NCBI GenBank assembly: GCA_048884965.1
Contig: JBHLQH010000004.1
Location: 96,001 to 160,000 of the forward strand
DNA length: 64,000 nt
DNA from: Candidatus Thorarchaeota archaeon
GTDB lineage: Archaea; Asgardarchaeota; Thorarchaeia; Thorarchaeales; Thorarchaeaceae
Reading direction: 5' to 3'
Part shown: positions 1-64,000 of the stretch, piece by piece
How the letters are laid out: every line of letters starts with the position of its first letter
Numbering within the stretch: the stretch's first letter is position 1
Program-made: the position numbers and the translations under genes
Notes under the pieces: model-generated
Seen by the model: the letters and a program-made list of their open reading frames with translations, nothing else
The model's database searches: none
What the model was told of the DNA's origin: nothing

Positions 1-593
1 AACTCGTTAAGGACTTTGAATGCAGTAAACCGAGATATGTCTATTTCACTCTCTATTGACGAGCTATCCTCTAAGTCTTCTCATAGTACTGTAGATTGAT
101 TAAGAAGATAACTAAGTCACTACGTTGCCTATTTGAGCAAGATAACTTCCTTCTTTGGATTCGCAGAATCAAGTTAGGAATTGCTACGACTTTCAAAGAC
201 GATGATGATATTGATACCAGTCATCTCTGACATCTTTTCTATCTCATCCACATTCCACATCATATTCAATGATGACGTGATAGAAGGGTGTTCTTACTAT
301 TGACTTCTCTATTCGACAAATCCCCATCGAAATATTACTATTCAACGATAATAGAACTAAAGACATAAATACGTTAATTGTCGAATTAAATGAGAGAGCG
401 ATGATTCCAGACCTGATTTCCCTATTGATCTGCATATTGATGATGCTAGCAGGCTTAGGTCTGATAGCGTTGACAGATAAAACGTTAGAGTATCTGATAT
501 AGAGCGGAATGAATTTAGCCACCGTCCCTCATGTAATCCACAAACATTATTACAACTGATTCCATATTTGATAAAATTCACGAAGGGATTAGA

Positions 594-1115
594 TTGGTAG
601 TCTTCGCAGTATACGATCCGATCAAACATGAACGAGATTTTATTCAACTCAATATCGAATACATAGGATGGATTGCAGACCAAGTACTCAAACGCTATGG
701 AATTGATTTTCTGAAATCTACGGGAATGTCTGTAGAAAAGTACGTTCGGACAAATTACGAGAATTTCATATCTGTGCCAGTAGAAGAAGGGAGACTATTG
801 ATTCTTGAAGATTCTGGAAAAGTAATAGGAATGGGTGCCCTTACCAAACATGATATGGACGAAGGCGAGATCAAACGAATGTATGTCAAACCTGAGTATA
901 GGGGAAAGGGATTTGGAAAGAAGCTTTTGATGAAACTTATTGATATTGCTAAAGATCTTGAGTATACTGCTCTACGATTGAATACGGGGGGATTCATGGA
1001 TACTGCACAGTATGTTTACACTAGTGTCGGATTCAGGAAAATACCTGAATATACAGAGTCCGAAGTGCCAATTCCTTTGAACCATCAATGGTTTTTCATG
1101 GAGTTGGAATCGTAG
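594..1115 (+). CDS. GNAT family N-acetyltransferase
   Basis: GEIKRMYVKPEYRGKGFGKKLL acetyl-CoA binding motif A; C-terminal A..YTSVGF motif; start uncertain (TTG). Confidence 0.9.
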   Translation: MVVFAVYDPIKHERDFIQLNIEYIGWIADQVLKRYGIDFLKSTGMSVEKYVRTNYENFISVPVEEGRLLILEDSGKVIGMGALTKHDMDEGEIKRMYVKPEYRGKGFGKKLLMKLIDIAKDLEYTALRLNTGGFMDTAQYVYTSVGFRKIPEYTESEVPIPLNHQWFFMELES

Positions 1116-1124
1116 GAACAGAGT

Positions 1125-1916
1125 TCATGTTCGTATGACTATTATTTGCCCCTGTCTACTTACACCAAGTTGCAGGTTTCCTTTGTAGGCGTTGACATAC
1201 GCATTCTCAAGTATGATGTCTTCACCCTCATTAACCTGTCTGATAGTATCATTCCACAGAACCAGTTTCACTGATCCTGTTTCATCAGTGAATGTCACAT
1301 TTGCAACTTGGAGCGGTTTGCCGTCTTTTGAAATTACGTCTCTTGTTTCAGATACTTCTTCAATTCTACCTTTGATTTTTAGTCCTTTCATCCCATCTTG
1401 AAGGTCTTTTATCAAAACATATGATGGCTCATAGGAGTCATCGGTTATCTTCACGTAATATCGCAAATCGAAAACCGGGACCCATCGTAGAATGCCTTCC
1501 TGTCTGAATCCTATCTTCTCATAGAATCCCTTTGTTCTAACATTCCATTCAGGTGTATCAAGAGTCCACTTCTTTACCTTAGGGTAGTTGCTCTCTATTA
1601 GTCGAAATGTTCCTGTCCCAATTCCTTTACGATGAAATTCAGGATCAATGAATACACCATAGATGTATGCATGCTCTTCTGATACCTTGTAGACTCGTGT
1701 GCCTCCAACGATCTGCCCATTGAAAAGAAATTTCCAATAATCTGTTCTCTCGCTTTTGGTATCTCGTCTATGTGCTTCAACTGAGTCATAGCCATCTGGA
1801 CCTCCGGGACCAGGTGCTCCGACATCCACATCAGAATCAAAAGCTCGTTTCGAGATATTAGCAAGAATCTCAGCATCTTGCGGTTTTGCAAGTTCTATCG
1901 AAATCAGTCCTGTCAA
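1125..1916 (-). CDS. GNAT acetyltransferase fused to a C-terminal SSB/RPA-type OB-fold
   Basis: N-terminal FIDPEFHRKGIG...FYEKIGF (GNAT); C-terminal IKDLQDGM..IKGRI..DETGSVKLVLWN..ENAYVNAYKGNLQL (archaeal SSB/RPA OB fold); TTG start 3 nt after the uvrA stop, with GGAGGGG SD upstream. Confidence 0.88.
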   Translation of the reverse strand: MTGLISIELAKPQDAEILANISKRAFDSDVDVGAPGPGGPDGYDSVEAHRRDTKSERTDYWKFLFNGQIVGGTRVYKVSEEHAYIYGVFIDPEFHRKGIGTGTFRLIESNYPKVKKWTLDTPEWNVRTKGFYEKIGFRQEGILRWVPVFDLRYYVKITDDSYEPSYVLIKDLQDGMKGLKIKGRIEEVSETRDVISKDGKPLQVANVTFTDETGSVKLVLWNDTIRQVNEGEDIILENAYVNAYKGNLQLGVSRQGQIIVIRT

Positions 1917-1919
1917 TCC

Positions 1920-4808
1920 TTACCCCTCCTGAATGACATCACTTAGGAACCTGCCAGTGAATGATTTGTTGTCTTTGGCTACATCTTCTGGCGTTCCAGT
2001 TGCTATTACCTCTCCACCCTCATCGCCACCTGATGGTCCCAAATCTATGACATAATCCGCACTCTTTATGACGTCCATATGATGCTCAATGACTAGTATT
2101 GTATTCCCTTGTTCTACAAGTCGATTCAAGCAATCTAAGAGCTTTTGAATATCAGCGAGATGGAGACCTGTTGTTGGTTCGTCGAAAATGTATAATGTAT
2201 CACTCGATGCCTTCAATTTTCCAAGCTCTTTTGAAAGTTTGATACGTTGAGATTCGCCTCCACTCAACTGATTCGATGGCTGCCCAAGCTTGAGATATCC
2301 AAGACCTAACTCATCCATGGTCTTAAGCTTGTGATGAATCAGATTTACATCTTCAAAGAAGGTCATTGCCTCTTCTACAGTCATGTCGAGGACCTGTGCA
2401 ATGTTCTTTCCTTTGTACTGAATCTCAAGGATTTCTTTTGTATATCGATCACCTTTGCATGCGGGACAGATGCTCTCGATATCAGGCATAAATTGCAATT
2501 GAGTAGTGACTATTCCCTCACCTTTGCATTCAGGACATCTACCACCACTATTCTGATTGAAGCTGAAATCAGCCATCTCGTAGTGATTATCTTTTGCCTC
2601 AGGGAGGTCAGCAAATAGTGAACGTATCTTATCAAAGAAACCAACGTAGGTTGCCGGATTTGACCTAGAAGATCGCCCTATGTTCGTCTGATCGATATTC
2701 CTCACATCTCGAAGATTCTCAATTCCTTCAATTCTATCATGTTTACCCGGGATGATTCGCCTATCTCTGAAGACAGAGTGCAGTTTCTTGTAGAGAATCT
2801 CATTGATCAAGCTACTCTTTCCAGATCCAGATACACCAGTAATGCACACGAAGAGACCGAGAGGAATCTCTACGTCGACACCTTTCAGGTTGTTCTCTTG
2901 TGCGTTGAAAATCCTTAATGCATGCCCATTGGACTGTCGACGGTGCTCTGGTGTCTCAATCCTTTTCATTCCTCTAAGATACTGCCCAGTAACAGAGTCC
3001 TCATTTTTCTGAATATCTGCAATAAGCCCTTGAGCGATAACTCTCCCTCCATGAACTCCTGGACCGGGACCCATCTCAATTATGTAATCTGCGGCCTTCA
3101 TCGTTTCAACGTCATGCTCGACAACTATTACCGTGTTACCGACGTCACGTAACTTTTTGAGAGTATCAATTACTTTAGTTCCGTCTCGAGGATGAAGTCC
3201 GATTGAAGGTTCATCAAGAACAACAAGCATTCCCATAAGCTCCGATCCAATCTGGGTGCTTAGTCTAGTTCTCTGCAGCTCACCACCAGAGATAGTGTCA
3301 GCCCGACGATTCAGACTAAGGTAGTAGAGACCAATGTCTAGCATCAGGTCAATCCGTTTTTTCAATTCATCAAGAATAGGACCTGCGATATGCTCCTTCT
3401 CTGCAGGAGTCTGAATATTATCAAGGAATGACCGTAGTTCCTGCAAGGGCAGGATAGATAATTCATGGATAGTCCTGTCGCCAACCTTCACAAGCATCCG
3501 TTGAGGAAGAAGCTTTGTACCTTTGCAATCAGGACACAGACTCTCGACCATGCGTTTCTCAACCCAATTGTACCCAGGGTCATTCTGCTTGCGTTCCTTA
3601 CACAAACGACGATACCATGCATCCAATCGGGGCACAATCCCTCTGAAAGAGAACATCTTCCCAAAGTTTTCGTGGTCCCTAAGCTCATCAGGAGGACGTA
3701 GCATCTCAAACTTCTCACCACCTGTTCCATAGAACAGTTTGTGCTTTACATCCTCAGATAGTTCCTTGTAAGGTGTATCTAATGAGAAGCCAAAGTGCTC
3801 CCCCATGCTATAGGCCATACAATAATGCCAGTTAATGATGCGTTTGTAAGTGCTGGGATCTATATTCCATGAACCTCTATCAATAGCTCCTTCTCGTAGA
3901 CTCTTATCGGGATTTGCCACCATAAGGATAGGATTTGCTGTCATATGAGTGCCTAACCCCCCACAAGTTCTGCAAGAACTATCACCTTCATTCGAGGAGA
4001 AGTACCATGGGAGAAATTCGCCAGCTAGAATATGATGTTCAGAGCATGACAAAGATGAGTAGAATTCCGAGGATTTCGGAGCATTCTCCGGATTTGTTAT
4101 ATTCAGTCTGAGAAATCCTTCTCCAATCCTCAGACACTCGATGATAGAATTCACGATTTGCTTTGTCTGATCTCCATTTATTGTGAACTTGTCCAAGATT
4201 CCTTCAATACGATACTCCTCTTCCTCGTCAAGCTCTATATTATCAGAGGTGCTTCTTAGTTCACCGTCGAGCCTGATATTTCTGCAACCATGATTTCGTA
4301 TCTCATCGATGAGATACTCATAGTTCTCACCATATACCTTGAAGAACGGAGCTAGAATCTCGATGGTAGTTCCTTGTGGCAATGATTGAATATGTTCAGC
4401 GATTTGATGTGGAGTCTTCGCGGGAATCTGACTTTTACAATATGGACAATGAGGTATACCTACTGTTGAGAATAGCAAGCGTAAGTATGTCTGTATCTCT
4501 GTTAGGGTTCCCACGGTGGATCTTGGATTTCTCACCCCACGAGCTTGAGAGATCGAAAGAACAGGAGAGAGACCTTTTACCGAGTCCACTGCTGGTTTCT
4601 TGATCAATGGTATGCGAGACCTTGCGTAGGCAGAGAGCGACTCCATGAACCTGCGTTGACCTTCTCCATACAGAACATCGAACGCAAGTGATGATTTTCC
4701 ACTCCCTGACACACCTGTAACCACGGTTAGTTTGTCACGAGGAATCTCGACATCTATATTCTGCAGATTATTTTCGCGAGCTCCTTTGATACGCACAGTT
4801 TTGCTCAT
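1920..4808 (-). CDS. uvrA: UvrA-family ABC ATPase (excinuclease ABC subunit A-like)
   Basis: GARENNL start, two GVSGSGKSS Walker A motifs, ISGGE/LSGGE signatures, [23 protein letters not shown], Zn-module CxxC pairs; 962 aa. Confidence 0.97.
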
Positions 4809-5749
4809 AGCATCTCACTCTCCATGCATAGGTATCCTGCCTCATAAACCTCGAATCGACTCCTACTTGTAAGCTTCAACGGATACACCATCTTTTGGAG
4901 TAGTCCCAACCTTGCAAGAAACTCGCAGGATGAAATCAGTGTGAAGGTATCATTGCGATTAAGCTTCTTTCTAAAATGCTTGTCAATCTGCGATATGCCA
5001 CAATGACCACCTTGTTCAAGGATATAAGCAGCAATAGGCTCGAAGAGAATGTCAGCGTATTTCTCTAAATAACTCTGGCAGAGATTATAGCCTGTTTCGC
5101 AAGCTTCCAGGGTCACACCTTCTTCAAGCAGAGAGAAATAGCTCTTCCCGAAAAGATCAGGATTGTATTTCCTTGCTTGTAGAGTGACCTCTCGAGATGG
5201 AACATCACCATGTGACAGAACTTCCAGATGAGCTACTTGAAGTATCAATCCGTTAAGCCATCTGAATGCCAACATGGCATCTTTCTGATGTACGATACTC
5301 TTGCGAACTTTACTCAAGTAACCAAGCGCGTTGTCAGCATAAATCATCATCCCAAGTGATTTGTCTCTGTCACCAATCCGAGAGGGATTCTCATAATATT
5401 CTGTTATCGTATCATCATTAGAGAATAGCAATTTACCAGTATATATGATATGATGGAGAACAGAGCCTTGTAAAGGAACATCCATCCAATCTCGAAAATT
5501 CTTCCTTGAATGGACATCAATTTGAATCAGGATATCACCATCCTTCAGCCAATGTTGCTGATATGGAAGAGATTCATCCTTAGTTATGATTAGCATGTCA
5601 ATATCGGATTCAGACCACACATCCCCACGCACCAGACTCCCATAGACAATTGCCGCAAGGATATTGGAATCTCTTTGTAGTTGTTCAACAAAGGAATCAA
5701 GGGCTGAGGTATACTCAGCAATTATATCGTTTTGTCTGTCCACACTCAT
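4805..5749 (-). CDS. Pol-beta-superfamily nucleotidyltransferase with helical and C-terminal winged-helix-like domains (YgxA-like)
   Basis: [17 protein letters not shown] (GS..DxD) plus a third Asp in IQIDV; stop overlaps the uvrA start (ATGA). Confidence 0.8.
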
Positions 5750-5753
5750 TAAA

Positions 5754-6635
5754 TCACTTCTCCTTTATAGGGTGATATAAATCGAGCATGAAATCACCAT
5801 CACTTCCGTCCGGTGATAGTGCATGTTCAAGGCAAGGTCCTTTAGCCATCATGTATTTGCTTGATCTAACCCATTCATCCAGCTTCTTCCAGCTTTCAAG
5901 ATACCCATTTTCCTTGAAGAATTCAGATTCAAGCTCCTCTGTCAAGTTACACGTAATGACAGCAAAGTTCCCACCCTTGAACTCTTTATACTCCATACCC
6001 TCCAAGAGCTCATATTCTCTGTCAACTACCATCCAGAACTCGTATCCATACTCCGAACTACCAGGTTCAGGATTCGGATTGTTGAAACCATAGACAGGGT
6101 GTTTCCGAGGTTTGTTAAGCAAACCCAGAGGTTCAGCCCACTCACGCATCTTCTGCCATGCATCGTTCTCTGGGGAACGACTTATTACTCGAACACTTAC
6201 AACTCGATGAGGATTGAGCTTCACTATGCGAACATCTGATTCTTCGATATCATCTGTTTTCTTTGAATGAGCCTTCAGTATTAGCTCTGCGCGTTTCGCG
6301 GATTCCGCATTCCTACGCCTCACGGATTTTGCATAGGTCTCAACGATTGCAGATATGAAGAGAACTCCATCATCGGTTATTTCATACAGACCGCGTTTCG
6401 GATTAGAAATCATCTCAGCTGATAATAGCTTTGAAAGGTGATGAGCAAGGGCTGTTTTGCTTAAACGAACAACATGAAGAAGATCATCAAATTCCTTGGG
6501 ACCTTGAAGAAGTGAGGAAAGCATCTCGAGCCGGGACCGATTGGAGATAGAGGAGAGGAGATATTCTATATCATTAGTGAAATCATCAAGTATTGATGAC
6601 CATTGATGTCTTTTCACCTTGCTCATCTTAACCAC
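5754..6635 (-). CDS. ArsR-like winged-HTH regulator fused to a GyrI-like small-molecule-binding domain
   Basis: SNRSRLEML..LSKTALAHHLSKL..GLYEIT (wHTH); VRIVKL..PENDAW..YGFNNPNP..YGYEFW..CLEH (GyrI-like). Confidence 0.85.
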   Translation of the reverse strand: MVKMSKVKRHQWSSILDDFTNDIEYLLSSISNRSRLEMLSSLLQGPKEFDDLLHVVRLSKTALAHHLSKLLSAEMISNPKRGLYEITDDGVLFISAIVETYAKSVRRRNAESAKRAELILKAHSKKTDDIEESDVRIVKLNPHRVVSVRVISRSPENDAWQKMREWAEPLGLLNKPRKHPVYGFNNPNPEPGSSEYGYEFWMVVDREYELLEGMEYKEFKGGNFAVITCNLTEELESEFFKENGYLESWKKLDEWVRSSKYMMAKGPCLEHALSPDGSDGDFMLDLYHPIKEK

Positions 6636-6646
6636 GATACAGAGAT

Positions 6647-6702
6647 TAAGTACATTTATTATTAAACATTTCTTTGAACGTAAGTACTATTTTTACTGAA
6701 CA
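6647..6702. promoter_or_regulatory. Imperfect 22-bp direct repeat, putative operator/promoter of the wHTH-GyrI/uvrA operon
   Basis: taagtacatttattattaaaca (6647-6668) vs taagtactatttttactgaaca (6681-6702), 17/22 identical, AT-rich, directly upstream of the regulator. Confidence 0.4.
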
Positions 6703-6764
6703 ATTTCATCTTCATCGAATGCCTGAGAGTTTCTCGAAAACTGTACACTTATCCGATGGAAACT

Positions 6765-7358
6765 CTAGATGTCAAATTCTAGCTTGTTTTCTTCCCACCA
6801 TTGCCGCCATTCTTTCATAATCCGTTCTCGTCCGGACAGTGTAATGCCATCGACAAAAGAAGGCCCAGGATTCCCAAGCAGGCGTCGTAGCATCACAATT
6901 TGCCCCATGTGACCCATATAATGATAGGCCATCCTGTACAGGGTTTCTAACAATGATTCACTAGGATTACCTGCAAAAGCTTGGTAGAATTCGGAGGGCT
7001 CTAATCCACGAAGATACTCCTTGTTACAATCACTCATATTGAGATAAGTATCAAGTAAATTACGGAATGATAAAGGAGGATGGATGCGTGAAATCTCATC
7101 CTTGGTTGTTCCATAGCGAAAGTATTCACACAACTCTTCAGAATAGAACCGGGTATTTTGACATGTCAAGTTCACAACCCAATGGTAATGAACAGCGCAA
7201 TGACCAAAAATCCATCCTATAGAATTCAGCATTGGTGAAGCTGATGCATATATTTGATCTGATGAAAGACCCATCAAAGAGTGAAGTAGGTTGCATTCTG
7301 CAATCTCAACTGAAGCTATGCCTATTTGTGCGACATTGAGTTCCATGTAAACACCCAC
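6765..7358 (-). CDS. DinB/YfiT-superfamily protein
   Basis: NSIGWIFGHC...YHYMGHMGQIVMLRRLLG His-triad pattern. Confidence 0.85.
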   Translation of the reverse strand: MGVYMELNVAQIGIASVEIAECNLLHSLMGLSSDQIYASASPMLNSIGWIFGHCAVHYHWVVNLTCQNTRFYSEELCEYFRYGTTKDEISRIHPPLSFRNLLDTYLNMSDCNKEYLRGLEPSEFYQAFAGNPSESLLETLYRMAYHYMGHMGQIVMLRRLLGNPGPSFVDGITLSGRERIMKEWRQWWEENKLEFDI

Positions 7359-7520
7359 AAAAGGGATGTTTACGTATTATATAGAGCTTTTCAGCGACGC
7401 TTCTTTCATTTTAGCTCCTTATAAAGGGAGGATGTATTTGGCCATTCGAAAAATAAATCCGGCAGAACCTTATATGCCACTTTTCCATGCCATTATTCAT
7501 CAGTTAGGAGAGGTTGTAAG

Positions 7521-10424
7521 ATGAAGCGCACGCTTATTCTTATCATTTTAGTAATATCCACATTCATGGTCTTCAATCCAACCCCACAGAATCAATCACC
7601 TTTTGTTGAACTCGGAAGGGAGATTTCTATTATTGAAGACTTCAATGATAGTGGAGAGAAGCAGGATGTGACTGTCCGCTTTGATAGAGAGCTAACTCTA
7701 TCAGAGATAGAATACTATGAGAGTAGAGGTATAGACTTCGGAGAAAAGATTCAGAACATCGGTTCAATATACATTGTGAAAGCATCACAACTTGCCCTAG
7801 ACAATCTTGGGAAGGATACTAGGTTTGAGAGCACAGAACCACTGAAACAACCAAGGTATCAAATGCCAAGAGATGTTTCGATAACTGATTGCTATGCGGA
7901 TATCGCTCAACAAATGCAGGACTACTATGGATGCAACCTTACAGGAGAAGGGATTCTAGTTGCAGACTTAGACACTGGCGTTCAGTGGAGACACCCGGAT
8001 TTCTTCTTTGCCGATGGACCGAGTATACACTACTTTGAAACTTCAGGGACTCCACCGAATATGTGGATTTTCAATAATGGAACAGATGGAGTAGATCTGA
8101 ACAACAATTTCGCAATCGAAAGCAACGAGAAGCTCTATGCAATTGATGTCAATGAAAATGCCGCAATAGATGCTGATGTCGATTGGATATGGTTAGATAA
8201 TGGAACCACAGTAGGGGCTATTGATGATGGTGATGCATTCTTTGCAGTAAACGATACAGACTCCGATAATGTAGTAGAAGGTGTTGATTACTTAGTCAGA
8301 TTAAAGACACCTAAGACGAAGTATCTCGTTCACAAGGTGTCTGGATTCATTCAAGCTTGGGAGAGAGGAGTCAATTTAACTTCAAGTACATTCTATGATA
8401 CGGATGGACATGGTACTGGTGTAGCAGGAATTCTAAATGGAGGGCAATTAGGGTATAGAAAATATGTCGGAGTTGCACCTGACGCAGAGCTCATGGCCAT
8501 CAATATCTTTGGTAATGATGGCCTTACAGTAGAGGAAGGGCTTGTCTATGCAAGAGATCATGGAGCAGATGTGATACTCATAGAGGTAGGCTCTTGGACG
8601 TATGAGTTCTTAGATGGATCCAGTAATGTCGAATTAATGATTGATACACTAACAGCAAGTGGCATACCGGTTATTGTGCCGGCTGGAAACCTTAGAGGAG
8701 CAAATCGACACGCAGCAAGAACTGGAACAGCCAATACCATACAATCAACGGACTTCCGAATCCCAACATCACTTGGAGCGACAGAAGTATATCTCACAGT
8801 TCTTTGTGACAAATTGGTGAATAATGCTCAAGTGAATATCACCGAGCCAACTTCCTCAGGCAGCATTGTACACCAGCTCAGTTTCGGAATCGGTTACTAT
8901 CAATGGACCACTGCATCATATGGCGTTAATGTCACAATAGATGCGTTCATTGCGAATTCAACGAGAGCTGGTTGGTACATGATTGCTGTTGATATTAGAG
9001 GAACTATAAAGGACACATCCTACTGGTCTATTGATATTGAGAATACTCAGAATGCTCAATATCACTTCTACATCTCTGATGACGCAAGTGCATGGAGTGG
9101 AGGAGCAGAATGGTATGGACCACATGGAGTCACGAATCAAAATACGATTACATGGCCATCAACAGCGGATACAGCAATATCTGTTGCATCATATCACACT
9201 AGATCAATATGGGCAACAGCAGGTTCTTTGGCGTCGTTCTCATCAGAAGGTCCCAGAGTTGATGGAAATAGTAAGATGTCAATTGCTGCGCCTGGAGGAT
9301 GGGATGTCATCTCAGCATGGTCAAGTGACTCTGCATGGGCAACATGGTATGATAATTACGGAGGTCTCGCGTTAGATTCCGTATTTGGAGGATATAGACT
9401 CTTTAGCGGAACTTCAGCATCTGGACCTCATGTTGCTGGGGCAGCAGCACTTATCCTCCAGCTCAATGCAGATTGTGGTTCAATTGTTAAGGACATTATC
9501 GAATCCACAGCATATAATGACGGGTTTACAGGAGTGATACCTCCGCCACCCGGGGTAGCGAATATCGGTTGGGGGTATGGTAAGCTTAATGTTTCAAATG
9601 CAATAGAAGAAACGATGAAGCTCCCCGTCATCTGGGAAGTACAGGAAAATCCCTTGCCACCAGAATACAATGAAACATTCGTTGTAACAGTCAATGTGTC
9701 AAATGCTGATTTTGTGGTCTTCGATTGGACTTCCAACGCTTGGTCATCAATGATTCATTCAAACATGACTCTATCTAGTGGAGTGTATACAGCTTCAATA
9801 CCTAGTCATGCGTACTCAACTGCTATAGAATACAAAGTGATACCGATCAACTCCTCTGCTATTGGAGGACCAGTATATGGTGGAGATTACACTGTTGTAG
9901 ACACTATTGCTCCTGTAATAGGTTCATACTGGCATAACGCTACAGGGACAGTTGTTGATCCAACATTCATAGACATCGCCATCCAAGCAACGGAACCCGT
10001 AAACGCATCAGGCATATGGGCAGTGGATATAGAGTTCACACTGGATAACTGGGTATCTATAAACTACATCACAATGACCTACAATGGAACCCATTGGATT
10101 GGTATGATAACCCCCGCACCAGCACCATTCACTGTCCAGTTCAGAGTCGCGGTATGGGATAATGCGATGAACATAGCAAGGACATCCAGCTTCTCGTACA
10201 CTGTGACACCGGCAACGACTACGACAACAACTACAACCACTACAACCACAACGACCACAACAACAACTACAACAGATACAGGTACTACTTCGGATACTAT
10301 TACTGGACCGACAACGACTTTCAACTTGCCAGAATGGATTCAAGAAAACATGACCTTGGTGTTAGTTGCTGGAACAATCCTGTTGCTGCTGATCATCATA
10401 GTAGCGTGTAGGCGACGGAACTAG
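7521..10424 (+). CDS. Secreted, membrane-anchored S8 (subtilisin-like) serine peptidase with Ig-like modules and a Thr-rich stalk
   Basis: Signal peptide; DLDTG, HGTGVAG, GTSASGPHVAG catalytic motifs; C-terminal TM helix followed by RRRN. Confidence 0.93.
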   Translation: MKRTLILIILVISTFMVFNPTPQNQSPFVELGREISIIEDFNDSGEKQDVTVRFDRELTLSEIEYYESRGIDFGEKIQNIGSIYIVKASQLALDNLGKDTRFESTEPLKQPRYQMPRDVSITDCYADIAQQMQDYYGCNLTGEGILVADLDTGVQWRHPDFFFADGPSIHYFETSGTPPNMWIFNNGTDGVDLNNNFAIESNEKLYAIDVNENAAIDADVDWIWLDNGTTVGAIDDGDAFFAVNDTDSDNVVEGVDYLVRLKTPKTKYLVHKVSGFIQAWERGVNLTSSTFYDTDGHGTGVAGILNGGQLGYRKYVGVAPDAELMAINIFGNDGLTVEEGLVYARDHGADVILIEVGSWTYEFLDGSSNVELMIDTLTASGIPVIVPAGNLRGANRHAARTGTANTIQSTDFRIPTSLGATEVYLTVLCDKLVNNAQVNITEPTSSGSIVHQLSFGIGYYQWTTASYGVNVTIDAFIANSTRAGWYMIAVDIRGTIKDTSYWSIDIENTQNAQYHFYISDDASAWSGGAEWYGPHGVTNQNTITWPSTADTAISVASYHTRSIWATAGSLASFSSEGPRVDGNSKMSIAAPGGWDVISAWSSDSAWATWYDNYGGLALDSVFGGYRLFSGTSASGPHVAGAAALILQLNADCGSIVKDIIESTAYNDGFTGVIPPPPGVANIGWGYGKLNVSNAIEETMKLPVIWEVQENPLPPEYNETFVVTVNVSNADFVVFDWTSNAWSSMIHSNMTLSSGVYTASIPSHAYSTAIEYKVIPINSSAIGGPVYGGDYTVVDTIAPVIGSYWHNATGTVVDPTFIDIAIQATEPVNASGIWAVDIEFTLDNWVSINYITMTYNGTHWIGMITPAPAPFTVQFRVAVWDNAMNIARTSSFSYTVTPATTTTTTTTTTTTTTTTTTTTDTGTTSDTITGPTTTFNLPEWIQENMTLVLVAGTILLLLIIIVACRRRN
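10201..10320 (+). repeat. ACN-codon low-complexity repeat encoding a poly-Thr linker
   Basis: More than 20 consecutive Thr codons with mixed third positions. Confidence 0.9.
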
Positions 10425-10431
10425 CAAGAAT

Positions 10432-10468
10432 AGAAGCTCTCCTGTAGGGAGCTTCTCCATCCTTTTTT
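10432..10468 (+). terminator. Hairpin + T-tract after the S8 peptidase
   Basis: AGAAGCTC...GAGCTTCT stem followed by TTTTTT at 10463-10468. Confidence 0.6.
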
Positions 10469-10545
10469 AGAGCCAAGAATATATTTTGCGGATTCCATAA
10501 ATTAATAGTAGAATTGGCAATCAAGTAGTATAGGAGCGAAATCAT

Positions 10546-11196
10546 TTGACAGAGGAATCCAAGTGCGACCCGATCTATTTTGATGAAACTTGTGGGTTCA
10601 TTGACAGAGTGAAGGCCCAACTTAGACTGACACAAGGCACTGAAATCGCACGAAGATATCTGGCGATGAATGCATTTGACGGCATCCTTCCAGTTTTGGG
10701 AATCATTATGGGCGGATTTGCGTCCCTAGCCTTCCAAGATTCACTAGTAATATTTGAAACTTCGATTCTCGCTATTTTCGCAACGAGTTTTGCTATGCTC
10801 ATCTCAGGCATAACATCATCCTATCTTACCGAAGGAGCGGAGAGAAAACGAGATATCGAGGAACTAGAGCGCGCCTTGCTGAAAAGCCTTGATGGTAGTA
10901 TAATTGTAAAGGCGACAAAAACAACAACATTAGTGGTATCTTTCATAAATGGTATTTCGCCATTTGGTGCAGCCATGATCACATCCGCTCCCTTGCTCTT
11001 GGTATTTCTTGGTTTACCAATAGCAACCGCATTCGCATTCTCTGTTCTCGTTGCAATGCTGCTGCTCTTCATCCTAGGCCTCTTCTTGGGAAGGATCTCG
11101 AAATCGAATATGCTTGCCTATGGGTTGAAGACACTAGCAGCAGGAATACTAGTTGTGATCATGATATGGTTCTTCTCAAATCTAACAGGCTATTGA
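10546..11196 (+). CDS. VIT1/CCC1-family membrane protein (putative Fe/Mn transporter)
   Basis: RRYLAMNAFDG..G, SGITSSYLTEGAE, LFILGLFLGRIS; 5 TM segments. Confidence 0.82.
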   Translation: MTEESKCDPIYFDETCGFIDRVKAQLRLTQGTEIARRYLAMNAFDGILPVLGIIMGGFASLAFQDSLVIFETSILAIFATSFAMLISGITSSYLTEGAERKRDIEELERALLKSLDGSIIVKATKTTTLVVSFINGISPFGAAMITSAPLLLVFLGLPIATAFAFSVLVAMLLLFILGLFLGRISKSNMLAYGLKTLAAGILVVIMIWFFSNLTGY

Positions 11197-11199
11197 AGA

Positions 11200-11610
11200 T
11201 CAATTCTCGGATGGATACCGTGCTGAATAGAGATAGCTTGTCAGTAAGAAGAAGACAAGGATCACTGGTATAACAAGTGACACGAGAGACCCTTCTATGG
11301 TGACAAATTGATTGGATATGGCAATTAACCTGTTGATGTAAATCCCTACTATAACAGGAAACACTGTAATCAAGAGAATATCCTTCCTCTCTATTGGCTT
11401 TCTATCAGCCCATAACAGGAGTAGGGTCCAACCAAACATGAGTGGGGCACCCATACCCATCGCAAACATATAATCAAAGCCCGGAGCAAATGATTCGAAG
11501 CCCTCCATAACTGCAAAGAGATCTGGAGAGATCATCGCCAAACCAACAAACGCATCAATTAGGGCACCTGCCCAATAACTGATTCTTAGTAGTAGTATAT
11601 TTCGTTCCAT
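11200..11610 (-). CDS. 4-TM membrane protein of unknown function, divergent from MarR
   Basis: Hydrophobic ORF; probable start at 11610 (MERNILLLR), alternative 11631. Confidence 0.75.
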   Translation of the reverse strand: MERNILLLRISYWAGALIDAFVGLAMISPDLFAVMEGFESFAPGFDYMFAMGMGAPLMFGWTLLLLWADRKPIERKDILLITVFPVIVGIYINRLIAISNQFVTIEGSLVSLVIPVILVFFLLTSYLYSARYPSEN

Positions 11611-11625
11611 TTCAATCACTTTTAT

Positions 11626-11690
11626 TTCCATATTGGAATGTTTTCACAGTGGAATTAATAACGATATATATAAATATTCCCACTGTGGAA
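11626..11690. promoter_or_regulatory. Three palindromic TTCCA-N3-TGGAA-type operator sites around a TATA box
   Basis: TTCCATATTGGAA 11626-11638, TTTCACAGTGGAA 11642-11654, TCCCACTGTGGAA 11678-11690; ATATATATAAATA 11664-11676. Confidence 0.7.
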
Positions 11691-11723
11691 ATAATTTAGT
11701 ATGGATAGAACTGGCGAGGCGAA

Positions 11724-12161
11724 ATGATGTCGAATATTGAAGAGATCGTGGAACTGTTTACGAAAATTCTAGAGTCAGTCACCTTTGCCATTGAAGAGCT
11801 GGAATTCAATCAGCATCAGGTAGGGAGAGGTATTTTCATCATCGATTATATTGGGAATAATGAACCGTGTAATCTGAAGGATATCTATGAGAATACAAAA
11901 TTCCCTCCAAGCACAGCGTCTCGAAGGGTAGACGAGCTCGTGAAAGCTGGATTCATTGAAAGAGCAAGATCAGAAGAAGATAGACGAGAAATCATTCTTC
12001 AATTGACTGAGGATGGTCTTACAGTCTTCAGGATCTTCAGAGATCATCGAATCAAATCGCTCAAGCAATTTCTCAAGTCATTTGATTCGAACGAGGTTGA
12101 AAACTTCACGCGGATTCTTCGACACCTTGTAGATAATCATGAAGATATCTTTGTCATCTAA
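11724..12161 (+). CDS. MarR-family transcriptional regulator
   Basis: STASRRVDELVKAGFIER..SEEDRR..LQLTEDG. Confidence 0.92.
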   Translation: MMSNIEEIVELFTKILESVTFAIEELEFNQHQVGRGIFIIDYIGNNEPCNLKDIYENTKFPPSTASRRVDELVKAGFIERARSEEDRREIILQLTEDGLTVFRIFRDHRIKSLKQFLKSFDSNEVENFTRILRHLVDNHEDIFVI

Positions 12162-12235
12162 TGGTTGTAGTCCTGTCAACAAAACTAAGTAGAACATAAT
12201 GCATACCATACTCACGTGTATTGGGAGGTTATCCA

Positions 12236-13075
12236 TTGAGCATAGAATTACCTGAGATAGAAATTCTATCCAAACAGATGAATGAGATAATGACTTCAAA
12301 GAGCATATCTGATGTGCGTGTGGAGAATTACGAAAAGCTCCAGAATTCAAGCTTCTTCAATAAGGATACCACTACGTACAGTAATCTTGTTGGTTGTAAA
12401 ATTAGGGAAGTTACAGGAAGAGGAACCGTCATCAGAATCAGAATGGACAAAGAAAGGAATCTCTTGTTAGCTCCAGAAATGGGCGGAGAGCTTAGATTGT
12501 TCTCAAACGAAGCTGATATGCCTAAGAAATATCATCTTCGAGTGGACTTCACAGATGGCAGTATCTTCTCGATCTATCTGAAAGGGTATGGATTAGTTTA
12601 TGCCTCAAATGATTCGAATCTCTCCAATGTCTACTCGTATAACAGAGATTTCCTTAATGGAGTTTCACCATTAGAAGAGGATTACACACTTGATTATGTA
12701 AAGAGAGCCCTTGAAGAGAAAGATAGGAATCTGAAGACCCTACTCGTAGGGAAAGAAGCCATTGTTGTAGGATATGGTAATGCAGGATTCCAAGAGATCG
12801 CATTTGATTCTGGAATTCATCCCAAAAGAAAGAGTTCGACACTATCCATTACAGAAAAGAAGGCTCTGTTCAAGGCTATTAGAAGAGTCACAGATATGAG
12901 AATCAAGCAGGGAGGAAAGGACTCATTCACCGATCTATTCGGGAACAAAGGAAATCATGTTCCACTGATTGGAGGACATCTGAGAGATATGGCATGTCCA
13001 AAGTGCGGTACGATCATCGAGAGGTTGATGTTCGGTGGTGGACCTACCTATCTTTGTCCATCTTGTCAAATCTAA
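12236..13075 (+). CDS. Fpg/Nei-family DNA glycosylase-like protein with an atypical N-terminus
   Basis: ELPE N-terminal motif, H2TH region (LKTLL..GYGN..GIHP), C-terminal CPKC..CPSCQ zinc finger; GGAGGT SD at 12224-12229 favours TTG 12236. Confidence 0.88.
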   Translation: MSIELPEIEILSKQMNEIMTSKSISDVRVENYEKLQNSSFFNKDTTTYSNLVGCKIREVTGRGTVIRIRMDKERNLLLAPEMGGELRLFSNEADMPKKYHLRVDFTDGSIFSIYLKGYGLVYASNDSNLSNVYSYNRDFLNGVSPLEEDYTLDYVKRALEEKDRNLKTLLVGKEAIVVGYGNAGFQEIAFDSGIHPKRKSSTLSITEKKALFKAIRRVTDMRIKQGGKDSFTDLFGNKGNHVPLIGGHLRDMACPKCGTIIERLMFGGGPTYLCPSCQI

Positions 13076-13140
13076 AATATCTCATTTCATCAACACATTG
13101 ACCACAGATAGAAAGAAATGGGACTCAATATGCTGGAAAC

Positions 13141-13890
13141 GTGAGGAACATGGTAGAGCTGATAATTGGAGAACTCACACAGACTGACATCATCCTAGCA
13201 CTATTCACTGGTCTGGCAGGAGGCATAATCCTGGCATTGGCATATGTGATGGCTGAGAGAGGTGTAGACCATTGGAAACCTAGGAAAATGGTCCATATCG
13301 GGATGGGCTCAATCATTGCTCTAACTGTTCATGCCTATGCCACCATCAGTGGACCGGCCTTAGCTGCAGGCATCTTCCTGACCATTCTTATGTATGCATG
13401 GGCTCATAAGAGTGATTTAATCGCGGAACTACTAGTTGCTGGAAGTAGAGAAAATGAGAGTTCTCTCAATACCTTCGCTTCGGGATTCATGGGAATGATT
13501 GCATTCATGGTGGCATTTCTCCTATTCTTCCAACGTCCAGAGATCTTTGTTGCAGCAATCTTGGCAGTGGCTTGGGGTGATGCTGCAGGTGAGGTTGTGG
13601 GAAGGTCTGTAGGAGGAACGATTTCTAGTAGAAAATTCCGAGGGAAATCAGTTGAAGGAAGCTTTGGCGTTTGGACCATGACTATTGTGTCAATTATGGT
13701 AGCTATGTTTCTGTACTCTATAGATGCGTGTCCATTATGTGTAATCGGTCAAATAGCGGTTATAGGAATCGTCATTATGATCATCGAGCTATTCAGTATT
13801 GGATGGACTGATAACTTCCTTATTCCTCTAGCAACAGCTTTCCTCATGTGGCTCCTGATATTCCCCGGGATGCCACTCTTTCTGGCCTAA
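13141..13890 (+). CDS. CTP-dependent polyprenol (dolichol/phytol)/DAG kinase family membrane protein
   Basis: RKMVHIG, WGDAAGEVVG, KSVEGS and DNFLIP motifs. Confidence 0.85.
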   Translation: MRNMVELIIGELTQTDIILALFTGLAGGIILALAYVMAERGVDHWKPRKMVHIGMGSIIALTVHAYATISGPALAAGIFLTILMYAWAHKSDLIAELLVAGSRENESSLNTFASGFMGMIAFMVAFLLFFQRPEIFVAAILAVAWGDAAGEVVGRSVGGTISSRKFRGKSVEGSFGVWTMTIVSIMVAMFLYSIDACPLCVIGQIAVIGIVIMIIELFSIGWTDNFLIPLATAFLMWLLIFPGMPLFLA

Positions 13891-13896
13891 ACTGGC

Positions 13897-14802
13897 TTAC
13901 TCCCAATCAATAATCCGAGTGATGCCACTCTCACCAAGCTCACAGACTAGCTTCAGCTCCGCAAGAATACTTGTCCATCCGACATCATAACCAACCGCAG
14001 CTTCAGGAGATTTAAAGCCATGATGATGGAGGCTAACAAGGGTCGAATCCTTTACCTCTTCAAAGCGAATATTCACCAATGTTTCGGGTTCATCTCCGTA
14101 GACCCAAGTGAATTCGAGCTCTTTCTCGGGAATCATTTTGCGAAATATTAGCGGACCTTTTCCCTCTGCCCACCATGTATAGATACCAGCATATTGTCTA
14201 TCAACGACTGGATCATCAGCTCGAATGAAATGTCGAAGCTTCTCTGGATTCACCCAAACATCAAAAGGCAAAACTGGAGGAGCTCGTATGAGAACACTCA
14301 GCCGAATATCCTGAGAATCATACGGAGTTACTCTTAGAGGATGATAATCAGTATAATCGAACTTGAAAGCAGGTTCGCCTAGCTCAATCACAGCCTTGAA
14401 ATTTGCCAAAAGGATATTCCAGTGATCTGAAAGATGAAGGTCCTTCGCTCCATCTGGTATCGCCCCATGCTTCACATCTATTTGCGTTCCAATGGGGATT
14501 GCAACGAACCGAATGACAAAGAGCGTTTCGGAGCCGAGGATGCCCCAGCTAAAGAGTATAGCCCTAGGGGACTTATAGCGCCGAATATTCCAGGTGTTCT
14601 CCATCTCTGGCGTTGTGGGTGCATTCTTACCAGAGAAGCGAATGTAACCATGGGGGGATAAATCAGCGCTGATTTCATTTCCCAACCATTGTGTCATAAT
14701 GACAGGATTAAGGAAGCTCTCCCATACCTCATCTAGCGGATGAGCTATCCGAACTGACAGGTGAATGATAGGCATTACATCCTCCACTGGCTGTTCAGCC
14801 AC
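13897..14802 (-). CDS. Tandem SRPBCC (AHSA1/START-like) domain protein
   Basis: Two repeats of I.AP...VW...NP ... F.W ... H ... W...LA.(F/L)K. Confidence 0.85.
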   Translation of the reverse strand: MAEQPVEDVMPIIHLSVRIAHPLDEVWESFLNPVIMTQWLGNEISADLSPHGYIRFSGKNAPTTPEMENTWNIRRYKSPRAILFSWGILGSETLFVIRFVAIPIGTQIDVKHGAIPDGAKDLHLSDHWNILLANFKAVIELGEPAFKFDYTDYHPLRVTPYDSQDIRLSVLIRAPPVLPFDVWVNPEKLRHFIRADDPVVDRQYAGIYTWWAEGKGPLIFRKMIPEKELEFTWVYGDEPETLVNIRFEEVKDSTLVSLHHHGFKSPEAAVGYDVGWTSILAELKLVCELGESGITRIIDWE

Positions 14803-14928
14803 GATACCACACTCTCTATTTCAATACTCTATGTTCCTTATCTTTTTGCTTATTGAATCAACAGAACATGTGAGTACAGACATATCAGCATTTTCCGTTT
14901 ATAGACTATCAGGTAGTGGAACTCAAAT

Positions 14929-14960
14929 AAGAAAGAAAAAAAGAGAGGGTCTTTCGACCC
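14929..14960 (-). terminator. GGGTC-GAAA-GACCC hairpin + long T-tract
   Basis: Minus strand reads GGGTCGAAAGACCCTCTCTTTTTTTCTTTCTT just after the stop at 14971. Confidence 0.7.
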
Positions 14961-14970
14961 CACAATCGAT

Positions 14971-16143
14971 CTATTGCATTGGTTTATTCAAGGGCCACTT
15001 TCGCCAAAGGTATGCGAATACCAGCTGAACCCAGAGAAGGACCAGTAGGAATGGAGTCAGGTTGTCGAAGAAAGGATTACCTACATACAGGATGGAGAGA
15101 ATTGGTGCGATATAGTAAGATGCAATGAAGAAGATAGTTCCTAAGACAACAATGAATATCAAGCGTATCAGGAAATTCTTACTTTGGCTGTAGCCTTTCG
15201 GCCAGTTATCCATGAAAAGAGATACCGCAATTACAGCCATTATCAACCAATCCGCATAGGCAACATTCCACAATCCTACTGCCACAGCTTGCTGAGTTAG
15301 TCCAGGGTCAGGAAAACCAAAGGCAAAAAACATTGGAACAGTTATGAAAAAGCCAACATATCCTGCTACGATTACCCAAAGATAACCTAAGACTATACAG
15401 ACGATGAAGGCAACAATACCGATTAGAGGTTGTTTGCCCGCTTTATTCCATGGCCAATACTCGAATGCCATCAATGTCAATAGTGAGAAGAATATCGTCC
15501 ATTGTGTCCAAGCCATGTTTATGCCGTATGCTGGTAGTACCCATGATAGGGGATCAGCAAGTACAGCCGCAGGATTTCCAAATGGGAAGAATAAGAATAA
15601 CCAGGTCACTAATGTGATTATCCATCCAATGATGAACACGATAGCTCCACGTACTGGTTGCTTCTTGTCGAATACAGGCCAATACATTGTTCCCGCAACC
15701 CACAGTACTGCAAAGGAGAAGCAGGCTCCGGAAAGAGACCCGAAGATTGCCCAACCAACGCCAAGTCTAACAAATGGGTCTACAATACCCAAACTTGAAG
15801 CGTAAGCCTCAGCAAACGCATTTGCCACAAAGAAGAAGACGAGAGCAACGACTACATTCAGAATAGTAGCTGCTAGTCCAACCTTCCATGGTGTCTTCAA
15901 TTTATAGAATGGCCAATTCTCAAACCAAATGGCAAAAAGAACAGCCATCAAGCCAAAACCACCAAATAATGATATAGCCGCAGAAAATGGAGAAAAGCCA
16001 ATCACATACCATACTGCGATTGATACAAGGAATGTCCAGATCAATGCAATAATACCTGCGATAGGTTGTTTCCAGCGCGGCATCATTACCAACGGTGCTT
16101 CTTCAGCTTCAGGGATTCCGATTTTATCACCCGTTAATGCCAA
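14971..16143 (-). CDS. Polytopic membrane protein with internal WP..QP..G repeats (putative transporter)
   Basis: About 10 TM segments; repeats FENWPF, MYWPVF, FEYWPW, MDNWPK, WRKWPL; GAGGTG SD before TTG. Confidence 0.75.
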   Translation of the reverse strand: MALTGDKIGIPEAEEAPLVMMPRWKQPIAGIIALIWTFLVSIAVWYVIGFSPFSAAISLFGGFGLMAVLFAIWFENWPFYKLKTPWKVGLAATILNVVVALVFFFVANAFAEAYASSLGIVDPFVRLGVGWAIFGSLSGACFSFAVLWVAGTMYWPVFDKKQPVRGAIVFIIGWIITLVTWLFLFFPFGNPAAVLADPLSWVLPAYGINMAWTQWTIFFSLLTLMAFEYWPWNKAGKQPLIGIVAFIVCIVLGYLWVIVAGYVGFFITVPMFFAFGFPDPGLTQQAVAVGLWNVAYADWLIMAVIAVSLFMDNWPKGYSQSKNFLIRLIFIVVLGTIFFIASYYIAPILSILYVGNPFFDNLTPFLLVLLWVQLVFAYLWRKWPLNKPMQ

Positions 16144-16448
16144 ATCTCTACACCTCTCTCAAAAAAGGAGATTAGCTAAAATCTAATACATTCCCCCTAC
16201 TTTAAGACTTCGAAAACTAAAACGAATAGTGATTTGAGCAACGGGAACCTAAAGCACTCTCTGTCAGAATCATCATGATGTAGGACCAATGTCTGAAGAG
16301 CAAGAATCAAGGGAATTTGATTAAAGCACTAACAAGCCTATGGGTTTCTTGGTCTGAGTCCAAATCTTTGGTATCCATCCATAGTAATAGCAATTTGCTA
16401 ACTCTGCATTTTTTAGGTAGAAAGACACTCTTAGACTGGTGAGAAACC

Positions 16449-17222
16449 ATGCAAGTAGTAACGATTGATGAAAGAGAGATAGCATACAAGATAAGTGGTA
16501 ATGAGTCAGGTCCAAAGTTGATTCTAATCCACGGACTCTTCGTTAACAGTGACTGTTGGAGAGATCAGCTATCATTCTTCGAAAAGAACTACCATGTTAT
16601 GAGATTTGATTTGTACGGACATGGACGTTCTCACAAGCCGGGCAAGAGATTTACTATTAGAAACTATGTAACTGATATGGTGAACCTTCTGAATCATATT
16701 GGGTGGGTTGAGGACCTTGTCATAATGGGGCATTCACTTGGAGGGATGATTGCTCTTGTCTTTTCCTTGGAGAACCCAGCAAGTGTTAGCAAACTCGTCA
16801 TTTCTAGCTCCTACTGCTTCGTTAGCAATGAAGCTATTACAGATGTTGCTGGACGAGTCAACAGCAATCCCATCGAGAAGTTTGGATTAGGCATAGGCAA
16901 ACGGGGTCTGAATCCCTACAATGAGGAGGATGCACAATGGATTGCCAAGCAGGTAAGCGATCACCTTACAAGTAATGATGCCCTACTTGCTACCGCAGCC
17001 TCAGCAGGTTTCAATATTTGTGAGAATCTGAGGAATTTGACCATCCCGACCCTCCTTATCGTAGGAGAGAAGGATATCACAACACCAGTTTGGGCCTCTG
17101 AGATGTTACACGAATGGTTACCTCATTCTGAAATTGAGGTGATTTCTGGAGCAGCGCATTTAGTTATCATTGATCACTCTGAGGAATTCAATACATTAGT
17201 GGCAAAATTCCTTGAAAAGTGA
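16449..17222 (+). CDS. Alpha/beta-fold hydrolase
   Basis: LIHG, DLYGHGRS, GHSLGG nucleophile elbow, GEKD, AAH. Confidence 0.93.
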   Translation: MQVVTIDEREIAYKISGNESGPKLILIHGLFVNSDCWRDQLSFFEKNYHVMRFDLYGHGRSHKPGKRFTIRNYVTDMVNLLNHIGWVEDLVIMGHSLGGMIALVFSLENPASVSKLVISSSYCFVSNEAITDVAGRVNSNPIEKFGLGIGKRGLNPYNEEDAQWIAKQVSDHLTSNDALLATAASAGFNICENLRNLTIPTLLIVGEKDITTPVWASEMLHEWLPHSEIEVISGAAHLVIIDHSEEFNTLVAKFLEK

Positions 17223-17291
17223 GCTGCAATCCACACGAGGATTCCTTATTTTGAGAGAAACCAAGTGGGCAAAACCTGAAGGGAGAAAGAT

Positions 17292-18782
17292 ATGCCAGAT
17301 GCTGAGATAAAAAATAATGGCAGCATCAACTATCAAGCAAGGAATCGCATCCTTCGCGAGCTGCTCCTCCATACCCATGATGCTATCAGTATTCTATCTC
17401 CAACAGGAGATTATCTTGAGCAGAATCGGGAACATAGAGAGTTATTGGGTTTCGATAACAGGGAACTAATCGGGAACTCCCTATCTATGATAATGTGTGA
17501 GGAGGATTTCAAAAAAGTAACTCACAGCATACAGAATGAAGGAGTGTTCATCGGAAACATCCAGACTGAGAAAGCTGATGGTTCAAGTATTCTTGTCGAG
17601 ATGCATATCTTTGAGATAAGAAATGATGAGGAATCACTTGAATGCCATCTTTCAATATCCAGAGAGCTTACAGAAAGCGATCAGATAAGGAAGGCATTGG
17701 AAGAGAGTGCAAAGAAATATCGAACCTTATTCGAGAATGCCAATGATGCAATATTCCTCATGAAGGATGATGTGTTTATAGAATGCAATGATAGGACTTT
17801 GGAAATGTTCGGATGCACAAGAGAACAAATACTGCAAAATACACCATATCGATTCTCACCATTGACTCAACCTGATGGCAGAGACTCAAAAGAGAAAGCA
17901 TTGGAGAAAATCAATGCGGCATTTGCGGGAGAACCTCAGTTCTTTGAATGGCGTCACATCCAATTCGATGGTACACCCTTTGAAGCAGAAGTAAGCTTGA
18001 ACGCAATCGAGTTTGGTGAGATGCATGTCTTACAGGCCATTGTTAGAGATATCACTGAAAGAAAAGAAGCTGAAAAGACTCTAAAAGCAAGCCATCAACA
18101 ACTGGAAAATGCACAATCAAGAGCTCAATTCTTCAACGATCTGTTATCTCATGACCTTGTAAACATCAACCAAGGCGTGTTGGCAAGTCTAGAACTGATT
18201 TTGATGGATGACCTACCAGAAGGCATTCGTGATTTACTCATGCAGACAGCGGCACAGGTCAAGAGAGGAATCACGGTGATGGCAAATGTAAGGAAAATTT
18301 CCGAGATTGAAAGTGGCGAATCTCCTCTTGTGCCGGTGAACCTTCGAAGTTCCATGAAAATCGCAATTGATCTCGTGTGTCAAAGCTTTCCCGAAAGAGA
18401 GATTGATGTCAGATCGGATATTGATCCAAACCTCCTCTTGGCAGCCGATAGCTTATTGGTGGACCTCATCTACAATATCCTACACAATAGCGTGAAACAT
18501 ACTGCAAATGATCCTGTTATAATTGACGTGAATGTAGAGAATTCGGGAGAGAGTGATTTCATCAAATTGTCAATCGAGGACAATGGAAGAGGAATTCCTG
18601 ATGACATCAAGCCTCTAGTCTTTGATCGTTTTGCAACTGGTAGATATCAGCAATCAGGCATAGGTTTGACCTTGGTCAAGACCATCATTGATCACTATAA
18701 GGGGAAGGTTTTGGTGGAGGATAGAGTAAAAGGAGATCATACTCAGGGAACTCGATTTCTATTCTATATACATAAAGACTAA
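17292..18782 (+). CDS. Cytoplasmic 2xPAS sensor histidine kinase
   Basis: Two PAS/PAC domains; H-box LLSHDLVN; N-box NILHNSVKH; DNGRGIP; GIGL. Confidence 0.92.
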
Positions 18783-18911
18783 TTGAAAAGGATGTGGAAC
18801 ATACGAGAAAGCAGGGACCTTTATCAGAGCAAGTACAATGTCGCCCTCGGGAGATTCGTAGTCTATGCCCTGCATATTGTAGGCAGTATCCTTTCAGTGG
18901 AGATAGCAACA

Positions 18912-21530
18912 ATGAATAATGAGGAGGTACCTTCACCAACAGAACTCGGTGAAAATGACTCCAGGTATAAAATAATCCTAGATGCCTTGGGGGATGCTAT
19001 TCATGTTGTCGATAGAGATCTGAGAATCATCTACCAGAATCCAGCTTTTACAGAGTGGCTTGGTTCTTTGAATCGGGAGACAATAATTGTTGGAAAGACT
19101 ATTGGAGAAGCGTTCCCCTTCATCTCTGAGGAAACTCTTGATGAGTATAGGAGACTTTTCTCATCGGGTCACACGCATCTTGTGACTGAGAATACAATCC
19201 TTGAGGGAAGAGAAGTCATTACTGAGGTCAGAAAGATACCAGTCACTGAAGATGGGAAAGTTATCCAAATCATCACGCTTCTACGCGATATTACAAAGCA
19301 AATCAAGTCGCAACAGATGATCTCAGAATCTGAAGAGCGATATCGGAGGCTCTATAGAAATCTCTCTGATGCACTTTTTCAAACGGACACCTCGGGTACA
19401 ATTACTATGGCAGGAGAGAGGGCAAAGGCGATTTTCGGGTATGAGAAGGATGAGTTGATTGGGCATCGCTTCACTGAGCTGTTGGCACCTTCTGAGATCC
19501 CTCGAATAATGGAGGTATTCAGAAAACGGCTATCTTCCTTGGAGGACAATCCAGAGGGTATAGAGGCTGAAGGGATGAAGAAAGATGGTACAACCTTTAG
19601 GTTCCATATCACGAATACGATTCTTCTCGATAATGGAAAACCCATTGGCTATCAGTCACTTGTTAGAGATGTGACGGAGATGAAAAGAGCTGAACTCGAG
19701 ATTATGCAAAAAGAGGAGAAATATCGTGCATTATTCGAACAGAATAATGATGCAGTATTCATACTAGGTCAAGAGGGGGAAATGGTTGAATCGAATCATC
19801 GAGCTGAGGAAATTTTTGGATATACTCAATCGGAATTGGAGGGCAGTCCTTTTCGGATGCTCCTTACCGATCTTGATGAGTCCTTTATTCAATACGTCAC
19901 AAACACTCTCGTATCCGAAGAAGAGATGCCAGTTGTCGAACTTGACTTTAAAATGAAGGATGGTACTCGCTTCCCTGGTGAAGTTAGGCTTTCACTTGTA
20001 CGAGATCAAGAGAAACGCCCAATCTACTGCCAAGCAATTGTCAGAAACATTAGCGAACGGAAGAAGAATGAGAGTGCTATCAAGGAAGAACACGACAGAG
20101 CTCAGATGTATCTAGATATAGCTGGAGTTATGCTGGTTGCCTTGAACTCAAAGGGAGAGATTATTCTCCTGAATCAAAAGGGTTGCGAGATCCTTGGGTA
20201 TACAGAAGAGGAGGTCATACTCAAAGATTGGTTCTCCGTGATGGTCCCTCATGATTATCAAGAAGCTACAAGAAATGCTTTCGCACTCCTCATGCAAGGC
20301 AAGGGAGAGGCAGTCACTAGCTTTGAGAATACCGTTGTTACAAAAACAGGGGATATTCGTCTAATCTATTGGCAAAATGAAGTACTAAAGGACAAAGACG
20401 GAAACATCATGGGTACACTCAGCTCGGGCGAGGACATTACTGATAGGAAGAAGATTCTCGATGCCTTGAAGACTGAGAAGAAACGGTATCAGATCCTTTT
20501 CGAAACAGCCCCTATTGCGATTGCTGTAACAACTGATGAGGGAGAGTTATTGGATGCGAATTGGTCATTTCAAGAGTTGCTAGGATACACATTGGAGGAA
20601 TTTCAAAAGCTACCAGTTCGTGACCTATATGCGATTTCTTCGGAACGAGATAGACTCTCTTCAGTCCTTGAAAGTGAGGGCAAAGTCAGAAATTTGGAAA
20701 CAGTACTCAAAAAGAAGGATGGAGAGAAGATAGATGCACTACTGAACGTGGATTATGTCGATTACGATGACAGAATAGTACGACTAACTACAATCCGTGA
20801 CATCACTGAGCTGAATCACACAAGGAAGAAGTTAGAAGAGGCACGAGCGAGAGCTGAATTCTATGCGGATCTACTTGCACACGACTTGAACAATGTGCAT
20901 CAAGGCATTCTGGTAGGTGCTGAGCTTCTTCTTTTAAACGAAAGTCTTGAAGAGGTACCAAGAAACCATGGAATAGCGATTAGGGATCAAGTAGCAAGAG
21001 GGATAGATCTCATTGAAAACGTGAGGAAACTCTCTAGAATGGAAGCAGATACAGCTCCAGCATTAATGGAAGTCGACCTTCACACCATTTTGGCGAATGC
21101 ATTGATGTTAGCACAACATGCATTCCCAATGAAGAATGCTCATTTTGATATAAGATTCAAGCCAGGACAGGTCATTGTATTGGCAGACGAGTTTCTAATT
21201 GATTTGTTCTATAACATGATTCACAATGCAATGAAGTTCGATGTCAGCAATGAAATCGAAATAGCTATTGAGATTAGTAGAGGAGAGAAGGAAGGTTTTG
21301 TCGAAGTTGCCATAATTGATAGCGGGCCAGGTATACCTCCTGATAGAAAAGAGGACCTATTCAGTAGATTGGAAAAAGGGAGGACATTGGGTTCAGGAAT
21401 GGGATTGACACTAGTCAGGCATATCGCAGAGCGGTATGGAGGTAGAACATGGGTAGAGGACAAAGTTCCTGGAGTGCATAACAAGGGCTCAAAGTTTGTA
21501 GTCGAACTTCCAACGTTCAGAGATCCATAA
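18912..21530 (+). CDS. Cytoplasmic 5xPAS sensor histidine kinase
   Basis: Five PAS/PAC repeats ending in RDIT-like motifs; LLAHDLNN; DSGPGIP; GSGMGL; the ORF is open from 18783, probable start 18897-18912. Confidence 0.92.
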   Translation: MNNEEVPSPTELGENDSRYKIILDALGDAIHVVDRDLRIIYQNPAFTEWLGSLNRETIIVGKTIGEAFPFISEETLDEYRRLFSSGHTHLVTENTILEGREVITEVRKIPVTEDGKVIQIITLLRDITKQIKSQQMISESEERYRRLYRNLSDALFQTDTSGTITMAGERAKAIFGYEKDELIGHRFTELLAPSEIPRIMEVFRKRLSSLEDNPEGIEAEGMKKDGTTFRFHITNTILLDNGKPIGYQSLVRDVTEMKRAELEIMQKEEKYRALFEQNNDAVFILGQEGEMVESNHRAEEIFGYTQSELEGSPFRMLLTDLDESFIQYVTNTLVSEEEMPVVELDFKMKDGTRFPGEVRLSLVRDQEKRPIYCQAIVRNISERKKNESAIKEEHDRAQMYLDIAGVMLVALNSKGEIILLNQKGCEILGYTEEEVILKDWFSVMVPHDYQEATRNAFALLMQGKGEAVTSFENTVVTKTGDIRLIYWQNEVLKDKDGNIMGTLSSGEDITDRKKILDALKTEKKRYQILFETAPIAIAVTTDEGELLDANWSFQELLGYTLEEFQKLPVRDLYAISSERDRLSSVLESEGKVRNLETVLKKKDGEKIDALLNVDYVDYDDRIVRLTTIRDITELNHTRKKLEEARARAEFYADLLAHDLNNVHQGILVGAELLLLNESLEEVPRNHGIAIRDQVARGIDLIENVRKLSRMEADTAPALMEVDLHTILANALMLAQHAFPMKNAHFDIRFKPGQVIVLADEFLIDLFYNMIHNAMKFDVSNEIEIAIEISRGEKEGFVEVAIIDSGPGIPPDRKEDLFSRLEKGRTLGSGMGLTLVRHIAERYGGRTWVEDKVPGVHNKGSKFVVELPTFRDP

Positions 21531-21945
21531 GGGTCACAAGGGCTTCTCCTTCAAGAACGATCTTCTTGTCCTGATTGGTACATATCGTCTTCAATCTGAT
21601 GTGCTTCTTCTCATCAATCTTCTCAATGACCTCAACAGTAGTGGTGATCGTATCACCAATACGTACAGGCCGCACGAATCTCATTGATTGCCCAAGATAG
21701 ATTGTACCTGCTCCAGGAAGATGCATGCCAATTGCAGTGCTAATGGAAGCTGCAGTAAGAATACCGTGCGCAATTCGACTCTTGAATAGAGTCTTCTTCG
21801 CCCATTCTTCATTGAAATGAATTGGATTGTAATCGCCGCTAAGCTTCCCAAAGCTTTGTATATCATCTTCAGTTATGGTGTGTACTACTTCAGCACTATC
21901 ACCTATCTTGACATCCTCGTATCTTGTTACACTGATTTCACTCAT
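21517..21945 (-). CDS. MaoC-family (R)-specific enoyl-CoA hydratase/dehydratase
   Basis: SGDYNPIH..IAHG hydratase-2 motif; ATGA overlap with the upstream stop. Confidence 0.93.
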   Translation of the reverse strand: MSEISVTRYEDVKIGDSAEVVHTITEDDIQSFGKLSGDYNPIHFNEEWAKKTLFKSRIAHGILTAASISTAIGMHLPGAGTIYLGQSMRFVRPVRIGDTITTTVEVIEKIDEKKHIRLKTICTNQDKKIVLEGEALVTLMDL

Positions 21946-22970
21946 ACCTTCCATTCACCCCACTTGATGGTAATTGCATTCCAAGACCATCCGATTCCTG
22001 CAGCTGTAAGAACCACAACATCACCATCCTTTATCTTGCCAGTTTTCAATCCTTCCTCGATAGAAACGATTGCATCATTTTGACCCATATGGCCCCACTC
22101 GTCGAAATACGTTGATTGATCATAGGGATGAATTCCAATCTCTCGCGCCACGTATTCGAACGCACTTCTTTTCATCCTGATCAGACCAAGATAATCAATA
22201 TCGTTTCTGGTATATCCACTTCGTTCAAGGGATTGGTCAATTACCTTAACGAAATTATCCATAGATAATCTATCAAGACGGCCCTTCAAGCCTTCTGGGT
22301 CTGGGACGTTCAAATAGATCAGTCGTTTCTCTATTGCCTCACAGCTTATTGGCATTACCGTCCCACCGGCAGGAACATACACATCCTCGGAGAACTGCCC
22401 ATCAGAGATGACACTGCCCTCTAGGACAACATTATGTGGATAGTCGGCACGAAGAATCATTGCGACTCCACTCGCAGCCAAATCATGCATGAATCGACTT
22501 GAAAGGTTAGAATAATCAATTAGGTCGCAATTGCGATATCCACTCGCGATCAGAACTCGTTTGTAATTGAGAGTGTCCATGAGTGATTTTGCCAATAGCA
22601 TAGCGACAACGAAAGTACCACATCGCTGGTTCACATCAAAAGCCCACGCTTTCACTGCACCTATCTCACCTTGGAGCTTGATGCCATATGTCTGCATTGG
22701 ATGTTCCGCATACACTTCTCCAGCCCATATCACTAAGTCTATGTCTTCTGAAGGATTGATTCCTGCACGGTCGATTGCCACCTTCGCGGCCTTCACGCCC
22801 ATTGCCACAGTATGGTCATCAGGGCCCGGAACAGCCTTGCTCTTCATCCCCATCTTTGAGATGATAACATCCACTGGAGTCCCAGATTGCGAAGAGATGA
22901 ATTCTGCACTATGTCTTTCCTTTGGTATATAGACTCCAACAGATTCGATTCCAATGAGCCTTGAATTCAT
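21942..22970 (-). CDS. FabH/KAS III-like thiolase-fold enzyme
   Basis: AFDVNQRCGT (active Cys), GHMGQND, C-terminal AAGIGWSW. Confidence 0.88.
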   Translation of the reverse strand: MNSRLIGIESVGVYIPKERHSAEFISSQSGTPVDVIISKMGMKSKAVPGPDDHTVAMGVKAAKVAIDRAGINPSEDIDLVIWAGEVYAEHPMQTYGIKLQGEIGAVKAWAFDVNQRCGTFVVAMLLAKSLMDTLNYKRVLIASGYRNCDLIDYSNLSSRFMHDLAASGVAMILRADYPHNVVLEGSVISDGQFSEDVYVPAGGTVMPISCEAIEKRLIYLNVPDPEGLKGRLDRLSMDNFVKVIDQSLERSGYTRNDIDYLGLIRMKRSAFEYVAREIGIHPYDQSTYFDEWGHMGQNDAIVSIEEGLKTGKIKDGDVVVLTAAGIGWSWNAITIKWGEWKV

Positions 22971-24493
22971 GCTCTCTCCTCCTTCTCTAGCTCACGCTTC
23001 AGTATCTTTCCAGCTGCGCTTTTTGGAAGGGTTTTGCGAATCTCATAATACTTCGGAATTTTATAGCGAGCCAGCTTACCTTCCAGATATTCTCGGATTT
23101 CATCAAGCTCCATAGAGGAGTTCTCTTTAAGGGATACGAAGGCTTTTCCAACCTCCCCCCATTTCTCATCGGGGATACCAATCACAGCAGCTTCCAGAAT
23201 AGCAGGATGCATGTAAAGAACCTCCTCAATCTCCGTAGGAAAGACATTCTCGCCTCCACTGATGTACATGTCCTTCTTCCTTCCTACTATATAGTAGAAG
23301 CCCTCTTCATCAATTATGACCAAATCACCTGTATGTACCCATCCATCTGGTTCAATGGTCTTCGCAGTTTCCTCAGGTTCGTCCCAATAGCCATTGAAAA
23401 TGTGGGGACCTCGTAGAAGCAACTCACCAGCTGAACCAAAAGGAACAGGATTGTTATCATCGTCAACAACCTTGGTATCACAGTGGAAAACCGGAAACCC
23501 AACAGAGCTCGGCTTCCGTTTGATGTCAGATTCAGGGAGGTAGAAATTATTGGGTCCTACCTCTGTTAGACCGTAACCCATCTTGAAGTGTCTACCTTTC
23601 TTCCAATAGTTCTCCATTATTGCTACGGGACAAGGGGCACCTCCACTAATGAAGATGCGAACAGTATCGAATGAGGATGTAGCGAATTCTTTTGCTTGAG
23701 CCATCATCTGAAACATAGTCGGCACTCCAATGACTATACTACACATTTCTCTATCGATAACTTGAAGGGTTTCGCTGGGATTGAAATCTCCCATTAGGAT
23801 GGTACGAGCTCCTAAATGATAGAAGGGCACTAAGAGGACATTCCACCCCCCGGTATGGAATAGCGGAAATAGAAGAGGCTGAGTGTCATCAGAGCGAAGC
23901 TCCCAAGATGTGATTGTGTTCACTGAGTTCCAGAATATTAGCCGGTGTGATAAGATAGCACCCTTAGGGAGACCTGTCGTTCCCCCAGTGAACACGATGA
24001 GATGAGGATCATTGAAATCAAGCTTTTCTCGTTCAATTGGGTCAGCGCTGGTTTCTTTCATCGAGTCACCAAGATCTTGATTCATCAGTATAATCCTACA
24101 TTCAGAAAGTGTGTTTTCTGATGGACGAAATCCCTCTACCAAGTCAGGATCCAGAAAGAGTATTTTGGGGGAGGTCCTTTTGAGAAGATATTCTGTTTCC
24201 GGGGCTGCTAAGCGGACATTGAAGGGGACCATAATAGCTCCTATCTTCCCTGTTGCCAGAAAGAGATCAATCATCTCGATACGGTTCTTGGAATATGCGG
24301 CAATACGGTCACCCTTCCGTACACCGAAATCGTGCAGCATTCGAGAGAGTCTGTTGGCACGATCATCCATGTCGTCATATGTGTACCTTTTCCCCATAGC
24401 ATGATCAAAAATCGCTTCTTTATTGGGGGTCAGTTCCGCTCTTCTCTTGGACCATTGACCAATCCATGCCCAATCTTCGCTTTGGTATGTCAT
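22967..24493 (-). CDS. Acyl-CoA ligase (long-chain fatty acid-CoA ligase-like, ANL superfamily)
   Basis: FTGGTTGLPKG, GYGLTE, HTGD, GRKKDMYISGGENV, PKSAAGKI. Confidence 0.95.
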   Translation of the reverse strand: MTYQSEDWAWIGQWSKRRAELTPNKEAIFDHAMGKRYTYDDMDDRANRLSRMLHDFGVRKGDRIAAYSKNRIEMIDLFLATGKIGAIMVPFNVRLAAPETEYLLKRTSPKILFLDPDLVEGFRPSENTLSECRIILMNQDLGDSMKETSADPIEREKLDFNDPHLIVFTGGTTGLPKGAILSHRLIFWNSVNTITSWELRSDDTQPLLFPLFHTGGWNVLLVPFYHLGARTILMGDFNPSETLQVIDREMCSIVIGVPTMFQMMAQAKEFATSSFDTVRIFISGGAPCPVAIMENYWKKGRHFKMGYGLTEVGPNNFYLPESDIKRKPSSVGFPVFHCDTKVVDDDNNPVPFGSAGELLLRGPHIFNGYWDEPEETAKTIEPDGWVHTGDLVIIDEEGFYYIVGRKKDMYISGGENVFPTEIEEVLYMHPAILEAAVIGIPDEKWGEVGKAFVSLKENSSMELDEIREYLEGKLARYKIPKYYEIRKTLPKSAAGKILKRELEKEERA

Positions 24494-24653
24494 AGCAAGC
24501 TCACTTTTCGATAATAAGCAATTACTAACAATGTTGATTGAAAATCTTGTGGTCTATCAAAGATATACCCATATACAGTTATGTAGTCATTTGACTACTT
24601 AGATTGTATTCAATGTCCGATTTCTATACCAAAATTCAATTGGATGGCTAGAG

Positions 24654-27635
24654 ATGAACCCCGAAGTGAATCAAAAGGATGCAGACGACCTTCTTAGGTA
24701 TTACGCCCTAGTTGATTCTATGAATGATGCGTTTGGAGTGGTAGATAATAATAGAATTTTCATCTATGTAAACAAGAGATTTGGCGAGTTACTAAACTAT
24801 GCACCGACAGAGATTGTTGGCAGGCATATTACGGATTTTTTGGATGAGAAGAATAGAGGAATCCTTGCAAACAATATTCGAAAGAGGGAACAAGGTCTTT
24901 CATCCCAGTATGAAATTGAATGGACTACTAGCGATGGAAAGCAGATACCGACTATAGTTTCTGGTGCCCCTTTGGTCGATGAGGAAGGAATTCATAGAGG
25001 TTCATATGCAGTAGTCACGGACATCTCAGCTATTAGGTATGCCAGTGAGGCCCTTAAAACCAGCGAAAAGCTATACAGATCAGTCGTAGAAACCATGAAC
25101 GAGGGTCTTCTCCTTGTAGATCCAAATTATATCATCACATACGCAAATCCAAGCTTCTTCAGGATAATGGGTTATAGCGAAGCGGAAGTAATAGGTAGAT
25201 CAATTGTCGATTTCATCCATGAGAACATGAAGGATGAGGTTTCCACTTGGGTCGATCAAAGAAAGACCGAGTTCTCTCAGAATTATGAGATTGCTTGGCA
25301 GTCTAAGGAGGGTAAGATAGTTTATACCTTCACAACACCAAGAGGCATCTTTGATGCCGAGGGAAGTCTATCAGGAATCCTTGGTGTTATTGTGAATATT
25401 ACTGCAAGAAAGGAAGCCGAGGAAGCACTAAAACACTCCGAACAGAGATACAGAGCACTCTTCCAAGAAACTCCAATTGGAATTATTACAACTACTGTTA
25501 AGGGTGATATAAGCGGAATTAACCGCACTGCATTAGAAATCATAGGTTCAGAGTCGGAAGAGCAAACAAGAAAGATCAACATATTCTCTTTTCAACCGCT
25601 CATCGATGTAGGCATTCCTGAAGCGTTCAAACAGGTTATCGAAGAAAAGAGAATCATTGAAGGTGAACTTCGATATCGTTCTAGTTGGGGAAAAGAGGTT
25701 TACTTGCACTACAAGCTCTCACCTATGATTTCTCAGAGTGATACTGTTGATAGTATACTTGTTGTATTTGATGATGTGAGTGAAATACGAAAAGCTGAAG
25801 ATGCCATAAAGCAATCAGAGGATAACTACAGAACACTGGCCGAGAAATCATTGCAAGGCCTCTCAGTTATCCAGAATGGAGTCTATGCATACGTGAATCC
25901 AGCCTTTGCGCAGATAGTTGGGTACTCCCCAGGTGAGATCCTGGCAATGGAGTCAGATGAAGCATGGACCACGTTGATTTATCCAGACGATAGGGCATAT
26001 CTATTGGAACTGGCAAAACTAAGGAATGATGGAAAACCCACTCCCAATCCATATGAATACAGATTGGTACGAAGAGATGGTACAGTTCGTTGGGTAGAGG
26101 CATTTGCTAACAATACCGTTTTTGGCGGAGAGAAAGCAACTCAGATTCATGTGATCGACATTACTGATAGAAAAGTTGCCGAAATGCAATTGAAAGCTTC
26201 GCAAAACATGCTCCAACTTGTTATGAATAACATTCCTCAATTCATCTTCTGGAAAGATACCTCTTCCATCTATATGGGCTGCAATGAGATTTTTGCAAAA
26301 GCTGCAGGTGTAAAGACTCCTGAGAATATTGTTGGAAAGACGGATTTTGACCTTGCATGGAGAAGAGAAGAAGCCGAAACATTTCGTGAAAGCGATCGAG
26401 AAGTGATGGAAACGGGGGAACCCATATACGATATCATTGAACTTCAGCTTCGTGCGGACGGCAGAGAAGCATGGCTAAGGACATCCAAGGTCCCATTATT
26501 GGATGAGCATGGAAATGTTATTGGTGTACTTGGAACTCAAGAAGATGTCACTGAGAAATTGGAAACAGAAGAGGCCATTAGGAAATCCGAAACCAAATAT
26601 CGAACTCTTGCTGAGCAGAGCATTCAAGGACTTACAATCGTTACTACTGATGGATTTGCCTACGTGAATAGGGCGTTCGCAGATATGGTAGGGAGACCTG
26701 TGAAGGCACTCCTTGAGATGGTCGGTGATGAGATTTGGGAGGTCCTACATCCTGAGGATAGACCAATCCTGAAAGAAAGAATGGAAGCTCGAATAGAGAA
26801 ACGAGCGTTGGCTCCTCGCCATGAATATCGAGTCCTACGACCTGACGGTTCCTTGAGATGGCTTGAAGCGTACGCACAAACCATCGACTACCAAGGATTG
26901 GTGGCAATTCAAACAGTATGGGTTGACGTGACTGAGAGACGAAAGGCTGAGAAAGAGGTTCGCACTGAGAAGGACCGGGCAACACTATATCTAGACCTGA
27001 TGGGTCACGATATTCGTCAGCAACTTCAAGTTATCATGAACAGTGCTACGCTTCTCAGGACAGCTACTGAAGAAGATGTGCGGACCTCCTTCTTTGGCAT
27101 CATTGAGGAGGCTGTTCAACGATGCTCCAGACTGATTGAAGAGGTAAGAGCGACAGAGTATTTGATGACACTGCCGATGGCAAGTAAGAATCTTCTTATT
27201 GCAATTCAAGGCTGCATACAAGCTCTCGCACCACACTCAACCTACACACAATTTCACCTGAGCGCGCAAGTGTCGGATGCCATAATCTTGGCAGATGATT
27301 TCCTTGAGTTATTGATAACGAACATATTGATGAATGCAATCGAACATAATCCCAAGAAAGAGAAGAATGTCTGGATTGATATAACGGAAGATCATAACAA
27401 CTACTATGTGATGGTAGCAGATGATGGACCGGGAATAGGCGACAAACGAAAGACCGAGCTCTTTGATATGGCTCGACGGTTTGGTGGAGTAGGATTACAT
27501 CAATCAAACCAGATCATTGAGAAATACGGTGGCAGTATCACTGTGATGGATCGTGTGGAAGGTATGCCGGGGAATGGAGCAAAGTTCCAAATGTCATTCC
27601 CAAAGAATGGGATAACGGATACTAAGAGCCAATAA
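24654..27635 (+). CDS. Cytoplasmic 6xPAS sensor histidine kinase
   Basis: Six PAS/PAC repeats; LMGHDIRQ H-box; NAIEHN; DDGPGI; GVGL. Confidence 0.92.
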   Translation: MNPEVNQKDADDLLRYYALVDSMNDAFGVVDNNRIFIYVNKRFGELLNYAPTEIVGRHITDFLDEKNRGILANNIRKREQGLSSQYEIEWTTSDGKQIPTIVSGAPLVDEEGIHRGSYAVVTDISAIRYASEALKTSEKLYRSVVETMNEGLLLVDPNYIITYANPSFFRIMGYSEAEVIGRSIVDFIHENMKDEVSTWVDQRKTEFSQNYEIAWQSKEGKIVYTFTTPRGIFDAEGSLSGILGVIVNITARKEAEEALKHSEQRYRALFQETPIGIITTTVKGDISGINRTALEIIGSESEEQTRKINIFSFQPLIDVGIPEAFKQVIEEKRIIEGELRYRSSWGKEVYLHYKLSPMISQSDTVDSILVVFDDVSEIRKAEDAIKQSEDNYRTLAEKSLQGLSVIQNGVYAYVNPAFAQIVGYSPGEILAMESDEAWTTLIYPDDRAYLLELAKLRNDGKPTPNPYEYRLVRRDGTVRWVEAFANNTVFGGEKATQIHVIDITDRKVAEMQLKASQNMLQLVMNNIPQFIFWKDTSSIYMGCNEIFAKAAGVKTPENIVGKTDFDLAWRREEAETFRESDREVMETGEPIYDIIELQLRADGREAWLRTSKVPLLDEHGNVIGVLGTQEDVTEKLETEEAIRKSETKYRTLAEQSIQGLTIVTTDGFAYVNRAFADMVGRPVKALLEMVGDEIWEVLHPEDRPILKERMEARIEKRALAPRHEYRVLRPDGSLRWLEAYAQTIDYQGLVAIQTVWVDVTERRKAEKEVRTEKDRATLYLDLMGHDIRQQLQVIMNSATLLRTATEEDVRTSFFGIIEEAVQRCSRLIEEVRATEYLMTLPMASKNLLIAIQGCIQALAPHSTYTQFHLSAQVSDAIILADDFLELLITNILMNAIEHNPKKEKNVWIDITEDHNNYYVMVADDGPGIGDKRKTELFDMARRFGGVGLHQSNQIIEKYGGSITVMDRVEGMPGNGAKFQMSFPKNGITDTKSQ

Positions 27636-28488
27636 TAACCTCGATCTCTTCATCAGATTTAGATCCAATACCCAGATCGACAGCATGCTTGATTTGTGGA
27701 ATCTCCCATACATCCATGTTAAGCCGATTCTCCGCATCATAGCTCTGCAGCATCTTTACACCTTCAACATCAATCGCGACCATATCTCCACTAGCAAGGA
27801 TTACTTCTGAACATTCAACCTGTCCATACATAGGACCTTGGGTCACAAAACACTCTCGAGCATCCATGACGATCAATGATGGACTGAAGTATGATGCCAA
27901 GTCTACGACCTTCTGTTCAAGCTTTCGAGCGTGCATCATTATTCGATCAGTCTTCTTTAGCCAGCCTACGAACAGCTTCATTGCTCCAGTGAAACGGGCT
28001 AGACGATGGGTCTTTAGACAAGGAGCGAGAACTAATGTGCCTGGATTCACAACTGGACTACCAAGAGAACCGGACCTCATATACTTCCCTTTTGGAAACT
28101 TGACCTTGATCCACTTATGCTCCTCAAGAAAAACAAACTCAGCATCCAGAGAGTCTAATACATCAAAGAATCCGATCTTCTCAGCTGTTTCACGTGCAGA
28201 TACTCGGAGTGTGGAGCTATCGATAACCCTCAACTTTCCGGCGCCATTCTCAAGGAGTAATTCTCCCAAAGCCTTGAGGAAATCAGGAGCGGTAGATGCC
28301 GGGTAGGGATCTGCAGTATTGAGATTGGGTTTGATGGTCACCAAGTCCCCTTCCTTTATTACCTTCTTGAATCCCCCGATTAGTTCTACAGCTCTATCGA
28401 TTGATTCCTTCAGATCTCCTGACACGATTACCTTTCCTACAAGAGATTTCCCATTCTCGGAGTACGGTGTTCCCAACATCATTACCAC
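27622..28488 (-). CDS. DUF362-domain protein
   Basis: VTIKPNL, LKTH..FTGAMK, ASGDMVAID motifs. Confidence 0.82.
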   Translation of the reverse strand: MVMMLGTPYSENGKSLVGKVIVSGDLKESIDRAVELIGGFKKVIKEGDLVTIKPNLNTADPYPASTAPDFLKALGELLLENGAGKLRVIDSSTLRVSARETAEKIGFFDVLDSLDAEFVFLEEHKWIKVKFPKGKYMRSGSLGSPVVNPGTLVLAPCLKTHRLARFTGAMKLFVGWLKKTDRIMMHARKLEQKVVDLASYFSPSLIVMDARECFVTQGPMYGQVECSEVILASGDMVAIDVEGVKMLQSYDAENRLNMDVWEIPQIKHAVDLGIGSKSDEEIEVIIGS

Positions 28489-28541
28489 TCAGTGTTAGTG
28501 AGTTTATACCAAAATAGTTTGTGAAATAGATGCATTCAATT

Positions 28542-28572
28542 AAAAGAAAAAACGAGGGGGCTTGCCCCTCGT
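28542..28572 (-). terminator. 8-bp GC hairpin + T-tract
   Basis: Minus strand ACGAGGGG-CAAGC-CCCCTCGT-TTTTTCTTTT after the stop at 28587. Confidence 0.7.
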
Positions 28573-28586
28573 CTATCCTAGTTGGA

Positions 28587-31500
28587 TTACTTCTTTTTCC
28601 GTTGTGCTGGCTTGCCAGCTGCTCTACGATTCATGATGAATTTAGCTAGCAAAAATCCTAGAATTACTGTCCCAGCTCCAATAAAGAAACCATAGGATGA
28701 CATGATAGTACTGAAGCTCTCTGCTATTGCACCAATTAGATCGGGATTAGCTACTTCATACATTATTTCTATACGGAGCACATTACCTGCATAGTCTTCT
28801 GCTTCGAAGGCAATGGTGTGCTCACCATTCTCTACTTGGGTCGTATCCCATGAAACAGTATCGTTGACACCATCTTCTGTTGTAACAAAACTGCCGTCTA
28901 CATAGAAACGAACCTGTTCAATTCCACTTCCTGCATCATAACCTGAAATTGAGAATGTAACAAGTCCTTTTACAATTGCTCCTTCAGTAGGCCCATTGAG
29001 GCTTAGTGAAGGATTGTCAGTATCACCAACATTGTACTCCAGTGGCTCAGCATCTGAACCTATGTAAGTTGCTTGGTCATAGATATCGTATGCAACCACA
29101 TAGTACAGTACTGTATTCCAATAGTCTTGTGCTGGAATAACTCCTGTATATACTGGACCATTATTACCCATCTCAAGAGAGATCCAAGCTTGACTCAAGA
29201 TCAATGATGGCGGCGCCGTGTATGGTTCGACGGCATAAAATAGTGTCACGTTCTTAATGTTAGATACATCTAGCACTGTGACAGAAACAGTGGTATCTTC
29301 TCCGTAGTCGGGTTGACTGGGATTTAGCATGAGCGAATAGACAAGAGGTGAATGAACATCATTTTGAACATTCACTAATACAGAATCCTCACTCATGAGT
29401 CCTTCATTATCAAACGCCACTACTGAAATGGTATGTGTACCGTTAGAAACAGATCGTGAGTCCCACATGAATGAATATGGTGAGGTTGTGTCATTATATA
29501 CAGAGGTCGAATCGATCAGGTACTCAACTCTTTCAATGCCACTGCCAATGTCACTTGCTGAAGCATTGATAAATGTTGAATCTACAATCATGCTTGCGTC
29601 AGAAGGAGTATCTAATGTCACCGATGGATTGATGTCATCACCCACGATGAAATTGTAGTCATTTCCTCCATTATCGCTAACTGTAAGGTGCCCCGCATAG
29701 TCTGCTATTGTAGCAAAATAGTCTACTGATGTACCCCATGGAAGCGTAGGAATTGTTGCCGTCCAGTGTGAGAACTGATAAGAAGCTGGTACTGAAAGCC
29801 AACCAGACCCTGAGTTGTAGTATACCAAAACCTCTTCAACACCGGCTCTATTGTCGTCCGCGTTTATGTTCACTGTGGTTGGTGAGTGATAGACGGGAGT
29901 GACTACTACTGGTATTCCTGTTGGTGATACAGAATCGGTAATGGTCACATCATCGAAAAGGATAGAGGTCTTCCCCGTTCCATCTGAATACACCCAAAGT
30001 TGAATCGATGTTACATTCCAAGAGTTGGCACCAAAACCAGCTTCGGCATCACTTGCGAGATATCTTACTGTGTGAATCCATGTTGATGTGGTATTCACTT
30101 CTGGTACGATGTAATATACCTCATTCGATTGATTTGTAAGTGACAGCCCAGAGTCGAGTGCAAGATAGTAATATGCATAGTAATACCCTTCGAAAGTAAC
30201 TTCCACGTATGCAAACCCATTGATTGAAGATGTGAATTCATCCAAGCGCCACCAAAAGTCAATACATCCCCCTGAATCCAATTGGTATCTGAGATCTCGA
30301 GTTAGTCTGGCTGATTCACCAGCAGCTGGTGTTATGTTCGCTGCCCAATTACCACTATGTGAATCATGAGTGTGATTGAAATTCGACTGAGTGCCAAAAT
30401 TGTTCCACCCTGGAATTTCATATGTTGTGGATCTTCCATCTGCTTCCATTTCAAAGCCAGGATCACCAGTTGGATAGCAAATTACGCGTAAAGAATCAAT
30501 CAAGATTTCAGCTGTGGCATTTGAATATCCTTGAGTATATGTATACAACTCATAACTATAGACTCCAATATCCGTAAAACCAATTTCGTTCACAAAATCA
30601 TAGAGATCTATGTGGAAGTGATTCCATTCTCCTCTGGAACCAAACCCTGGTGCTTCTAGGTAGTAATATGAATAGGTCGGTTGAGAATAATTCCCTCCTA
30701 TACTGGCGTTCATATTGTTGCCAAAATAATAGCTCACCGATGACCAATATGTATCATTGCTGAAATAGATGCTCAAATAACTTGATTGACTAAGTCCATT
30801 GAAAGTGTCCTGATACTTCCAATCAAAATCAAAAAGCAAGATATCAGGAGCGTATGGAGTTATTCCAAGTGGATTGCCTAGATCTTGATGAATCCAAGCA
30901 CTGCTATAGGATCCATCTACCGTACTAGAAGCAGTAAGGTTGAGTGCTTTCGCACCGTGGATACTGTCACTTGATAAAGAAACATAGCTCTCATCGGTTT
31001 GACCACTCGACCCCCAATATCCTCCATCCCCAGTTTCAAAGTTGCCATTTCTCGATTGTAGATAATCATACGCGGTGGCATTAGTTACAGAGACATCATC
31101 GATAATAGCTTCTGAAATTCCACCTGAATTCGTTTGAGAATAAACTTGGAACTGTAATTGAGTGATATAGAGATTGCCTGATGCTGACCATCCAGGTCTA
31201 GCATTGAAATCATCAAACAGATTCTGATTGAAGTGATTCCACTGTAGCATGGATTCATTTAGTAGATATCTAGTGGTAATGGACGAATTTGAGCCAAAGC
31301 TATTACCAGCGGCTAGATAATAGACGATATAGTAGTATGATCCATTATAAAACTCGACCGAGAAGAAACAAGAACTACCTACTGAAATATCAGGAATAGC
31401 AACGGTATACCACCAGAATTCGAGCTCAAGGCTTTCATCTATATTTGCTGATAGCCCACCAGGGTATTGAAGTAGGTTTGCGTAGCTGTCAGAAAACTCG

Positions 31501-31832
31501 GACCCTTGTGCTTGAATCCTACCCGAATAAGAACCGTTTGCTACAAAATCTTGGTATGTATCATTTGATCTAGACCAAGTAGTGTGGTAATAATCCCAGC
31601 CTTGAGGTCCGCCAAAATCGTCGGATTCCTCAAAATCCCAATTCCGTTTGAGTACATTGAGACTGTCGTCAGCAACATTCGCAGCGGAAGTTACTATTCC
31701 TGACCCTTCATGCTCAATTGGATTATAAATCACATTCTGATCTGCAACCATCACTATTTCTGGTGAAATTAAAAGAGGACCAAGAAATAGAAAGACGATT
31801 AGTACAGTTACGTACGTCTTTGACATATGCAT
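28587..31832 (-). CDS. Large cell-surface glycoprotein with repeated carbohydrate-binding-like beta-sandwich domains, Ig-like domains and a C-terminal TM anchor
   Basis: Signal peptide; three N/D.(G)FE...W...(I/F)DD repeats; WDSRSVSNGTHTI / WDTTQVENGEHTI Big-type Ig repeats; many NxS/T sequons; TM helix + basic tail. Confidence 0.85.
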   Translation of the reverse strand: MHMSKTYVTVLIVFLFLGPLLISPEIVMVADQNVIYNPIEHEGSGIVTSAANVADDSLNVLKRNWDFEESDDFGGPQGWDYYHTTWSRSNDTYQDFVANGSYSGRIQAQGSEFSDSYANLLQYPGGLSANIDESLELEFWWYTVAIPDISVGSSCFFSVEFYNGSYYYIVYYLAAGNSFGSNSSITTRYLLNESMLQWNHFNQNLFDDFNARPGWSASGNLYITQLQFQVYSQTNSGGISEAIIDDVSVTNATAYDYLQSRNGNFETGDGGYWGSSGQTDESYVSLSSDSIHGAKALNLTASSTVDGSYSSAWIHQDLGNPLGITPYAPDILLFDFDWKYQDTFNGLSQSSYLSIYFSNDTYWSSVSYYFGNNMNASIGGNYSQPTYSYYYLEAPGFGSRGEWNHFHIDLYDFVNEIGFTDIGVYSYELYTYTQGYSNATAEILIDSLRVICYPTGDPGFEMEADGRSTTYEIPGWNNFGTQSNFNHTHDSHSGNWAANITPAAGESARLTRDLRYQLDSGGCIDFWWRLDEFTSSINGFAYVEVTFEGYYYAYYYLALDSGLSLTNQSNEVYYIVPEVNTTSTWIHTVRYLASDAEAGFGANSWNVTSIQLWVYSDGTGKTSILFDDVTITDSVSPTGIPVVVTPVYHSPTTVNINADDNRAGVEEVLVYYNSGSGWLSVPASYQFSHWTATIPTLPWGTSVDYFATIADYAGHLTVSDNGGNDYNFIVGDDINPSVTLDTPSDASMIVDSTFINASASDIGSGIERVEYLIDSTSVYNDTTSPYSFMWDSRSVSNGTHTISVVAFDNEGLMSEDSVLVNVQNDVHSPLVYSLMLNPSQPDYGEDTTVSVTVLDVSNIKNVTLFYAVEPYTAPPSLILSQAWISLEMGNNGPVYTGVIPAQDYWNTVLYYVVAYDIYDQATYIGSDAEPLEYNVGDTDNPSLSLNGPTEGAIVKGLVTFSISGYDAGSGIEQVRFYVDGSFVTTEDGVNDTVSWDTTQVENGEHTIAFEAEDYAGNVLRIEIMYEVANPDLIGAIAESFSTIMSSYGFFIGAGTVILGFLLAKFIMNRRAAGKPAQRKKK

Positions 31833-31992
31833 TCTCTCCTAAATCTCAAAGCGAATTTTGAAACTATAAAATGGTGCTTAGGTTTGGAATAAACCAGTAT
31901 AACTGTTTTGCATATCTTAGATTATGTAACCTTATCATTATATTCATAAGTTTTCAAAATAAACGATTGTTAAAATAGGGAGAGCCAATCAG

Positions 31993-32919
31993 ATGATTCA
32001 GGAATTGGAAAATCAGATAGTTGATGTAGTAAAGGAAGTCGTCCCTAGTGTCGTTAGTGTCACGACAACGAAGTTGCAGAGAGTCCAATTTTCTCAAGTG
32101 GTACCAGTTAAAGGTCAAGGGTCTGGAGTCATTGTCAGTAAAGACGGTTTCATTATTACAAACGCTCATGTCATTGAAGGCGTTCAGGATGTTGATGTTG
32201 CGCTACATGATGGTCGTACTTACAAAGCAGTGGTAGTCGGCGAGTCAAGAGTTAGGGATATGGCAGTGCTCAAGATTGATGCCGATAATCTGAATCCATT
32301 AGAGATAGGAAAGTCAAGTGATCTGAGTGTAGGGCAATTCGCCATAGCTGTCGGGAATCCCCTAGGTCTTGGATCGACAGTTACATTTGGCATGGTCAGC
32401 GCACTTGAACGAAATATTGGGGGAAGAGGAGTGCATTTAGAGGGGCTGATTCAGACATCAGCACAAATCAACCCTGGAAATTCAGGAGGCGCATTAGTGG
32501 ACCTGCGAGGGCGATTGATCGGAATTCCGACGGCAATGGTTCCATGGTCCCAAGGAATTGGTTTCGCAATAGCAATTGACCAAGTAATGGAGATCTACGA
32601 AGAACTAATCCAGACAGGAACTGTGAAGACACCTTGGATGGGAATTATGGGAGTCACACTGAATAGAGCAATTGCAGCAAATTACGGGATTTCAATTGAG
32701 AGAGGAGCACTTCTGGTTGAGATACCTCGAGGACCAGCTTCTAAGGCGGGATTGAAACCTGGCGATGTCATTGTTGCCGTAGATGACCAAGAAATTGATG
32801 GAATGGAACAGATAAGAAGCGTCATTCTCTCAAAGAAGGTCGGAGACAAGATTCGTGTAACATTCAAACGTAGAATGGATACATTCGAAGTCTATACAGA
32901 GCTGATAGCTGCACCATGA
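31993..32919 (+). CDS. HtrA/DegP-like S1C serine protease with a PDZ domain and no signal peptide
   Basis: GSGVI, TNAHV, DMAVLKI, INPGNSGGAL, GPASKAGLKPGDVI. Confidence 0.95.
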   Translation: MIQELENQIVDVVKEVVPSVVSVTTTKLQRVQFSQVVPVKGQGSGVIVSKDGFIITNAHVIEGVQDVDVALHDGRTYKAVVVGESRVRDMAVLKIDADNLNPLEIGKSSDLSVGQFAIAVGNPLGLGSTVTFGMVSALERNIGGRGVHLEGLIQTSAQINPGNSGGALVDLRGRLIGIPTAMVPWSQGIGFAIAIDQVMEIYEELIQTGTVKTPWMGIMGVTLNRAIAANYGISIERGALLVEIPRGPASKAGLKPGDVIVAVDDQEIDGMEQIRSVILSKKVGDKIRVTFKRRMDTFEVYTELIAAP

Positions 32920-33858
32920 TCAAATACCTATCACGACGAGAATTGCACCAATGATGGTAGCCAACACTCCAAATGCCGCCAGTCTGGTGAGTCTTTCCTT
33001 AAGATAGAATACTGAAATAGGAACTGCCCATAATGGAGCAGTTGATGCGAGAACAGAAGCAATCGCGGCACCTGCATACTTTACCCCTGTAACGTAGAAG
33101 ATTGAACCAATGGCCATGCCAAAGAGACCTGCAATTGCTACAAGCTTAGTTGCTTTCCGAGTTGGTATAGGCATGCCTTTGACTCTGGCGACTAAGACCA
33201 TAGGAACAAAGGCTATTGATCCAACCACCATCCGGATGAAGTTTGCTGAAAGAGCGTCTACTCCTTCAACCCCAATCTGGAGAATGGTAGTTCCTGTAGC
33301 ATAGAGGACTGCAGTTAGAATGGCAAGAGATATTCCGATCCAATCGATTCTTCGAATCTCTGCTGATTCCCATTTGTCATTTGCATCACTTTCTTGTTCC
33401 AGTGCAAGAATGATTATTCCTGCCACTGCGATGAATACACCTATCAATCTGCTAAGAAGAAGAGGCTCTCCAAGAAAAATCACAGTCAAGAAATAGGTCA
33501 ATATTGGAAATGACATGGCAATAGGGAATGCATATGATACTCCGATTCGCTCTTGGCTTATCAAATAGAATGTATCTCCAATCACTGCTCCTAAGATAAC
33601 CGATCCAGAGAGATACAGGACTTGATCAAACCCGACAGCAAGGGGATTGATGCCCAGCGGGATCAGCGCCAGTAGAAGCATGAAACCGAGAGCAACCCAC
33701 ATTTTGATGGAGGCAATAGCCAAGGGACGAATCTCTTTGCTCTGTGACCTGTAGGCAACAACAGAGAATGCGTACAGTGCTGCTCCAAAAAGGATTGAAA
33801 CACTTCCGAATATGATGTCAGGTGTGAGCTGCATAAACGAGGTTGTTTGTAGCCTCAT
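32920..33858 (-). CDS. EamA/DMT-family transporter
   Basis: 10 TM segments in two repeats, ..FLGEPL / YLKERL motifs; real start probably 33858 or 33834 rather than 34074. Confidence 0.88.
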   Translation of the reverse strand: MRLQTTSFMQLTPDIIFGSVSILFGAALYAFSVVAYRSQSKEIRPLAIASIKMWVALGFMLLLALIPLGINPLAVGFDQVLYLSGSVILGAVIGDTFYLISQERIGVSYAFPIAMSFPILTYFLTVIFLGEPLLLSRLIGVFIAVAGIIILALEQESDANDKWESAEIRRIDWIGISLAILTAVLYATGTTILQIGVEGVDALSANFIRMVVGSIAFVPMVLVARVKGMPIPTRKATKLVAIAGLFGMAIGSIFYVTGVKYAGAAIASVLASTAPLWAVPISVFYLKERLTRLAAFGVLATIIGAILVVIGI

Positions 33859-34099
33859 TAAGACCTTATCGTAAGAGGCTATTATCATGTATAACGATGT
33901 CAATTGCCTGAAAAACAATTGGCATAGTAACAAATTCTTATATTCAAGAGATAGAACCCAGCTGATGATTGAGTTCGTTCCTGGAAGTGTACCTCTCAAC
34001 TCAATAATTCCGAGCGAGTGAAACTTATCGAAGTTCAATTCCAGACTAGTCCTCAATATTATATAGTAAACCAACTACAACCATAGGAGGTAAGACCAG

Positions 34100-35092
34100 A
34101 TGTCAAGAAATGCTGTCGAGGTTGAAGACCTATCAAAGACCTTCGTTAGTGTACATAGGAGAGCTATCGTTATTCCTGTGAACAAAGAGAAAGTAGAGGC
34201 TCTCAAGAATGTGACTCTTGACATTCCTAAAGGACAGGTCTATGGACTTCTTGGACCAAATGGAGCTGGCAAGACAACGCTAATCAAATGCCTTGCAACT
34301 CTTGTCCTTCCAAGCTCTGGAACAGCTCGTGTGAATGGATATGATGTACTAAAGGAGTCAACCTACGCACGCGCCTCAATGGGCGTATGTCAGGGTAATG
34401 AACGGTCAATCTACTGGAAGCTCTCAGCGCGAGAGAATATGATATTCTTCGCAAAGCTCTATAGAATGACCCATAACGAAGCGAAGGAGCGAGCAGATGA
34501 GCTACTTGGAAGAATGGGACTTCTTGAAAAAGCAGATGAGAAGACAGAAAATCTGAGCCATGGCATGAGGATGAAAATAGTCTTTGCACGAGCTCTTATT
34601 CATGAACCTCCTGTGCTGTTGCTCGATGAGCCTACGCAAGGTCTAGACCCAACATTCGCGACTGATCTGCGAACGTTCATGCGAAATGAGCTCAAGGACA
34701 AGACCATCCTTTTGACAACGCACTATATGTACGAGGCTGACATGCTGTCTGACAAGATCGCCCTCATCAATGAAGGTGAGATTAAGATGTTCGGAACACC
34801 TCACGAACTCAAGGAGGGTGTTCGAGACTATGATAGCATTCACATTAGAGTGCTGGGAAATGTTGAGCTTGAGCCCATTCGTGCACTAGATAATGTGCTA
34901 TCAGCAGCCATGACAGAGCACAATGGACACTCAGAGTTGGTTGTTACAGCGAGTGATGGCTATGATATGGCACATCATCTCCTGAATAGACTTCATCAAA
35001 CTGCAGGAGTGAAGGTTGAGCATTTTGAGGTAAAGGAACCGACTCTTGATGATGTCTTCCTCAAACTAACTGGACGGAGGATCGAGGACTAG
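34100..35092 (+). CDS. ABC-2 (DrrA-like) exporter ATP-binding subunit
   Basis: GPNGAGKTT, LSHGM, LLLDEPT, TTHYM, EPTLDDVFLKLTG; GGAGGT SD. Confidence 0.95.
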   Translation: MSRNAVEVEDLSKTFVSVHRRAIVIPVNKEKVEALKNVTLDIPKGQVYGLLGPNGAGKTTLIKCLATLVLPSSGTARVNGYDVLKESTYARASMGVCQGNERSIYWKLSARENMIFFAKLYRMTHNEAKERADELLGRMGLLEKADEKTENLSHGMRMKIVFARALIHEPPVLLLDEPTQGLDPTFATDLRTFMRNELKDKTILLTTHYMYEADMLSDKIALINEGEIKMFGTPHELKEGVRDYDSIHIRVLGNVELEPIRALDNVLSAAMTEHNGHSELVVTASDGYDMAHHLLNRLHQTAGVKVEHFEVKEPTLDDVFLKLTGRRIED

Positions 35093-35991
35093 TGCAGACC
35101 AGTGAAGGAACCACGACTGATGAGAGAGTAGTAGAGTCAGAGTATCTGAGGACCTTCAGCCCAAGAATCATGGACTGGCAAGCCGCATTTGTATTCGCGA
35201 AGAAGAACCTTCGAATTGCACTCAGATATCCTGCAAATGTCCTAATTTGGGGATTCCTACCTATTCTATGGTTCACACCTTTTATCCTAATGTTCAATGC
35301 ACTAGCTGGAGCAGGTTCAAGCACGAGCTTTACCGAGTTAGCTGGCTTCAGTGACTTCATTCAATTCAGTATAATCGGATGGTTCGTGTACATGTGGTTG
35401 GATGCTAGTATCTGGTCGATAGGTAACAACTTCAGATGGGAGCAGTTCAGTGGGACACTGGAACCACTTTTCCTAACACCTGTATCGCGTATCAGCATTC
35501 TCATAGGAGCAGCGCTTTCTGATACTGTGTTCATCTCGTTGCAAACTATCATCTTGCTCACACTTGCGACATTGATCTTCGGAGTCTCATATAGTATTGT
35601 AGCAATCATTCCAACGATTCTGATTCTTCTGATGATGGTCATCGCACTCTATGGATTCAGCTTCATGATTGCTGGACTAATTATGGTATTCAAGGACCCC
35701 AGTGTACTTACGCAACTTATCTCGCAATCGACTTATACTATCTCTCCAGTGAACTATCCGCTCCAGGCACTACCATCACAAGTTAGATTCGTTGCATACA
35801 TCATCCCGACGACCATTGGCATCGTCACGGTAAGGCAGATCGCAATCACAGGTCTGTTCGATATATTCAGCTTCTTGATCTCAATTGGCTCTCTTGGAAT
35901 CTTGGCAGTAGTTCTTTGGACCTTCGGCATCCTATCATTCCGATATGCAGAACGATGGACAAAGGAAAGAGGAAGTATGGGAGGCTTCTAG
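35092..35991 (+). CDS. ABC-2 type permease
   Basis: WEQFSGTLEPLFLTP, YPLQALP; 6 TM segments. Confidence 0.9.
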   Translation: MQTSEGTTTDERVVESEYLRTFSPRIMDWQAAFVFAKKNLRIALRYPANVLIWGFLPILWFTPFILMFNALAGAGSSTSFTELAGFSDFIQFSIIGWFVYMWLDASIWSIGNNFRWEQFSGTLEPLFLTPVSRISILIGAALSDTVFISLQTIILLTLATLIFGVSYSIVAIIPTILILLMMVIALYGFSFMIAGLIMVFKDPSVLTQLISQSTYTISPVNYPLQALPSQVRFVAYIIPTTIGIVTVRQIAITGLFDIFSFLISIGSLGILAVVLWTFGILSFRYAERWTKERGSMGGF

Positions 35992-35992
35992 G

Positions 35993-36865
35993 ATGACTGA
36001 AACAGAATCATTCTTCGATAAGACATGGATGCGAAAAGGTCTCAGATCAGAGCTAAGAGCTGCAAATGCTCTTGCTGTTAAACAATGGAAGGAAGAGCTA
36101 AGCTATCCATTGAGCGTGTTATGGTTCATCGTGATGCCTTTCCTTTGGTTCATCCCCTATTTGATAGCTGGCACGGCAATAAGCGGCGGACCTGAGTCAG
36201 CAGCTCTTGCCGAACTAGTAGGTACAGGAGACTGGTTGACCTTCATCGCCTTAGGCAGTGCATATACTGGCCTTGCTATCAGCTTGATGTGGGGTTCTGG
36301 CTTTGCATTGCGTAGGGAGCAGAATGCTGGAACTCTCGAGACCCTAATGACAACGCCAATGCGCCGCGAAACTCTAGTCTGGGGAGCAATGCTCCATAAT
36401 CTACAGCATGGAGGGCTTGGAGTTGTATTGCAACTTGGAGCTTCAATCCTTCTCTTCGGTGTTTCGTTGAATATTTGGGGAGTGCTTCCTGCACTGGCAG
36501 TGATTGGACTATCTATCATTGCAATGCAAGGATTAGTCTTCACAGTGGTGTGTATCGTTCTTGTTGCAAAGCAAGGTTGGATGATCATCGAGTTGATGTC
36601 AAGTACATTATTACTTGTTGCACCGATGACCTATCCAATTGCAGTCCTACCACCACTGCTCCAATATGTATCGCTAGCATCACCATTGACCTGGACAGTG
36701 GAGGGATTTCGAGGATTTCTAATGCAGGGTCTGGGGTATAGCGGAGTAGTGACTGCCATCACTGCTCTAATCATTCTCGATGTTGTGTTCCTCGTGCTGG
36801 GGATGTTGCTTTTCCGTGTTACTGAGAAGCAGGTCAGGTCTCGTGGAGCTCTGTCACAATTCTAA
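35993..36865 (+). CDS. ABC-2 type permease (second subunit)
   Basis: REQNAGTLETLMTTP, YPIAVLP; start taken as the ATG directly after the previous stop. Confidence 0.9.
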   Translation: MTETESFFDKTWMRKGLRSELRAANALAVKQWKEELSYPLSVLWFIVMPFLWFIPYLIAGTAISGGPESAALAELVGTGDWLTFIALGSAYTGLAISLMWGSGFALRREQNAGTLETLMTTPMRRETLVWGAMLHNLQHGGLGVVLQLGASILLFGVSLNIWGVLPALAVIGLSIIAMQGLVFTVVCIVLVAKQGWMIIELMSSTLLLVAPMTYPIAVLPPLLQYVSLASPLTWTVEGFRGFLMQGLGYSGVVTAITALIILDVVFLVLGMLLFRVTEKQVRSRGALSQF

Positions 36866-36867
36866 AG

Positions 36868-36891
36868 AGGAGGGGAAAAGGTCCCCCTCCT
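36868..36891. terminator. Inverted repeat between convergent genes
   Basis: AGGAGGGG-N8-CCCCTCCT; no T-tract. Confidence 0.45.
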
Positions 36892-36897
36892 ACTGCC

Positions 36898-38808
36898 TCA
36901 TTCCGTTTTTCGTTTCACATGCCTAAAGAGATAGATGAATACACCGACTCCGCCCACTGCAACTATAGGAACAGCCAGAACAACTCCAAGGAGCATGTCT
37001 GCGGCTGGTGCAGCATCAGTATACACTGGTGGATATGGTGTAGCAGTGGCGTAGGTTGCGGGAGCATCAAAGTATGTGGCAAGTTCGCCAGTTTGCTCTT
37101 CAGCCTCTGATAGAACTTCGGTGACTAAGATCATACCAGTATAACCCTCAACCACAAGCCCATATTGTACTCCCAAAGCTGATATTTGCTCTCGCAACTC
37201 ATTCGTATTGCCCTCAAGTCGGACCTGTAGTAGCAACCATGATATGCGCTGCTGCGCCCAAATCCTCTCAACATGACTATTCTCGCTTCCAGCCAGTCCA
37301 GCAGAGTTGGAGTAGGTTTCACTTCCTGAAAGGTAATCCACCGTTGTTGAGATTGAGATGCTAGATAGGTATCGACCAGAAATTACAACCTCACTCCCAT
37401 TGAAGAAAGGTGCACCCCCAGTAGGTTGCATACTTGAGTAATCCAGTGCACCATCGACATAGATGGTATAGCCACTGGCAACAGGCTTGGACCATATCTT
37501 GTAAAAATCAAGTAATTTTGTCACAGCATCATCATCAGGATGAATTAGCTCAAAGAAACCACTATTCTGTGATGCCACATTTGCCATAAGTGTTTCATCA
37601 GCATCAGTACCAAAGGAAATGGTAGAGATTGAAACTCCCTTAGAATTTGTCTCCTGAATTGCTGAAAGAATCGCATCACTACTTGTGGATTCTCCGCATG
37701 TTGGCAATCCATCAGAAAGGATGAGCATCGCTTTCGTGTATGAACCATCAGTAAAGGTTTCCAGACCAGTTACACCAGCGCCATAGAAATTCGTTGAGCC
37801 ATCTGCGGATAGACCGTTCACCCAGTTCTTTGCGAACCACTTATTCAGATCCGATGCTGCATATGGTTCAAGCCAGAGAGTTGAGACCTCAGTGGAGAAT
37901 GCTACCACATTGAAGATATCATTCTCATTCATATCGTCAATCATTGAGCAAAATGCTTCCTTTGCTTGGGAAATCTTTGTTCCTGACATAGAGCCAGACC
38001 TATCAAGCACAAAGACATATTCTCGAGGACATACTTCGCTCGAAGTAGAAATTTGAGGTGCAAGCAGATAAGCAAAGAAATTCTGTGTTCCATTATAGTA
38101 GGTCAATAACTGACTTCCACCTTCCTGACGAGATAGCGCATATGTAAGAGAAAGAGATAGTGGTATTGAAACACTGGTGCCTGAATATTGGATACGAATA
38201 CCTGCTGAGATGTCAGTGATAATGACTGACTCCAATCCAGCAACTGCATAGCCAGAGATACCCCCATACTGCGACGTTACTGTAACGTCTACATCGAAAT
38301 CAGCAAGCATTCCTTCGGATGGTGCGAGAGGGATGTCAATGTGATAGAGACCTGTTCTTCTAGTCAACAGACCCTCAATAAAAACTTGCAAGGAGGCGAA
38401 TGTTCCATTTGCCACATTGAATCTCAATGAGTAGCCTCCATAGCTACGTGTAACAAGGACAGCGGTATGCCCAGCTTCAACCTCCTCCTCGTAGGTTTCA
38501 ATTGCTTCCTGCTCGACAATTACACGTCCCCAATATATCGAACCATTGAGGAGTATGGAGATATTGCTTAGACGTAGTCCTTCTTGAAGGCCAAAGAACC
38601 AGTTGACCTCCTTACTTTCACTCGATCCAGTATTGTCAAAAGTAAATTCATAGGTCATGTTGGCATAGTTATCAGCAATTGAACCCCGAACTGCTATACT
38701 TGAAGGCCCAAGGAAAGTTGTTTGCCCAGCAACTGGCAGTGATATGAAATTGCTGCACATCAATACAAATACAATCGCGAATCCCATTACACGATAGAAC
38801 GACTTCAG
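36898..38808 (-). CDS. Secreted VIT + vWA domain protein (ITIH-like) with a C-terminal TM anchor
   Basis: N-terminal VIT-like region; FVLDRSGSM MIDAS, GSTN, ILSDG; VERIWAQQRI; TM helix + RHVKRK; start CTG 38808 or ATG 38787. Confidence 0.88.
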   Translation of the reverse strand: MKSFYRVMGFAIVFVLMCSNFISLPVAGQTTFLGPSSIAVRGSIADNYANMTYEFTFDNTGSSESKEVNWFFGLQEGLRLSNISILLNGSIYWGRVIVEQEAIETYEEEVEAGHTAVLVTRSYGGYSLRFNVANGTFASLQVFIEGLLTRRTGLYHIDIPLAPSEGMLADFDVDVTVTSQYGGISGYAVAGLESVIITDISAGIRIQYSGTSVSIPLSLSLTYALSRQEGGSQLLTYYNGTQNFFAYLLAPQISTSSEVCPREYVFVLDRSGSMSGTKISQAKEAFCSMIDDMNENDIFNVVAFSTEVSTLWLEPYAASDLNKWFAKNWVNGLSADGSTNFYGAGVTGLETFTDGSYTKAMLILSDGLPTCGESTSSDAILSAIQETNSKGVSISTISFGTDADETLMANVASQNSGFFELIHPDDDAVTKLLDFYKIWSKPVASGYTIYVDGALDYSSMQPTGGAPFFNGSEVVISGRYLSSISISTTVDYLSGSETYSNSAGLAGSENSHVERIWAQQRISWLLLQVRLEGNTNELREQISALGVQYGLVVEGYTGMILVTEVLSEAEEQTGELATYFDAPATYATATPYPPVYTDAAPAADMLLGVVLAVPIVAVGGVGVFIYLFRHVKRKTE

Positions 38809-38952
38809 CTAAATCAACCCCCAAATATAGATAGCACACTGAATCATATTTCATCTGGTGCATTTTGCAACACATTGACTGCGTTGAAAATTCACGCATG
38901 ATCCTGTGACTGTCGTATTTTCTATTGATTAATTTGATATTGATTCTAATCA

Positions 38953-39000
38953 TGGAACATTTGGTTCAAGTTTTGGAACCACTTGTTCAAGAGTTGGAAC
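38953..39000. promoter_or_regulatory. 21-bp-period array of TGGAAC-N5-GTTCAA sites in a divergent intergenic region
   Basis: TGGAAC at 38953, 38974 and 38995; GTTCAAG at 38964 and 38985. Confidence 0.6.
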
Positions 39001-39074
39001 ATGCAAATCCAGTTACGTCAGTGTGAATACTTATCAAGTTGTTACGATGCCAATGTCTATTCGAGGGTATCATA

Positions 39075-42023
39075 GTGAAATCCAATGGTCATCGATTCAA
39101 AGGAAGCAATCGGTGGCCGCTTCAATATGCATTCTCCTCAATGAGAAGAAACTCATTGCGCACAGCAGGTATAGCCCTCATGCTAGCGGTTGGAGTGACC
39201 TTACCTTCAACTGTTTTCACATGGAGTTCAACTGGAATCTGGTTGACCACAAGAGACTACTTTGCGAACAATATCTATCAGATGCGCATCGGACATTCTG
39301 CAATTCCTCAGGATACAATGACACCGACGCAAATAGCATATCTCAACACTTACAGAGATGAACAAGTCGCAGCGATGCGATTGGCTCGTTCCTACTCGAT
39401 CATTGAAAGAGTAGATTTCGTTCCCACAACTCTTGGATTGGTGAACTCAATTGATGGTGAACGTTATCTTCCTATGCTTTCCTACTATACAATGTACGGT
39501 CAGAACTATCGCGATGGAATCAAGGATTGCAGAGTCATCGTAGTTAATTCCAGCTTGCTAGATTTGTGGGGACCTGAGTTTCTCTGCGACGGCACGTTCA
39601 ATGTGGCAAAGGATGAGATAGTTGTATCAGAGGGCCTGATAGAGTACACAAAGGATGTCTATGGTGCTGATATCACTATAGGTAGCAGAATTTCTCTTGA
39701 TGTGTTTAGGCATCCGAACTATCAACACTATGGGAGCGGCTATCCTTGGGGATGGTCGCATCAGAACGAAAACAACCTGACAGTGGTAGGCATCTACAAC
39801 GCGAAATCATTACGTTCTCTAATCAGTGAAGTGTTTCCAGCGATTATGCGAAAGAACTGGGACCCACTAGGACTTGCAGAGCCAGTTCTAGGTCTTGATG
39901 ACTGCATTCTACTTTCAGAGGAGCATTTTGCGGATGAGGATATAGTTGAGATGGAAACCTACGGCTTCTATTGGCCTGGAGCACTAGTTCGGGGATCCTT
40001 CGATAATCTCATAGAGCTTGGAGCTGAGAATATCCAAGATACCCTGCTTGACATGAAGCTCCAAATTGAGGAACAAGTTCAGAATACTCCTTTTGATGGA
40101 ATACAACGATTGGATGAGCTTCAATCATTTGTGGATAATTTCATCCAAAGTCGAAATCTGGTCGTTCTCACCTTCCCAGTGCTAATAATGAGTATGATGC
40201 TCTCAATCACTATCTCTGACCTCTCGATCCAGAGAAGAAAGAATGACGTAAGAACTGTCAGAGCCAAGGGAGCATCTTACAACCAGATCCTATCATCACT
40301 GATGTGGGAAGCGATGATACTCACATTCCTTGGAATTATAACAGGACTAGTTCTTTCAGTATTCCTTAGCCCTTTAATGGGGTCTTCCATCGATCTATTT
40401 GTGATGGATACCGATGCATTTACAGAGTATCTAGTGAACACAAAGATATCGCTGGCGGGTATCTTTGTCGGGGTTCTAATCGCATTCTATCTTCCGTGTG
40501 CCTACCTTCTTCAAATAGCTCGGAAAATCGATGTGAGTGAGATCGGCCAACAGAGGTCACTTGAAAATGATGACATCGTTGAATCAACATCATTTCGCAC
40601 ACCAAGTCTTGCGCTTCTTCTAGTTATGGTCGGACTATTTCTGATGTCAGTTCTGGTCGAACCTAGTGGTGCCTTTGTCTATGTAGAAATCCTCATCGTG
40701 ACAGTGTTGTTATTTGCTGGAGCATATTTTGGCTCATCGGTCATGCGACGAATCACAACAATGGCATCCAGTCTTTTGCTACTCATCATAGGTGAAAAAC
40801 AGCTATATGTCCGGCAGAGCTTCAGAAAGAGAAAAGGACAATTCGTGCCACTCTTCTTGATTCTCACTCTGACGATGACTGTATCCGCCATGTCGCTAAT
40901 ACAGCTCTCCTCATTTAACGCCACGCTTGATAATGAGCTAAGATTCTCGATTGGAGCTGACCTGAGAATCGAATGCTGGCCAAAAGAACTAGAATTCAAT
41001 GAAACACTTTACAAATATCCAGGAGTCGTCTGCGTTGCACCTGTTGTTGAAACAATAGGAAGTGTAGCTTCTTCTACGTTCTTTATTGAAGGTGTGAGAC
41101 CTCACGAGTATCTCCAAGTTGGTATATTTAGAGAAGATTGCTTTGTTGGAGCGACTCCAGAGGAGGTATTGGATACTCTGAACCAGAACTCTCAAGGTAT
41201 TGTAATCAGTGAATACTATGCTAAGATGTGGAACAAAACCATTGGCAGTAATGTATTCGTAAGCATGCAAGGCAGTGTTGGCGACACAAGTGCAAACTTT
41301 GTCGTCGTTGGAATCTGCAAGAGCGCACCAGGCTTTGGACTTGCATCAACCGAAGAAAATCCAAGGGATTCTTTCGCATCCCAATTTGGGTTCCAAGCTG
41401 AACAGGGAGGTTTTGCTCTGGTGAATCTTGATTTCTTAGTTGAAAGAACGAAGATCAATACCACAGAGCTATTCCTAGTTGATACTGCATGTTGGGCTCA
41501 AGAGGATGAGATTATTCAAAATGTGGAAGCAGATATCAATACCAAAGTCTACGACCCTGATGACTTTGAATACAGACAGGTACACAACATCAATCTCTTC
41601 CTTTCGGCATTCACAGGAGTGAGTTCTGTCATCATTCTTGTTTCAACAACCATGGGACTTGCAAGTATCGGATTCTTTCTCAGTTCTGATATAGCTGAAC
41701 GAGAGGATGAGTATGCGGTGCTTCGTGCAGTAGGAGCGTCAAAGGGGCAGGTGTTCTCAATTGTATTTGGAGAATTTGCAGCAACAGTTTTGGCCGCTGC
41801 CGGAATCAGTCTTGTACTAGGGATTGCCTTTGGATACACCATGAGTCTGTTGACAGTTGGTGTGGCTCCATTCGCTAGTGCATTCCCTGCTCAACTCACA
41901 TTCCCATCTCTACTCATTGGGATATCTTTTGGACTTGATATATCTGTTATGATCATCTCATGCTATTTGCCTGCAAAAAGAGCAGGTACCGTGGATCCTG
42001 CAGTCGTACTGAGGAATCTGTAG
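39075..42023 (+). CDS. FtsX/MacB-like ABC transporter permease (paralog 1)
   Basis: Two FtsX motifs (RAKGAS, LRAVGAS), large extracytoplasmic domains, C-terminal PA......DPAVVLR; GAGGGT SD before GTG 39075. Confidence 0.88.
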   Translation: MKSNGHRFKGSNRWPLQYAFSSMRRNSLRTAGIALMLAVGVTLPSTVFTWSSTGIWLTTRDYFANNIYQMRIGHSAIPQDTMTPTQIAYLNTYRDEQVAAMRLARSYSIIERVDFVPTTLGLVNSIDGERYLPMLSYYTMYGQNYRDGIKDCRVIVVNSSLLDLWGPEFLCDGTFNVAKDEIVVSEGLIEYTKDVYGADITIGSRISLDVFRHPNYQHYGSGYPWGWSHQNENNLTVVGIYNAKSLRSLISEVFPAIMRKNWDPLGLAEPVLGLDDCILLSEEHFADEDIVEMETYGFYWPGALVRGSFDNLIELGAENIQDTLLDMKLQIEEQVQNTPFDGIQRLDELQSFVDNFIQSRNLVVLTFPVLIMSMMLSITISDLSIQRRKNDVRTVRAKGASYNQILSSLMWEAMILTFLGIITGLVLSVFLSPLMGSSIDLFVMDTDAFTEYLVNTKISLAGIFVGVLIAFYLPCAYLLQIARKIDVSEIGQQRSLENDDIVESTSFRTPSLALLLVMVGLFLMSVLVEPSGAFVYVEILIVTVLLFAGAYFGSSVMRRITTMASSLLLLIIGEKQLYVRQSFRKRKGQFVPLFLILTLTMTVSAMSLIQLSSFNATLDNELRFSIGADLRIECWPKELEFNETLYKYPGVVCVAPVVETIGSVASSTFFIEGVRPHEYLQVGIFREDCFVGATPEEVLDTLNQNSQGIVISEYYAKMWNKTIGSNVFVSMQGSVGDTSANFVVVGICKSAPGFGLASTEENPRDSFASQFGFQAEQGGFALVNLDFLVERTKINTTELFLVDTACWAQEDEIIQNVEADINTKVYDPDDFEYRQVHNINLFLSAFTGVSSVIILVSTTMGLASIGFFLSSDIAEREDEYAVLRAVGASKGQVFSIVFGEFAATVLAAAGISLVLGIAFGYTMSLLTVGVAPFASAFPAQLTFPSLLIGISFGLDISVMIISCYLPAKRAGTVDPAVVLRNL

Positions 42024-42055
42024 ATTACGCTGGTATCAAACCTTATCAAATAGAG

Positions 42056-45046
42056 ATGGGACATGGTTCAGTATCCAACCGGGGGCACTATGGACTCTTG
42101 CAACCAAGCACCACTCTGCATAAAGGAAGTAACCTTTGGCCAATTTCTTACGCAGTGCAGTCGCTAAGGAGAAGCTCATTGAGAACTACAGGGATCGCTC
42201 TCATGCTGGCAATTAGTGTCGCTCTTCCAGCGACAGTCTTCACTTGGAGTAATACGGGAATCTGGATCACTGTTCAGGAGTACTTCGAGGACAATACGTA
42301 TCAAGTCCGTATTGGCCATTCATTTATGGCAACTCCTGATACGAATTTACTCTACATAAGCTACCTCAATGAGTTCAGGGAAGATCAAGCTGAAGCTTTG
42401 GAATATGCTAAAACGTTCCCATTCGTTGAACGAGTGGATTTCGTGCCTACAACTATTGGATTATTGTCTGCCATAGAAAACCAATCAACGGTTCCTTCGA
42501 ATCCCAATTACTGGATGTGGAACACTGTCTACGCCATGGGTTTCAAGGACTGTCGCGTGATCGTAGTGAATAACGAACTGCTAGGTAGATGGAGCAACGA
42601 ATTTGAGTTCCAAGGTGATTTCTCCCTTCGTCCAGGTGAAGTTCTGGTTTCTGAAGACTTTGTCAAGTATACCAAACAGGTCCATGGTCTTGATATTATC
42701 GTAGGTAGTTCAATTTCAGTGAATATCTGCCGAAACCCAGACTACCACTATTATGGAACATTGACACCTGAATATTGGAATCAACATACAGAGAGGAATG
42801 TCACCGTTGCTGGGATATATCGAATCAAATCACTGCGATCTCTGATTAGCGAAGTGTTTCCCTCCCTCACAAGGATAAACTGGGACCCATTTGCGGGAGG
42901 CGAATCAGTACTTGGTATCGCTGATTCTGTAATGTTTCACGAGGATTCATTCACGGACATAGAGATGGAGGAACTCTACGAATATGGTATCTTCTACCCT
43001 GCAGGGCTCATAAGAGGCGATACTGACAAACTTATGGAGCTCGGACCTGAAAAGATAGCTGACAATTTTCAGGGGTTTATGGAACAGGTGATATCAAGTG
43101 TTCCAGATACGCAAATCTATGGGACTCAGAACATCAACGATCTTCAGCAATATATTGATAATTTCATTACAAGTAGAGGGTTGATTATCCTTTCATTTCC
43201 TGTTCTTTTCATGAGTGTAATGCTTACGGTCTATATCTCGGACCTTTCAATTCAGAAAAGACGAGAAAATGTTCGTATAGTTAGGTCAAAGGGAGCTTCC
43301 TACAATCAAGTCCTCTCATCAATGATGTGGGAAGCAATGATACTTACAGGAACCGGAATCATAGCAGGCATTTTACTCTCATTGATACTCAGTCCCATGA
43401 TGGGATCTGCTATAGGACTGCTTGTATTCAATACAGAACTCTTCATACAATATATTGAACATCTAAGGCCATCGTTGGTTGGAATCATTATCGGTGGCTT
43501 CATCGCCATGTACCTTCCCGGTGGTTATCTCCTTCAAATCGCACGAAAGCTGGATGTTTCAGAGATTGGAATCCAGAAAAATTTGGAATCAGATGATATC
43601 GCTGAATCCCCATCGATTAGGAAACCAGGATTGCTTCTATTCATCATCATTGCAGGTATGCTTATCCTACCATTCACATTCGAACCCAGCGGCATTTTCG
43701 TATACTTGGAAATCATCATTGTTACTCTTCTCCTCTTTGCAGCAACATACTTTGGATCCTTTGTGATGCGAAAGGTCACATCATCAATTTCAGGCATATC
43801 TGTCCTTGTGATGGGTGAAAAGCAGGCGTACGTTCGTCAGAGTCTGAAGAGAAGAAAGGGACAGTTCCTCCCACTGTTTATCATACTTACACTAACACTC
43901 ACGATGTCTATCATGACACTGATTCAGGTGGCTTCTTTTGAATCGACTGTAGAAAGTGAGCTAGAATTCTCCATAGGCGCAGATATTCGAATAGAGACCA
44001 AAAATATACCTCTTTCCTATAATCAAACACTGTATCGCTACTCTGGCGTTCGAGTTGTCACATCTGTTGTAGAAACGACAGGTCAAATTGCTACATCAAC
44101 ATTCTTTGTGGAAGGAATCAATCCACTTGATTACTTAAAGGTGGGAATTTTCCGGAACGATTGCTTTGTGAATGGAACGCCTGAGAGTGTCATGCAAACC
44201 CTAGCAAATACAGAACAAGGAATAGTCATCAGTGAGTACTATTCAGAACAGTGGAATAAAACTGTAGGCGATTCAGTTTATCTCCAGATGGATGGAGCGA
44301 ATTCAACTGTGTATGGAAATCTGCGGATAGTCGGAATAGCCAGAAGCGCGCCAGGATTTGGATTAGCCTCTACAGAAGATATGCCTGCAGAATCCTTTGC
44401 TGCTCAATTCGGTTTTCAAGCAGCCCAAGGTGGATTCGTTTTAGTCAACCAGGATTTTCTAATTGAACGAACAGGGATTCAAACTCCAGATATGTTCCTC
44501 ATTGATATGGCATGGTGGGCACAAGACGAACATATCATAGCTAGCCTTGATGCTCTACCAAATTTTGAAGTATATACTTCAAGTACCTTTGATTATTCAG
44601 AAGCCCACAATGTCTTTCTATTCCTTACTGCCTTCAACGGCGTAAGTAGTGTGATCATTTTAATCTCAATCTCCTTAGGTCTTGCAAGTATCGGATTCTT
44701 CCTATCTTCAGATATTTCAGACAGAAACAGAGAATATGCGATCCTTAGAGCGTTAGGTGCATCTAAAGATCAGGTAGTATCTCTTGCGTTTGGAGAGTTC
44801 TCTGGCATAGTCCTATCATCTGCAGGGATTGGTTTGGTTCTAGGGGCTCTTTTTGGTTATACCTTCAGCTTAGTTGCAATCGGAGTAGCACCTTTTGCGA
44901 CCGTTTTCCCAGTACAACTGAGTTTTCCAATTATCTCTATAGAAGTAGTGTTTCTTGTGGAGTTACTCGTTATGATTCTGAGTTGCTATGCACCAGCGAG
45001 AAAGGTGGGATCTGTTGAACCAGCGGCAGTCTTACGGAACCTCTAA
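42056..45046 (+). CDS. FtsX/MacB-like ABC transporter permease (paralog 2)
   Basis: Colinear with paralog 1 (RSKGASYNQ, LRALGAS, EPAAVLRNL); start uncertain. Confidence 0.88.
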   Translation: MGHGSVSNRGHYGLLQPSTTLHKGSNLWPISYAVQSLRRSSLRTTGIALMLAISVALPATVFTWSNTGIWITVQEYFEDNTYQVRIGHSFMATPDTNLLYISYLNEFREDQAEALEYAKTFPFVERVDFVPTTIGLLSAIENQSTVPSNPNYWMWNTVYAMGFKDCRVIVVNNELLGRWSNEFEFQGDFSLRPGEVLVSEDFVKYTKQVHGLDIIVGSSISVNICRNPDYHYYGTLTPEYWNQHTERNVTVAGIYRIKSLRSLISEVFPSLTRINWDPFAGGESVLGIADSVMFHEDSFTDIEMEELYEYGIFYPAGLIRGDTDKLMELGPEKIADNFQGFMEQVISSVPDTQIYGTQNINDLQQYIDNFITSRGLIILSFPVLFMSVMLTVYISDLSIQKRRENVRIVRSKGASYNQVLSSMMWEAMILTGTGIIAGILLSLILSPMMGSAIGLLVFNTELFIQYIEHLRPSLVGIIIGGFIAMYLPGGYLLQIARKLDVSEIGIQKNLESDDIAESPSIRKPGLLLFIIIAGMLILPFTFEPSGIFVYLEIIIVTLLLFAATYFGSFVMRKVTSSISGISVLVMGEKQAYVRQSLKRRKGQFLPLFIILTLTLTMSIMTLIQVASFESTVESELEFSIGADIRIETKNIPLSYNQTLYRYSGVRVVTSVVETTGQIATSTFFVEGINPLDYLKVGIFRNDCFVNGTPESVMQTLANTEQGIVISEYYSEQWNKTVGDSVYLQMDGANSTVYGNLRIVGIARSAPGFGLASTEDMPAESFAAQFGFQAAQGGFVLVNQDFLIERTGIQTPDMFLIDMAWWAQDEHIIASLDALPNFEVYTSSTFDYSEAHNVFLFLTAFNGVSSVIILISISLGLASIGFFLSSDISDRNREYAILRALGASKDQVVSLAFGEFSGIVLSSAGIGLVLGALFGYTFSLVAIGVAPFATVFPVQLSFPIISIEVVFLVELLVMILSCYAPARKVGSVEPAAVLRNL

Positions 45047-45793
45047 TTAAGTGAGCATCTTGACATGACCCTGATTATATAGCCAGAAATTCGAGTCCTT
45101 TAATCGACCCAAAAGAGTGACATGCGCGTTCATTGCAAGGTGAATTCCCATGTCGGTCGCGATAGCCAATGACCCCATTACAGGTATCCGTGTTCGGACT
45201 GCCTTTGAAACCATTTCAGATGTCAATCTACCCGTTACTAGTAGTAGCGATCGACCTAAGTCAAATCCCTTCTGCATTGCTAGACCTACTGCTTTGTCAA
45301 CAGCATTGAACCTACCGACATCCTCAACAATGAAATGCCTATCAGTATCAATGTCATAAATCAGGGCGCCATGTGCTCCTCCAGTCCTATCATGCAATCC
45401 TTGGTTGGATAATAGTTCTTTCACTAATTGTCTAAGATCACTGACTTGAATACTAAGATCCTCAATCGATTCGAGGTGATAGGGAAAAGCAGAATCTCCT
45501 GTCTGCAATTGAAGGAATCTCCGGACCAAATCAGCTTTCTTCTTTGAGGTGAAAATAAGCTGATTTGACTCACAAGACACTATTTCAATTTCCTCCATCC
45601 TTGAAATCAAGCCAGATGTCATCAAATGACCAATGCCTAATTGCTCCTCATGACCAGGGCTACAGGTGAATTTTGTGAGTTGCATATCATCCAACCAGAG
45701 TTCGAGAAATGATTCAGACACAATGACTTCAGGAGATTCAATGAATTCTCCTTCAATATACCGCATAAAACGTGTGTTTCTAGATGATTCCAA
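45047..45793 (-). CDS. fdhD: FdhD/NarQ-family protein lacking the usual Cys motif
   Basis: TGGAHGA, EDVGRFNAVDKAVG, TGRLTSEMVSKA. Confidence 0.88.
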   Translation of the reverse strand: MESSRNTRFMRYIEGEFIESPEVIVSESFLELWLDDMQLTKFTCSPGHEEQLGIGHLMTSGLISRMEEIEIVSCESNQLIFTSKKKADLVRRFLQLQTGDSAFPYHLESIEDLSIQVSDLRQLVKELLSNQGLHDRTGGAHGALIYDIDTDRHFIVEDVGRFNAVDKAVGLAMQKGFDLGRSLLLVTGRLTSEMVSKAVRTRIPVMGSLAIATDMGIHLAMNAHVTLLGRLKDSNFWLYNQGHVKMLT

Positions 45794-45919
45794 GGAAAGA
45801 CCTCAAATTATGATGTTGAATCCACATTAAAATCTAGCATATAGGAAAACACGACCAAGCCATAAGCTTAAGATAGAGTTGCAGGTTGCAGATTTTAATT
45901 CAGATTGAGATGTTACGCT

Positions 45920-47380
45920 ATGCAACGACAACAAGAAACCTCGCCAGGATGGGGCTCGATCATCTTAGGTACAAGCTTTGGGATATTCCTAAGCGCCCTT
46001 GATTCCTCAATCGTCAACGTATCACTGGTAACTATAGCAGGGTCTCTCTCAGTGGACATGGCATCCATTCAATGGGTTATCTTGGCCTACCTTCTAATCA
46101 TCACGTCCCTAATGCCATTGATGGGAAAGTTTGGGGATCGATATGGAAAGACCTTTGTTTTTCAGACTGGAATGATCGTCTTTATTGTTGGATCCTTATT
46201 TTGTGCGTTCTCACCAACGCTTAGTTTTCTTGTCGCATCGCGCGTGTTCCAGGCTATTGGCGCTGCAATGATGTCAGCAAATGGTCTCGCAATTGTTACA
46301 TACTTTACAACACCGGAGAATAGAGGTCGAGCAATAGGTACGAATTCTGTCGTGTTGGCGGTAGCTCTTGCAGTTGGTCCGGTTCTCGGAGGAATCCTTA
46401 GTGAATTCTTTGGCTGGGCAAGCATCTTCCTGGTCAACCTGCCCATTGGCATCATAGGTTTCATTGCCGTGTCAAAGCTCATTCCACAAACTGAACGAAT
46501 ACAAGAAACCAAATTTGATACAATTGGTGCTGTACTATTCTTTCTCTTGCTATTCCTATTTGTCTATACAGTATCAGCATTGACATCTCTAGAATCCTGG
46601 ATGATACTTCTTCTGGTTGGAGCTACTATTGCATCATTCGTCGGCTTAATCTATCGGGAAAGAACCTTCGTCAGCCCGATCATTCCAACAAGAGTTCTTG
46701 CAGATAGAAGAATAAGTGCCAGCGTCTTCTCCGCAATTCTCGCGTATTTCGGCATGATCCCAGTCACTTTCTTGTTCCCATTCTTTTTGCAAGAAGCAAT
46801 GGGCTTTTCCCAATCAGTAACGGGAATCTTGATGATCACGCATCCACTAACGATCTTTGCCACGGGTCCCATTGCAGGATATGTTTCAGAGAGAGTGAAT
46901 GGCAATGTCCAGACCACCTTAGGACTACTTATTGAAACAATCGGACTTGTGTTCATCGCCACATCGATTCCAAATGTCCCATTCATGCTCATAGGCATTA
47001 TCATCATGGGCAGTGGGCTCTCATTCTTCTCGGTAGCCAATGGTAACTTTGTTATGACCTCTGCGCCTAAACAGTATATGGGAGTTGTGAGTGCACTGAC
47101 GAATATTGCACGAACGACAGGTTTCAGTATCTCGACCGCGATTGCTACGACTATCTTCTCATACTTCTTCTTAGTCCTGAACCCAGGTGGTGAGATTGCT
47201 GGAGCTGTGTTCTTTGCTGCTTATGCAGGAGCATATCAAATTGCTATCTACTCCACTTGTGCTCTAGTTCTTATAGCTGCCTTTATCTCAGCATTTAGAG
47301 GGTTGAGTCCCTCAGAGGTCCTTCTGGAAAGGAATGATTCCCAATTGGTGATTTTTGAGCATGAGCAGGCGAATGACTAG
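45920..47380 (+). CDS. MFS transporter, DHA2 (EmrB/QacA-like) 14-TM
   Basis: LDSSIVNVSL, GKFGDRYG, RVFQAIG, GPVLGG, WASIFLVNLPIG. Confidence 0.93.
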   Translation: MQRQQETSPGWGSIILGTSFGIFLSALDSSIVNVSLVTIAGSLSVDMASIQWVILAYLLIITSLMPLMGKFGDRYGKTFVFQTGMIVFIVGSLFCAFSPTLSFLVASRVFQAIGAAMMSANGLAIVTYFTTPENRGRAIGTNSVVLAVALAVGPVLGGILSEFFGWASIFLVNLPIGIIGFIAVSKLIPQTERIQETKFDTIGAVLFFLLLFLFVYTVSALTSLESWMILLLVGATIASFVGLIYRERTFVSPIIPTRVLADRRISASVFSAILAYFGMIPVTFLFPFFLQEAMGFSQSVTGILMITHPLTIFATGPIAGYVSERVNGNVQTTLGLLIETIGLVFIATSIPNVPFMLIGIIIMGSGLSFFSVANGNFVMTSAPKQYMGVVSALTNIARTTGFSISTAIATTIFSYFFLVLNPGGEIAGAVFFAAYAGAYQIAIYSTCALVLIAAFISAFRGLSPSEVLLERNDSQLVIFEHEQAND

Positions 47381-47384
47381 ACTG

Positions 47385-48722
47385 CTAGAGATCACAAGTA
47401 TCTGCCAAGAAGAGAACTCTTCTTCTGAAATCAGGATGATCAAGAAGGAGTAAGTTATTCCCTACCTCACTATCGAACATCAACTTCTTGGGATTGTTGC
47501 GGAGCATCGTGATGAGTTCCATTAATTCATCAGTTGAGAGGCGACTGTCCCCATCGGCATCAGCTACTCTCCAATCAACCACTTTGATTGGTTGCTCGCC
47601 CTTTTCCTCAGTCACTTTTTCTGCACGTTTCTCTGAGAGGGTATTGGCGGCTGGAGTAATGGCATCAATAATCTGTTGATCCGATAGCTCCACACCATAG
47701 ACCTCTCGAAGATGCTTTAACTTAGTATAGAGATACACCCAGGGAGCCATTGACTCCGCATTCTTTTCATCAATACCATCAAGCGGGAATGCTAATAGCA
47801 TTCTACCAAGTTCTGCTTGGGTAATTGGATTGACGCGCTCAGGATTCAACGATTCCAACCATCTGATCGTAGCTGTTAGGGCGGTGATTGCTTCTACACG
47901 TTGTCCGAGTCTTATTAGCGCATTCATAGTGGGTACGGTCCCAATTGTCTCTGCGGCGTGATGGTCTGCAAGAAGCTCCGCTGCCCGAGATGATTTCTGA
48001 ATGAACAACTTGGCGACAGTCATTACAAGTCGAGATATGAAGAAGAAGGCAAGGAGCACGATGACTCTTATTCCAGCAACAGGAACGTCGAAGTTCACAA
48101 GTAATGCTGTAGCGACACCGAGTCCAATTCTCACATAGATGTAAAGATATATGATATCAACAAAGAAATTCGGCATTTGGGAGAAGATTGAAACCAACGA
48201 ATCATGATTTCTAATGTGACCAATCTCGTGAGCAATAATGGATTTGACTTCATCCACATCAAGCAAGTCTGTGAGATTACTGAAGATCACAAGCACGGAC
48301 CCAACGAAGGGAAGACTGAATGTAAATGCATTCGGGATAGGAGATTGCATGACATATACTCGACTGAGCTTCACCTTCGATATTTCGGCAATCTCATGAG
48401 ACCATTGTACGAGTTCATCCCTTGAGTATTTGCAATGCCATGGTTTCGTGTCATCGAACTTGGGGTGCAGCTCACGCATCATAGTTCCATTTAGCATACC
48501 AAGAGATACGTAGTATAGCATGATCATCTGGAAGATGCCAATTCCAAGAAACAAGCTGAGGGAGATGATAGGATTATTCTGAGAGAAATCAAACCCGATA
48601 ATCCAGTCTGTGCTCTCATTTAGCGTTAGCACAGAAACGACTAGTATCTGTAGAATATCGATAACAAGGAAGGCGATCAATGTTATCCATTTTCTCATTC
48701 GGATTTCCTCAACCATCGACAA
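47385..48722 (-). CDS. M48 (HtpX-like) membrane zinc protease with an EF-hand-containing insertion
   Basis: PNAFT, AHEIGH, SRAAELLADH, terminal HPDFRRRV; DADGDSRLSTDE loop. Confidence 0.88.
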   Translation of the reverse strand: MSMVEEIRMRKWITLIAFLVIDILQILVVSVLTLNESTDWIIGFDFSQNNPIISLSLFLGIGIFQMIMLYYVSLGMLNGTMMRELHPKFDDTKPWHCKYSRDELVQWSHEIAEISKVKLSRVYVMQSPIPNAFTFSLPFVGSVLVIFSNLTDLLDVDEVKSIIAHEIGHIRNHDSLVSIFSQMPNFFVDIIYLYIYVRIGLGVATALLVNFDVPVAGIRVIVLLAFFFISRLVMTVAKLFIQKSSRAAELLADHHAAETIGTVPTMNALIRLGQRVEAITALTATIRWLESLNPERVNPITQAELGRMLLAFPLDGIDEKNAESMAPWVYLYTKLKHLREVYGVELSDQQIIDAITPAANTLSEKRAEKVTEEKGEQPIKVVDWRVADADGDSRLSTDELMELITMLRNNPKKLMFDSEVGNNLLLLDHPDFRRRVLFLADTCDL

Positions 48723-48851
48723 CTAAACCATACCTCTCGTTCATTATAGCCATTCTCTTGGAAACGCTTTCCTCACATAAAGATTGGCACTTGCAGCGCG
48801 TTTAGTAGCCTTTATCTAGAATCACCAGTTCCACAACCTTGAGGGTCCCGG

Positions 48852-50282
48852 ATGATAAATGGAAAAGACCTAGCAGAGTTCTGTGTTGAGTTCGGACAGA
48901 ATCTCGGTGGCCACTATGTTGAGGCCAGATTCGTTCAAGAAACTGCACGGGGACTAGCCTACAGAAATGGAGCTCCTGTTTCAGGGGGAATGACACCCTC
49001 TGTTGGTATAGGAGTTCGTATCCTCGTTGATGGCAATATGGGATTCGCTTCATTTGATAGATTGGAGAAATCAGTAGCAAAGGAAGCCATCTCAGCCGCT
49101 TACGATATGGCAAAAGCAGCGAAGCGAAAGGACAAGATTGACCTTGGTGATGTTGTTTCGAACAAAGCGAAATGGAGCGTTGACCTGAAACAACGGATTA
49201 AGGATGTTGATATTGATACCTTGATGTCTTTTGCTGATGAGATGAACCAGCAGATGAGCAGCCTAGTTCAGTATACTATGATGTTGAATCCATATGAAAC
49301 TGAGAAGTATCTTGTCACTAGTGAGGGCACACAGATTGAAGGATTCAATTCACATATCAGTATCTTCTTGCTTCTCACTGCAAAAGGAAGGATAGGCAAC
49401 GAACAACGGATGCTTGACATGACCCAATGTGGTGGTTGGGAAAGAATCAAGGAAGGGCAAGTAATAGAAAACCTTGCCGATGAAGTTGCACGATTACAGA
49501 AGGCGGCTGATCTCGCTGTGAATGTTCCCGAATTAATGGAACAACCTATTGACATGGTTGTAGGTCCAGAGGTTGCAGGCATCATCGCACATGAGAACGT
49601 TGGACATCCTTCAGAGGGAGATCGGATCAAAGGTCGAGAAGGAGCGCAAGCGGGAGAGAGCTTCTGGAGAGACCTCAAGATGGGTGAATCACGTGTCGGC
49701 TCAGATGCAGTGACAGTTTCTGAGGACCCAACAATCAAGAACACAGCAGGTTTCTACATCTATGATGACGAAGGAGTCAGAGCAAGAAAAAGAATCCTTA
49801 TCAAGAATGGAATAATCAACGAACCTCTTCTCAATAGAGAGTTCGGAGTTAGATTTGGAATGGGCTCTAATGGTGCTGCCCGTTCAATTGCATACAATCG
49901 GGAACCAATCATTAGAATGGCAAATACATACTTCGAACCTGGTGATCATTCCTTTGAGGAACTAGTTGAAGATGTAAAATTGGGTGTGTATATGCGGTCC
50001 TTCATGGAATGGAATATCGATGACCGTAGATATCAGAGTAAGTACTCAGGCGCAGAATCATATCTAATCAAAGATGGCGAGATAACGGATACAATGGTCA
50101 AACGTCCTGTCCTAGAAACAACAAGTGTTGGTCTTCTCAGCGCGATAGATGCGGTTTCAAAAGACCTTCGATTTGACTTCCCAGGAACTTGCGGAAAAAG
50201 CGATCCTATGCAAGGAGTACCAGTGTATGCAGGAGGAGGCGACATTCGATTCAGAAATATCAAGCTAGGAGGTGTTGGCTAA
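48852..50282 (+). CDS. tldD: TldD metalloprotease subunit
   Basis: AHENVGHPSEGD (HExxxH), YDDEGV, RMANTY, CGKSDPMQGVPV. Confidence 0.93.
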   Translation: MINGKDLAEFCVEFGQNLGGHYVEARFVQETARGLAYRNGAPVSGGMTPSVGIGVRILVDGNMGFASFDRLEKSVAKEAISAAYDMAKAAKRKDKIDLGDVVSNKAKWSVDLKQRIKDVDIDTLMSFADEMNQQMSSLVQYTMMLNPYETEKYLVTSEGTQIEGFNSHISIFLLLTAKGRIGNEQRMLDMTQCGGWERIKEGQVIENLADEVARLQKAADLAVNVPELMEQPIDMVVGPEVAGIIAHENVGHPSEGDRIKGREGAQAGESFWRDLKMGESRVGSDAVTVSEDPTIKNTAGFYIYDDEGVRARKRILIKNGIINEPLLNREFGVRFGMGSNGAARSIAYNREPIIRMANTYFEPGDHSFEELVEDVKLGVYMRSFMEWNIDDRRYQSKYSGAESYLIKDGEITDTMVKRPVLETTSVGLLSAIDAVSKDLRFDFPGTCGKSDPMQGVPVYAGGGDIRFRNIKLGGVG

Positions 50283-51661
50283 TGAGTAATTACGAAGATC
50301 TCAAGACCTACGTCGATGTTGCTGTTGACCATTGTAAAGGCAAAGTTGAGGGTGTAATTGCCCGAGGAATCATGTCATCGGGATCACAGATTCGTTTTAG
50401 TCAGAATGCGATCGACATTGGAAAGCGATGGGATGAGCTGAAGTTGGAATTGTTTGTTATCATCCAAGGTGCGCAGGTAGGATACACAGAGAGATCTGTT
50501 ACTTCCGAAGATGAGGCAAGAAAGGCTGTCGAAGATACAATCACTTTCTCAAAACGCCTACCAGAATCGATGTTCTTTGCAGGTCTTGAGAATGAAACTC
50601 ACAGCTATAGAGACCTCAAAGGGGCTTATGATTCCAAGATAGATGACTTTACTGTCATTGCGCCAGGTTTTGTCAATTCTGCAATCGATGCAGCTGTATC
50701 AGAAGGAGCTAAACGAGTAGCAGGAGCACTAAGATTCTCAAAGGAACATAGCTTCTTCAAATCTAGCTATGGACCTGAAGGCGCCACAAAGATGACTACA
50801 TTCGATATGAATGTGAGAGCCTTTCAGGAAGAGCTAGATCATTCGGGGCAGGGTCTGGAATGTGGTACGATCCCAACTGGTTCGGAGAAAGGAATCGTTG
50901 CTGCGGGAGCCCAAGCAGGCAGGCTATCGAAGGAATCTATTGGCTCTATTCAAGGGGACCCTGGCACCTATGATCTTGTGCTTAGTCCAACTGTTGCGGC
51001 GAATGTCTTAGGAGGGATACCTGATTCAGCCAATCCTTTCATGGTCTTGATTGGTCTTTCTCCCTTAGCAGACAAGATTGGGGAGCAAATAGCTCCTGAG
51101 TTCTTGAGCGTAACTGATAATCCATGGATTCCCAATGGTCTGGCCTGCAGAGCATCAGACTTTGAGGGCACTCCAACTCAGCAGACAGAAATTGTGAAGG
51201 ACGGAGTACTCAGATCATTCATTCACAACACAACCACCGCCAGAATGTATGAAACAGCTTCAACTGGAAGCTCTCAAATGATCGAGCTTGGACAGGGTCT
51301 CAAGATGTTGCTTCCAAATACATCAAATCTAGTCTTTGATAACGGAGACCACAAGTTCGAGGATCTTATCGAGAACTCGAAACCTACAATCTATGTAACA
51401 TGCAACTGGTACACAAGATTCCAAAACTACCAGACAGGGGAGTTTTCTACAATTCCAAGAGATGCAATGTTCCTAATCCAGAACGGAGAAATGAAGCCCA
51501 TCAAGAACCTGAGGATTAGTGATAACACAATGCGAATGTTTGCAAACATTGATGCTCTCGGTAATGATCGGAAACAAATTTTCTGGTGGGAAGTAGCTAC
51601 ACCCACCTTTATCCCATCCATGCGTGTTAAAGATTGCAGAATGTCTGCAGCTACACAATAG
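50282..51661 (+). CDS. pmbA: TldE/PmbA subunit
   Basis: IRFSQN, DFEGTP, WYTRFQNY..G.FST.PRD; no HExxxH; TAATG coupling to tldD. Confidence 0.88.
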   Translation: MSNYEDLKTYVDVAVDHCKGKVEGVIARGIMSSGSQIRFSQNAIDIGKRWDELKLELFVIIQGAQVGYTERSVTSEDEARKAVEDTITFSKRLPESMFFAGLENETHSYRDLKGAYDSKIDDFTVIAPGFVNSAIDAAVSEGAKRVAGALRFSKEHSFFKSSYGPEGATKMTTFDMNVRAFQEELDHSGQGLECGTIPTGSEKGIVAAGAQAGRLSKESIGSIQGDPGTYDLVLSPTVAANVLGGIPDSANPFMVLIGLSPLADKIGEQIAPEFLSVTDNPWIPNGLACRASDFEGTPTQQTEIVKDGVLRSFIHNTTTARMYETASTGSSQMIELGQGLKMLLPNTSNLVFDNGDHKFEDLIENSKPTIYVTCNWYTRFQNYQTGEFSTIPRDAMFLIQNGEMKPIKNLRISDNTMRMFANIDALGNDRKQIFWWEVATPTFIPSMRVKDCRMSAATQ

Positions 51662-51672
51662 TAGAGTATAAT

Positions 51673-51711
51673 CTCAGGTGCCCTTTGTGGCTCCTGAGTT
51701 CCTGATTTTTT
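51673..51711 (+). terminator. Imperfect hairpin + T-tract between tldE and the GTPase gene
   Basis: CTCAGG-T-GCC ... GGC-T-CCTGAG, then TTTTTT at 51706-51711. Confidence 0.45.
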
Positions 51712-52264
51712 AGATGATTGACATCTTACCAAGTGCCACACGGCTCTTGATGGCCGCATTGATGAATAACTCTCCGACATTCTCACCAGTCTTTGCGCTG
51801 GTTTTGTAGAAATCTAGACAGAGCACCTGAGCTAGTTGCTTGCCCTCAGAGAATTCCACCTCAAGGAAATCTGTCATGTCGCACTTGTTCGCTACCAGAG
51901 CTCCATTCACAGGATTCTTGTCGTTCTCACAGAAGCTCAAGGCGAGGTTCTCATACCAATCGATAATCTGATCGAAGGTCTCGCGTTCGGTACTATCATA
52001 AACCAGCATGACATAGTGAGCTCCTTGATAGAACTTCGAACGAAGCATCTTGAAAGATTCCTGTCCACCGAGGTCCACGATACTCAGTACTACAGTACCA
52101 TCAGGAAAGTCCATGTTAGCTGCTTTCATATCAGCTCCTATAGTAGCAGTGTAGGTTTCTAAGAAGATGTCTTCAAGGTACCTTCTAACAAGCGAGCTTT
52201 TCCCCACATTCCTAGGGCCAATAACAATTGCCTTGTATACCTCAGTTGACAAGCTGCCCACCAA
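51710..52264 (-). CDS. Ras-superfamily (Rab-like) small GTPase
   Basis: G1 GPRNVGKS, G2 ATIG, G3 DLGGQ, G4 NKCD, G5 SAK. Confidence 0.93.
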   Translation of the reverse strand: MVGSLSTEVYKAIVIGPRNVGKSSLVRRYLEDIFLETYTATIGADMKAANMDFPDGTVVLSIVDLGGQESFKMLRSKFYQGAHYVMLVYDSTERETFDQIIDWYENLALSFCENDKNPVNGALVANKCDMTDFLEVEFSEGKQLAQVLCLDFYKTSAKTGENVGELFINAAIKSRVALGKMSII

Positions 52265-52369
52265 TAGTTTCTCTGACGTTTCATAGGTATAAGAGGATTC
52301 TTGCCATGTTATCAGGGAGAAAAGACCAATTCAAAATCTTTAGAAGGAACTAGGATAGCGACTTTTGGT

Positions 52370-52843
52370 ATGAAGGCCAATCTTGATGACATAAAGGCAC
52401 GAACAACTGATGTTCTAGGATACTATGAAGCTCTCTCCGGAAAAGATAGAGATATCCTTGAAGAGATGTATGAAGAATACGTATTGAAAGAGGATATCCT
52501 TGACGAGCTGAAAGAGGCTACCAGCAATCTTTGTGTCGTTGTGTTTAGTGCTGCATGGTGCAAGGACTGCAAGAATGCTATGCCCGTCATGCGTCATCTG
52601 CAAGAAAGGATTGGTCTCGATGTAAGAATCTTTGGGACTATCAAGACAGCACCATTAGATCCCAACGTTAAGTGGGCGGTACCACCTTCACCTCCAGAAA
52701 CTAATGAGTGGGGTGTTACGGCGATACCGTACTTCTTCTTCTTCAATAAGGACGATGGAGAGAAGGTGACTGTTCTCATTGAAAAGCCAACCATCAAAGA
52801 AACCCTTGAGGAAGAAATACTCTACGTGCTCAAGCATAAATAG
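52370..52843 (+). CDS. Thioredoxin-family protein
   Basis: WCKDC active site, cis-Pro motif AIP; probable start 52370. Confidence 0.88.
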   Translation: MKANLDDIKARTTDVLGYYEALSGKDRDILEEMYEEYVLKEDILDELKEATSNLCVVVFSAAWCKDCKNAMPVMRHLQERIGLDVRIFGTIKTAPLDPNVKWAVPPSPPETNEWGVTAIPYFFFFNKDDGEKVTVLIEKPTIKETLEEEILYVLKHK

Positions 52844-52888
52844 TAGAATGTATAGAATGCAGTAGTACTACCTTCAGGAGGTAATGAA

Positions 52889-54124
52889 GTGGAGATTCCA
52901 GTACTTACAAGATTTATTGAAGGATTGAAATTATTCTTTGAATCAAAGAGATTGAAATGGCTAACCCTGATTTTCTTTGTAGGAGCAGCTGCGATATATC
53001 TCATGGAGCGGCTGATCAGCTGGGTTCCAGGCGCAGCAATGTTCTTTCTTGCTGTTTCTGCGATATTCCCATTCTTCTGGATGTTGACAACATTTGTGGC
53101 ACTTCTTGGTTTTCAAAGATTTATCGCCAGTGAGGAAACATACTCAAGATCTGCGATTCTTGCAGTAATCTGGATCATTGTCAGTACAGTACTTTTCATT
53201 GTATCATTCTTCTTTGTATGGGGATTGCTATTGGCCATTGTATTTCTAGGATTCTTTGTGTGGATTGGCTTCCAGGGATACTTCTCCACTCGAACAAGTC
53301 TTGGGCTTGCTTCTGGAGTCCAGATAGAACACAGGTCCAAAGCTATGACATTCCTATTTGGATTGGCGAATATCTTCAACTATGCGATTCTGGTGGGAGC
53401 GATAATTGGAACAATCATCTTCATCGGATTCTCTTCCTGGGTAGCGGTTGGATTGGCAGCCATCGGTGCGGGAATTGCGGCATTCTTTAATTTCATCAAC
53501 GGATTGATCATTACGCGGGAGAGGAACAGACAGACAGCAGATAATCTGACACTGCTAGGGCTCTTCATAGCATTATATTCTGGTTATTTCATATACAATG
53601 TCATTAAACCCTTGGATTTAAGCGCAAGAGATATTGTCGGACTACTGGTTACAATCTTCTTCCTTCTCTACACTATGAGTGGTGTGGGCAGAAGTCTTGC
53701 AAGTCGTGCAGAGATGGAATCTAGATTCAAGTTGTCGAAGGAGCTGGCAGCTACCTTTACATTCTTCATTGCCTCATGTTACGTATTTGTGGATGTGATG
53801 TTTACTTTACTACTGACAAATGCAGGCGTTGCTCCAGAGCAAATTGCCCCACTTAGCGATGTGCTAAAGCTCTGGCTATTCCCACTCATCGCCCTGGTTG
53901 TAGAGATTCGATTCGTCTGGAGGTCCCGAAAGGTAACTGAAGCCCCAGAAACTCCTGATGATATCCCAGTGGTTCCAATTGAAGAAACCGTGTCCGATGA
54001 GAAAGGAGAAGTCATCGAAGAAACTACTCACGAAGTGGAAGAGGTTACAGAGGAACCTGAGGAAGATATCCCCGAAGAGGATGACTCCTACGGTGTTGGC
54101 GACCCCGAGGATGACGACATCTAG
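52889..54124 (+). CDS. Polytopic membrane protein with a long acidic C-terminal tail, function unknown
   Basis: About 10 TM segments; E/D-rich last 60 aa; GGAGGT SD before GTG. Confidence 0.8.
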   Translation: MEIPVLTRFIEGLKLFFESKRLKWLTLIFFVGAAAIYLMERLISWVPGAAMFFLAVSAIFPFFWMLTTFVALLGFQRFIASEETYSRSAILAVIWIIVSTVLFIVSFFFVWGLLLAIVFLGFFVWIGFQGYFSTRTSLGLASGVQIEHRSKAMTFLFGLANIFNYAILVGAIIGTIIFIGFSSWVAVGLAAIGAGIAAFFNFINGLIITRERNRQTADNLTLLGLFIALYSGYFIYNVIKPLDLSARDIVGLLVTIFFLLYTMSGVGRSLASRAEMESRFKLSKELAATFTFFIASCYVFVDVMFTLLLTNAGVAPEQIAPLSDVLKLWLFPLIALVVEIRFVWRSRKVTEAPETPDDIPVVPIEETVSDEKGEVIEETTHEVEEVTEEPEEDIPEEDDSYGVGDPEDDDI

Positions 54125-54136
54125 TTGATTTCATAT

Positions 54137-54177
54137 GCTCCAATAGCTAATACTGTTGGAGCTCTTCTCTCTTTTTT
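54137..54177 (+). terminator. Hairpin + pyrimidine/T-tract
   Basis: GCTCCAATAG-N6-CTGTTGGAGC then TCTTCTCTCTTTTTT. Confidence 0.6.
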
Positions 54178-54294
54178 AGAAATGCACCAAAGTACGGCGC
54201 AACCGAAGGCTTTTATCGCATTTACTCCACAACCTAGAAACGGATGAATCGGAATTTATCCGTAAATATGAAGTACAAAAGTGGAGATAGACAC

Positions 54295-54456
54295 ATGGCT
54301 AAATGGGAATGTCTTGTCTGCGGTTGGGTCTACGATGAAGATATTGGCGATCCAGATGGCGGTATCGCTGCTGGCACCAAGTTTGAGGATATACCTGATG
54401 ATTGGGTCTGTCCGATGTGCGGTGCTGCAAAGGAAGACTTCGAGAAGATCGAGTAG
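54295..54456 (+). CDS. Rubredoxin
   Basis: [40 protein letters not shown]; 53 aa. Confidence 0.97.
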
Positions 54457-54469
54457 ACCAATCAGCACA

Positions 54470-54512
54470 GGCCCCTGCAAGACATTCGATAAGGGGCCAT
54501 CCCTTTTCTTTT
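54470..54512 (+). terminator. Hairpin + T-tract after rubredoxin
   Basis: GGCCCCT-N15-AGGGGCC then TTTTCTTTT. Confidence 0.6.
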
Positions 54513-54539
54513 CAATTCAATTGGGCGAGGGCGGAGAAG

Positions 54540-55235
54540 ATACCTGAAAAGACGAAAAACAATAAAGCTGCTTTATGGCTTTCAATTGCCCTAGCTTCCC
54601 TATTGGTTCTTTTAACAGCCGAAAATATCTTCTTTGTAGTAGCTCTTGTAATGATTCCATATCCTCTGTACCTTTTCTTTGGCTATAATGTAATAATGCC
54701 TGTCGAACAAGCATATTACTATCACATGCTATCAAGAATCACGCAATCTATGTTACTTATCGCCATTGCCATCGTGATAATCAATTGGTTACTTTGTTTG
54801 TCACTACTCATAGTTGCAGGACTGCAGTTCATCCTGGTATTTGTGAGAATGAGAGGATTTCTGCTGAATCTGAAAGGCATAGGAGATTGTTGGTTATATC
54901 CCTCAATTCTAATCCCAATCGCGACATTGATCCCGTTGTTCGTATTCAATGAATTTGGAAATCTCCTGTTAGCATATGCATCAATATCGCTTCCGCTATA
55001 TGTGATAGTTGGTATGCTAATCGTATTTCAGAAACCTTGGGAACGAACAGACAAGGATATAGGATACATCAAGACGAAATGCCCAAGATGTAAAAGGACT
55101 TTGAAGATATTCAGAAAGGATGAGGGTGAAACAAGATGTCCCATCTGTGGCTTCAGCCTCCCCATAATTGACCAAGCAATAGATACGTGGGAGAGAGAGG
55201 ATAGGCGAGCAAGGGATTATGATGCGACCAATTGA
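54540..55235 (+). CDS. Membrane protein with a C-terminal CxxC..CxxC zinc ribbon
   Basis: About 6 TM segments; CPRC...CPIC; start uncertain (candidate ATA 54540). Confidence 0.65.
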   Translation: MPEKTKNNKAALWLSIALASLLVLLTAENIFFVVALVMIPYPLYLFFGYNVIMPVEQAYYYHMLSRITQSMLLIAIAIVIINWLLCLSLLIVAGLQFILVFVRMRGFLLNLKGIGDCWLYPSILIPIATLIPLFVFNEFGNLLLAYASISLPLYVIVGMLIVFQKPWERTDKDIGYIKTKCPRCKRTLKIFRKDEGETRCPICGFSLPIIDQAIDTWEREDRRARDYDATN

Positions 55236-55290
55236 TATCGAATTATGAGAAATGCGAAGGGGTTCTATTTGTGTTAGCAGGTCCGTAGTC

Positions 55291-56043
55291 TCATTTTAGA
55301 TGCATAGAAGGAAATAGCTCGAGAAGCTCATCGATATGGTCTATGACAAGGAGATCTTCTGATGCCCATCCTGCTTCCTCTTTATCACACCAGACTATCA
55401 ATATCGGAAGGAATTCTGCTCTTCGTGCGGCACCAACATCATGCTCGACCTTGTCACCAACATAAGCACACTTCTGTGGATTGATCCCCAACTTCGAGGC
55501 AGCTTGCAATAGCATGAATGGAGATGGCTTCCTATAACCAGGAACACAAGAATACTCTACGACATCGAAGAGATGCAAGACATTTGCTGCTTCAAGATGT
55601 GGGATTGGGTCATTACGGCGGTTTGATGCGATTCCTAATTGGTATCCTCTCTCATGCAGTGATTCTAGAACCTCCCTACAAGGTTCTAGGAATTTTGGCT
55701 TGACCGAATCAAATGCATTGGTCCATGCCTTATGAGCTCTAGATGCCATCTTATCGAGATCTCCTTCCACTCCAAGTCTTTCTAGAATCACCCTATCATA
55801 GACGATCGAATCATCAAATGAAGGCAACCAGTATGGATCCACATTGGAATCAACGAGCCTCTGGTCGAACATCCTATCAACTTGTTTCGAAACATCCTCA
55901 ATCTGCTTCTTTGTTAGGTTCGCATACTCCTCAAGTCCAAGCGCATCCAAAATGAAACGGGTCATCAAGATTATCTCGCGAGGGGTGTCATAAAGTGTAC
56001 CACCCATATCGAACACTATTGCTTGAATGTCCTTTAGATCCAT
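55291..56043 (-). CDS. HAD-superfamily hydrolase (subfamily IA)
   Basis: FDMGGTL, IASN, RKPSP, YVGDKVEHDV. Confidence 0.92.
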   Translation of the reverse strand: MDLKDIQAIVFDMGGTLYDTPREIILMTRFILDALGLEEYANLTKKQIEDVSKQVDRMFDQRLVDSNVDPYWLPSFDDSIVYDRVILERLGVEGDLDKMASRAHKAWTNAFDSVKPKFLEPCREVLESLHERGYQLGIASNRRNDPIPHLEAANVLHLFDVVEYSCVPGYRKPSPFMLLQAASKLGINPQKCAYVGDKVEHDVGAARRAEFLPILIVWCDKEEAGWASEDLLVIDHIDELLELFPSMHLK

Positions 56044-56237
56044 ATTTCTACAACTCTCTTACACTCTAATAAGTGAATCAATCTGCTGACTAAAGAAGCA
56101 TGAAGAGCATGGAGAATAGGAACTGATTCACCAAGATAAACCAGATAAGATCTTGCCTATTTGAAAATCATACAAGTATATTCCACATCTATACTCCTGA
56201 AACCAGCACCCTGAAATCCACAGAACACTCTTCCACC

Positions 56238-57923
56238 CTATCTTCGTCTAAGAATGATGAAAACAATGACAACCGCAATCACTGCAACAGTCACACCACC
56301 TAGGACAAGGGGGATGTAAGTAATCCCATAGATGAAGTTGACTGAAAATCGAGAGAATCCAACAAACTCGTTGCCAATCTCGATTTGGAAGTTCGTGGTC
56401 ACCAGGCTGTCATCGAACTCAAGTTCAATATCAGTCGTTACTACTGAGTCTGCATCTATGATAGGAATACTCTCAAGCACGGTTTCGTTCAGTAGCCGAA
56501 TTGAAACGGTATTGATAGTATTGATCCTTGGGCTGAGATCGGTAGCAGTAAGACTAACATTGATAGCAGTAGCATCGCTTGAAGTGGCGTTCAATTGTAC
56601 AGATAGTCGTGGCGTCTGTTCAAGGAGATACTCGAATGAGGGAAGGAGTTCTAACCACAGTCTATTGATAGCGGATTCATAGGGTGAGAAGAGCTCGAAC
56701 ATTCCAGCATATTCTTTGATGACATGAGTAGCGTTCTCCTCTCGAACGAAGTACAAATCCTCTGAGAGGGCTGAGGCATTCTGATAGATTTCAAGAGAAA
56801 TGGGTACTATGCATTCACGAGAGGTGTACATCCATGAGTCCCAACCTCCAGGTGTTGCGGTCATATCTGCGTCCTTTCCCGAGAGAGGGTTGTAATTAGG
56901 ATTGGTAAGAAAACTGGGTGGCAGAATTTCTTGATAATCAGACCACAGTAGTGAATAGAGTTCTTCTTCAGCCCAATTGTTTTCTGCATTCCTTGCAAAG
57001 AGCGTTGCATTGATTCCTGTGTGCAAAGAATAGGCCATTGCAAATCTATGATCGAGAGCGAAGTCTCTGAACGCTCGGGTTTCAGGCTCTGAGAAAGGAG
57101 AAGTGCCATGGTACTGCTGACTTCTCGGTTCTGTGAGAGATGGATGATCAAGGTCCCAATCAGCATCATAGTTCCTGTTTATGTCAACATAACCAACGAC
57201 ATCCTCGTTCACCAAACCATCGCCATCGCTATCAATACCCTCATAGTAATCGTATAGCCAGTTTAGTCCTCCTTCCCCATCCTTCTCATATACCTCGTAG
57301 AGGGAGATACGGCCATCACCATCGACATCCTCGAAATCGTCCTCATCGAATAGGCCATCACCATCATCATCATACGGGTGCATATTCTTCCTAAGGAATG
57401 GAGAACCAGTTATGTAGATCCAGTCGAGAGTCTCGGGGTTGAGAGTAGGAATAACATAGATTTCCTGAGTGTCGACAAATTGAGTTATCGAATCATCTAC
57501 ACCATAGTTATTGACCAACCAGAGTACGAAGCGCAAAGCGACTTCCACAGTTACCTTCTCTCTCCCGTGATGGTGAGCGACAACTAGTGTCTTCGCCTTC
57601 TGTTGAGGAGCATTCTCATTTGTTATACACACGCTATTAATGATGAAGTTATGATAGGATTGACCAATCTCCTCGACATTGATGAGACTGGGCACATTAA
57701 GTTGGATATTCTCAAGCTCCTCCTCAAGCATTGATACATTATGATATTCATCAGGATAGAGCAACTGCACATCATTCCATGTCCTGTTGATTGAGGGGGT
57801 TTGAACAGGTAGGATAAGCGGTGTTACAGCTCCGGCGAATGTTGGAGTGTATATCAAGGGCAGAAGTATCAAAGTTAGAGCGCTGAGCAGAATAGCTCGA
57901 TTTCCAAGTCTATATGAGTTCAG
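56238..57923 (-). CDS. Secreted, membrane-anchored M14 zinc carboxypeptidase with an Asp-rich DxDGDG insertion
   Basis: HHGRE, RKN, DINRNY, PFSEPET, SLHT, SLEIY; C-terminal TM helix + RRR; AAGGAGG SD suggests CTG 57923. Confidence 0.9.
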   Translation of the reverse strand: MNSYRLGNRAILLSALTLILLPLIYTPTFAGAVTPLILPVQTPSINRTWNDVQLLYPDEYHNVSMLEEELENIQLNVPSLINVEEIGQSYHNFIINSVCITNENAPQQKAKTLVVAHHHGREKVTVEVALRFVLWLVNNYGVDDSITQFVDTQEIYVIPTLNPETLDWIYITGSPFLRKNMHPYDDDGDGLFDEDDFEDVDGDGRISLYEVYEKDGEGGLNWLYDYYEGIDSDGDGLVNEDVVGYVDINRNYDADWDLDHPSLTEPRSQQYHGTSPFSEPETRAFRDFALDHRFAMAYSLHTGINATLFARNAENNWAEEELYSLLWSDYQEILPPSFLTNPNYNPLSGKDADMTATPGGWDSWMYTSRECIVPISLEIYQNASALSEDLYFVREENATHVIKEYAGMFELFSPYESAINRLWLELLPSFEYLLEQTPRLSVQLNATSSDATAINVSLTATDLSPRINTINTVSIRLLNETVLESIPIIDADSVVTTDIELEFDDSLVTTNFQIEIGNEFVGFSRFSVNFIYGITYIPLVLGGVTVAVIAVVIVFIILRRR

Positions 57924-58019
57924 GATGCATTGCCTCCTTAAATGGAGTTCATCTACGATAGTGCTTGAGATATTTAACACTTCTGAGATTTCCAGAAACT
58001 AGTATGGATTGTATAATGC

Positions 58020-58319
58020 CTAATCACGCACACCTAGAATGACCAAATCCTCTAATGCTTGAATGCCGCGCATCTTATTCGCTTCCATAGCTATGAATTG
58101 ATCCTGACCAAGCTCTACTTTTTCATCACCATTTGTGATAATTGCACGTCCTTTCAAAACCAAGAAGAATGCAGAATGATTCGCTTCATGTGGAGGAATT
58201 TGAGCTCCTTTCCCAAGAACGATTCGCATGATTTTGTACTTCGCAGTTTGAGCTAGTGGTTTAGCATCTGGACCCTTTGATGAGAATACCAGATTTTCAA
58301 ATAGATTACCTTGAGTCAT
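58020..58319 (-). CDS. Cupin-domain protein
   Basis: GAQIPPH...FLVLKG; 99 aa. Confidence 0.82.
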   Translation of the reverse strand: MTQGNLFENLVFSSKGPDAKPLAQTAKYKIMRIVLGKGAQIPPHEANHSAFFLVLKGRAIITNGDEKVELGQDQFIAMEANKMRGIQALEDLVILGVRD

Positions 58320-58428
58320 GTGATTTCACTAATGAGCACTCAGAGCCATTCAATATAAACAATAGTTAATATACCAACTCGAATGAAATATTAATCTCGA
58401 TTCCCGCTAATCTTTTACTGTTGGAGTA

Positions 58429-59592
58429 GTGTCAATGGGAGTTCGTATAGAGTACACAATACGAGATGGTAGCGAAAGGCATTTCGATGTGAGTGCATTC
58501 ACAACGGAGGTGCGCATGGGATACCTTGGTATTGCCGAAACCTCACTAGCACCGCTCTCATCACTAAGACGTCTAAGAATACTTACACTTCAATACAATC
58601 ACATTGAATCAATTGACCTTTCACCTCTGGCCTCGTGTAAGGAACTGAGGGAGATCTATCTTCGAGGAAATCTGTTGAAGAGTATAGATCTGAACCCACT
58701 GTGTACATTACGCCATCTCACTTCCCTTTATCTTAATAGTAATCGATTGGTAGAGCTCGATCTTTCACCTTTGAGCGCATGTCATCTCCTGGCAAAGCTC
58801 GATCTCTCGAAGAATGAAATATACTCCATTGATCTAACACCTCTCTATAATTCACCGTCCGCACATGTGGAAATCGATAAAGATGTGAAAGCAACAACTC
58901 TGGTCAGTAAAGCGTCATATGAGATGGCTACATGTAAATCCCTTCTTGATGCGACGACTCAATTTGATGTGCCAACCCGAATATCAGACTACAGCTGGAT
59001 AGGACAACTTTACTCAACCCTTAGAAAAGGAGAGCCGCTTTGGAAGAAGTACCATATCCTCTGTGAAGCTCTAAGAAATCTCGATTTGGACTGGATAGGA
59101 ATCCCAGAGGTTGATATCGATAAGACTCTGAGGTTTATCAAGAGGACCAGCAATAGATCAAAAGCATCCCGAAGACTGCGTAAGATGTTGGTTGCGCAAG
59201 TTTGCAAACAAATCGACAAGGGAAAATCCTGTCCTCTTCTCAATATCGAAGAAGCCAAGCAAGAACCAGATTTGGTGATGCGTTTACAAACCATTATCGA
59301 TGGAAGGACACGAGAAATCGAAAGGGTTGTGATCCCCGAGTCAAAGGGCATCTATGACCTCAGACCATTATGGATAACTGCATATGGTAATGAAATACTC
59401 GATTCGATGAAGGTTGGAATATCCTGTAATCAAGAAGACTATGAGCGAGTTACAGCCACGTTCCATGATCTAGGGTTTGATCTGAAGACATCTACTGCGG
59501 AAAAGTTCAGATATTCAAAGACTGTTTCCTTAGGACTTCAAGAGTATATCTGGAATCTTGCCGAGTTCAGATCCCCATTTTTGGCGTCTTGA
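58429..59592 (+). CDS. Leucine-rich repeat protein
   Basis: About 5 repeats of LxxLxLxxNxIxSIDLSPL. Confidence 0.88.
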   Translation: MSMGVRIEYTIRDGSERHFDVSAFTTEVRMGYLGIAETSLAPLSSLRRLRILTLQYNHIESIDLSPLASCKELREIYLRGNLLKSIDLNPLCTLRHLTSLYLNSNRLVELDLSPLSACHLLAKLDLSKNEIYSIDLTPLYNSPSAHVEIDKDVKATTLVSKASYEMATCKSLLDATTQFDVPTRISDYSWIGQLYSTLRKGEPLWKKYHILCEALRNLDLDWIGIPEVDIDKTLRFIKRTSNRSKASRRLRKMLVAQVCKQIDKGKSCPLLNIEEAKQEPDLVMRLQTIIDGRTREIERVVIPESKGIYDLRPLWITAYGNEILDSMKVGISCNQEDYERVTATFHDLGFDLKTSTAEKFRYSKTVSLGLQEYIWNLAEFRSPFLAS

Positions 59593-59631
59593 TGAAATTC
59601 CAAAGTCTTGCTCCTGTGAATAGTACCTAGT

Positions 59632-59817
59632 CTAATTCCTCTCAGAAGCAGGTTTTCCACCCATACCCCAGTGGGATTTTGGCGTTTCATGAATCACAAC
59701 ATGTACAGCTTCTTTAGGTATTTCCATATCCACAAAGACCTTGGTGATTCCTTCCAAGACTTGCTTTGCCTTCTCTTTTCCAAATCCTTCCCAAACATGA
59801 ACATGTATAATTGGCAT
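59632..59817 (-). CDS. 4-oxalocrotonate tautomerase-family protein
   Basis: N-terminal M-Pro (MPIIHV), IPKEAVHVVIHETPKSHWGMGG. Confidence 0.92.
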   Translation of the reverse strand: MPIIHVHVWEGFGKEKAKQVLEGITKVFVDMEIPKEAVHVVIHETPKSHWGMGGKPASERN

Positions 59818-59865
59818 TATTATCAAATGAGTACTAGCGAATCATTTCAGATATAGCTAGCGAAG

Positions 59866-60390
59866 TCACCAAGTATCATAGTGAACGATTGATTCGTCGT
59901 ACCTATCTTCAGATGGCTTCTCCTCAGCAGGATGTCCGATGGGAACAACGGCAAGTGGTACGATGCCTTCAGGCATCCCAAAGAACTCCTGTACCATCCG
60001 TACTCTTTCTTCAATGGGATAAATCTCAAGCCAGAGACCTCCAAGTCCTAGTCCATGAATTGCGAGGAGCATATTGAGTGTCGCATTTGCGCAGTCCATC
60101 TGCCAACGAGCTTCCCACTTCTCGCGGCTCTTGTCGTGACAGACAATTACTGCAACAGGAACATCGCGGAGCATGGTGGCATACGGATATGCTTCGATGA
60201 GTTTCTCCATCTGCTCGCGGTCCCTAACAACTACAAACTGCCACTGTCGTTGATTCCCAGAAGTTGGTGCGCTCATACCTGCTTTGAGTATCTTTTGCAC
60301 AATTTCTGGTGAAACATCGCCCATTGTATATTTCCGAATACTACGTCTTGTATATAATGCTTCAAGAATATCCATAGCATTGGGGCTCAC
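59866..60390 (-). CDS. Nitroreductase-family protein
   Basis: RRSIRKY, APTSGNQRQWQF, NMLLAIHGLGLG, IGHP. Confidence 0.95.
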   Translation of the reverse strand: MSPNAMDILEALYTRRSIRKYTMGDVSPEIVQKILKAGMSAPTSGNQRQWQFVVVRDREQMEKLIEAYPYATMLRDVPVAVIVCHDKSREKWEARWQMDCANATLNMLLAIHGLGLGGLWLEIYPIEERVRMVQEFFGMPEGIVPLAVVPIGHPAEEKPSEDRYDESIVHYDTW

Positions 60391-60485
60391 TATCCTTTCT
60401 TATAAGACACATTTTCTTAGCAAAGCAACAATGTTGCGTTCTTCTTGCAGGTATATATACAGATGAAATTCATACTTCTATAGAG

Positions 60486-61271
60486 TTGAAGGTGAAACCC
60501 ATGTCAACCACACCGAATATAGACCTAGCTCGAGAACTACTTGCAAATCCTAAGTTTCCTCGTACAATGACATACGACCCTGAATGGATTGTAGAACAGG
60601 ACATGGGTTGCCCAACACTATGGCTGCTTGAGCGACTATGTGAGAGAATGCGACTAGAACCGAATATGCGAGTATTGGATCTAGGCTGTGGAAAAGCAGC
60701 TGGTTCCATCTTTCTTGCCAAAGAGTACGATGTGGAAGTGTGGGCGGTTGACATTGGTGTAAGTCAGACCGAGAATTTGGAAAGAATAAAACAGATGGGG
60801 CTAGAGTCATTAGTATTCCCTTTGAGGACTGATGCTCGCGAACTGCCATTTCCAAAGGACTTCTTTGATGCGATAATATGTGTGAACTCTCTCTTCTTCT
60901 TCGCAACAGACGACATATATCTCCGGCACCATCTACTTCCAAGAGTCAAGATAGGCGGTCAGATAGGTAGCGTTGTGCCAGGATTCTACCACGAATTCGA
61001 AGGAGATGTACCGGATTGTATTCCTGAACATTTGAGGAGATATTGGGAATCATGTATGTTGTATACATGGCATTCGGCAGAATGGTGGAGGAAGCACTGG
61101 CTTAAAACTAGTTCAGTGGAGATTGAACTCGCAGATAATTTCCCAGATAAGGAAGGCTATCAGACGTACTTGGAGTGGGAAAGAATTATTGGATATCCTC
61201 AAAAGATCGCAGAGGAAGATGCTGGTAGAAATATCACATTCTCACGCCTAGTGGTTCAAAGAACAAAGTGA
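60486..61271 (+). CDS. Class I SAM-dependent methyltransferase
   Basis: VLDLGCG, WAVD, DARELPF..FFDAI. Confidence 0.92.
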   Translation: MKVKPMSTTPNIDLARELLANPKFPRTMTYDPEWIVEQDMGCPTLWLLERLCERMRLEPNMRVLDLGCGKAAGSIFLAKEYDVEVWAVDIGVSQTENLERIKQMGLESLVFPLRTDARELPFPKDFFDAIICVNSLFFFATDDIYLRHHLLPRVKIGGQIGSVVPGFYHEFEGDVPDCIPEHLRRYWESCMLYTWHSAEWWRKHWLKTSSVEIELADNFPDKEGYQTYLEWERIIGYPQKIAEEDAGRNITFSRLVVQRTK

Positions 61272-61274
61272 TCT

Positions 61275-61493
61275 CTATGCGGCTTCCATGAAAGCATCAA
61301 TGACACTCTCGATGAACAGGATATCCTCATTCAGAGACGAGTAGTCGCTTATTCTAATGAGATTCAAGACGTCCTCTCTAGTCTTCGGGTCAATCCCAAG
61401 ATCCATACTAAGAGATAGAAGCTTTGCTACTTCTAGTTGAACACAAAGCGCACATGATTCATACCCTATGGAACTCACTTCGAACCCCTTCAT
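61275..61493 (-). CDS. Small hypothetical protein
   Basis: 72-aa ORF filling the gap between genes; contains CALC; no recognised family. Confidence 0.35.
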   Translation of the reverse strand: MKGFEVSSIGYESCALCVQLEVAKLLSLSMDLGIDPKTREDVLNLIRISDYSSLNEDILFIESVIDAFMEAA

Positions 61494-61573
61494 TTCTATC
61501 TCAGTTCGTCACGCCAAATAAAACACCGACATTAAAATATTCCGAAATTTCTGAAATCAAGTTTCAATTCATT

Positions 61574-63040
61574 TTACTTGGCCTTTGGCATCTTGATGTA
61601 GACAATCGTCCCTTTGGCATGGCCGTTAGGCGTACCTGATATATTCTCGATCCAAATCTCTGCATTGAATCGTAGGAGAATGGATTTGACAATCGAAAGA
61701 CCAAGACCTCGTTGACCCTCTGGTTTTACTGAAGCAAGCACAATGGTCTTTATCTCATCAGGAATTCCAGGACCTCTATCTGCTATTCCAAAGATATAGA
61801 AGTTCTCCATTTCTTGCAGGCTTAGATCTATTTCCACATGATCTTCTCTCTCATTTCTATGTTTTATTGAGTTCGAGAGGATATTATACAATACATCTAC
61901 AAGCAACGGATGCATCAGCACATTGATGTTCTCGATTGAATTCCTGTTGTTCACTTTGAGAGCAACTGTTGCGTAAGTGCGCTGTGTGCGTTCCAAGGCT
62001 TTATCGAATTTTGTGGCCAAAGATACCGGTACAGCTTTCATGGATTCTTCCTGAACTTGGTTCAAACTTAGCACATTCCGAACTAAATCGGTCGATTCCC
62101 ATACCACTTGCTTGGCACTCTTAATGATATGGAGCGACTTCTCATCGATATTTGGATTCTGCATTTCTATTAGTTCAAGATAAGTCTGAAGACTTTGATT
62201 ATGATTAGTGATATCATGACTAAGCAGACTCAGGAGTAGGTGAATCATTTTTCGGTCCTCCTCGGATCTACGAAGTGCATCAACAACCTCTCTCTTTGGC
62301 AGACTGAATAGATCTGAAAGCGATAATCGAGGACCATCCATCGTCATCGTGAACTTCGGTTTCAGTATGAATATCGCGATCAACATTGTAATGCTGAATA
62401 GGAAACCTAGGAAGAGCTTGTTCAAAATTGATGCAATTCCTTGTACTACAGAGATTGACTGAGTTGCTGGAAATGCTAGCAATGGAAAGAGGATGCCATC
62501 TGCCAATAGCGTCAAGATATAGGTGATAATCACTAGGACGGATGGTGGCGTTTTGGGAAATCGAGTAGATAGTCTTTCGAGTACATACACCATTGCTAGT
62601 AGTTCGACCAAAGCAAGTAGATTGCCAATAATGAAGATCCAGAAACTTGTCTGGAATATCTCACTCGGAATCATGAGGGGATTGATTGATACAGTACTTT
62701 CGAGAGTGAAATAGATTAGAGGATAGACAAGGAGGAATACAATCTGAATCGCGATGAGACCATACACAACCATCTTTGTCAGTTCAGGATCGCGTTCCAT
62801 TATGTATAGAAGCATGATAGACCAGATGACCGCTGCATAGACGATATTTCCTCCACCTACTTGAATTCCAAATCCAAGATCAATGACATAGAAACTGCTC
62901 ATTATCGATACATACACCTGAAGGATTCCAAGAAACATGTAGAATGGTATGAGTGAAAGATGACCTCTCATAGCATAAAGGAAGACTCCAATTGAAGAAT
63001 AGATTATGACATGCAAAATGAGAAATCCAAAACCGAGCAT
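61574..63040 (-). CDS. Membrane histidine kinase with a VUT/YhhQ-like 7-TM input domain
   Basis: LLSHDITN H-box, NILSNSIKH, DRGPGIP, GLGL; hydrophobic N-terminal ~240 aa; start 63040 or 63073. Confidence 0.88.
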   Translation of the reverse strand: MLGFGFLILHVIIYSSIGVFLYAMRGHLSLIPFYMFLGILQVYVSIMSSFYVIDLGFGIQVGGGNIVYAAVIWSIMLLYIMERDPELTKMVVYGLIAIQIVFLLVYPLIYFTLESTVSINPLMIPSEIFQTSFWIFIIGNLLALVELLAMVYVLERLSTRFPKTPPSVLVIITYILTLLADGILFPLLAFPATQSISVVQGIASILNKLFLGFLFSITMLIAIFILKPKFTMTMDGPRLSLSDLFSLPKREVVDALRRSEEDRKMIHLLLSLLSHDITNHNQSLQTYLELIEMQNPNIDEKSLHIIKSAKQVVWESTDLVRNVLSLNQVQEESMKAVPVSLATKFDKALERTQRTYATVALKVNNRNSIENINVLMHPLLVDVLYNILSNSIKHRNEREDHVEIDLSLQEMENFYIFGIADRGPGIPDEIKTIVLASVKPEGQRGLGLSIVKSILLRFNAEIWIENISGTPNGHAKGTIVYIKMPKAK

Positions 63041-63197
63041 GTGGTTCACTTCAGAGTATAAATTGCTCCCCAAATCGTCTAGATTATCCTATTTAGATTA
63101 TAGATATAACCAACTTCAAGAGTATACCAATTTCTCGACGAAATTTGCATTGAAGGATAGGCTAATGATATTCACCTCACAGGGATACTTGATTACA

Positions 63198-63449
63198 ATG
63201 TCCGAAGAGAATACCTCAACAGGATACCAACCTAGGACCAAGCCATTCTATACATTCCCGCAGTACGCGGCAATAACATTCATCCTCTCACCAATTCTGG
63301 GATATTTGTTAGCGTACTATGGCTTCATACCATTCGATCCTCTCTATACAGCACTTGCTGCACTGGCGTTCTGCTTCGTCTATGTGGGTTATCGAGGATA
63401 CTATTGGAAAATATACAGAAAGGATGAAAGGCAACCATCTGAAGATTGA
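63198..63449 (+). CDS. Small 2-TM membrane protein
   Basis: MSEENTSTG..., two hydrophobic helices. Confidence 0.6.
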   Translation: MSEENTSTGYQPRTKPFYTFPQYAAITFILSPILGYLLAYYGFIPFDPLYTALAALAFCFVYVGYRGYYWKIYRKDERQPSED

Positions 63450-63540
63450 TAGCCTTCTAGGAAAGATTGTTTCTCGCAGAAACCTGATTGAATTTCAAAA
63501 ATAATGGAACCTCAGACACTTGGTCCGAGGCTTCTTAGTT

Positions 63541-63783
63541 TCACTTGCCCTTCCATGCTGGCATCTGAGACATATATTCATCTGTCTTGACTTCTGCTGA
63601 GGAACGATCTAGATTCTCACGGGACATCCAGAAATTCACCATGTTCTCACGTACAACATTTCGAGGCTTGAGGCTGCCATCCTCGGTGCTGCAATACACA
63701 CAGCTCTTGTTGTCCGTATTCTTTCCACCAAAATCCTCGGGTTTGGTCATTCCCATTCCACACGATATGCAATGCTTTGCCAT
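63541..63783 (-). CDS. Putative zinc-ribbon protein (CxxCGM..CxYC type)
   Basis: CISCGM...CVYC...MPAWK. Confidence 0.82.
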   Translation of the reverse strand: MAKHCISCGMGMTKPEDFGGKNTDNKSCVYCSTEDGSLKPRNVVRENMVNFWMSRENLDRSSAEVKTDEYMSQMPAWKGK

Positions 63784-63870
63784 ATGCTTTCACTAAAACC
63801 TCCTACAGCGTAATAGGAATATAAAATACTATTCAGTAAGTTCTATAGGCAGTTTTACCAATAGCTCATT

Positions 63871-64000
63871 ATGCCTTCTCGTGAAAGAGTAAGAAACCTC
63901 ATCATGTTGATGCTAGATAGACATCCAATCCATGGATATGAGATTAGACGTCAACTTGTTCCCTTGGCTGGGGATATAGAAGTCACAACATTGTATCGAT
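63871..64000 (+). CDS. PadR-family transcriptional regulator (5' part, truncated by the window edge)
   Basis: Own translation: MPSRERVRNLIMLMLDRHPIHGYEIRRQLVPLAGDIEVTTLYR (HGYEI..TLYR). Confidence 0.8.
   Translation, partial: MPSRERVRNLIMLMLDRHPIHGYEIRRQLVPLAGDIEVTTLYR

Follow-up and report, generated by a model that had tools for sequence, protein, structure and literature searches.

UvrA paralogues and related enzymes

The known UvrA paralogues are, to our knowledge, truncated class II drug-resistance proteins, represented by DrrC, Ecm16 (7sh1) and UvrA2 of D. radiodurans (2vf7). Class II proteins have no UvrB-binding domain, their genes are found in biosynthetic clusters, and they have been proposed to protect against DNA-binding natural products in an ATP-dependent manner that does not need UvrB; we know of no nucleotidyltransferase partner described for any of them. 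Antibiotic nucleotidyltransferases of the ANT(4')/KNTase type (1kny, 6un8) and YgxA-like proteins (3c18, PF22339) have a two-domain fold and a G-S...DxD catalytic motif. GyrI-like/Cass2 domains, finally, are present both in regulators of the Rob and BmrR type, where the DNA-binding module belongs to the AraC or MerR family, and in YtkR7-type cyclopropane hydrolases.

Here, we describe a locus in which a full-length UvrA is coupled to a KNTase/ANT(4')-fold nucleotidyltransferase (NTase) and to a GyrI-like regulator. It lies in a Candidatus Thorarchaeota MAG, within a stretch of 64,000 nucleotides of contig JBHLQH010000004.1 (the window). The original prediction, made from the letters of the window, was of a five-gene genotoxin-response unit; the conserved unit turned out to be the NTase-UvrA pair only, and no published description of this pair or of the whole composition was found.

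The Thorarchaeota operon

Four co-oriented genes on the minus strand encode a one-component regulator (5754-6635, 293 aa, GTG start), the NTase (4805-5749, 314 aa), UvrA (1920-4808, 962 aa) and a GNAT-OB fusion protein (1125-1916, 263 aa), whose TTG start lies 3 nt past the uvrA stop. The predicted intergenic gaps of 4, -4 and 3 nt were borne out by the open reading frames and the sequence, and the operon is real; the NTase stop codon overlaps the uvrA start in an ATGA motif (gctATGAgc). No HEPN gene was found in the operon. On its far side, a second, plain GNAT acetyltransferase gene (594-1115, plus strand; Pfam Acetyltransf_1, E 6e-17) is convergent with the operon; it is syntenic within the genus and occupies the same position, at 66-67% identity, in three other genomes (G002, G003 and G006). 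The co-oriented DinB_2/MST-like gene further upstream (6765-7358, minus strand, 197 aa; Pfam DinB_2, E 1e-7) is present as predicted, separated from the regulator gene by a 129-nt promoter/operator region (6636-6764, minus strand), but lies outside the conserved unit: no DinB match was found at any of the orthologous or NTase loci examined, and the upstream genes differ at three other Thorarchaeota loci (L037, L039 and L042).

As predicted, the window contains neither uvrB nor uvrC. Both sit on another contig of the same genome (C14), which carries uvrB-uvrA-uvrA and uvrC, so the UvrA of the window is an extra paralogue rather than the repair copy. A fourth UvrA is encoded on contig C3, with a fused double NTase next downstream, and a 1631-aa double UvrA is encoded directly to the left of the window.

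The regulator combines an ArsR-type winged helix (approximately residues 20-105; HTH_5, E 5.7e-7, 29.8 bits against a cut-off of 22) with a GyrI-like/Cass2 ligand-binding domain (approximately residues 134-291; PF06445, E 1.8e-15, 58 bits against a cut-off of 26; Cass2, E 6e-15), and the only protein in the PDB that its sequence matches is NolR, of the ArsR type. It thus resembles the Rob- and BmrR-type proteins in joining a GyrI-like domain to a DNA-binding domain, but differs from them in the type of the latter. Orthologues are encoded directly upstream of the NTase at Thorarchaeota (L037, L039 and L042-L044), Heimdallarchaeia (L059) and Bathyarchaeia (L100) loci; the GyrI-like sensor singled out originally thus stands first in the operon in each of these three archaeal lineages. 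Upstream of its gene, a TATA-like A/T-rich stretch is found about 27-37 nt ahead of the GTG start, together with two copies of a 25-nt direct repeat containing (A)GTACT (6681-6705 and 6647-6671). The upstream operator site forms a perfect palindrome, TAGTAC-N5-GTACTA, in the promoters of four Thorarchaeota orthologues, and the block that contains it stays conserved even where the identity of the regulators falls to 45%; the copy in the window is missing 8 bp of the palindrome. The GyrI sensor and the conserved, palindromic predicted operator are an archaeal add-on to the NTase-UvrA pair.

The GNAT-OB protein consists of a GNAT domain (E 1e-11; PF00583, 45 bits) with the acetyl-CoA loop HRKGIG and an Ssb-like OB fold (E 1.7e-10) of the crenarchaeal SSB type, in which W, Y and Y occupy the positions of the SsoSSB stacking residues W56, W75 and F79. 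It had been proposed as an integral part of the module, but it belongs to a general Asgard family in which only the copies with at least 61% identity adjoin UvrA or a GyrI regulator, and is a local Thorarchaeota addition to the operon.

A full-length UvrA in a clade of its own

In length and domain order the UvrA of the window is identical to canonical class I proteins (E. coli; 9gxk, 2r6f, 3zqj, 3pih), which also provide its best PDB match (969 bits). It scores 1118 bits against TIGR00630 (cut-off 729.8) and just misses the cut-off of NF001503 (1138 against 1147 bits). Both ABC ATPase modules are intact, with GVSGSGKS at residues 32 and 658 and the signatures ISGGE and LSGGE, as are zinc modules 2 and 3; the insertion domain and the UvrB-binding domain (PF17760, E 1.7e-18, residues 132-236) are present. 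Likeness to the class II proteins DrrC and Ecm16, which had been suggested originally, consists in an extra UvrA paralogue beside the repair copy and in the role proposed; membership of class II is rejected because the UvrB-binding domain is kept and because the class II structures match less well (2vf7, 556 bits; 7sh1, 461 bits) than class I.

The UvrA of the window nevertheless differs from the canonical proteins in several respects. Its gene is linked to that of an NTase rather than to uvrB. Its sequence identity is 50-57% with UvrAs that are likewise encoded next to an NTase but drops to 42-45% with canonical UvrAs, the copies in the same genome among them, and the NTase-linked UvrAs form one clade, apart from canonical UvrAs of the same genomes (IQ-TREE SH-aLRT 100; FastTree SH 0.997). 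Zinc module 1 is of the CCCH type, its second pair being C255...H258; the last position is H in 78 of 79 NTase-linked UvrAs and C in all eight canonical ones. The column of E. coli R216 holds arginine in 8/8 canonical sequences and in none of the 79 NTase-linked ones (Q217 in the window), while that of E222 holds I223 in the window although glutamate is kept in 64 of the 79. An R216A E222A mutant of E. coli UvrA has been used to disrupt the UvrB surface (PMC3025350). Overall constraint on the UvrB-binding domain is about equal in the two groups (conservation 0.58 in NTase-linked and 0.57 in canonical UvrAs), and the domain carries clade-specific residues (E161, K216 and H258). With H258, no arginine at the R216 column and an adjacent KNTase-like NTase, the protein of the window falls within this unnamed clade. 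The NTase-linked UvrAs represent a third type: a clade of full-length proteins whose partner surface is altered and which are always coupled to an antibiotic-NTase-like enzyme.

The nucleotidyltransferase and its pairing with UvrA

The NTase comprises a Pol-beta NTase domain (Pfam, E 2e-12), a helical substrate domain and a basic C-terminal winged helix (approximately residues 237-307). In Foldseek searches with its AF2 model (pLDDT 93), the best structural match is 3c18 (E 1e-14 over 301 columns), and the two-domain fold of ANT(4') is recovered with 6un8 and 1kny (TM 0.57-0.73, E 7e-10 to 3e-8), so the drug-modifying fold named in the original prediction is indeed present; HalB and LinB are further matches. 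Across 50 sequences, ten residues do not vary (G37, S38, D49, D51, R82, D129, K147, K150, R186 and E187); the first four belong to the G-S...DxD motif, and the catalytic residues are intact. In the fused double NTase both D49N and D51N are found in one half, a pattern that composite sites in a dimer would lead one to expect; the NTase probably dimerises, with active sites of this composite kind. It is, however, only 16-19% identical to ANT(4')/KNTase and YgxA-like enzymes, and is set apart from them by the winged helix and by its obligate pairing with UvrA. Among sequence models, YgxA-like PF22339 scores 17.6 bits, under its cut-off of 27, even though 3c18 is the best structural match; membership of the ANT family by sequence is rejected (NCBIfam ANT(9), 20 bits against 340; PDB ANT E-values of 0.1-1), and so is a MntA/HepT type VII toxin-antitoxin system (NF047752, 32.6 bits against 60), which the operon's lack of a HEPN gene also contradicts.

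A search for NTase homologues over GTDB species genomes returned 434 hits, in approximately 0.2% of the genomes scanned. At 76 of the best 80 of these 434 loci a full-length UvrA is encoded directly downstream on the same strand. The pair spans about ten bacterial and three archaeal phyla, and its hosts include Bacillota, Chloroflexota, Armatimonadota, Latescibacterota, Gemmatimonadota, Acidobacteriota, Abditibacteriota and Thor-, Heimdall- and Bathyarchaeia. The reverse order, with UvrA followed by a double NTase, occurs on contig C3 of the host genome and in four other Thorarchaeota genomes. Within the genus, NTase and UvrA have been lost together in two genomes (G003 and G006), leaving a remnant ORF, and among Asgard genomes the distribution of the NTase is patchy (33/301); at least 28 of these 33 also carry uvrB. 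The conserved unit is the two-gene NTase-UvrA pair, which has spread horizontally. The thoughts that the uvrA of the window might be the genome's only copy, group with canonical NER UvrA or have neighbours that are not conserved in related genomes all fail, because it is an extra paralogue in a separate clade with an NTase neighbour that is conserved far beyond related genomes.

The other neighbours are variable. Recurring among them are GyrI-like, AraC, MerR and TetR regulators as well as glyoxalase/bleomycin-resistance, GNAT, MFS, APH and aminoglycoside NAT genes, but such xenobiotic-type neighbours are a minority (GyrI-like proteins account for 6 of 103 upstream genes scanned at 56 loci). 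No evident biosynthetic cluster was found around the loci. Of 28 Bacillota loci, a single one has a LexA box upstream; membership of the SOS regulon is therefore not a general property of the module.

Structure prediction of protein pairs yielded a weakly supported contact between the NTase and UvrA residues 1-640 (ipSAE 0.48, best control 0.00), with runs agreeing in at least 48% of contacts and a partner pLDDT of at least 80. Of 80 solved complexes, 58 reach the ipSAE mark used, as do 2 of 110 mismatched pairs, but passes at or below 0.60 comprise only seven of the solved complexes and yet both of the mismatches.

Possible functions of the NTase-UvrA module

From their sequences, the NTase and UvrA probably act together to protect DNA from a DNA-binding toxin. 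The reading that we favour, to which we assign a probability of about 0.45, is that the locus is the Thorarchaeota version of a horizontally spread KNTase-like NTase-UvrA module that, once induced, protects against a xenobiotic that binds or damages DNA and may do so without UvrB, by a mechanism that we infer as follows. Binding of the xenobiotic by the GyrI-like domain would de-repress the operon. The UvrA dimer would then scan the DNA for the bound or adducted genotoxin and recognise it in an ATP-dependent manner, like Ecm16 and DrrC, and largely without UvrB, and the NTase dimer, probably docked on UvrA, would nucleotidylate the released compound or the lesion and thereby prevent rebinding. 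The GNAT-OB protein could contribute an acetyltransferase tethered to single-stranded DNA that becomes exposed there, with the compound or a DNA-bound protein as its target. The UvrB-binding domain must bind something, since its fold is kept and its constraint is that of canonical UvrAs; UvrB is a possible partner because E222 is kept in most of the clade. Against protection from a toxin stand the winged helix of the NTase, which has no counterpart in drug-modifying ANTs and would suit a nucleic-acid substrate, the presence of uvrB in most NTase-bearing Asgard genomes, the small number of xenobiotic-type neighbours and the lack of biosynthetic clusters around the loci. A bolder version of the protection reading, speculative and rather doubtful at present, is that the pair is a self-contained, UvrB-independent machine of an undescribed kind, in which the UvrB-docking domain would have been re-purposed to hold the NTase, so that a genotoxin or adduct is handed over and disarmed on the spot; it would move as one unit between bacterial and archaeal hosts, and Asgard archaea would have wired it to a GyrI sensor and a ssDNA-tethered acetyltransferase.

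Alternatively, the module could be a specialised branch of excision repair, in which the paralogous UvrA serves lesions poorly handled by the canonical sensor, the NTase is guided by its winged helix to act on DNA, for instance by adenylylating an end, an abasic site or an adducted site or by attaching nucleotides to it, and incision is left to UvrB/UvrC or another nuclease. The retention in UvrA of the UvrB-binding fold, the insertion domain and all DNA-binding modules agrees with this, as do the basic winged helix, the structural kinship of the NTase with HalB, which makes oligodeoxyadenylate, the ssDNA-binding type of the OB fold with its aromatics kept, the occurrence of PolX, an AlkZ-like glycosylase and a double UvrA near some loci, and uvrB in most host genomes. 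We nonetheless consider it unlikely: R216 is missing throughout the clade, 27 of the 28 Bacillota loci have no LexA box, small molecules are the substrates of the closest functional relatives of the NTase, and the ligand-sensing regulators point to a chemical inducer. An ordinary second uvrA among unrelated, tightly packed neighbours, for which a score above the TIGR00630 cut-off and the presence of every UvrA domain could be cited, is exceedingly improbable, being contradicted by NTase adjacency at 76/80 loci across about a dozen phyla, by the separate clade with its signature residues and by the joint deletion of both genes in G003 and G006.

The NTase might instead regulate UvrA or serve as its adaptor, either by nucleotidylating it or by replacing UvrB/Mfd on the altered domain, and so switch its ATPase. 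Strict pairing with translational coupling, the weakly supported predicted contact, the altered yet constrained interaction domain with its three clade residues and the fact that MntA-type NTases, weak sequence relatives, AMPylate a partner protein speak for such a role; it is improbable, however, since the helical substrate domain and invariant charged residues of the NTase resemble the small-molecule pocket of ANTs, and the xenobiotic-sensing regulators would be left without a reason. Anti-phage or anti-plasmid defence, with a UvrA-like ATPase that senses foreign or modified DNA and an NTase that either produces a nucleotide signal or acts on the invader by modifying it, would fit the patchy, horizontally transferred distribution, weak matches of the NTase to candidate defence NTases and HalB, and the location of one locus beside TnpB and a Peptidase_M78/DUF4411 pair. 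The C-terminal half of UvrA (residues 638-952) also matches mad3 of MADS in PADLOC (E 5.6e-84), but this reflects the shared ABC half of UvrA; none of the mad models matches any of the remaining operon proteins, and a MADS system is rejected. As the neighbours of 56 loci include no recurring known defence genes, the module lacks a paired effector gene and the regulators sense small molecules, we regard defence as quite improbable.

Outlook

UvrA is among the best-studied DNA repair proteins, and the NTase-linked clade adds a third type to those described. If the NTase-UvrA module serves resistance or repair, it would represent a new way in which the recognition of a lesion or drug on DNA is coupled to chemical inactivation, and its presence could mark environmental genotoxins. 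The pair is hosted by soil and sediment bacteria and by three archaeal phyla, and the Paenibacillus versions make it testable in culturable bacteria. The Thorarchaeota operon, finally, provides an example of bacterial genes that were taken up and re-regulated by Asgard archaea.

Gene content and organization of the operon

Five co-oriented ORFs follow one another on the minus strand, encoding a DinB_2 protein (6765-7358), an ArsR-type HTH protein with a GyrI-like/Cass2 domain (5754-6635), a Polbeta nucleotidyltransferase (NTase) with a weak match to a YgxA-like substrate domain (4805-5749), a full-length UvrA including the UvrB-interaction and insertion domains (1920-4808; TIGR00630, 1118 bits), and a GNAT domain with an Ssb-like OB fold (GNAT-OB; 1125-1916). 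The ORFs are separated by 129, 4, -4 and 3 nt, and the -4 gap between NTase and UvrA is visible in the sequence as an ATGA overlap. The ORFs, the gaps and the Pfam and NCBIfam matches bear out the original prediction of a co-oriented cluster with these domains; overall, its observation is confirmed and its interpretation is supported in part. The DinB gene, which it had noted upstream of the operon, is an unrelated neighbour and was rejected as a component: none of the orthologous or NTase loci has a DinB match. Divergent from the DinB gene lies a gene for a 967-aa subtilase (Peptidase_S8; 7521-10424, plus strand), and an S8 peptidase is also found upstream of the orthologous operon in the related locus L037.

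The NTase-UvrA pair is a conserved unit

The unit at the heart of this operon is a widespread, undescribed NTase-UvrA module, to which an archaeal GyrI-type sensor and GNAT-OB are added here; a literature search returned no description of an NTase-UvrA pair. About a dozen close relatives of the NTase were present in the protein collection, mostly from Thorarchaeota, and the order regulator-NTase-UvrA recurs in other Thorarchaeota contigs with differing flanks, with GNAT-OB in L037 and without it in L039 and L040. An NTase with 33% identity in a bacterial contig again precedes a UvrA. A pattern scan with the NTase alignment, covering one genome per GTDB species, yielded 434 relatives; in 76 of the best 80 loci the next gene downstream, in the same orientation, encodes a full-length UvrA. 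These 76 loci come from Paenibacillus and other Bacillota, Chloroflexota, Armatimonadota, Latescibacterota, Gemmatimonadota, Acidobacteriota, Abditibacteriota, and the archaeal Thor-, Heimdall- and Bathyarchaeia (L045, from the unpublished genome G045, accounts for one of these 76 and for a single leaf of the 90-sequence FastTree described below, and no claim depends on it).

No constant third gene accompanies the pair. The commonest neighbour family, GyrI-like proteins, accounts for six of 103 upstream genes (56 loci), followed by AraC (five) and glyoxalase/bleomycin-resistance proteins (four), and GNAT, MFS, MerR and TetR families recur as well. The ArsR-GyrI regulator is found upstream in archaeal loci only, and a GyrI-only gene occupies this position in Oceanirhabdus. 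Within the Asgard archaea the distribution of the NTase is patchy, at 33 of 301 genomes.

Two genomes of the same genus, G003 and G006, retain the regulator, GNAT-OB and a convergent GNAT gene, and carry, between regulator and GNAT-OB, a short remnant ORF in place of NTase and UvrA. The remnant in G006 (122 aa; L035:6367-6735, contig C228) matches the NTase N-terminus at 75% and the UvrA C-terminus at 69%, and the one in G003 (L036:4421-4615, contig C241) has an NTase match alone, at 78% in the genome search and 85% by tblastn. The short ORFs are what was left when NTase and UvrA were deleted en bloc; the pair therefore behaves as one unit.

A distinct UvrA clade

The window UvrA is 50-57% identical to NTase-linked bacterial UvrAs versus 42-45% to canonical ones, including both copies on contig C14 of the source genome. 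NTase-linked UvrAs, among them those with a double NTase directly after them, form one clade (FastTree, 90 sequences, SH 0.997) and occupy one side of a branch with SH-aLRT 100 in an IQ-TREE analysis of 39 sequences that includes E. coli UvrA; the canonical UvrAs of the same genomes fall outside. Archaeal members branch from within a region of the clade that is rich in Bacillota, a placement suggestive of a bacterial source by transfer.

The window UvrA has its two Walker A and two signature motifs intact, as well as zinc modules 2 and 3. In zinc module 1, H258 replaces the fourth cysteine, as in 78 of 79 clade members versus a cysteine in all eight canonical proteins; E161 and K216 are further signature residues of the clade. 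In E. coli UvrA, R216 and E222 are the residues mutated to disrupt the UvrB/Mfd surface (PMC3025350). The corresponding alignment columns hold Q217 and I223 in the window UvrA; none of the 79 clade members has the arginine, and the glutamate is kept in 64 of them, yet not in the window's subgroup. Conservation of the interaction domain is nevertheless as high within the clade as in canonical UvrA (0.58 versus 0.57), and this domain probably still binds a partner.

The source MAG (4.09 Mb, 95.7% complete, 7.2% contamination) encodes its canonical repair genes elsewhere, with uvrB-uvrA-uvrA in a row and uvrC 5 kb further on (G000:C14:36678-51424), and a fourth UvrA on contig C3 with a fused double NTase directly after it. 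The window UvrA is therefore neither the sole uvrA of the genome nor located beside uvrB or uvrC, and the second uvrA beside uvrBC for which the original prediction proposed a search does exist. Directly left of the window, on the minus strand, lie genes for a 1631-aa double UvrA, a 345-aa squalene-cyclase-repeat protein and a 450-aa AlkZ-like DNA glycosylase (L014:4774-11992, equivalent to G000:C4:88774-95992), and after these a Ras-family GTPase, a PadR regulator and a copper P-type ATPase. G011 encodes a double UvrA with 56% identity about 6 kb from its UvrA-double-NTase pair, and further double UvrAs, 1620-1639 aa long, are encoded by the Bathyarchaeia genome G044 and the Thorarchaeota genomes G156 and G226. 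One Latescibacterota genome and one from Bathyarchaeia likewise have tandem uvrA-uvrA genes, possibly as one open frame of 1894-1969 aa.

Structure of the NTase and its contact with UvrA

An AlphaFold2 model of the NTase built on a 50-sequence alignment is of high confidence (pLDDT 93). Structurally it is closest to 3c18, a YgxA-like protein (E 1e-14), and to kanamycin/ANT(4') nucleotidyltransferases (TM 0.57-0.73), followed by HalB, LinB, ANT(6) and AAD(9). The catalytic G-S and DxD motifs do not vary, nor does a group of charged residues within the helical domain, and the stretch of about residues 237-307 folds as a winged helix. In the fused double NTases that lie after the other UvrA paralogue of Thorarchaeota, on contig C3 of the source genome (L029:1-1728) and in L031-L034, the N-terminal half carries D49N and D51N and the C-terminal half is intact, a pattern consistent with a KNTase-like dimer whose active sites are composite. 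Double NTases of 620-730 aa are common in bacterial genomes, too.

When the NTase was modelled in complex with UvrA residues 1-640, the support was weak, with an ipSAE of 0.48 versus 0.00 for the best control; 58 of 80 solved complexes reach that mark, as do two of 110 mismatched pairs, and only seven of the 80 solved complexes, along with both mismatches, pass at 0.60 or below. At least 48% of contacts are shared between runs, with a partner pLDDT of at least 80. With strict adjacency and translational coupling as a prior, this prediction lends modest support to a physical contact between NTase and UvrA. Among the longer NTase relatives there are double NTases only and no NTase-UvrA fusion, which is weak evidence.

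Regulator and promoter

The 129 nt preceding the regulator gene align with the corresponding regions of four orthologous loci. They share a conserved block in which a perfect palindrome, TAGTAC-N5-GTACTA, comes before an A/T-rich TATA-like stretch; a further TAGTAC(T/C) lies near the start codon. The palindrome would fit auto-regulation by a dimeric winged-helix protein. In the window (6681-6705) it lacks 8 bp, corresponding to one half-site, that are conserved in the four orthologous promoters, and two direct repeats containing (A)GTACT remain in the window promoter, at a spacing of 34 nt. The 8-bp loss could point to altered or lost repression, or could be an assembly error.

GNAT-OB is a local recruit

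GNAT-OB possesses an acetyl-CoA loop, and its OB domain has aromatics at three stacking positions of the Sulfolobus SSB. The original prediction placed it in the system, and it is indeed present in this operon; as a general partner of UvrA it was rejected, since the family occurs in 85 of 301 Asgard genomes, with a second copy on contig C26 of the source genome, and since neither UvrA nor a GyrI gene lies within 1.5 kb of thirteen loci at 50-55% identity. Copies that adjoin UvrA or the GyrI regulator all have at least 61% identity, and the neighbours of more distant copies vary (RNase III, AsnC, Sir2 and others). GNAT-OB is a local recruit to the operon. A Sir2-family deacetylase gene adjoins a GNAT-OB paralogue (L157:2372-3154, contig C120 of G301), which hints that the general family may be a protein lysine acetyltransferase acting on ssDNA-bound proteins. 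A genome from a different Asgard family has a GNAT-OB match, interrupted by one in-frame TAG, at a distance of about 370 nt from a same-strand NTase match (G148:C13:233176-235177), and this proximity could represent another, independent association of GNAT-OB with the NTase family.

UvrB dependence and function

The gene uvrB is present in 234 of 301 Asgard genomes, so its co-occurrence with the NTase is uninformative on dependence. It was not found in five NTase-bearing Asgard genomes. Two of these five, the Thorarchaeota genomes G156 and G226 (93% complete), carry the NTase-linked UvrA and a double UvrA; uvrC was found and uvrB and canonical uvrA were not, in what are incomplete MAGs. In their genus only 14 of 25 genomes have uvrB, versus the higher share in the phylum sample. 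The missing uvrB is suggestive and fits UvrB independence, though gaps in the MAGs may also account for it.

Three roles can be considered for the pair. Evidence is weakest for a role in defence: PADLOC matches mad3 only to the C-terminal ABC half of UvrA (1920-2894, residues 638-952; E 5.6e-84), which means that a known defence system, MADS, contains a UvrA-derived ATPase, and the neighbourhoods show no recurring defence genes. A repair role, with the DNA itself as target, is the rival favoured by the interaction and insertion domains retained in UvrA, by the winged-helix domain of the NTase, by an OB of ssDNA type and by repair genes nearby. SOS control was rejected, with a Cheo/LexA box in one of 28 Bacillota loci and none in the other 27. 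The role that we infer for the NTase-UvrA module is xenobiotic protection, because its regulators are ligand sensors, the NTase has an ANT-like fold, a minority of neighbours is resistome-like, the distribution is patchy and transferred, the UvrB arginine is lost and LexA boxes are few.

Follow-up and report, generated by a model that had tools for sequence, protein, structure and literature searches.

What could an archaeal cell gain from joining an acetyltransferase to a domain of the kind that holds single-stranded DNA, and does the position of such a gene beside uvrA reveal its role? This question is raised by a gene on contig JBHLQH010000004.1 of a Candidatus Thorarchaeota archaeon, analyzed here within a window of 64,000 nucleotides (positions 96,001 to 160,000 of the contig). 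A preliminary description had read the gene as a GNAT domain joined in frame to an ssDNA-binding-type OB fold, directly downstream of uvrA, and had proposed an acetyltransferase targeted to single-stranded nucleic acid, with repair proteins at gaps, a DNA-bound drug or the nucleic acid itself as possible substrates. GNAT and SSB-type OB folds are each ordinary; their conserved covalent fusion is undescribed in the searchable literature, in which our searches returned no description of a GNAT + SSB-type OB protein, and PADLOC gave no match to it.

An intact gene for a two-domain protein

The gene, hereafter GNAT-OB, was confirmed as a real, intact gene for a GNAT joined to an SSB-type OB domain, encoded by one unbroken ORF of 263 aa with a TTG start (Table 1), whose N-terminus lines up with homologue starts of the type MTN... 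or MAD.... Both Pfam domains scored above their cut-offs, the motifs quoted in the preliminary description were present (TDETGS, KLVLWND and ENAYVNAYKG), and the junction that it had placed near position 1430 was located at residues ~159–170 (nt ~1407–1442). In the AF2 model of the whole protein (pLDDT 94.2, pTM 0.87), the linker lacked regular secondary structure between E151-157 and E177-188, with a short helical turn at about residues 169–171, and its pLDDT exceeded 89 throughout. Linker residue D159 was nearly invariant among homologues. Residue conservation is given here over 40 aligned GNAT-OB homologues of 43–75% identity.

Table 1. Features of the GNAT-OB locus, in window coordinates.
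Feature	Position	Strand	Basis or remark
Complete GNAT-OB gene	1125..1916	(-)	263 codons + stop, TTG start
GNAT domain, residues 1–158	1443..1916	(-)	Pfam PF00583, structural alignment of model residues 1–160
Interdomain linker, residues 159–170 (12 residues)	1407..1442	(-)	AF2 model and homologue alignment
SSB/RPA-type OB fold, residues 171–263	1128..1406	(-)	phmmer vs PDB, profile, domain model, Foldseek
GNAT motif A, predicted acetyl-CoA pyrophosphate loop, H95-R-K-G-I-G-T-G102	1611..1634	(-)	40-homologue alignment
Tyr132 in FYEKxGF, usual GNAT general-acid position	1521..1523	(-)	invariant 40/40
alpha1–alpha2 loop F26..D29..G38-G-P-x-G-Y-D44, subfamily-specific	1785..1841	(-)	usual GNAT acceptor-site wall
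Trp221, equivalent to SsoSSB W56 (base stacking)	1254..1256	(-)	alignment; invariant 40/40
Tyr240 and Tyr244, equivalent to SsoSSB W75 and F79	1185..1199	(-)	alignment, 40 homologues
Full-length UvrA paralogue, upstream neighbour	1920..4808	(-)	TIGR00630 1118 bits
Pol-beta-type nucleotidyltransferase (NTase)	4805..5749	(-)	PF18765 E 2e-12; ATGA overlap with uvrA
ArsR-wHTH + GyrI-like regulator, heads co-oriented gene array	5754..6635	(-)	domain search
Second, stand-alone GNAT, convergent with GNAT-OB, 9-nt gap	594..1115	(+)	domain search

The architecture was far from a singleton. Approximately 280 homologues of 262–266 aa shared the two domains, which were conserved in Asgard archaea, Bathyarchaeia and Theionarchaea; 64 species-level genomes carried the fusion, and a second GNAT-OB paralogue was present in this genome. 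Its distribution was patchy, with about 11 of 41 relatives being carriers. An assembly or annotation artefact, in which separate GNAT and SSB genes had been joined by mis-assembly or a frameshift, was refuted and its probability is practically negligible: the same single ORF was recovered on hundreds of independent contigs (NCBI, JGI, ENA, Logan), including the closed chromosomes CP070784 and CP070760, the linker was conserved, and nothing was found in favour of an artefact. Two MAGs assigned to Patescibacteria and Krumholzibacteriaceae were considered as a sign of bacterial spread and rejected, as their sequences were nested in the Bathyarchaeia clade on very short branches.

Judged by its residues, the GNAT domain looks catalytically competent, with the acetyl-CoA motif and Tyr132 both kept. 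Acetyltransf_1 (PF00583) matched residues 56–137 (E 1.1e-11, 45.4 bits vs a cut-off of 20.7), PF13508 and PF13673 also exceeded their own cut-offs, and VIA-align superposed the fold on 2PC1 (Z 17.9, rmsd 2.3 Å over 150 residues) and on RimI 5ISV (Z 17.2), with compact GNATs, RimI and Ard1 at Z 17–18 over model residues 1–160. In motif A (consensus Q/R-x-x-G-x-G/A), H95 was kept in 38 of 40 homologues, G98 in 39 of 40, and position 100 was G or A in all 40; N125, R127 and D91 were invariant, and Tyr132 was also invariant in the GNAT-only bacterial relatives. The alpha1–alpha2 loop was equally constrained, F26, D29, G38, G39, P40, Y43 and D44 being invariant across the fusion family and F26, P40, G42 and Y43 also across GNAT-only relatives and other fusions. 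GNAT-OB shares the GNAT fold (Z 15–17) and the general-acid Tyr with RimI, archaeal Ard1 and Naa50/60, and its motif A (VDPDxHRKGIG) is closely similar to that of RimI; in contrast to these enzymes, the subfamily has its own GGPxGYDS loop, a TPxWNxRT motif and the OB fusion. Whole-model Foldseek and VIA searches were swamped by generic GNATs and indicated no substrate class, and the ESM Atlas search returned just 'GNAT family' clusters.

The assignment of the OB fold to the ssDNA-binding SSB/RPA class held up in both sequence and model comparisons, which support the domain as a predicted binder. Ssb-like_OB (PF21473) matched residues 193–258 (E 1.7e-10, 41.4 bits vs a cut-off of 24), SsoSSB (1O7I/2MNA) was matched at E 1.2e-10 by phmmer against the PDB and at E 5.6e-16 by profile, and the domain modelled alone (pLDDT 94.1), a five-stranded OB barrel, superposed on 1O7I with a TM of 0.86 and an rmsd of 1.4 Å. 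In Foldseek, the top match was the hSSB1–ssDNA complex 5D8F (E 3.6e-8), and the top structural matches were all ssDNA binders. Like SsoSSB and human SSB1/NABP2 (5D8F, 4OWW), GNAT-OB has a single OB fold, with ~30% identity and a TM of 0.79–0.86 to these proteins. SsoSSB stacks bases through W56, W75 and F79 (PMC5346138), and the equivalents of this triad are kept in GNAT-OB: besides the invariant Trp221, position 240 was aromatic in 39 of 40 homologues (His in the other one) and position 244 was F or Y in all 40. The equivalents of SsoSSB R28 and I30, R192 and V194, were likewise kept (basic in 37/40 and aliphatic in 40/40, respectively). Unlike SsoSSB and hSSB1, GNAT-OB carries a 160-residue GNAT enzyme at its N-terminus and lacks the flexible C-terminal protein-recruitment tail, stopping at the last OB strand. 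Since its best score against the SSB equivalog (NCBIfam PRK06461) was 66.8 bits, far below the cut-off of 176, GNAT-OB is not the cell's SSB.

Gene neighbourhoods at this locus and across the family

The gene does lie directly downstream of uvrA, its start being 3 nt past the uvrA stop; both genes share a frame, with a TAA and one codon between them. A read-through of uvrA and GNAT-OB as one protein was considered and rejected, as the shared frame was not kept in one of the two closest relatives (G006). Further along the array, uvrA and the NTase gene overlap by ATGA and 4 nt separate the NTase gene from that of the regulator; with this spacing, GNAT-OB appears to be co-transcribed with the ArsR-GyrI sensor, the NTase and the UvrA paralogue. 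The genome holds four full uvrA genes and a double uvrA, with the uvrB-linked copies on contig C14 and not at this locus. The ArsR-GyrI regulator was kept upstream of GNAT-OB at L019/L031, L020/L030 and L108 (in the last as ArsR-GyrI, then GNAT-OB), and the stand-alone GNAT occupied the same position in the two closest relatives (G003 and G006), with 66% identity.

Adjacency to uvrA is lineage-specific and decaying in relatives, with no stable uvrA operon. It was intact here and on one close metagenome contig (uvrA then GNAT-OB); in two relatives, decay had left only in-frame remnants of uvrA, and adjacency was absent elsewhere. Because G003 and G006 had lost uvrA and the NTase beside an intact GNAT-OB, and the whole cassette was absent at L032, GNAT-OB is independent of this UvrA. 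A UvrA-family gene was found inside the flanks in only 3 independent lineages, and linkage to uvrA, uvrB or uvrC is therefore not family-wide.

A first clustering of neighbours at the 64 genome loci returned generic ABC, TPR and MFS neighbours only; links with repair genes surfaced only in targeted tblastn/HMM searches and with extra metagenome loci. At one locus, a UvrA-like gene, a toroid gene, three ORFs, GNAT-OB and AlkZ were all co-oriented. A Heimdallarchaeota locus had GNAT-OB followed by the same NTase-uvrA pair as here, with an in-frame stop in that GNAT-OB copy. The toroid gene lay directly downstream of GNAT-OB at L183/L185/L186 and L071/L072, and the order at a further locus was toroid, UDG, GNAT-OB. 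This toroid, a small squalene-cyclase-fold (alpha/alpha-toroid) protein, was the most prominent recurring neighbour. Complex prediction for GNAT-OB with its adjacent toroid (the L186 pair) scored 0.00 and was counted neither way.

Repair-module neighbours (UvrA paralogues, the crosslink glycosylase AlkZ/YcaQ, UDG, NTase, toroid) occurred in 7–9 of 64 lineages, compared with ~1.2 expected over 630 kb of flank from the density of these genes in this genome, the queries having been partly picked after seeing loci. Among the 41 relatives, a toroid gene was present in 9/11 fusion genomes vs 4/30 others (Fisher p 9e-5), and two AlkZ copies in 9/11 vs 1/30 (Fisher p 1.5e-6), both tests ignoring relatedness. 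About 85% of lineages had no repair gene in the available flanks and no neighbour was universal. Family members recur in UvrA-paralogue/AlkZ/NTase/toroid modules in several unrelated lineages, and GNAT-OB may provisionally be grouped as an accessory gene of such archaeal DNA-adduct modules. A link with DNA repair is partly supported, through these recurrent modules and not through a stable uvrA operon, adjacency being confined to this lineage. Bacterial relatives with a GNAT alone had no gene context in common; in one of them, the GNAT gene and a PF08713 DNA_alkylation (AlkD-like) gene were translationally coupled.

Proposed function and competing readings

In our preferred reading, GNAT-OB would be an acetyltransferase anchored to DNA that is single-stranded or has been opened by damage, with a part in a genotoxin or DNA-damage response; this tentative preference falls just short of probable. 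The OB fold would park the enzyme on single-stranded nucleic acid, and the GNAT domain would then move acetyl from acetyl-CoA onto a nearby amine, candidate acceptors being a Lys or the N-terminus of proteins bound to DNA, or a DNA-bound small molecule or genotoxin that carries an amine. According to PMC5346138, SsoSSB uses the same residues for ssRNA and ssDNA, with equal affinity for both, and melts duplexes that contain lesions, so the target could be damage-destabilized DNA. The probable acceptor is an amine carried by a protein or by a DNA-bound small molecule: conserved acidic residues around the predicted acceptor loop and the mild acidity of the GNAT domain speak against the nucleic acid itself, and a cationic amine appears likelier because these loop acids are invariant and bacterial relatives with a GNAT alone have identical loops. 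Of the cellular processes that GNAT-OB could serve, a response to genotoxins or bulky DNA adducts is the most likely.

A competing reading is that of a general protein acetyltransferase with a housekeeping role, which would sit on ssDNA or RNA and acetylate abundant proteins bound there (RPA/SSB paralogues, Alba, histones, ribosomal proteins); it would have no specific part in adduct repair, and its repair neighbours would be incidental. The nearest neighbours of the GNAT domain in sequence and structure include the protein N-acetyltransferases RimI, Ard1, Naa50/60 and HP0935, most loci have unrelated neighbours, and the many SSB-like OB paralogues in these genomes are possible substrates. We nevertheless consider such a role unlikely, given that repair-module neighbours exceed expectation, that the fusion is too patchy for a core factor, and that the RimI equivalog (TIGR01575) scored 31.1 bits vs a cut-off of 86.4, with Asp in 26 and Gly in 14 homologues at the position of RimI Glu103.

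TmcA/NAT10, Elp3 and TacT/AtaT are GNAT enzymes that reach a nucleic acid through a binding surface, either appended or intrinsic. An RNA-directed GNAT-OB would hold ssRNA or tRNA through its OB fold and acetylate aminoacyl-tRNA (as TacT/AtaT), a nucleobase (as TmcA) or an RNA-bound protein. Because RNA and DNA are both ligands of SsoSSB-type OB folds (PMC5346138), ssDNA and ssRNA are indistinguishable as ligands by sequence; weak matches to the tRNA_anti-codon OB family (Pfam; E 1e-4, below the cut-off) and an RNase III gene immediately upstream at one GNAT-OB locus also fit. Such a role nonetheless appears distinctly improbable: structural comparison places the OB domain among ssDNA binders, the recurrent gene neighbours are DNA-repair genes, the acceptor loop is lined by invariant acidic residues, and similarity to TmcA and TacT is limited to the generic GNAT fold, with no specific sequence or structure match to TmcA/NAT10, Elp3 or TacT/AtaT among the search results. 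Nor was a conserved adjacent small antitoxin gene, as in type II TA pairs with TacT/AtaT-type GNAT toxins, found across the 64 loci, and PADLOC gave no hit for GNAT-OB. Compared with these systems, GNAT-OB lacks an antitoxin partner and any helicase, radical-SAM or THUMP module, its targeting module being an SSB-type OB fold.

A small-molecule acetyltransferase (xenobiotic, antibiotic or polyamine), with an OB fold turned from nucleic-acid binding to dimerization, regulation or substrate recruitment, has little likelihood in our judgement. It would account for GNAT matches to PaiA/SpeG polyamine, ArsN, streptothricin and AAC(6')-Ib enzymes, for the occurrence of the same subfamily in bacteria without an OB fold or fused to unrelated modules (pentapeptide repeats, SWIM, transglutaminase core, MBL), and for the nearby GyrI-like sensor, NTase and DinB, which suit drug handling. 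Against it, strong purifying selection acts on the three stacking aromatics and on R192/V194 at about 40–75% identity, which is hard to explain without nucleic-acid binding.

For the preferred reading, that of a DNA-tethered acetyltransferase, a close parallel is offered by actinomycete genotoxin self-resistance (UvrA-like DrrC/Ecm16, AlkZ/YcaQ, AlkD/YtkR2, GyrI-like hydrolases), GNAT-OB likewise lying beside UvrA paralogues, AlkZ-like glycosylases and a GyrI-like regulator. An N-acetyltransferase gene has also been reported as a conserved neighbour of YcaQ-like genes in Streptomyces (PMC9040887). In contrast to those modules, in which a GNAT-OB component is undescribed, the hosts here are archaeal sediment lineages, not antibiotic producers, and no biosynthetic cluster was seen in them. 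A profile search with the GNAT subfamily over 301 Actinomycetota genomes gave 0 hits at E<=1e-20, even in a genome with a known relative. A more specific version of our proposal, which we hold to be unlikely as a whole, is a lesion- or gap-targeted acetyltransferase of an unrecognized anti-genotoxin system in Asgard and Bathyarchaeia archaea, in which the OB fold would recognize ssDNA exposed at bulky adducts, and the GNAT would either inactivate a DNA-bound genotoxin in situ by acetylating its amine or mark ssDNA-bound repair proteins, with UvrA paralogues, AlkZ and the squalene-cyclase-fold protein as partners. The same enzyme could be a prokaryotic forerunner of the control of eukaryotic repair by RPA/hSSB1 acetylation.

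The fusion implies acetyl transfer that would be spatially confined to single-stranded or damaged nucleic acid, in a family that occurs in Bathyarchaeia and in Asgard archaea, the latter being the prokaryotes most closely related to eukaryotes. If the repair link is functional, this 30-kDa soluble protein would be a tractable biochemical entry point, would open the question of how uncultured archaea handle bulky DNA adducts and environmental genotoxins, and would bear on whether acetylation control of ssDNA-bound factors predates eukaryotes.

GNAT-OB gene and its two domains

The fusion of a GNAT acetyltransferase with an SSB-type OB fold (GNAT-OB) starts 3 nt beyond the uvrA stop codon (TAA), and GGAGGGG precedes this start within the uvrA 3′ end. 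Both genes share a reading frame (window 1917-1922), separated by the stop and one GGA codon; this relation does not hold in the relative G006 and is therefore probably coincidental. Pfam searches identified Acetyltransf_1 at residues 56-137 (E 1.1e-11) and Ssb-like_OB (PF21473) at residues 193-258 (E 1.7e-10), both over the curated cut-offs. Archaeal SSB and RPA models of NCBIfam matched the C-terminal 95 residues with scores far under equivalog level, and hence this part represents an SSB-like domain rather than the SSB of the cell. The motifs quoted in the preliminary description were present in the protein, and the junction that it placed near nt 1430 lies in the interdomain linker. The model of the whole protein (pLDDT 94.2, pTM 0.87) suggests a fixed arrangement of both domains.

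Features of the window and toroid genes (squalene-cyclase fold) at related loci
Feature	Location	Position	Strand	Remarks
GNAT-OB	window	1125-1916	-	single open frame, 263 codons, TTG start
Interdomain linker	window	1407-1442	-	residues 159-170
uvrA	window	1920-4808	-	962 aa; array member
NTase (Pol-beta-type nucleotidyltransferase)	window	4805-5749	-	ATGA overlap
ArsR-GyrI (ArsR-wHTH + GyrI-like regulator)	window	5754-6635	-	array member
DinB-superfamily protein	window	6765-7358
Subtilase	window	7521-10424
MarR regulator, then Fpg/Nei-type glycosylase	window	11724-13075
AHSA1/START-like protein	window	13897-14802
Toroid	L187	8067-9101		= G000:C4:90066-91100
Toroid	L186	10938-11909
Toroid	L050	2717-3754

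For the OB fold, a phmmer search of PDB sequences aligned residues 171-256 to Sulfolobus SSB (SsoSSB; 1O7I, 2MNA) at E 1.2e-10, which improved to 5.6e-16 with a family profile, and matched human SSB1 at ~1e-6. In this alignment, W221, Y240 and Y244 correspond to SsoSSB W56, W75 and F79, which stack on ssDNA bases (PMC5346138), and R192 and V194 to R28 and I30. Among 40 homologues at 43-75% identity, W221 was invariant (40/40), position 240 aromatic in 39, position 244 F or Y in all 40, R192 basic in 37 and V194 aliphatic in all 40. Structural matches of an AlphaFold model of the OB domain by itself (pLDDT 94.1) were all ssDNA-binding OB folds: the hSSB1-ssDNA complex (E 3.6e-8), SsoSSB (TM 0.86, rmsd 1.4 Å, 30% identity), Pyrococcus RPA, RPA70, POT1 and TEBP. 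In contrast to SsoSSB and hSSB1, GNAT-OB has no C-terminal tail. By alignment and model, the domain displays the full set of hallmarks of ssDNA/ssRNA binding, in sequence as well as in structure.

In the GNAT domain, motif A (HRKGIG) and Tyr132 were conserved across the 40 homologues, and at the position equivalent to RimI Glu103, 26 had Asp and 14 had Gly. The subfamily is marked by an invariant alpha1-alpha2 loop, F..D....G....GGPxGYD, and a WTLxTPxWNxRT segment, both common to bacterial GNAT-only proteins of 150-165 aa (aligned identity 34-41%; in the representative search, 40-46% over the parts that matched). The two motifs also occur in fusions to pentapeptide repeats (DNA-mimic type), SWIM zinc finger, transglutaminase core or metallo-beta-lactamase (GGPPGY-loop proteins P0186, P0270, P0167, P0170, P0237). 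On a Gaiellaceae contig (L105 5001-6186), a GNAT-only relative and a PF08713 DNA_alkylation (AlkD-like) gene share an overlap of 11 nt, a single bacterial case linking such a relative to alkylation repair.

Distribution of the fusion

The fusion is genuine. Searching 5.8 billion proteins gave ~280 homologues, nearly all 262-266 aa long, with both Pfam domains and annotated solely as 'GNAT family N-acetyltransferase'; as they come from independent NCBI, JGI, ENA and Logan assemblies and from closed chromosomes, GNAT-OB is neither a singleton nor, save by the slimmest chance, an artefact. Among 1.84 billion cluster representatives, scanned exhaustively with HMMER, roughly a dozen clusters (50% identity) were full-length fusions. 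At the genome level, the full fusion was present in 64 of the 185,579 species genomes scanned, closed chromosomes among them, with hosts in Thor-, Hermod-, Hod-, Heimdall- and Prometh(Loki)archaeota, 25 Bathyarchaeia and two Theionarchaea. Two contigs with GNAT-OB genes were binned as Patescibacteria (L045, DATLAV010000029.1) and Krumholzibacteriaceae (L063, DATKWN010000031.1); their proteins nest in the Bathyarchaeia clade on short branches, and they are probably mis-binned archaeal contigs.

Occurrence is patchy, in ~11 of 41 relatives. The window's genome holds a second paralogue on contig C26 (43% identity). In the tree, the window copy belongs to a Thorarchaeota-only clade and the paralogue to a second clade inside a widespread group.

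Genomic context

GNAT-OB is the last gene of a tightly packed, co-oriented array (ArsR-GyrI, NTase, uvrA, GNAT-OB), with a DinB-family gene upstream and a convergent GNAT downstream. More stress and repair genes were found near the array (Table). The genome encodes four full-length uvrA and one 1647-aa double UvrA (C14:36678-44334, C3:1798-4557, C4:91157-95989); C14 carries uvrB together with a tandem pair of uvrA genes, and the window's uvrA is thus a paralogue remote from uvrB.

The adjacency to uvrA claimed in the preliminary description held here and in metagenome contig L107, where uvrA then GNAT-OB is retained, but is not shared across the family. Just upstream of an intact GNAT-OB, G006 has a chimeric ORF that joins, in frame, ~57 N-terminal residues of NTase to the last ~64 of UvrA (L019 10366-10734), a deletion scar of ~3.6 kb. 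An NTase stub alone is left in the relative G003 (L020 4427-4606), and in L032 the four-gene cassette is absent and GNAT-OB adjoins the subtilase. On the 74-kb metagenome contig L108 (9102-10792), ArsR-GyrI (75% identity to the window's regulator) lies 8 nt before GNAT-OB, without NTase or uvrA between. GNAT-OB therefore persists without the window's UvrA, the uvrA linkage is lineage-specific, and the steadier partner in the window-related clade is the ArsR-GyrI regulator.

Targeted searches covered 64 genome and 80 metagenome loci, at most of which a repair-module neighbour was absent. Nevertheless, GNAT-OB is repeatedly linked, in unrelated lineages, to UvrA-paralogue, AlkZ and toroid modules. 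Thorarchaeotal L050 carries, co-oriented, a UvrA-like gene, a ~330-aa alpha/alpha toroid, three unknown ORFs, GNAT-OB and an AlkZ-like glycosylase, and in the window's genome a double-UvrA, toroid, AlkZ unit lies 6-8 kb from GNAT-OB. Heimdallarchaeotal L092 has GNAT-OB, NTase and uvrA, at 54% identity to the window's. In two lineages (L183/L185/L186 and L071/L072), the gene immediately downstream of GNAT-OB encodes a toroid; L119 shows toroid, UDG-family glycosylase, then GNAT-OB; and an AlkZ gene 5 kb away in L176/L177 is weak evidence. The L092 GNAT-OB (5962-6735) is broken by a single in-frame stop and its acceptor loop diverges (GGLIGYNS); either decay into a pseudogene or an error in sequencing may explain this.

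A repair-module gene occurred in 7-9 of 64 collapsed lineages (630 kb flank) versus ~1.2 expected, an expectation set from the window genome's own high density of such genes and with queries partly picked after the loci were seen. Among the 41 relatives, relatedness uncorrected, the toroid was present in 9/11 fusion genomes versus 4/30 others, and two AlkZ copies in 9/11 versus 1/30. The toroid, a ~325-aa single-barrel protein common in Asgard and Bathyarchaeia that recurs beside UvrA paralogues, AlkZ and GNAT-OB, belongs to a family far bigger than GNAT-OB (2376 database matches, mostly 'hypothetical').

Proposed function

GNAT-OB is an intact, conserved enzyme. Its OB fold would anchor the acetyltransferase on nucleic acid that is single-stranded or has been opened by damage. 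The acetyl acceptor would be a nearby amine, most likely on a protein or a DNA-bound small molecule, since the acceptor loop is acidic and common to bacterial relatives. Judging by the genes that recur beside it and by the GyrI-like sensor operon in the window, the process served would most likely be the response to bulky adducts or genotoxins. Taken as a whole, this reading is tentative, falling a little short of an even chance.

A general protein acetyltransferase riding nucleic acid is rather unlikely, yet the foremost alternative. The structural neighbours of the GNAT domain are compact GNATs at Z 15-18 (RimI, archaeal Ard1, Naa50/60, PaiA/SpeG, ArsN, AAC(6′)-Ib and several without known function), and no substrate class stood out among them. 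An RNA- or tRNA-directed enzyme is improbable. SsoSSB uses one face to bind both ssRNA and ssDNA and also melts duplexes that contain lesions (PMC5346138), so that sequence alone does not separate DNA from RNA for GNAT-OB; because the acidic residues on the acceptor side are invariant and the mean net charge of the GNAT domain is ~-4, a cationic acceptor would fit better than a polyanion. Slightly less probable still is a small-molecule acetyltransferase whose OB fold has lost nucleic-acid binding; the residues aligned with the SsoSSB stacking positions are conserved. The tethered, amine-directed enzyme is the reading that we prefer.

GNAT-SSB/OB fusions were not found described in the literature searched, and databases label the protein a generic GNAT. 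Since both folds are well known and nucleic-acid-targeted GNATs such as TmcA, Elp3 and TacT exist, GNAT-OB is not a new category. What is new here is that the family is widespread, that its uvrA linkage is lineage-specific and that its link to UvrA paralogues, AlkZ and toroid recurs in unrelated lineages.
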